This document shows, piece by piece, positions 1 to 20,000 of a stretch of 20,000 bases of DNA. The notes under the pieces were generated by a model, which saw only the letters and a list, made by a program, of their open reading frames with translations, ran no database searches and was not told the origin of the DNA. Both the position numbers and the translations under genes were made by a program. Origin of the DNA: Pachysolen tannophilus NRRL Y-2460 (Eukaryota); the NCBI GenBank assembly GCA_001661245.1, contig KV454016.1:1108253-1128252 (forward strand), written 5' to 3'. Position 1 is the first letter of the stretch, and each line of letters opens with the position of its first letter.

Positions 1-153
1 AAAAAACCTAGACCTATAAAGGCTTTTACTGGGTTTAATATTTCTTTATTGATATGGAAAAAAGATGGTCAATTTTTAAAATCAAAAGAACAAGAAAAAG
101 ATGTTAAAATTGAGAAAAAGGAGGAAGAAGTAGAGGCTTTAGCACTGTCCTAA
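1..153 (+). CDS. Probable 3' end of an upstream gene (charged C-terminal tail), possibly with a 1-nt homopolymer deletion near 45
   Basis: Frame from 39 reads YFFIDMEKDGQFLKSKEQEKDVKIEKKEEEVEALA(CTG)S* with TAA at 151-153, followed by an AT-rich 3'UTR-like tract. Frame from 1 reads KKPRPIKAFTGFNIS, which one extra T would join to FIDMEKD. Family not recognised. Confidence 0.35.
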   Translation, partial: KKPRPIKAFTGFNISLLIWKKDGQFLKSKEQEKDVKIEKKEEEVEALALS

Positions 154-378
154 ATAAATAAATAAAATAATATATATAAATAATAATATATAATTGCAAA
201 GCCTTATTTTAATTTTTTATTTTCTCAAATGAAAAAAAACAAAATTTAAATCAATGTAAAAAATTTTTTATTAAAAAAATCTAAGATTTAATCAATTATC
301 CCCAACTCGGCTAAACAACAATATTGAAATAATACTTTCTTTGCCCCTCCACGTTAAAGCAATTAATCAATTAATTAT

Positions 379-416
379 TATATATATAGCTATATATATA
401 TATATATATATATATA
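379..416. repeat. (TA)n microsatellite, interrupted by GC
   Basis: tatatatatagctatatatatatatatatatatatata seen directly. Confidence 0.9.
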
Positions 417-1404
417 GCACGGTCGTGAGTTGGCACACAAATAGTGCCTATTCAAGCATTAATTACAATTGTTTACAATTTACCGGATTTGTGGTAACTT
501 TTTCATATCTCACCCTTTTCGGTTGTTAGATTTGCAGTAAACTAGGGAAATTCATTGAAAATCCCCAAAAAAAAGAAATAGTTAAACTTTAATTAAATCA
601 CGAGATAAGTAATTTTTGATAAAAAACAATAACAATTAAGCATGGTTACTAGGGTTTATATTTTTCGAAAATATGCATTTTTTTTTACTAAAAATCAATT
701 ACTTAAAATAGAAATCTACATTGAAGATCCCTTGAAAATTATATAATAATCTATGTAAATTTAAAGGCACGCCTAATAAGCCTCTACTGAATTATTAACA
801 TAATCAACATTAACTTACATGTTACTTGGGTAATTCTGTGTCTGATTCAGTAAAATCTGCAAAAAATTCAATGTTTATGGGTACGATGAAATGGAAAAAG
901 AAAACTAAAAAGAACCAAAAAGACGCAGGAATGATGAACCCGTGCTTCTATTTATATATATCGATTAAAATAGTTTTTTTTTTATGCCCTTTAAGTATAA
1001 CAAAATATTCATATAAATCTATATAAAGGTTTTAGTTTACTTTCTCTTTTTTTTTTTATTTTAATTTTATTCTTCTTTTTGTTAAATTATTTATTCTGAA
1101 TTATATCTTAGTTTAAACATCAATATTTTAATTGATTTGACTTTGTGTATATTAATAAATTGTCAACTCGTTACTACTGTTTAGAGATCTAATCAGCGTT
1201 AAAAGAAGAAGAAGAAAAAAAAAATAATTTCAGCCGCCGTTAGAAATTAGATACATAAAAGTGGCTTAATTTTTTTTTTTTTTCCCTTGATAAAGAAAAC
1301 GAAGCATTTAACTACATAATAAGCAGGTTCCTTCGCTTAATAAAAGAAAAGAAAATAAAATAAAAGAAAATTAGAAATAATATAAACATTATAGAGTTAT
1401 TATT

Positions 1405-2673
1405 ATGAGTATACGTTCGTTTTTAATTTTATTGGTTCTTGTGTGGACAACTTTTGCTGCTCCAACAGGTGAAAGTTTAAAGTTTGTTAAGAAAGATTTA
1501 GCATTTGATTATTCGTCTCAAAAACTTTATGGTGTTAATCTTGGAAGTTGGTTTGTATTAGAACCATATATTACACCTTCATTATTTGAAGCTTTTGGTG
1601 ATGATACTCCAGTTGATGAATATCATTTTACTCAAAGATTAGGACAAACAGAAGCTCTGTCCATATTAAATGCTCATTGGAGTACTTGGTATACTGAAAC
1701 AGATTTTGAAAATATTGCTTCTTATGGTTTAAATTTTGTTCGTATTCCAATTGGTTATTGGGCATTTCAATTATTAGAAGGTGATCCTTATGTTCAAGGT
1801 CAAGAACTGTATTTAGATCAAGCATTAGAATGGATTAGAAGTAATGGTCTTTATTGCTGGATTGACTTGCACGGTGCTCCAGGTTCTCAAAATGGATTTG
1901 ATAATTCAGGATTAAGAGATACTCTTGATTGGCAACAAGGTGATAATGTTAATATTACATTATCTGTATTGGAATATATTTCAAATAAATATGGTGGTTC
2001 GAATTATTCAGATGTTGTTATTGGAATTGAACTTGTTAATGAACCTTTAGGTACTTCATTGAATATGGATGAAATAAAATCTTTTTACTACGATGGTTAT
2101 TCTAAAGTTAGAAATGTTGGTGATAATGCTGTAATTATACATGATGCATTCCAAAGTGAAGGTTATTGGAATAGTGATTTAACAACTGATCAAGGTTATT
2201 GGAATGTTGTTCTTGATCATCATCATTATCAAGTTTTTGATACAAGTGAAATATCTGAAGATATAGATACACATATTTCAGAAGCTTGTGGTTGGAATTC
2301 AGAAACAAATGATGAATATCATTGGTCTGTATGTGGTGAATTTTCTGCAGCTTTAACTGATTGTGCTAAATGGCTTAATGGTGTTGGCCGTGGTGCAAGA
2401 TGGGATGGTTCTTATGAAAGTTCTACTTATTATGGATCTTGTGAAAATAAACAAGATATATCTACATGGTCTTCTACAGATATTGCCAATTCTCGTAAAT
2501 ATGTTGAAGCTCAAATGGATGCATTCCTTAATGGAGATAAGAATGCCGGTTGGGTATTTTGGTGTTTTAAAACAGAAACCACTTTAGAATGGGATTTCAA
2601 AAGATTGGTAAATGCAGGAATTATTCCTCAACCATTAAGTGATAGACAATATCCAAATCAATGTGGATTTTAA
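1405..2673 (+). CDS. EXG1: Secreted exo-1,3-beta-glucanase, glycoside hydrolase family 5 (422 aa)
   Basis: Signal peptide ([18 protein letters not shown]). Motifs [29 protein letters not shown] and [16 protein letters not shown]. Catalytic acid/base in NEP, nucleophile in [16 protein letters not shown], and C-terminal YPNQCGF typical of the Exg1/Xog1/Spr1 family. Confidence 0.95.
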
Positions 2674-2933
2674 AGTTTGCAATTCATTTCTGTCTCTAAA
2701 CTTTATTTGTTTATAGACATGTAAGTTTATAATTTTTTTTTTTTTATTCTTTTTATTTTTTTTTTGCAACTTTAAATTTTTTTTTTTTTTTATTTATCTT
2801 TTCTTTCCTGTTGGTCATCTTAATTTTTCAATCTTGTTTGTTTATTATGTATTGCTTTATGATTTTTGTTTTTATTTCAGTTTCAGTTTCAGTTTTTTTT
2901 TTTTNTTTTTTTATTTTTTATTTTTTTCTCAGC

Positions 2934-3249
2934 NNNNNNNNNNNNNNNNNNNNNNNNNNNNNNNNNNNNNNNNNNNNNNNNNNNNNNNNNNNNNNNNNNN
3001 NNNNNNNNNNNNNNNNNNNNNNNNNNNNNNNNNNNNNNNNNNNNNNNNNNNNNNNNNNNNNNNNNNNNNNNNNNNNNNNNNNNNNNNNNNNNNNNNNNNN
3101 NNNNNNNNNNNNNNNNNNNNNNNNNNNNNNNNNNNNNNNNNNNNNNNNNNNNNNNNNNNNNNNNNNNNNNNNNNNNNNNNNNNNNNNNNNNNNNNNNNNN
3201 NNNNNNNNNNNNNNNNNNNNNNNNNNNNNNNNNNNNNNNNNNNNNNNNN
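2934..3249. other. Assembly gap (N run) flanked by T-rich sequence on the left and poly(A) on the right
   Basis: N run seen directly. Confidence 0.99.
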
Positions 3250-3255
3250 TAAGAC

Positions 3256-3301
<46 letters not shown>

Positions 3302-3970
3302 GCATCTATCTCACTAGAAATTTTTAAAAATTAAATAATTTTGAATTAAAAGTTTTCTTAAATTAATTTGAAAACATGTTCTGTAAAATTTGTGAAATTT
3401 GTGAAATTTGTGAAATTTCAAAAGAAAAATTTAAAGCAATAAATGTTATTTACTAACTCTAGTAATGAATCAATTAAAAGAAACTAAAATATCAAATTTT
3501 TTTAGATATTTTACTACTCAAATACTGTTTCGGTTTCGGTTATTGTTTTGCCGATAAGCAGAAATTTTATTTGGCGCGTCGCTTTTTAAACTATTAAATT
3601 TTCGGGCTATTTCTGAGGCACCAAGAAAAGTCGTATAGTTTCCTGTAAAAAAGTTTAAATAAATAAAGAGTGCATCAAATTTAATTTTATCTTAAAGATT
3701 CCCATGCATTAGATACTAATTTATCTTTCTACTTAGCTTCTAGTTTTGTTTATATAACCCAATTCTAAACCTTGAATATAATAAATATATATAAAAAGAA
3801 GTAATCTACCATGAAACTGATAAATCCTTTTAACAAACCATAACAAAGAAAAAATTCATATGTATAAAACTATATAAAATTTGACCTTAAAAGTAATCAA
3901 AAATAATGAAAAAAAAAAAATACTAATCAAAGCATGGTTTTCTTGATAAATTTTAAACAGCCCTGCTGCC

Positions 3971-4994
3971 TTATTTTTCATCATCATCATTGAAAATTTC
4001 AATTGGCCATGTTGGATCATTGAATCTCATGGTACGACCCATCTTGTTAGCAAGGTTTTCAATGATGCGTCCATCATCATCTGACAATTCAATTGTCTTA
4101 ATGTTAGCATCAACTCTTTCTGGAGTAACAGATTTTGGTAAAACAACTGTTTCTCTCCAGATAGCCCATGAAATGACAAGGGTAGCAACAGAAACACCGT
4201 ATTTTTCAGCAATCGCTATCAAAGTTGGATCTTTGAATAATGGCGAGTTAGTTGAACCTAAAGGAGAATAAGCTTCGACAAGAATACCTTGTTCTTTGCA
4301 GTATTGAACCAATTTGTTTTGTGGCAAATATGGATGACATTCAATTTGGTTAATAGCTGGCTTAATTCTTGTACTTGGATCATTTAATAAAGTTTCCAAA
4401 TTCTTCTTTGAAAAGTTAGAAACACCAATAGATTTAACTTTACCAGTTCCCTTCAACTTTTGGAAAACTCTGTAGGAGTCAACAAATGACCAGTCTTCAA
4501 CCATATCTCTTGTACCATCTGGCTTCTTTGGGTATTTTGGATCATTACCATTTGGATTCAAAAAGATTGGCCAGTGAATCAAATAAAGATCTAAGTAATC
4601 TAAACCAAGAGCTTCTAATGATTCGTCCAAAGCCTTTTCTGGGTCATTGTGACGGGTACACCACAATTTACTGGTAACAAATATTTCTTCTCTTGGAACA
4701 CCAGAATCTTTGATAGCTTTACCAACTTGAGCACCGTTACCGTAAGCCCAAGCAGTATCAATGTGTCTATATCCTGATTTGAGGGCGGCTAAAACAGAAT
4801 TGTAAGCATCTTCATCTGTGGATTTCCAAGTACCAAGACCAACAGCAGGAATTTTGTTACCATCTGGAAGCTTGAAAACTTTGTTTGTCCTGTTTAATAC
4901 TCGTTAGTAATCTATTCATTAAAAACTTTTTTTTTTTCTTTTTTCTTTTCAAATACTATTATACATACTTTTGAATTTGAACAGCTGCAGTCAT
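3971..4994 (-). CDS. Aldo-keto reductase, GCY1/YPR1-like (NADPH-dependent glycerol/aldehyde reductase). Two exons, 4994-4969 and 4889-3971, 314 aa
   Basis: Spliced translation MTAAVQIQK|TNKVFKLPDGNKIPAVGLGTWKS...GYRHIDTAWAYGN...IFVTSKLWCT...DLYLIHWP...SIGVSNF...QIECHPYLPQ...AYSPLGS...LPKSVTPERV. The AKR tetrad D/Y/K/H is present. The ORF track truncates the N-terminus. Confidence 0.92.
4890..4968 (-). other. Spliceosomal intron (79 nt) of the AKR gene
   Basis: Minus strand: GTATGT donor at 4968, TACTAAC branch point at 4909-4903, CAG acceptor ending 4890. Splicing keeps the frame (AA|G = Lys). Confidence 0.92.
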
Positions 4995-5164
4995 GATCTC
5001 TATAGAATTTATAATGCACTAAAACTAATATGAATATGAATATGAATATCTAATCTAAATAAAAACTGTTTAAGTCTATTTGAATTGATTGTAGAACACA
5101 AAAACGAATAAGAATTGAAAACGAGGAAACCAGTGGTTTATATACCTTTCAAAAACAAATCTGA

Positions 5165-6419
5165 TTACATCATCATCAACGTTACAAAAAGAACAAGTTT
5201 TTGTTTCAATTTTTCTTTTTGTTAACTTAAGCCGGTGATGTAATCTTAATTTAAGTTAACCAATGAATTGTTCAACTTTAAAATTTATAATAGCGGTTTT
5301 TTACTTTATTTGGTCCAAGGTTTTTTTGACTTTTTTTAACAATTACATCACAAAAGAATATTTGTTTTCATCAAGTCTAATCAAATCTTTTGAAATTCAT
5401 TTAAAAAATATATCAGTAAATCTGGGATTTTAGAGCAAAGCACTTTGGTAATAATAATTACTAAGCGTTATGGTATAGCCCTGGTTGAATGGGAATGCAA
5501 GGCATCGGAAAAATCTTTTTTTTCATCTGTTTCGTCATCTACATGAAGAAAATTAAGGTTTACAGACCGAAGCTGTTATATTACGTCATACCAGTTTTTT
5601 TTCCGGCGTTGAAGTGCGTGTTCTACAAAAATCAAAATTTAAAATTCAATAGAAGAATAAAAGAACCACAAACTACAATTAAATCCGGATAATCACCGAG
5701 GTTTTTCTTAAATACAAAAATATTCGAGCATTGGCTACACCAAGGGAAATCAAGAAAAAGTTTTAAACGTTGAAAAGTGTTGAACGTCTTTTTCTGATTC
5801 CTTTTACCTTTCATGAGTTTAAACTGTTTGACTTTTGTTTAACCTAATATTTGAATTCTATAAGCCAATGTGCTTGAGGGAATATTTTTTTTTTTATTCT
5901 AGATGGATTTATGACATAAGTGAGTTAGAACCCCCGAAGGTATTTGTTTTCGGAAAAATAGAAAACATTACGCAACGGAATTCCGCTTGGCATAACTTTC
6001 TTAATTATTTTGATTTAAATTTTTTAAACTTTGATTTTTAATATTTTTTTTTCTTTTCTGTTAGAAACCAGAACTCATCACTTTTATTAAAACCTGATTC
6101 CTTAATTACAAAAACTAGAACACATAAATTTTACAATTAGAATATGAGTTGAAGTTGCAAAATAAAATTTTTATGTTGCAATTTTGAATATGATTGATTG
6201 TAAGTAAAAAAAAAAGAGTTCTTTTTAAGATTTTTTGTTTCATCTATGTTTTAAATGTTCGTAGCGCCCTGCCCATGTTTAATGTATTTCGGAGTACAAA
6301 TATTGACTAATGTCATAAATTGCAGAAAGTTCAATCCATATTAATTGTTTTATGATGTAAGACTAGTATTTAGAAATAATTGATCGGCTCCCGATAAAAA
6401 AAAGATCGGTATGACGTAA
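5165..6419. promoter_or_regulatory. Cluster of bZIP/CRE-like TTAC(A/G)TCA sites upstream of the AKR gene
   Basis: TTACATCA at 5165 and 5343, TGATGTAA at 5236 and 6353, TTACGTCA at 5581, TGACGTAA at 6412. Confidence 0.5.
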
Positions 6420-7717
6420 TCATTCTTTCCTTATTTTTTTAACTTGTAATGTTAAAAAAAAAAAAAAATAAATAAATAGGAGCGCTATAAAAAGTATTTA
6501 TTGTTAATTTTAGGTACTAAGTACCTCGTATCATAAATAATGCTTTGCAAAGATGAAATCCTACTGCTGCCCTAATTACCGATACGTAAATAAAAAATCG
6601 TGGTTTTGAATGAGGTAATTTTAATTGTAGGCATCAAGGTTTGTGTAATATTACTTCGGAAACAAAGAAAAAAATAATTGGATTCCGTAAATGCTGTTTG
6701 TTCTTAAAACAGCTCGTGCTTGAAGATCTGTTTCCCTATACGTCCACATTATAAATCGTTCTCGTGTATTGATAACTTGAAATCTGTTTTATTACCCAAT
6801 TTGATTTCCTGATTTTTTTTGCATTTCATTATCGATATGACTTTTATCTTGAAGCGCTTAAAAGGCGAAGATATATATTGAAGGGTAAAACTTATTGTTT
6901 ATGATTTTTTCATTACAGATTTCAATGATTGTTTTATCAAGTTTTACTGATGTGGTAATATAGAAGTCTTTGGTACTAGAACTAGCTAGGACCAATATAG
7001 ACTAACGTGGGACTAACATTCTCATTTATTAAAGTACTTTTTTGAGTCCAAAAAGAGAGGTAATTTTTACACTATTAAAATATTATGCCATGCGTCATTT
7101 TGTAATTATTAAAGCATATTAAGCAGTTTATCTTTTAAGACCCATTGATAACCGTAGTCGTTTCGTTTTAAAAAATAATTGAAAGCAAAATGAGTTTCCT
7201 TCTTATTTTTCAAAAGGACTCGATTAAGATAGTTTTTAATCAACTCTGTTTTGTTTAACGCAAAAACCTAAATTTTGTTTATTATATGTGCATCAAAATT
7301 GGTGAATCTCGTCTTTCAAACTAATTTGACCAAACGCTGCTATATTATTGTATATTTCCTTCTTAAAAGTGTTTGTGTGTGTGTGTGCGTGTATTAATTA
7401 TTTTTATTTTTTTTTTTTTTTTTTTGCTGTGGTTTCTCTAAATGCATATCAGCGAAACGAATGTAAAGATAAAGAAGAAAACAAAAAGGTCTATTCCCGA
7501 TACAAAGATTTGATAATCAAGTTGTATAAGGTTAGTAAAAAATGTTCTGACTTTCAAAAATAAAGAAGAATAGCTAGCTAGAAATATGTATTTCTCCCTG
7601 AAGCAAAGTTTAGTTAATGGGAAATAGCTTTCATACGTTTCCTAGAAAATTTGTAATGATATTGAATGGCATCTATTTTATACAACTGATGGATCGAAGA
7701 GTTAGATTTTTGGAAAT

Positions 7718-8320
7718 CTATAAATCATTGAATCCATTAAAGATCATTAAGGTGATAAAAGTACTGATGCTGAACCCAATTATTGATAGCAAAGCTACTT
7801 GTTTTAATTCGTTTAGTTCGACCATATGTGGATTTAGTTTTTTTAACTTTTTCCTATTTCCGTAAGCATGGTATCCCTCTAAATTTGCATCTGTGATATC
7901 TGTTTCTAGCTTTCTCTTTCTTGATTTCAATTTACATACCTCTTGATCTCTTGTTAACTTTGTTGGACTTGCGATTCCAGGGGCTCTTCGTTTCCCATTA
8001 ATGCGGACACCAAAATTTTTCTTTCTGAAAGATTTCTTCTGAGAAGCAAAATTCTTTTCACTATTTGACAAAATTTCTTTGGGACTTCCTATAGAGTTCC
8101 TCTTATTAGATTTTCCACCTGGAATCGTAAGTAACAAATCAGAATTTGCTTCTTCACGAGTAATTTTATCATAGAAATCTTCAATATTTAGCTCATGCGT
8201 TATGTACTTTCTCTTCTCAAAATCATCTTTGGTAGTCTTGACGACAGGAATATCAGTAACTAAATTTTGATTTGCCTCCAGTTGGATTAGATTTTTTTCA
8301 TCTTTTAAATCTATAGACAT
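7718..8320 (-). CDS. Hypothetical ~200-aa Lys-rich protein with NLS-like basic clusters and a C-terminal transmembrane anchor
   Basis: First ATG at 8320 (MSIDLK...). Basic patches KKSFRKK, RKRKL and RKKLKK. Hydrophobic tail VALLSIIGFSISTFITLMIF near the C-terminus. A 600-nt ORF is unlikely by chance at this AT content. Confidence 0.7.
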   Translation of the reverse strand: MSIDLKDEKNLIQLEANQNLVTDIPVVKTTKDDFEKRKYITHELNIEDFYDKITREEANSDLLLTIPGGKSNKRNSIGSPKEILSNSEKNFASQKKSFRKKNFGVRINGKRRAPGIASPTKLTRDQEVCKLKSRKRKLETDITDANLEGYHAYGNRKKLKKLNPHMVELNELKQVALLSIIGFSISTFITLMIFNGFNDL

Positions 8321-8840
8321 TTTATCAATAGGCAAAAAAATATTTCTTACGACAGTTCAAAGTAAAAAAATAAAAATTACAAATGAAAAAAAAAAGCAAA
8401 AAAAAAGAAATTCGGAGTCCTATGAATACCAAAAAAAATCAGTAGAGCTTAATTTGTAATTATGATTTTCACTCCTCAATCTCAATTAATTTTGGTTGAC
8501 TAATTGTGATCCATCATATTTTTCATTTTTGAAAAAGATAAAAAGATAAACAAATTTAATTTTTATGCAAATCAGCCGCATGCAATAAATTTCCTTTTTT
8601 TGGACCTTAAATTACAAACAAAAAATACATAGGAATATTGTTATCAGAAGGTAGCAAAGAGATTTTCATTATCATTAGAAAGGAGAGAATGTAAATTGAA
8701 TGAAATCAATTCAAAATTTATTTAAATTAAAATATAAGAATATCCAAGTTAAACATAAACACAAAAATATACTAATAACCTCAAATATAAAACCCCTCTA
8801 GGCAACCATAAAATCAATATTAACTACCAAATTCCAATGT

Positions 8841-8886
<46 letters not shown>

Positions 8887-8889
8887 CCT

Positions 8890-9341
8890 NNNNNNNNNNN
8901 NNNNNNNNNNNNNNNNNNNNNNNNNNNNNNNNNNNNNNNNNNNNNNNNNNNNNNNNNNNNNNNNNNNNNNNNNNNNNNNNNNNNNNNNNNNNNNNNNNNN
9001 NNNNNNNNNNNNNNNNNNNNNNNNNNNNNNNNNNNNNNNNNNNNNNNNNNNNNNNNNNNNNNNNNNNNNNNNNNNNNNNNNNNNNNNNNNNNNNNNNNNN
9101 NNNNNNNNNNNNNNNNNNNNNNNNNNNNNNNNNNNNNNNNNNNNNNNNNNNNNNNNNNNNNNNNNNNNNNNNNNNNNNNNNNNNNNNNNNNNNNNNNNNN
9201 NNNNNNNNNNNNNNNNNNNNNNNNNNNNNNNNNNNNNNNNNNNNNNNNNNNNNNNNNNNNNNNNNNNNNNNNNNNNNNNNNNNNNNNNNNNNNNNNNNNN
9301 NNNNNNNNNNNNNNNNNNNNNNNNNNNNNNNNNNNNNNNNN
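8890..9341. other. Assembly gap whose two flanks duplicate each other
   Basis: CCAAATTCCAAT followed by poly(T) then poly(A) occurs at both 8827 and 9343. Confidence 0.95.
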
Positions 9342-9356
9342 CCCAAATTCCAATTT

Positions 9357-9394
<38 letters not shown>

Positions 9395-9404
9395 TAGAAC
9401 AACC

Positions 9405-10505
9405 TTAATTCATCGATGATCCCAAAGAAGCCAATGTTCCAAAAGTAATTACTGAACCTAAAACTGCTCCTGTAAAAAATATGCCTGCATTTTTCTTAAA
9501 GTTAAGCCTTTCCTTTTGATCTAATTTCCTTTTCTTATAAACTGGTTCTCTTTCTGATTTGCTAATGATTGTACCTGTATCAACGGAATTGTTCTTTTCA
9601 TCCAACAACTTTGTTACTAAAGTTACAGATTCATATTCTGATCCGGTATTACAAGCACGCAGTTGTTCGTCTGAAGAATCAGCTTGGTATTCACTAAAAC
9701 AGCAACTTTCTGAAATTTCGTTTCCAGAATCTGTTGATTCTGAGTCTTCATCTTCATCATCACTCACATCACTATAAGTTCTCTTCCTTTTGCTAAAAGC
9801 AACCGGAGGATTAAATTCTTCGTCAGTACAATTACGATCATCTTCAACAGAATCACAAACCCAATCCTCTGTCAGAGGTGCTTCTTTTTCAATGTAGTAT
9901 TCTTCAGGTCCTTCTTCTTCAACATCATCCGATTCCTCATCATCATCTTCATCATCATTTTTGTATTGATTTTCTTCCAAAAACTCTTCATGATCATCAA
10001 TTTTTATTTCATCCTGAAGATAAGACTTACAACTATCACCATCAACTCCCGATTCATTATCATACTCTTCTGTTGAATTGATATTATCTATTGATATATT
10101 AGAATTACTACGGTTATCTTCAAATTCTGAGTCTGTCTTTTCTGATTCTGAATCATCATCCCAATTATCGTATTCGAAATCGATTTGATTATCATCATTA
10201 TTTTTCACATCAAGACATTCATTTACAAAAGGATCAAAAAATCCCATATTATTCAAGTTTGAAAACAAATTTGAAGGATTTAATTTGTAAAGTTCAATAA
10301 CATGAGAATCTTTTAATGTTCTAAACATTAAAAAAACTTTACATGATTTCATAGCGTCAAAAGAACCATATTCCACATAAGAACTATCTAAAGATTTTGT
10401 TTTGCATTTACCAATGACTAAACATAAGATATCCTTATCTTTTAAAGGAATTTTCTCAAAAGGTTTTAAAATCATAAATTGATTTTTATCATAACTGTAT
10501 AAACC
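9405..10505 (-). CDS. C-terminal part of an FHA-domain protein: last FHA strands, long acidic region, NLS-like patches and C-terminal membrane anchor
   Basis: The frame is open up to 10505 (GLYSYDKNQFMILKPFEKIPLKDKDILCL, resembling the FHA terminal L-x-P...L-x-D-x-D-I). D/E-rich middle, KRKR and KKRKL, and tail AGIFFTGAVLGSVITFGTLASLG. Confidence 0.75.
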   Translation of the reverse strand, partial: GLYSYDKNQFMILKPFEKIPLKDKDILCLVIGKCKTKSLDSSYVEYGSFDAMKSCKVFLMFRTLKDSHVIELYKLNPSNLFSNLNNMGFFDPFVNECLDVKNNDDNQIDFEYDNWDDDSESEKTDSEFEDNRSNSNISIDNINSTEEYDNESGVDGDSCKSYLQDEIKIDDHEEFLEENQYKNDDEDDDEESDDVEEEGPEEYYIEKEAPLTEDWVCDSVEDDRNCTDEEFNPPVAFSKRKRTYSDVSDDEDEDSESTDSGNEISESCCFSEYQADSSDEQLRACNTGSEYESVTLVTKLLDEKNNSVDTGTIISKSEREPVYKKRKLDQKERLNFKKNAGIFFTGAVLGSVITFGTLASLGSSMN

Positions 10506-10646
10506 TCATATAAATATTATTTTATTTGATAATCCATTTTATATTGAGAATTAAGAGAAGAGTATATAAGAATTTATAAGGGAATTTCCTTTTTTGGCCC
10601 GTTTTTTTTTTTTTTGTAAAAAGATTTATATACTTTTTATTGAAGT

Positions 10647-10922
10647 ATGAAGCATCGCCGCCATCATCATTGCAATCGTCATTATGGGTTGTTCCTTGAC
10701 CCCTTATCAGATATTCCTAAAAGAGAAATCCGGCTTGACTCTAGTGAAGAATCAGATGTTACAATTGGTAGATCATCATTAAATTCTAATGTCATTGATA
10801 GGAAACTGGATTGTAATAATGGGTTTTTCTCGGAAAGAACGTTATCTTCAAAACATTTAAAAATTTTAAAAGATGAAGATGGATTTTACGTTTCAGATCA
10901 ATCTAGTACTCATAAATCATAG
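10647..10922 (+). CDS. N-terminal part of an FHA domain, truncated after DQSSTH; appears to be the inverted 5' end of the 9405-10505 gene
   Basis: FHA signature motifs VTIGRSS, NNGFFSERTLSSKH and FYVSDQSSTH, then KS* where G is expected. Confidence 0.75.
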   Translation: MKHRRHHHCNRHYGLFLDPLSDIPKREIRLDSSEESDVTIGRSSLNSNVIDRKLDCNNGFFSERTLSSKHLKILKDEDGFYVSDQSSTHKS

Positions 10923-11434
10923 AAAAATATTAATATTATTAAGTGGCGAATTACATAGAGAAAATGATAAGTACAAAAATATTTTATAGAAAAATTCAAA
11001 AAATAAGCAGATAAGAGAATCTTTTTTTTTTAAACTAAAAAAAAGCTCTTAAAAAAAAGAAAAAGAAAAAAAAATTAATTTTTACAATTATATATATATA
11101 TACAATTAGTTAATAGCGCTTTAACTTTAACAAGAAAATTGTATTAGTATCATTCAATATTACCTCTATATTAAATCCATTTATAACAATCTTTATTTCA
11201 TTATAAGATAAAATTAATCAATAATATTTATTAATTTTACTAGGTTAATTTAACAAAAGATCCAACAAAGATAGTGCACAGAATACCAATACACCGAATT
11301 CGGATGCTTTAGATGAGACCATAGTAAATGGAAATATAATATGATGGATGAAGATAATGACTGATATAATTAATATAATATAAATTATATATTTGATAAT
11401 ACTAGAAATTTATTCATGATTAATTTGTTAGCCA

Positions 11435-11470
11435 ATGTGTCGTTTTTTAATATTTAAAGGTATGTAAAGG

Positions 11471-11504
<34 letters not shown>

Positions 11505-12605
11505 CTGTTAACGTTTATCACTAACAAAATTATTGAATAGGTAAAAATCCGATATTGCTATCGAATCTATTGACCAAGCCTGCTCATTCGATTATCAACC
11601 AATCATATGATTCGAGGTTACGTTTAGATATGGTTCGTCCCATTAATGGTGATGGTTTTGGAATTAGTTATTATACTCATAATGATGCTGATACTGAGGA
11701 GGAAGGTCCTTGTACTTTTAAAGCTATTACACCTGCTTGGAATAATTTGAATTTGGAAAGGTTAGCTCAAAAGACGAAATCTGATTTGGTATTTGCTCAT
11801 GTTAGAGCATCAACTTATGGTGTTTTAAGTGAAACAAATTGTCATCCTTTTACTTACCATAATATTTCATTTATGCATAATGGTGGCATTGCAAATTTTG
11901 ACAAGATTAAAAGAAAATTAATTAGTCACATAGATGATAAATATTTTTATTAATTCAAGGTGCTACCGATTCAGAATGTTCTTTTAGCTTATTTTTAGAT
12001 ACATTGGATAAAATGGGAGTTGATCCTTCAAAACCTGAAAAAGAAATTGGACATGAAAATTTAAGAAAAGCTTTGCTTAAAACAATAGAATTAATAAATA
12101 CTTGGACAAAAGAATCAGATTTGTCCAGTAAGGAACCTTCATTGTTAAATTTTGCTGTAACTGATGGTTCATCAATTGTTGTATCTCGTTATATATCTTC
12201 AAAAACAGATGAAGCTGCTAGTTTACATTTTAGTACTGGTTCAAATTTTATAGAATATGCTCCGGGACAATTTAAAATGGAGAGATTGGATAGATTACAA
12301 GATGTCATAATGATTGCTTCTGAACCTTTAACTTTTGAAAGAGGCGATTGGATTACGGTGCCGACGAATTCCACATTATCGGTAAAAATCAAACAGTATT
12401 ATTGCACCCCATTATTGATGAATATTATCAAGAAGATCCATTATTTGAAAGAAGTTCCTCATTGGCAGAAAGTAAAGGACTTATGGGTTCCATCCCAGTT
12501 GGAGAAATTGTTGATAGTGAGTTGCCACCTTTAGAAAGAGAGGGAAGATCAAGACATGTTTTAACTCAAAATCCACTGAAAGCGCAGGACGTTTCTGCAT
12601 TTTAA
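11435..12605 (+). CDS. DUG3: Dug3, glutamine amidotransferase class II subunit of the glutathione-degrading complex. Exons 11435-11459 and 11541-12605, with two 1-nt frameshifts (~11946, ~12386); ~363 aa when corrected
   Basis: Spliced N-terminus MCRFLIFKG|KNPILLSNLLTKPAHSIINQS with the Cys2 nucleophile. Motifs NGDGFG, FAHVRAST, NCHPF, FMHNGG, QGATDSEC, LLNFAVTDG, ASEPLTFERGDW and LLHPIIDEYY are spread over three frames. Confidence 0.93.
11460..11540 (+). other. Spliceosomal intron (81 nt) of DUG3
   Basis: GTATGT donor at 11460, variant branch point CACTAAC at 11519-11525, TAG acceptor at 11538-11540. G|GT = Gly keeps the frame. Confidence 0.9.
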
Positions 12606-12902
12606 AGCCTTTAAATTCAATGATAATTTATATCATTGAAACATTTTATATTGTGGTATTTTAAGATTGGTTAAAGCAGAAATTTAACTTTTTTTTTTTG
12701 AAAATAAATAAACCTTTAGTGAATTACACAAACATATATAAAAAAAAAAATGAATAAATAGTTTTCCCACAGCCAAAGCAAATCATTGGAAGATTTTTTT
12801 TCAAAAAAAGCAAACGTAACAAAGCTGATGATTTATACAAACAAATAAATAAATATATAAAAAAAATGTATTAGTCCTTCTAAATATAAAATGAAGTTAT
12901 TA

Positions 12903-14138
12903 TTAATTTAGAATTGAGCTCATGCTCATTGGAGGTGGTGTTGGATTTTCTTTATCTTTTTTAAATGGTAATGAACTTTTCCCACTTCCTTCATTAGTAC
13001 TATTATTAGAATTAGCGTTAACATTTGAATCGTAATTCACTGAAGATAAATTTTTATCTGTATTAAATTTCGGAAATACATTGGGAGGTCTAGAAGAATG
13101 AGTGAAATCTATAGGTGGAAGTTGTATTGGTGGCAATTTGATTGGGTTTTTATTAATGTTGTAATTAGGTTTCATTGGAACAATGTAAGCGGGTGTTGAA
13201 ACTGTCAGTGTTAATGGAGGTGATTGTTGCTGTTGTTTTTCTATCGAGGGTATAAATTGATCTTTTTCCAAATTTCTGCTTTTAGGAATAGATGGACTTG
13301 AAGTGGAAGAATTACTTGTATTATGTCCTGGGTTTCTCTTTCTTCTTTTTATAGTTGATCTCTTTAATTTTATTGGTCTATGACACCCATGTAATTTATA
13401 ATATAGCCCACATGCATTGCAAATGTTATTTCCTACATCATCTCTTCTCCATAAAGGCGTTACTGTTGTTCCACAATTCGTACATGCAATTGCAACAGAT
13501 TCTGATTCTTCCGCTAAATTAAGAGAAGAATCAGTATTATTTGTTGTTGATTCAATTTTTTTCCCTTCAGAAAGTTCATGTTTATGCTCATCACTATTAT
13601 CAGAACAACTTTTACAATAATGTGCTGCCTTATTTGAAGTACTATTACCATTTGATGGACCAACTTTGGAAATTACAACTCTATTATTAAAAGCGGGACA
13701 TCCACTACAAGCGGCAGAGCCTCCTGTTCCATTACATCTTCCGTCTCCTTTACATGTACCTTCATTTAATTCACTTTTTGCAACAGGAATAACGTGAAGC
13801 AGTCTTTTTAAATGCACTGGTCTATGACAATTATTGGCTCTATAATACAATCCACAAGCGTTACAAATTAAATTACCATCCACACCTTTCCTCCATAATG
13901 GAGTTTTGGTAGTACCACAATTTGAACAAACTTGACCTTGACTATTATTTGCGGTCAAATTCAGTACTATCGATGGTGGAGTTTTTATTTTTTCAGTTTC
14001 ACTCAGATTTTTATTTTCCGTTTTCATGATTTTTTGATCGTTATTGTTCAAAAAAGAATTAGTAATAAAATCTCTAACTTCTTTTTCTTTAAAATTTATA
14101 CTATCCTGAGTGGGACCAATATTCTTAGCAGCCTCCAT
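12903..14138 (-). CDS. SFU1: Iron-responsive GATA-type transcriptional repressor (Sfu1/Fep1/SreA/Urbs1 family), 411 aa
   Basis: Two GATA zinc fingers (CSNC...PLWR...CNACGLY and CTNC...PLWRR...CNACGLY) separated by the Cys-rich C-x5-C-x8-C-x2-C box ([19 protein letters not shown]). C-terminal MSMSSILN. Confidence 0.92.
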
Positions 14139-14513
14139 CTAGAATATCTAAAATCTATATATTTTAATTTACTAAATATATAAGTAAATATATATTTATA
14201 TATATATATATATATATATTATATATTAAAGTGAAAAGAAGTTATATGTATTATTAGCTGACTGGTATATTCATCTGGATCTCAGTCCATCCTTTCTTAG
14301 TGCCTTCCAAAAGAAAGGAGAAGCAAGACTAGTGTAAAAAGGAAGGAAAAAATGAAAAAAAGTGAAAAAAAGAGCACGCACCCAACAAAGTAGTGTTGCA
14401 CACACTAAAAAAGTTCTATATCGTTTTGATCTCTAGCCAATAAAATGTCAGCTAAAAGTAATGCCACCAGAAATTCTCTCTTTGGGTTATATAACTCGTT
14501 AACTCCTTCCAGT

Positions 14514-14549
14514 ACTTAACACCTAAACGCTGACTTAACACCTAAACGC
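14514..14549. repeat. Direct repeat of 17 bp (ACTTAACACCTAAACGC) x2, period 19
   Basis: Exact copies at 14514-14530 and 14533-14549. Confidence 0.9.
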
Positions 14550-15667
14550 GGGTTTAACAATAGAAACTGCATCAAGGCTGAAAAACGATACGACGCTTAT
14601 AAAAATTTTTTTTTTTCTTTTTCTTAATTATTTATTATTTGATAAGCACTCAATTAAGAGCATTCGCATCAATCTTTTTGGGATATTTTGTTTAGATGCA
14701 AAGCGTGCTAAGATGTAGTTGATGAAAAAGAAAAAAAAAAAAAAAAATTTTTTTTTATATCAATTCGATCAATTACTCGGTACTAAAAAGAAAAAAATTA
14801 GTAAATAAAAAAAGTTCCTAATCTTTTCTAATTTAGTCAAGTGATAATGTGAATTGACATATTTAATTTTTAATTTTTAGGAAGTTAACTTTGGTGAGTT
14901 CATTTTGAAGGTAGTTAGTTGACTACCGGGATATACGTGTTACTGGAACGTTTCGTGGTTATATTCGGTAAATGTATCTAGCTTACTGCTGTACTTCGTA
15001 TTAAAAAACTTCAAGTTCCAAAATATACAGAAGTGAGAATCTCTGTGATTGGTCACAAAATTGTAAAATTTAGTCCCATTGAAAAAATTCTACATGATAA
15101 TTTTTAATATTTCACTTTCATCACTCTTGCTTTTGTTAGTATTTATGCCTAGAATTCGTAAAAGACCAAATAATAGGGGTCAGTCAACATGTATTCCTGC
15201 ATGTTCAGTTGCTGGAATAATACATTTTTAGTTAAAGTTTGTACTTTTTTATTGTCCCTCTTATAATTAAAAGCTTTTTTAGCAACTCTACATGCAATGG
15301 AAGCTGCCTATAAAAACAGGATAAAATGTTAAGTTTTTTCTCTGATATTACTAAAAAAAAAGTATTACAATGGAAATTAAGCCCAGCAGAAATGGTATTT
15401 ATTGCAAGAGAATATGTAGGTCTAGTTCAAACAATCAACAGGAAGTGGCTTCTATGCGCTGAATACCTATTGTTCAACCCAGTTGAAGGAATTATATGGG
15501 TTGTTTTTTAATTTTTTTTCATTTTTTATCTTTTTATTTTTGGTTCTTAGCTTTCTAATTAAATTATATATACGGCAAGAGATGACTACAAAATTACATT
15601 TGCTTTGCTTTGAATTATTAACAGATATTAATTTCATTTCCATTTAAAGAAACTGTAACTTTTAAAG

Positions 15668-16510
15668 ATGTCATCGGATACACATACAGCAGTTGACATC
15701 GAATCACAAGAAAAAGCAAAAGAAGAGTACTCTCCGCCATATAAGCCAGCTTACGCAAGTTACGGGTTTGGAAATGATGGTATCCGTCACCATTTCATTG
15801 CCGTAATGGGTGAATTTGTTGGTACATTTCAATTCTTATGGTGTGCCTATGCTATTGCGCAAATTGCTAACCATGATCCAGCCATGGAAGGTGGTATTAC
15901 ATCTGATCCAGGGAGACTTATCATGATATCTATGGGTTTTGGGTTTTCAGTCATGGTTTCTGTGTATTGTTTTTTCAGAGTTTCAGGTGGTAATTTGAAC
16001 CCAGCAGTCACTTTAACTTTAGTTTTAGCAAGGGCTATCCCTCCATTCAGGGGTCTTTTGATGTTCATTGCTCAAATGGTTGCTGGTATGGCAGCTGGTG
16101 GGGCTGCTTCTGCTATGACTCCTGGAGACGTTTTATTTGCAAACAGCTTAGGTGCTGATTGCTCTAAAGGTAGGGGCCTAATGTTGGAGTGTTTTGGTAC
16201 TTATGTATTGTGTATTACTGTTTTGTTCATGGCTGTTGAGAAACATCGCGCAACTTTTACTGCACCTTTTGCTATTGGTATTGCACTTTTCATTGGTCAC
16301 TTAATTTGTGTTCAATATACTGGTGCCGGATTGAACCCAGCTAGATCCTTTGGTGCTGCTATAGCTAAGGCCTCATTTCCAGTTTACTTTTGGATTTACA
16401 TTGTTGGTCCATTTTTAGGTGCTTTCTTGGCTTACTTGACATGGCAAATTCTTAAATGGTTGGATTACGAGACTTGCAACCCAGGTCAAGATGCTGATTC
16501 AAAACAGTAA
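15668..16510 (+). CDS. AQY1: Orthodox aquaporin (MIP family), 280 aa
   Basis: Two NPA motifs ([10 protein letters not shown] and [11 protein letters not shown]), GEFVGTF, six hydrophobic segments, and C-terminal [10 protein letters not shown] typical of yeast Aqy1. Confidence 0.95.
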
Positions 16511-17683
16511 CATTTTAATTTTTAAAGAAAAAATTATCTTAGTTTCAAATAGTATATATTGCAATTTTATTATTTTAACATATTGTTTAATTTTTATATT
16601 TGCAAAATTATCACCTTTTTACTTTTAGGGATTATTAAGTATATATTTTTAATTAATTCACATACCATATAATAGGTTAATACATCTAAATAACAATTAT
16701 TTTTAAAGAAACCATTTGGAGTGGTTATGTCTATTGTTTTATGCTCATCCAACAATGTTTTTTTTTTTTTTTTTTGAATCATTCAAAATTGACATCCAGT
16801 GTCATCAGTTTTGTCCAATAAAAGATCTCATTGGAACTTGCAAAGGTAATCATAAGGGGATGGAATATAACTTGATCAGATATTATATTGATTTAAAATT
16901 AAATTAAATCGGTCAAAATAAATCATTTATAGCAGGCATAAACTGTAGTGCGTTATCGAAAACAGGTAAAAAAATATAGATGCAGAATCAGATAGTTCTG
17001 CTATAAGAACAAGTACACACAGTAGAAGAAGTTAGCGTTTATATGCAAAGAAACTCATTCAGAAGAAAAGTGTAGATTAGAACAAACAGAAATAATAATA
17101 ATCAAAGTTTCTAATGATGTATCTAAAAAAAAGAATCTGGGATAGAATTAAATAAAATAGAAGTTTCGTTTTCGGCAGGAGGGTACGCTTGAAAAAAGCA
17201 GCACGAGAAAGAATGTAGAAAGAGACCTGAATAATGGTTACGGAATTCTAAATTAAAAAAGGTATTGGACTAGAAGAAGAAATCAATTTGAGAAGAATCA
17301 GTTAAAGATTAAGACTGAAAATTAAACATGTGCCCAATACTAATTAGACGGTTCTTAGTAGGAGAAAACAATTCCGATGGTTTGCAATCAGTTGGCAATA
17401 TTCATAAAGATTTAGATATTCATTACTGGAAATGAATATGAAAATTAGTAACATATAGATAATTTTTGTTTTTATAGTCTAATTATTTCTCTATACATAA
17501 TTAATAGTTCTTGGTACTCTCTGCCTCAAAAGTCACCGAAATTAAATATTCTATTACCGGATTTGAATTTAGAACAGAAGTAACGAGGACATAAAGAAAT
17601 AATGATAATAACTTTATTTAAACATACAAATATAGCTTTATCTAAAAGCTTTAAGTTTAACAGAAGGGAAGCAGGAGAAAAAT

Positions 17684-17720
17684 GATGTGATAGATGTGAT
17701 AGATGTGTGTGTGTGTGTGT
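17684..17720. repeat. GATGTGATA x2 merging into a (GT)n microsatellite
   Basis: gatgtgata gatgtgata gatgtgtgtgtgtgtgtgt seen directly. Confidence 0.8.
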
Positions 17721-18272
17721 TGAGGATAATAAAATTGATTAAAGTGGTAACGGTATTGAGTGGTGTGAGATTTGCAAATATTATTTTTTACTATGATTTT
17801 TAAATTTATCACCTAACATTAAAAATACGAGGTATTATTAGCACTATAAGTGATAAAAGGGTTTATAGGTATTGCCCTTATGTCTCAGTTTCTTTAAATT
17901 ATACTTCGAAATCGGCTTGAAGGTCTCCTGCTTATTTAATTATGCCTTCTTCAGTACCCATAATATTAGAAAATATTATGAGAATATCGTGAAATAAAAA
18001 GTATTCAAGTTGTTTTCACCTTCCTTCATGTACTTGACATCTGGATTTCTTATGACCGAAACTATTATGTATAGGTAGAACCATGAAGCTATTAGTTTCT
18101 TTTAACTTTTATCATTTCAATTGGAAGCTCGGTAGACTGTTGCTTCGAAAAGCCTTCTGATTGAGTAAAATTGAAAATGTATTTAAAGAGTACCAGGTTC
18201 ATGTAAACTAGCTAATTTTATTGAGAAATTTACATTATCTGTAATTGATTTGTAGAAGAAAATTCATGAAAA

Positions 18273-19229
18273 ATGACTCTTCAATATTATACTTTGAACA
18301 ATGGTCGTAAGATTCCTGCTATAGGAATGGGTTGCTGGAAATTAGAAAATGCCGCAGATATGGTTTATGCAGCTATCAAAGAAGGATATAGATTGTTTGA
18401 TTGTGCTTGTGATTACGGTAATGAAAAAGAAGTCGGTGAAGGTATTAACAGAGCTATTAAAGATGGCTTGGTTAAGAGAAAGGACTTATTCATTACTTCC
18501 AAATTATGGAACAATTTTCATGCAAAGGAGAACGTTAAAAAAGCTTTAATGAAATCGTTGAGTGACTTCAATTTGGATTATTTTGACTTATATTTAATGC
18601 ATTTTCCAATTTCATTTAAATTTGTTCCCTTTGAAGAAAAGTATCCACCAGGATTCTATTGTGGTGATGGTGACAAATTTATCTATGAAGATGTTCCCAT
18701 AATTGAAACCTGGAGAGCAATGGAAAATTTGGTCGACGAAGGATTGGTTAAGTCAATTGGTGTTTCCAATGTTAGTGGTGGTTTACTTGAAGATTTAATT
18801 AAGGCTGCAAGAATCAAGCCTGCATCATTACAAATTGAACATCATCCTTATTTGCAGCAAAACAAATTGGTTGAGTATGCCCAATTAAAAGGTATTGTTG
18901 TTACTGGTTATTCCAATTTTGGTCCTCTATCATTTCTTGAATTAGGAAACGAGACCGCAAAAAAAACGCAACCTTTATATGAAAATAAGACAATTACTAC
19001 AATCGCTGCTAAGCATGGAAAGACCCCTTTCCAGGTTTTGTTAAGATGGGTTAATCAAAGAGGTATTGCAATTATTCCAAAATCTACTTTCCCAAATACT
19101 TTGGCTGTCAATTTACACGTCGATGAGTTTGATTTGACCAAAGAAGATTTTGAAGAAATTGCAAAGTTGGACAGGCACTTGAGATTTAACGATCCATGGA
19201 CTTGGGATAAAATTCCAACTTTTGTTTGA
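18273..19229 (+). CDS. XYL1: NAD(P)H-dependent D-xylose reductase (AKR2B), 318 aa
   Basis: [70 protein letters not shown] and [16 protein letters not shown]. From memory the sequence matches Pachysolen tannophilus Xyl1. Confidence 0.97.
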
Positions 19230-19850
19230 TCTTTTTTTGATAATTTTTTTTTTACGTTTTTTGACTTTTGATTTTTCTTAATATTAATATAAGATATCGC
19301 ATTTTTTAAAAGAGCTTTCAAGAATGATAGCTAAAAATATACCTAAAGATTTGTATTACTGCTTAAATTAATCATTCTGAAAAAAAGTGTTCATGGTTAA
19401 GTCTGAACTTCGGTAATAAAATGGTACAAGTAGAATGGGGCGATCACTCTGTAATTAAATCTACTTGGAACGTTTGAGATGAAGACATTGGTTTTAGCGA
19501 AGATATCTATAAAAGGTTAAAAAAATGATTAATAAAAGACCAAGATGTTGGTGGTTTTGCTGTAGTTCAAAACTGATATCTTTTTTACATTATCAGCCGT
19601 AGTTAAGTAAATATTAGCCCTTACTGCTTTATCATGCATGTAGTTCAATGTAGTGCATAGTTTAAAAATAAAGATAATAGAATGAATTAATAAAAAATCT
19701 ATTTGGTTTTAGCTTACTGAAGAAAAAAAGCACATGGAATCCTTTGATAAATATTTTGGTATATACGAGATTCTCAGCTCTGTTGATCCGAACTTACCAA
19801 GTGTTGTTCACAAAAGTAAAGGGAACCATAAATCACGACTATAAGGGAAA

Positions 19851-20000
19851 AGTGGTGTGAGTGGTGTGAGTGGTGTGAGTGGTGTGAGTGGTGTGAGTGG
19901 TGTGAGTGGTGTGAGTGGTGTGAGTGGTGTGAGTGGTGTGAGTGGTGTGAGTGGTGTGAGTGGTGTGAGTGGTGTGAGTGGTGTGAGTGGTGTGAGTGGT
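19851..20000 (+). repeat. Perfect 9-bp tandem array (AGTGGTGTG)n, over 16 copies, running off the window end; probable telomere
   Basis: Homogeneous GT-rich units with no C on the + strand. The G-rich strand runs 5'->3' toward the sequence end, as expected for a right telomere. Confidence 0.8.

What the first reader, a model, noticed from the sequence alone, without database searches (positions are those of the whole stretch)
9405..10922. FHA-domain gene split across opposite strands: a 408-bp inversion (10506-10913) rebuilds one seamless ORF
Seen: the + ORF from 10647 encodes the first part of an FHA domain (IGR, SxxH, DQSSTH) and stops two residues later. The adjacent divergent - strand frame is open up to exactly 10505 and begins GGT TTA TAC (GLY...). 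Joining CAT (ends 10913) to GGT (starts 10505) needs no indel and gives ...FYVSDQSSTH|GLYSYDKNQFMILKPFEKIPLKDKDILCL. Known: this restores the FHA D-x-x-S-x-[NH]-G motif and the terminal strands. The product (89+366 = 455 aa; FHA, acidic region, C-terminal TM) has an architecture like Vps64/Far10/SLMAP-type tail-anchored FHA proteins. The flipped segment carries the start codon and 141 bp of upstream sequence, so its orientation would act as an on/off switch. I see no inverted repeats at the ends, only a direct CTCATA at 10505-10510 and 10909-10914. Inference: a strain-specific inactivating inversion, an assembly chimera, or (most exciting, least supported) a reversible switch or trans-joined transcript.
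Basis: partly seen in the sequence, partly recalled or inferred. Interest (0 to 1): 0.85.

Follow-up and report, generated by a model that had tools for sequence, protein, structure and literature searches.

The report
Split FHA gene: likely assembly misorientation
A yeast gene that looks cut in two and placed on opposite strands is whole in independent sequencing data, so the "inversion" is most likely a local error of this draft assembly and not a genetic switch.

Summary
The sequence facts hold. A + ORF (10647-10922) carries the first two thirds of an FHA domain, a - frame is open up to 10505, and flipping the block in silico gives one seamless ORF. The split is not present in the four read sets I could look at. 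Contigs built independently from four public runs (three from one sample, one from a second study) each join 10505 directly to 10919 on the opposite strand. That is the un-inverted, intact gene. No laid contig supports the window's own junctions. The contigs also leave the window at 10601/10602. The breakpoints have no inverted repeats. The same window has other assembly defects: an N gap flanked by the same 64 nt, and a frame change in the neighbouring amidotransferase gene. Best reading: a local misassembly of a draft scaffold from a CUG-Ala yeast (about 0.7). A real inversion in the assembled lineage remains possible (about 0.2). A reversible switch or a trans-joined RNA is very unlikely. 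The gene itself has an FHA domain, an acidic region and a C-terminal tail anchor, and no detectable homologue outside the FHA part.

The parts
9405..10505 (-). 3' part of the gene: 366 codons plus the stop. It should hold the last strands of the FHA domain, followed by an acidic, Ser-rich region and the tail anchor.
   Evidence: The frame is open stop-to-stop and translated. D+E make up 36% of residues 191-400 of the joined protein. Read contigs cover it with 0 differences (table 8).
9426..9488 (-). Predicted C-terminal transmembrane segment (tail anchor), about residues 431-451 of 457
   Evidence: Best 19-residue Kyte-Doolittle window scores 1.71 at residues 431-449, GIFFTGAVLGSVITFGTLA. It ends about 8 residues before the C-terminus.
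10506..10919 (.). 414-bp block whose orientation in the window disagrees with the read contigs. It holds 141 bp of upstream sequence and the first 91 codons.
   Evidence: table 5: opposite-strand joint 10505|10919 (X1, X4) or 10506|10918 (X3, X5), one contig per run, with 190-255 letters on the shorter side.
10647..10919 (+). 5' part of the gene: ATG plus 91 codons, holding the N-terminal two thirds of the FHA domain (residues 38-89)
   Evidence: Pfam FHA profile 1-42/67, E 4.5e-4. In the Atlas search, 12 of 30 hits belong to the FHA family set of the top hit, best score 0.91. An in-frame TGA at 10641-10643 makes 10647 the first possible start.
10920..10922 (+). TAG that ends the + ORF in the window. 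It is flank sequence, not part of the gene.
   Evidence: It lies just outside the read-supported joint.
10506..10508 (-). TGA (TCA on +) that closes the - frame in the window. It lies inside the misoriented block.
10602..10615 (+). T14 run where the read contigs of all 4 runs end or leave the window. The window has GGCCCG to its left, whereas the contig of X3 goes on with 8 more T.
   Evidence: tables 7 and 8: pieces stop at 10602, and the X3 loose end is TTTTTTTT.

Best explanation
The organism carries one intact, intron-less gene of 457 codons. It encodes an N-terminal FHA phosphopeptide-binding domain, a long acidic serine-rich linker and a C-terminal tail-anchor helix. In this draft scaffold a 414-bp block (10506-10919), holding the promoter-proximal 141 bp and the first 91 codons, sits in the wrong orientation. 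This artificially splits the gene into a 91-aa + ORF and a start-less 366-codon - frame. Most likely this is a local assembly error, in a region where the assembly is also defective at poly(dA:dT) tracts. It is not a biological rearrangement.

Shown: the intact joint exists in the DNA of four runs, and no laid contig shows the window's junctions.

Inferred: that the window's orientation is an artefact and not a private mutation of the assembled DNA; that the rest of the block is simply flipped (the second junction was not seen); and that the protein acts as a membrane-anchored phospho-threonine reader like Far9/Far10/SLMAP.
For: (1). In 4 of 4 runs laid (X1, X3, X4 from one sample, 2010-11; X5 from another study, 2023), a single contig of 1330-1465 nt runs from 9400 to 10505/6 and continues, without extra letters, on the opposite strand from 10919/8 down to 10602 (X5: to 10729). 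There are 0 differences over 9400-10505 in all four, and 0 over 10729-10918 in X5. De Bruijn contigs can cross a joint only if its k-mers are in the reads.

(2) The contigs do not break at the joint, so no competing continuation is abundant there.

(3) Unrelated contigs in the same runs have similar depths (X1: 294, 171 and 146; X5: 147, 118 and 110). The runs are therefore genomic DNA and the joint is in DNA.

(4) The contigs also disagree with the window at a third border, 10601/10602 (tables 7 and 8). A clean two-break inversion does not predict this.

(5) No inverted repeats lie at the breakpoints.

(6) Other defects lie within a few kb. The 452-N gap 8890-9341 is flanked by the same ~64 nt, 8826-8889 and 9342-9405. 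The neighbouring class-II amidotransferase is broken by a frame change at about 11941-11953; the EgtC-type profile TIGR03442 matches positions 11-137 in one frame and 140-249 in the next.

(7) The Pfam FHA match is cut at profile position 42/67 exactly at the break, so the split ORF cannot be a functional domain.
Against: - It is not known whether any of the runs laid are the reads from which this record was assembled. If none is, the window could faithfully show a private inversion.
- Assemblers rarely flip a block that has neither flanking inverted repeats nor Ns, and I can name no concrete mechanism for this error.
- The window's joins are base-perfect and leave both frames open to the break, which also fits a real two-break inversion.
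- Contigs drop rare variants, so a minority orientation cannot be excluded.
- The second joint expected for a simple flip (reverse complement of 10506 joined to 10920) was not observed.
- No intact 457-aa version is in the protein collections.
- Part 2 alone gives no FHA signal. Completion of the domain therefore rests on contiguity and on a recalled motif (L-K-D-K-D-I-L against the FHA C-terminal L-x-d-G-D-x-i consensus).
Confidence: 0.7

Rival explanations
1. A real, fixed inversion in the particular culture or lineage whose DNA was assembled. This would be a two-break, end-joining-type inversion of 414 bp that separates the promoter and first 91 codons from the rest, giving a null allele of the FHA tail-anchored gene. 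Other cultures of the same or a nearly identical strain keep the intact gene.
For: The window's junctions are clean, with no Ns and no lost or added bases at the one joint that can be compared. Neither inverted repeats nor low complexity at 10505/6 or 10919/20 would explain an assembler's mistake. Read contigs are otherwise identical to the window over 9400-10505, so very close lineages are being compared.
Against: 4 of 4 runs from 2 studies show only the intact joint. The best holders date from 2010-11 and may be the assembly's own sample. The window also disagrees with the reads at 10601/2 and has other local defects.
Confidence: 0.2
2. A reversible on/off switch. Both orientations coexist in a population, and the flip couples or uncouples the promoter and start codon from the gene body.
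For: The geometry would work as a switch, because the block holds the start codon and 141 bp upstream. Inversion switching exists in this yeast clade at the MAT locus (PMC6692504, passages read).
Against: There are no inverted repeats at the ends. The best pair near them, 10504-10527 / 10923-10946, is 24 nt, 71% complementary and out of register with the breakpoints, among 86 similar weak pairs in AT-rich DNA. By contrast the MAT flip/flop of P. tannophilus uses 2-kb inverted repeats around 8 kb. Contigs of 4 runs pass the joint without branching. None of the neighbouring ORFs scanned matched a recombinase family.
Confidence: 0.03
3. The DNA really is inverted and the two halves are joined at RNA level (trans-splicing or template switching).
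For: None beyond the in-frame fit.
Against: The joint is present in runs whose contig depths and total size (13-17 million letters) behave like genomic DNA. There are no splice signals at the ends.
Confidence: 0.01

Closest known systems
Far9 (Vps64) / Far10 of Saccharomyces cerevisiae and animal SLMAP: tail-anchored subunits of the Far/STRIPAK phosphatase complex
   Same: The same architecture in the joined protein: an FHA domain near the N-terminus and a single hydrophobic helix at the extreme C-terminus. [quoted passage not shown] That they carry FHA domains is recalled and was not seen in a call.
   Different: No sequence relationship could be shown. The 366-aa part has no homologue but itself in a word-indexed search or in an exhaustive phmmer of 1.84 billion representatives. 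The 91-aa part found nothing longer and nothing related in the PDB. The middle region is acidic and probably disordered; a coiled coil was not looked for.
Flip/flop mating-type switching by inversion in Pachysolen tannophilus, Ogataea and Komagataella
   Same: A chromosomal inversion that changes gene expression, in the same yeast clade as inferred for this window.
   Different: That system inverts 8 kb (P. tannophilus) to 138 kb between inverted repeats; those of P. tannophilus are 2 kb (PMC6692504). Here the block is 414 bp, has no inverted repeats, and reads show one orientation.
Misoriented or misjoined blocks in draft scaffold assemblies
   Same: The record disagrees with independent read contigs at three borders. 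It has Ns, duplicated gap flanks and a frame change in the neighbouring gene.
   Different: The usual cause, a small contig flipped between gaps or between inverted repeats, is not visible here. The joins carry no Ns and no repeats.

Membership tests
FHA domain (Pfam PF00498) | Profile match above the curated gathering score | tested here: met
   21.0 bits against a cut-off of 20.7, E 4.5e-4, on the 89-aa piece. This is marginal, and only profile positions 1-42 of 67 are matched.
FHA domain (Pfam PF00498) | Complete domain: profile positions 43-67 present after the join | tested here: inconclusive
   The first 35, 45, 75 or 366 residues of the - strand part give no FHA hit at E<=10, as may be expected for 25 positions. 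The joined protein could not be given to Pfam by reference, so it was not scored.
Far9/Far10/SLMAP tail-anchored FHA proteins | Single C-terminal transmembrane helix close to the C-terminus | tested here: met
   best hydropathy window at residues 431-449 of 457 (mean Kyte-Doolittle 1.71). This is a hydropathy scan only, not a dedicated predictor.
Far9/Far10/SLMAP tail-anchored FHA proteins | Detectable sequence homology to family members | tested here: not met
   Searches found no homologue but the window's own protein. Searches found none in the PDB.
Far9/Far10/SLMAP tail-anchored FHA proteins | Coiled-coil region and binding to Far3/7/8/11 (STRIPAK core) | not tested
   No coiled-coil prediction was run, and the genome was not available to look for partners.
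Invertible-DNA switch (flip/flop MAT; bacterial fimS/hin type) | Inverted repeats at both ends of the invertible segment | tested here: not met
   only weak AT-rich pairs, none in register with 10505/6 and 10919/20.
Invertible-DNA switch (flip/flop MAT; bacterial fimS/hin type) | Both orientations present in DNA of one culture | tested here: inconclusive
   4 of 4 runs show the un-inverted joint in unbranched contigs, but contigs cannot exclude a rare form.
CUG-Ala clade yeast (NCBI table 26) | CTG read as alanine | tested here: inconclusive
   The collection's copy of this protein (P0001) has Ala at both CTG codons, codons 211 and 282 of the 366-codon frame. This shows how the source translated it, not how the cell does. 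Yeast-type intron signals (GTATGT...ACTAAC...AG, 11460-11540) fit a budding yeast.

The most novel reading that the evidence does not exclude
The window's orientation is real in the DNA that was assembled. A repeat-independent 414-bp inversion would then have arisen in one laboratory lineage of the strain and silenced a fast-evolving tail-anchored FHA gene, while sister cultures keep it intact. In the boldest form, the two states interconvert at low frequency.
Probability: 0.2. Interest if true: 0.3.

Novelty: not a real feature. Interest (0 to 1): 0.1.

Why it matters
Mostly as a caution. A striking gene split across opposite strands with a seamless in-silico repair is here best explained by the assembly. 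Anyone annotating this record will miss a 457-aa FHA tail-anchored protein, or call it as a start-less fragment; the protein collection holds only such a 365-aa fragment. The corrected gene model is useful for studies of Far/STRIPAK-like membrane anchors in CUG-Ala yeasts. If the inversion proved real in one lineage, it would be an ordinary loss-of-function structural variant.

Tried and rejected
- Whole-genome search: no genome is held for this window.
- Earlier findings of the scan: nothing by place, words or sequence.
- Complex prediction on the two halves (residues 25-91 of part 1 with 1-90 of part 2): no verdict, score 0.21 and 0.16 against a mark of 0.34. This counts neither for nor against.
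- Protein Atlas on the 366-aa part: no usable hit.
- RNA evidence: no RNA holder was listed among the runs, so expression and the transcript could not be looked at.
- Cover: no contig was laid on 10510-10583 or on 10954-11600 in any run. The tool states that such holes prove nothing. The second junction of a simple flip and the placement of 10506-10601 therefore remain unseen.
- Shares of sampled words were 0.87-0.88 in all five holders. I could not turn this into a test.
- The FHA contig has 1.25-2.1 times the depth of two unrelated contigs. This is unexplained and was not used.
- Metagenome scan for the 26 nt left of the break: 0 matches.
- Scoring the joined protein against Pfam, or folding it, was left out because the joined sequence cannot be given by reference.
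- Rejected reading: an intron acceptor at the AG just upstream of 10505, with a - strand first exon elsewhere. The DNA joint in the reads makes it unnecessary.
- Rejected reading: a ciliate-type scrambled gene. Yeast introns, CUG-Ala translation and the intact DNA joint speak against it.

Full report
**What is in the window.**
The window is AT-rich (22-36% GC per kb). It is a draft scaffold with N runs at 2905, 2934-3249 and 8890-9341. Its genes are eukaryotic:
- a GH5 cellulase-like protein, two aldo/keto reductases, a GATA zinc-finger protein and a MIP channel;
- a class-II amidotransferase whose first 25 nt are followed by a textbook budding-yeast intron (GTATGT at 11460, ACTAAC, AG at 11539-11540).

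The protein collection's own copy of the - strand ORF (P0001, 365 aa, on a 1,128,252-nt contig) carries Ala at both CTG codons. The source therefore translated the record with table 26. I infer a yeast of the CUG-Ala clade (Pachysolen, Nakazawaea, Peterozyma; clade membership as listed in PMC6692504, passages read).

**Check of the observation.**
- The + ORF 10647-10922 gives 91 aa ending DQSSTHKS*.
- Pfam FHA matches residues 38-89 to profile positions 1-42 of 67 (E 4.5e-4; 21.0 bits against a cut-off of 20.7). The match is cut off exactly at the end of the piece.
- The Atlas feature search also puts this piece among FHA clusters (score 0.91; 12 of 30 hits belong to the family set of the top hit).
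- The - frame 9405..10505 is open for 366 codons from a TGA at 10506-10508.
- Flipping 10506-10913 in a script yields one 455-aa ORF.
- The CTCATA direct repeat is there.
- The ends have no inverted repeats. The nearest pair (10504-10527 / 10923-10946) is 24 nt, 71% complementary and out of register, one of 86 similar pairs in 1.1 kb of AT-rich DNA.

**What the reads say.**
Five public runs hold the stretch (shares of sampled words 0.87-0.88). Four are from one sample (2010-11) and one is from another study (2023). None is recorded as RNA. I laid the contigs of X1, X3, X4 and X5 on 9400-11600.

- In each of the 4 runs, one contig (1463, 1465, 1464 and 1330 nt) covers 9400-10505/6 with 0 differences. 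It then continues, with no letters between, on the opposite strand at 10919/8. It runs down to 10602 in X1, X3 and X4, and to 10729 in X5, where a 164-nt contig carries on to 10602.
- The joint has 190-255 letters on its shorter side and 1 nt of ambiguity.
The gene reads ...ACT CAT AAA TCA | GGT TTA TAC..., giving ...STHKS|GLYSY... and 457 aa. The TAG that ends the + ORF in the window is flank sequence.
- The runs behave as genomic DNA. They total 13-17 million letters, their longest contigs are 18-21 kb, and three unrelated contigs have depths within about 2-fold of each other in every run. The joint is therefore in DNA, which removes the trans-joined-transcript idea.
- The contigs pass the joint without branching, so a second abundant continuation (the window's junctions) is not in those reads. 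A rare one cannot be excluded from contigs.
- The contigs also stop agreeing with the window at 10601/10602. All of them end a few letters beyond 10602, and the X3 contig continues with 8 more T where the window has TTGGCCCG (tables 7 and 8).

Three borders of the window (10505/6, 10601/2 and 10919/20) are thus unsupported by any laid contig.

**Other defects of the record nearby.**
- The 452-N gap is flanked on both sides by the same ~64 nt, CCAAATTCCAAT followed by a T run and an A run (8826-8889 against 9342-9405; local alignment score 55). This pattern looks like contig ends that overlap but were not merged.
- The amidotransferase next door is split into two frames near 11941-11953. The NCBIfam EgtC-type profile TIGR03442 matches positions 11-137 in the first frame and 140-249 in the second.

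These defects make a local assembly error at the FHA gene more credible. They do not prove it.

**Weighing the explanations.**
- Favoured, about 0.7: a local misassembly, meaning a misoriented 414-bp block, perhaps with further confusion at the poly(dA:dT) tract.
- Main rival, about 0.2: a real repeat-independent inversion private to the DNA that was assembled. In its favour, the window's joins are clean and I cannot name a mechanism by which an assembler would flip a block without repeats or gaps. I also do not know whether the runs laid are the assembly's own.
- A reversible switch, about 0.03: it lacks its defining inverted repeats, no neighbouring ORF scanned matched a recombinase family, and there is no second orientation in 4 runs.

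**What the gene is.**
The intact product has:
- a His/Arg-rich N-terminus;
- an FHA domain starting at about residue 38;
- a 36% Asp+Glu, 12% Ser region over residues 191-400;
- a KRK-rich stretch;
- one hydrophobic helix at 431-449 of 457.

This is the architecture of tail-anchored FHA proteins. Far9 and Far10 are tail-anchored subunits that bring the Far complex to the ER (PMC7738187, passage read); their FHA domains are recalled, not seen in a call. I infer a membrane-anchored phospho-threonine reader.

Family membership is not shown. The 366-aa part has no homologue but itself in the word-indexed collection or in an exhaustive phmmer of 1.84 billion representatives. The 91-aa part finds no longer relative. 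Neither part finds a related solved structure. Part 2 alone shows no FHA signal. The test of the two halves as a complex gave no verdict.

**Not done.**
- The joined protein was not scored against Pfam or folded, because it cannot be given by reference.
- The second junction and raw-read counts could not be obtained.

Noticed in passing
window 8826-8889 and 9342-9405 (flanks of the N gap 8890-9341): Both flanks of the 452-N gap carry the same ~64 nt (CCAAATTCCAAT, T21-23, A18-26, ...CCT). The gap is probably spurious, from contig ends that overlap in a T/A tract but were not merged.
   Followed up: partly
window 11435-12534 (+): A class-II glutamine amidotransferase (EgtC/DUG3-like). Exon 1 is 11435-11459 (MCRFLIFK...). 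A yeast-type intron spans 11460-11540 (GTATGT...ACTAAC...AG). A frame change near the T run at 11941-11953 then splits the gene into two ORFs: profile TIGR03442 positions 11-137, then 140-249. This is either a sequence error or a pseudogene.
   Followed up: partly
window 9408-10505 (-) against P0001: The collection's copy of this ORF has Ala at both CTG codons, so the source record is translated with NCBI table 26 (CUG = Ala). The copy is start-less and begins at the second codon after the break.
   Followed up: yes
window 10596-10615: GGCCCG sits between a T6 run and a T14 run in very AT-rich DNA. Read contigs show only T there (at least 20-22 T) and end in the tract, so the real poly(dT) tract is probably longer than in the record.
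   Followed up: partly
window 9400-10919 (table 8): The contig carrying the FHA gene has 1.7-2.1 times the k-mer depth of two unrelated contigs in the three runs of one sample, and 1.25-1.34 times in the other study. This is unexplained; it may be composition bias or copy number.
   Followed up: no
window 3971-4903 (-) and 18273-19229 (+): Two aldo/keto reductase genes lie in one 20-kb window (both match Pfam PF00248 over nearly the full profile). Also present are a GH5 cellulase-like ORF (1405-2673), a two-finger GATA factor (12903-14138, -) and a MIP channel (15668-16510).
   Followed up: no
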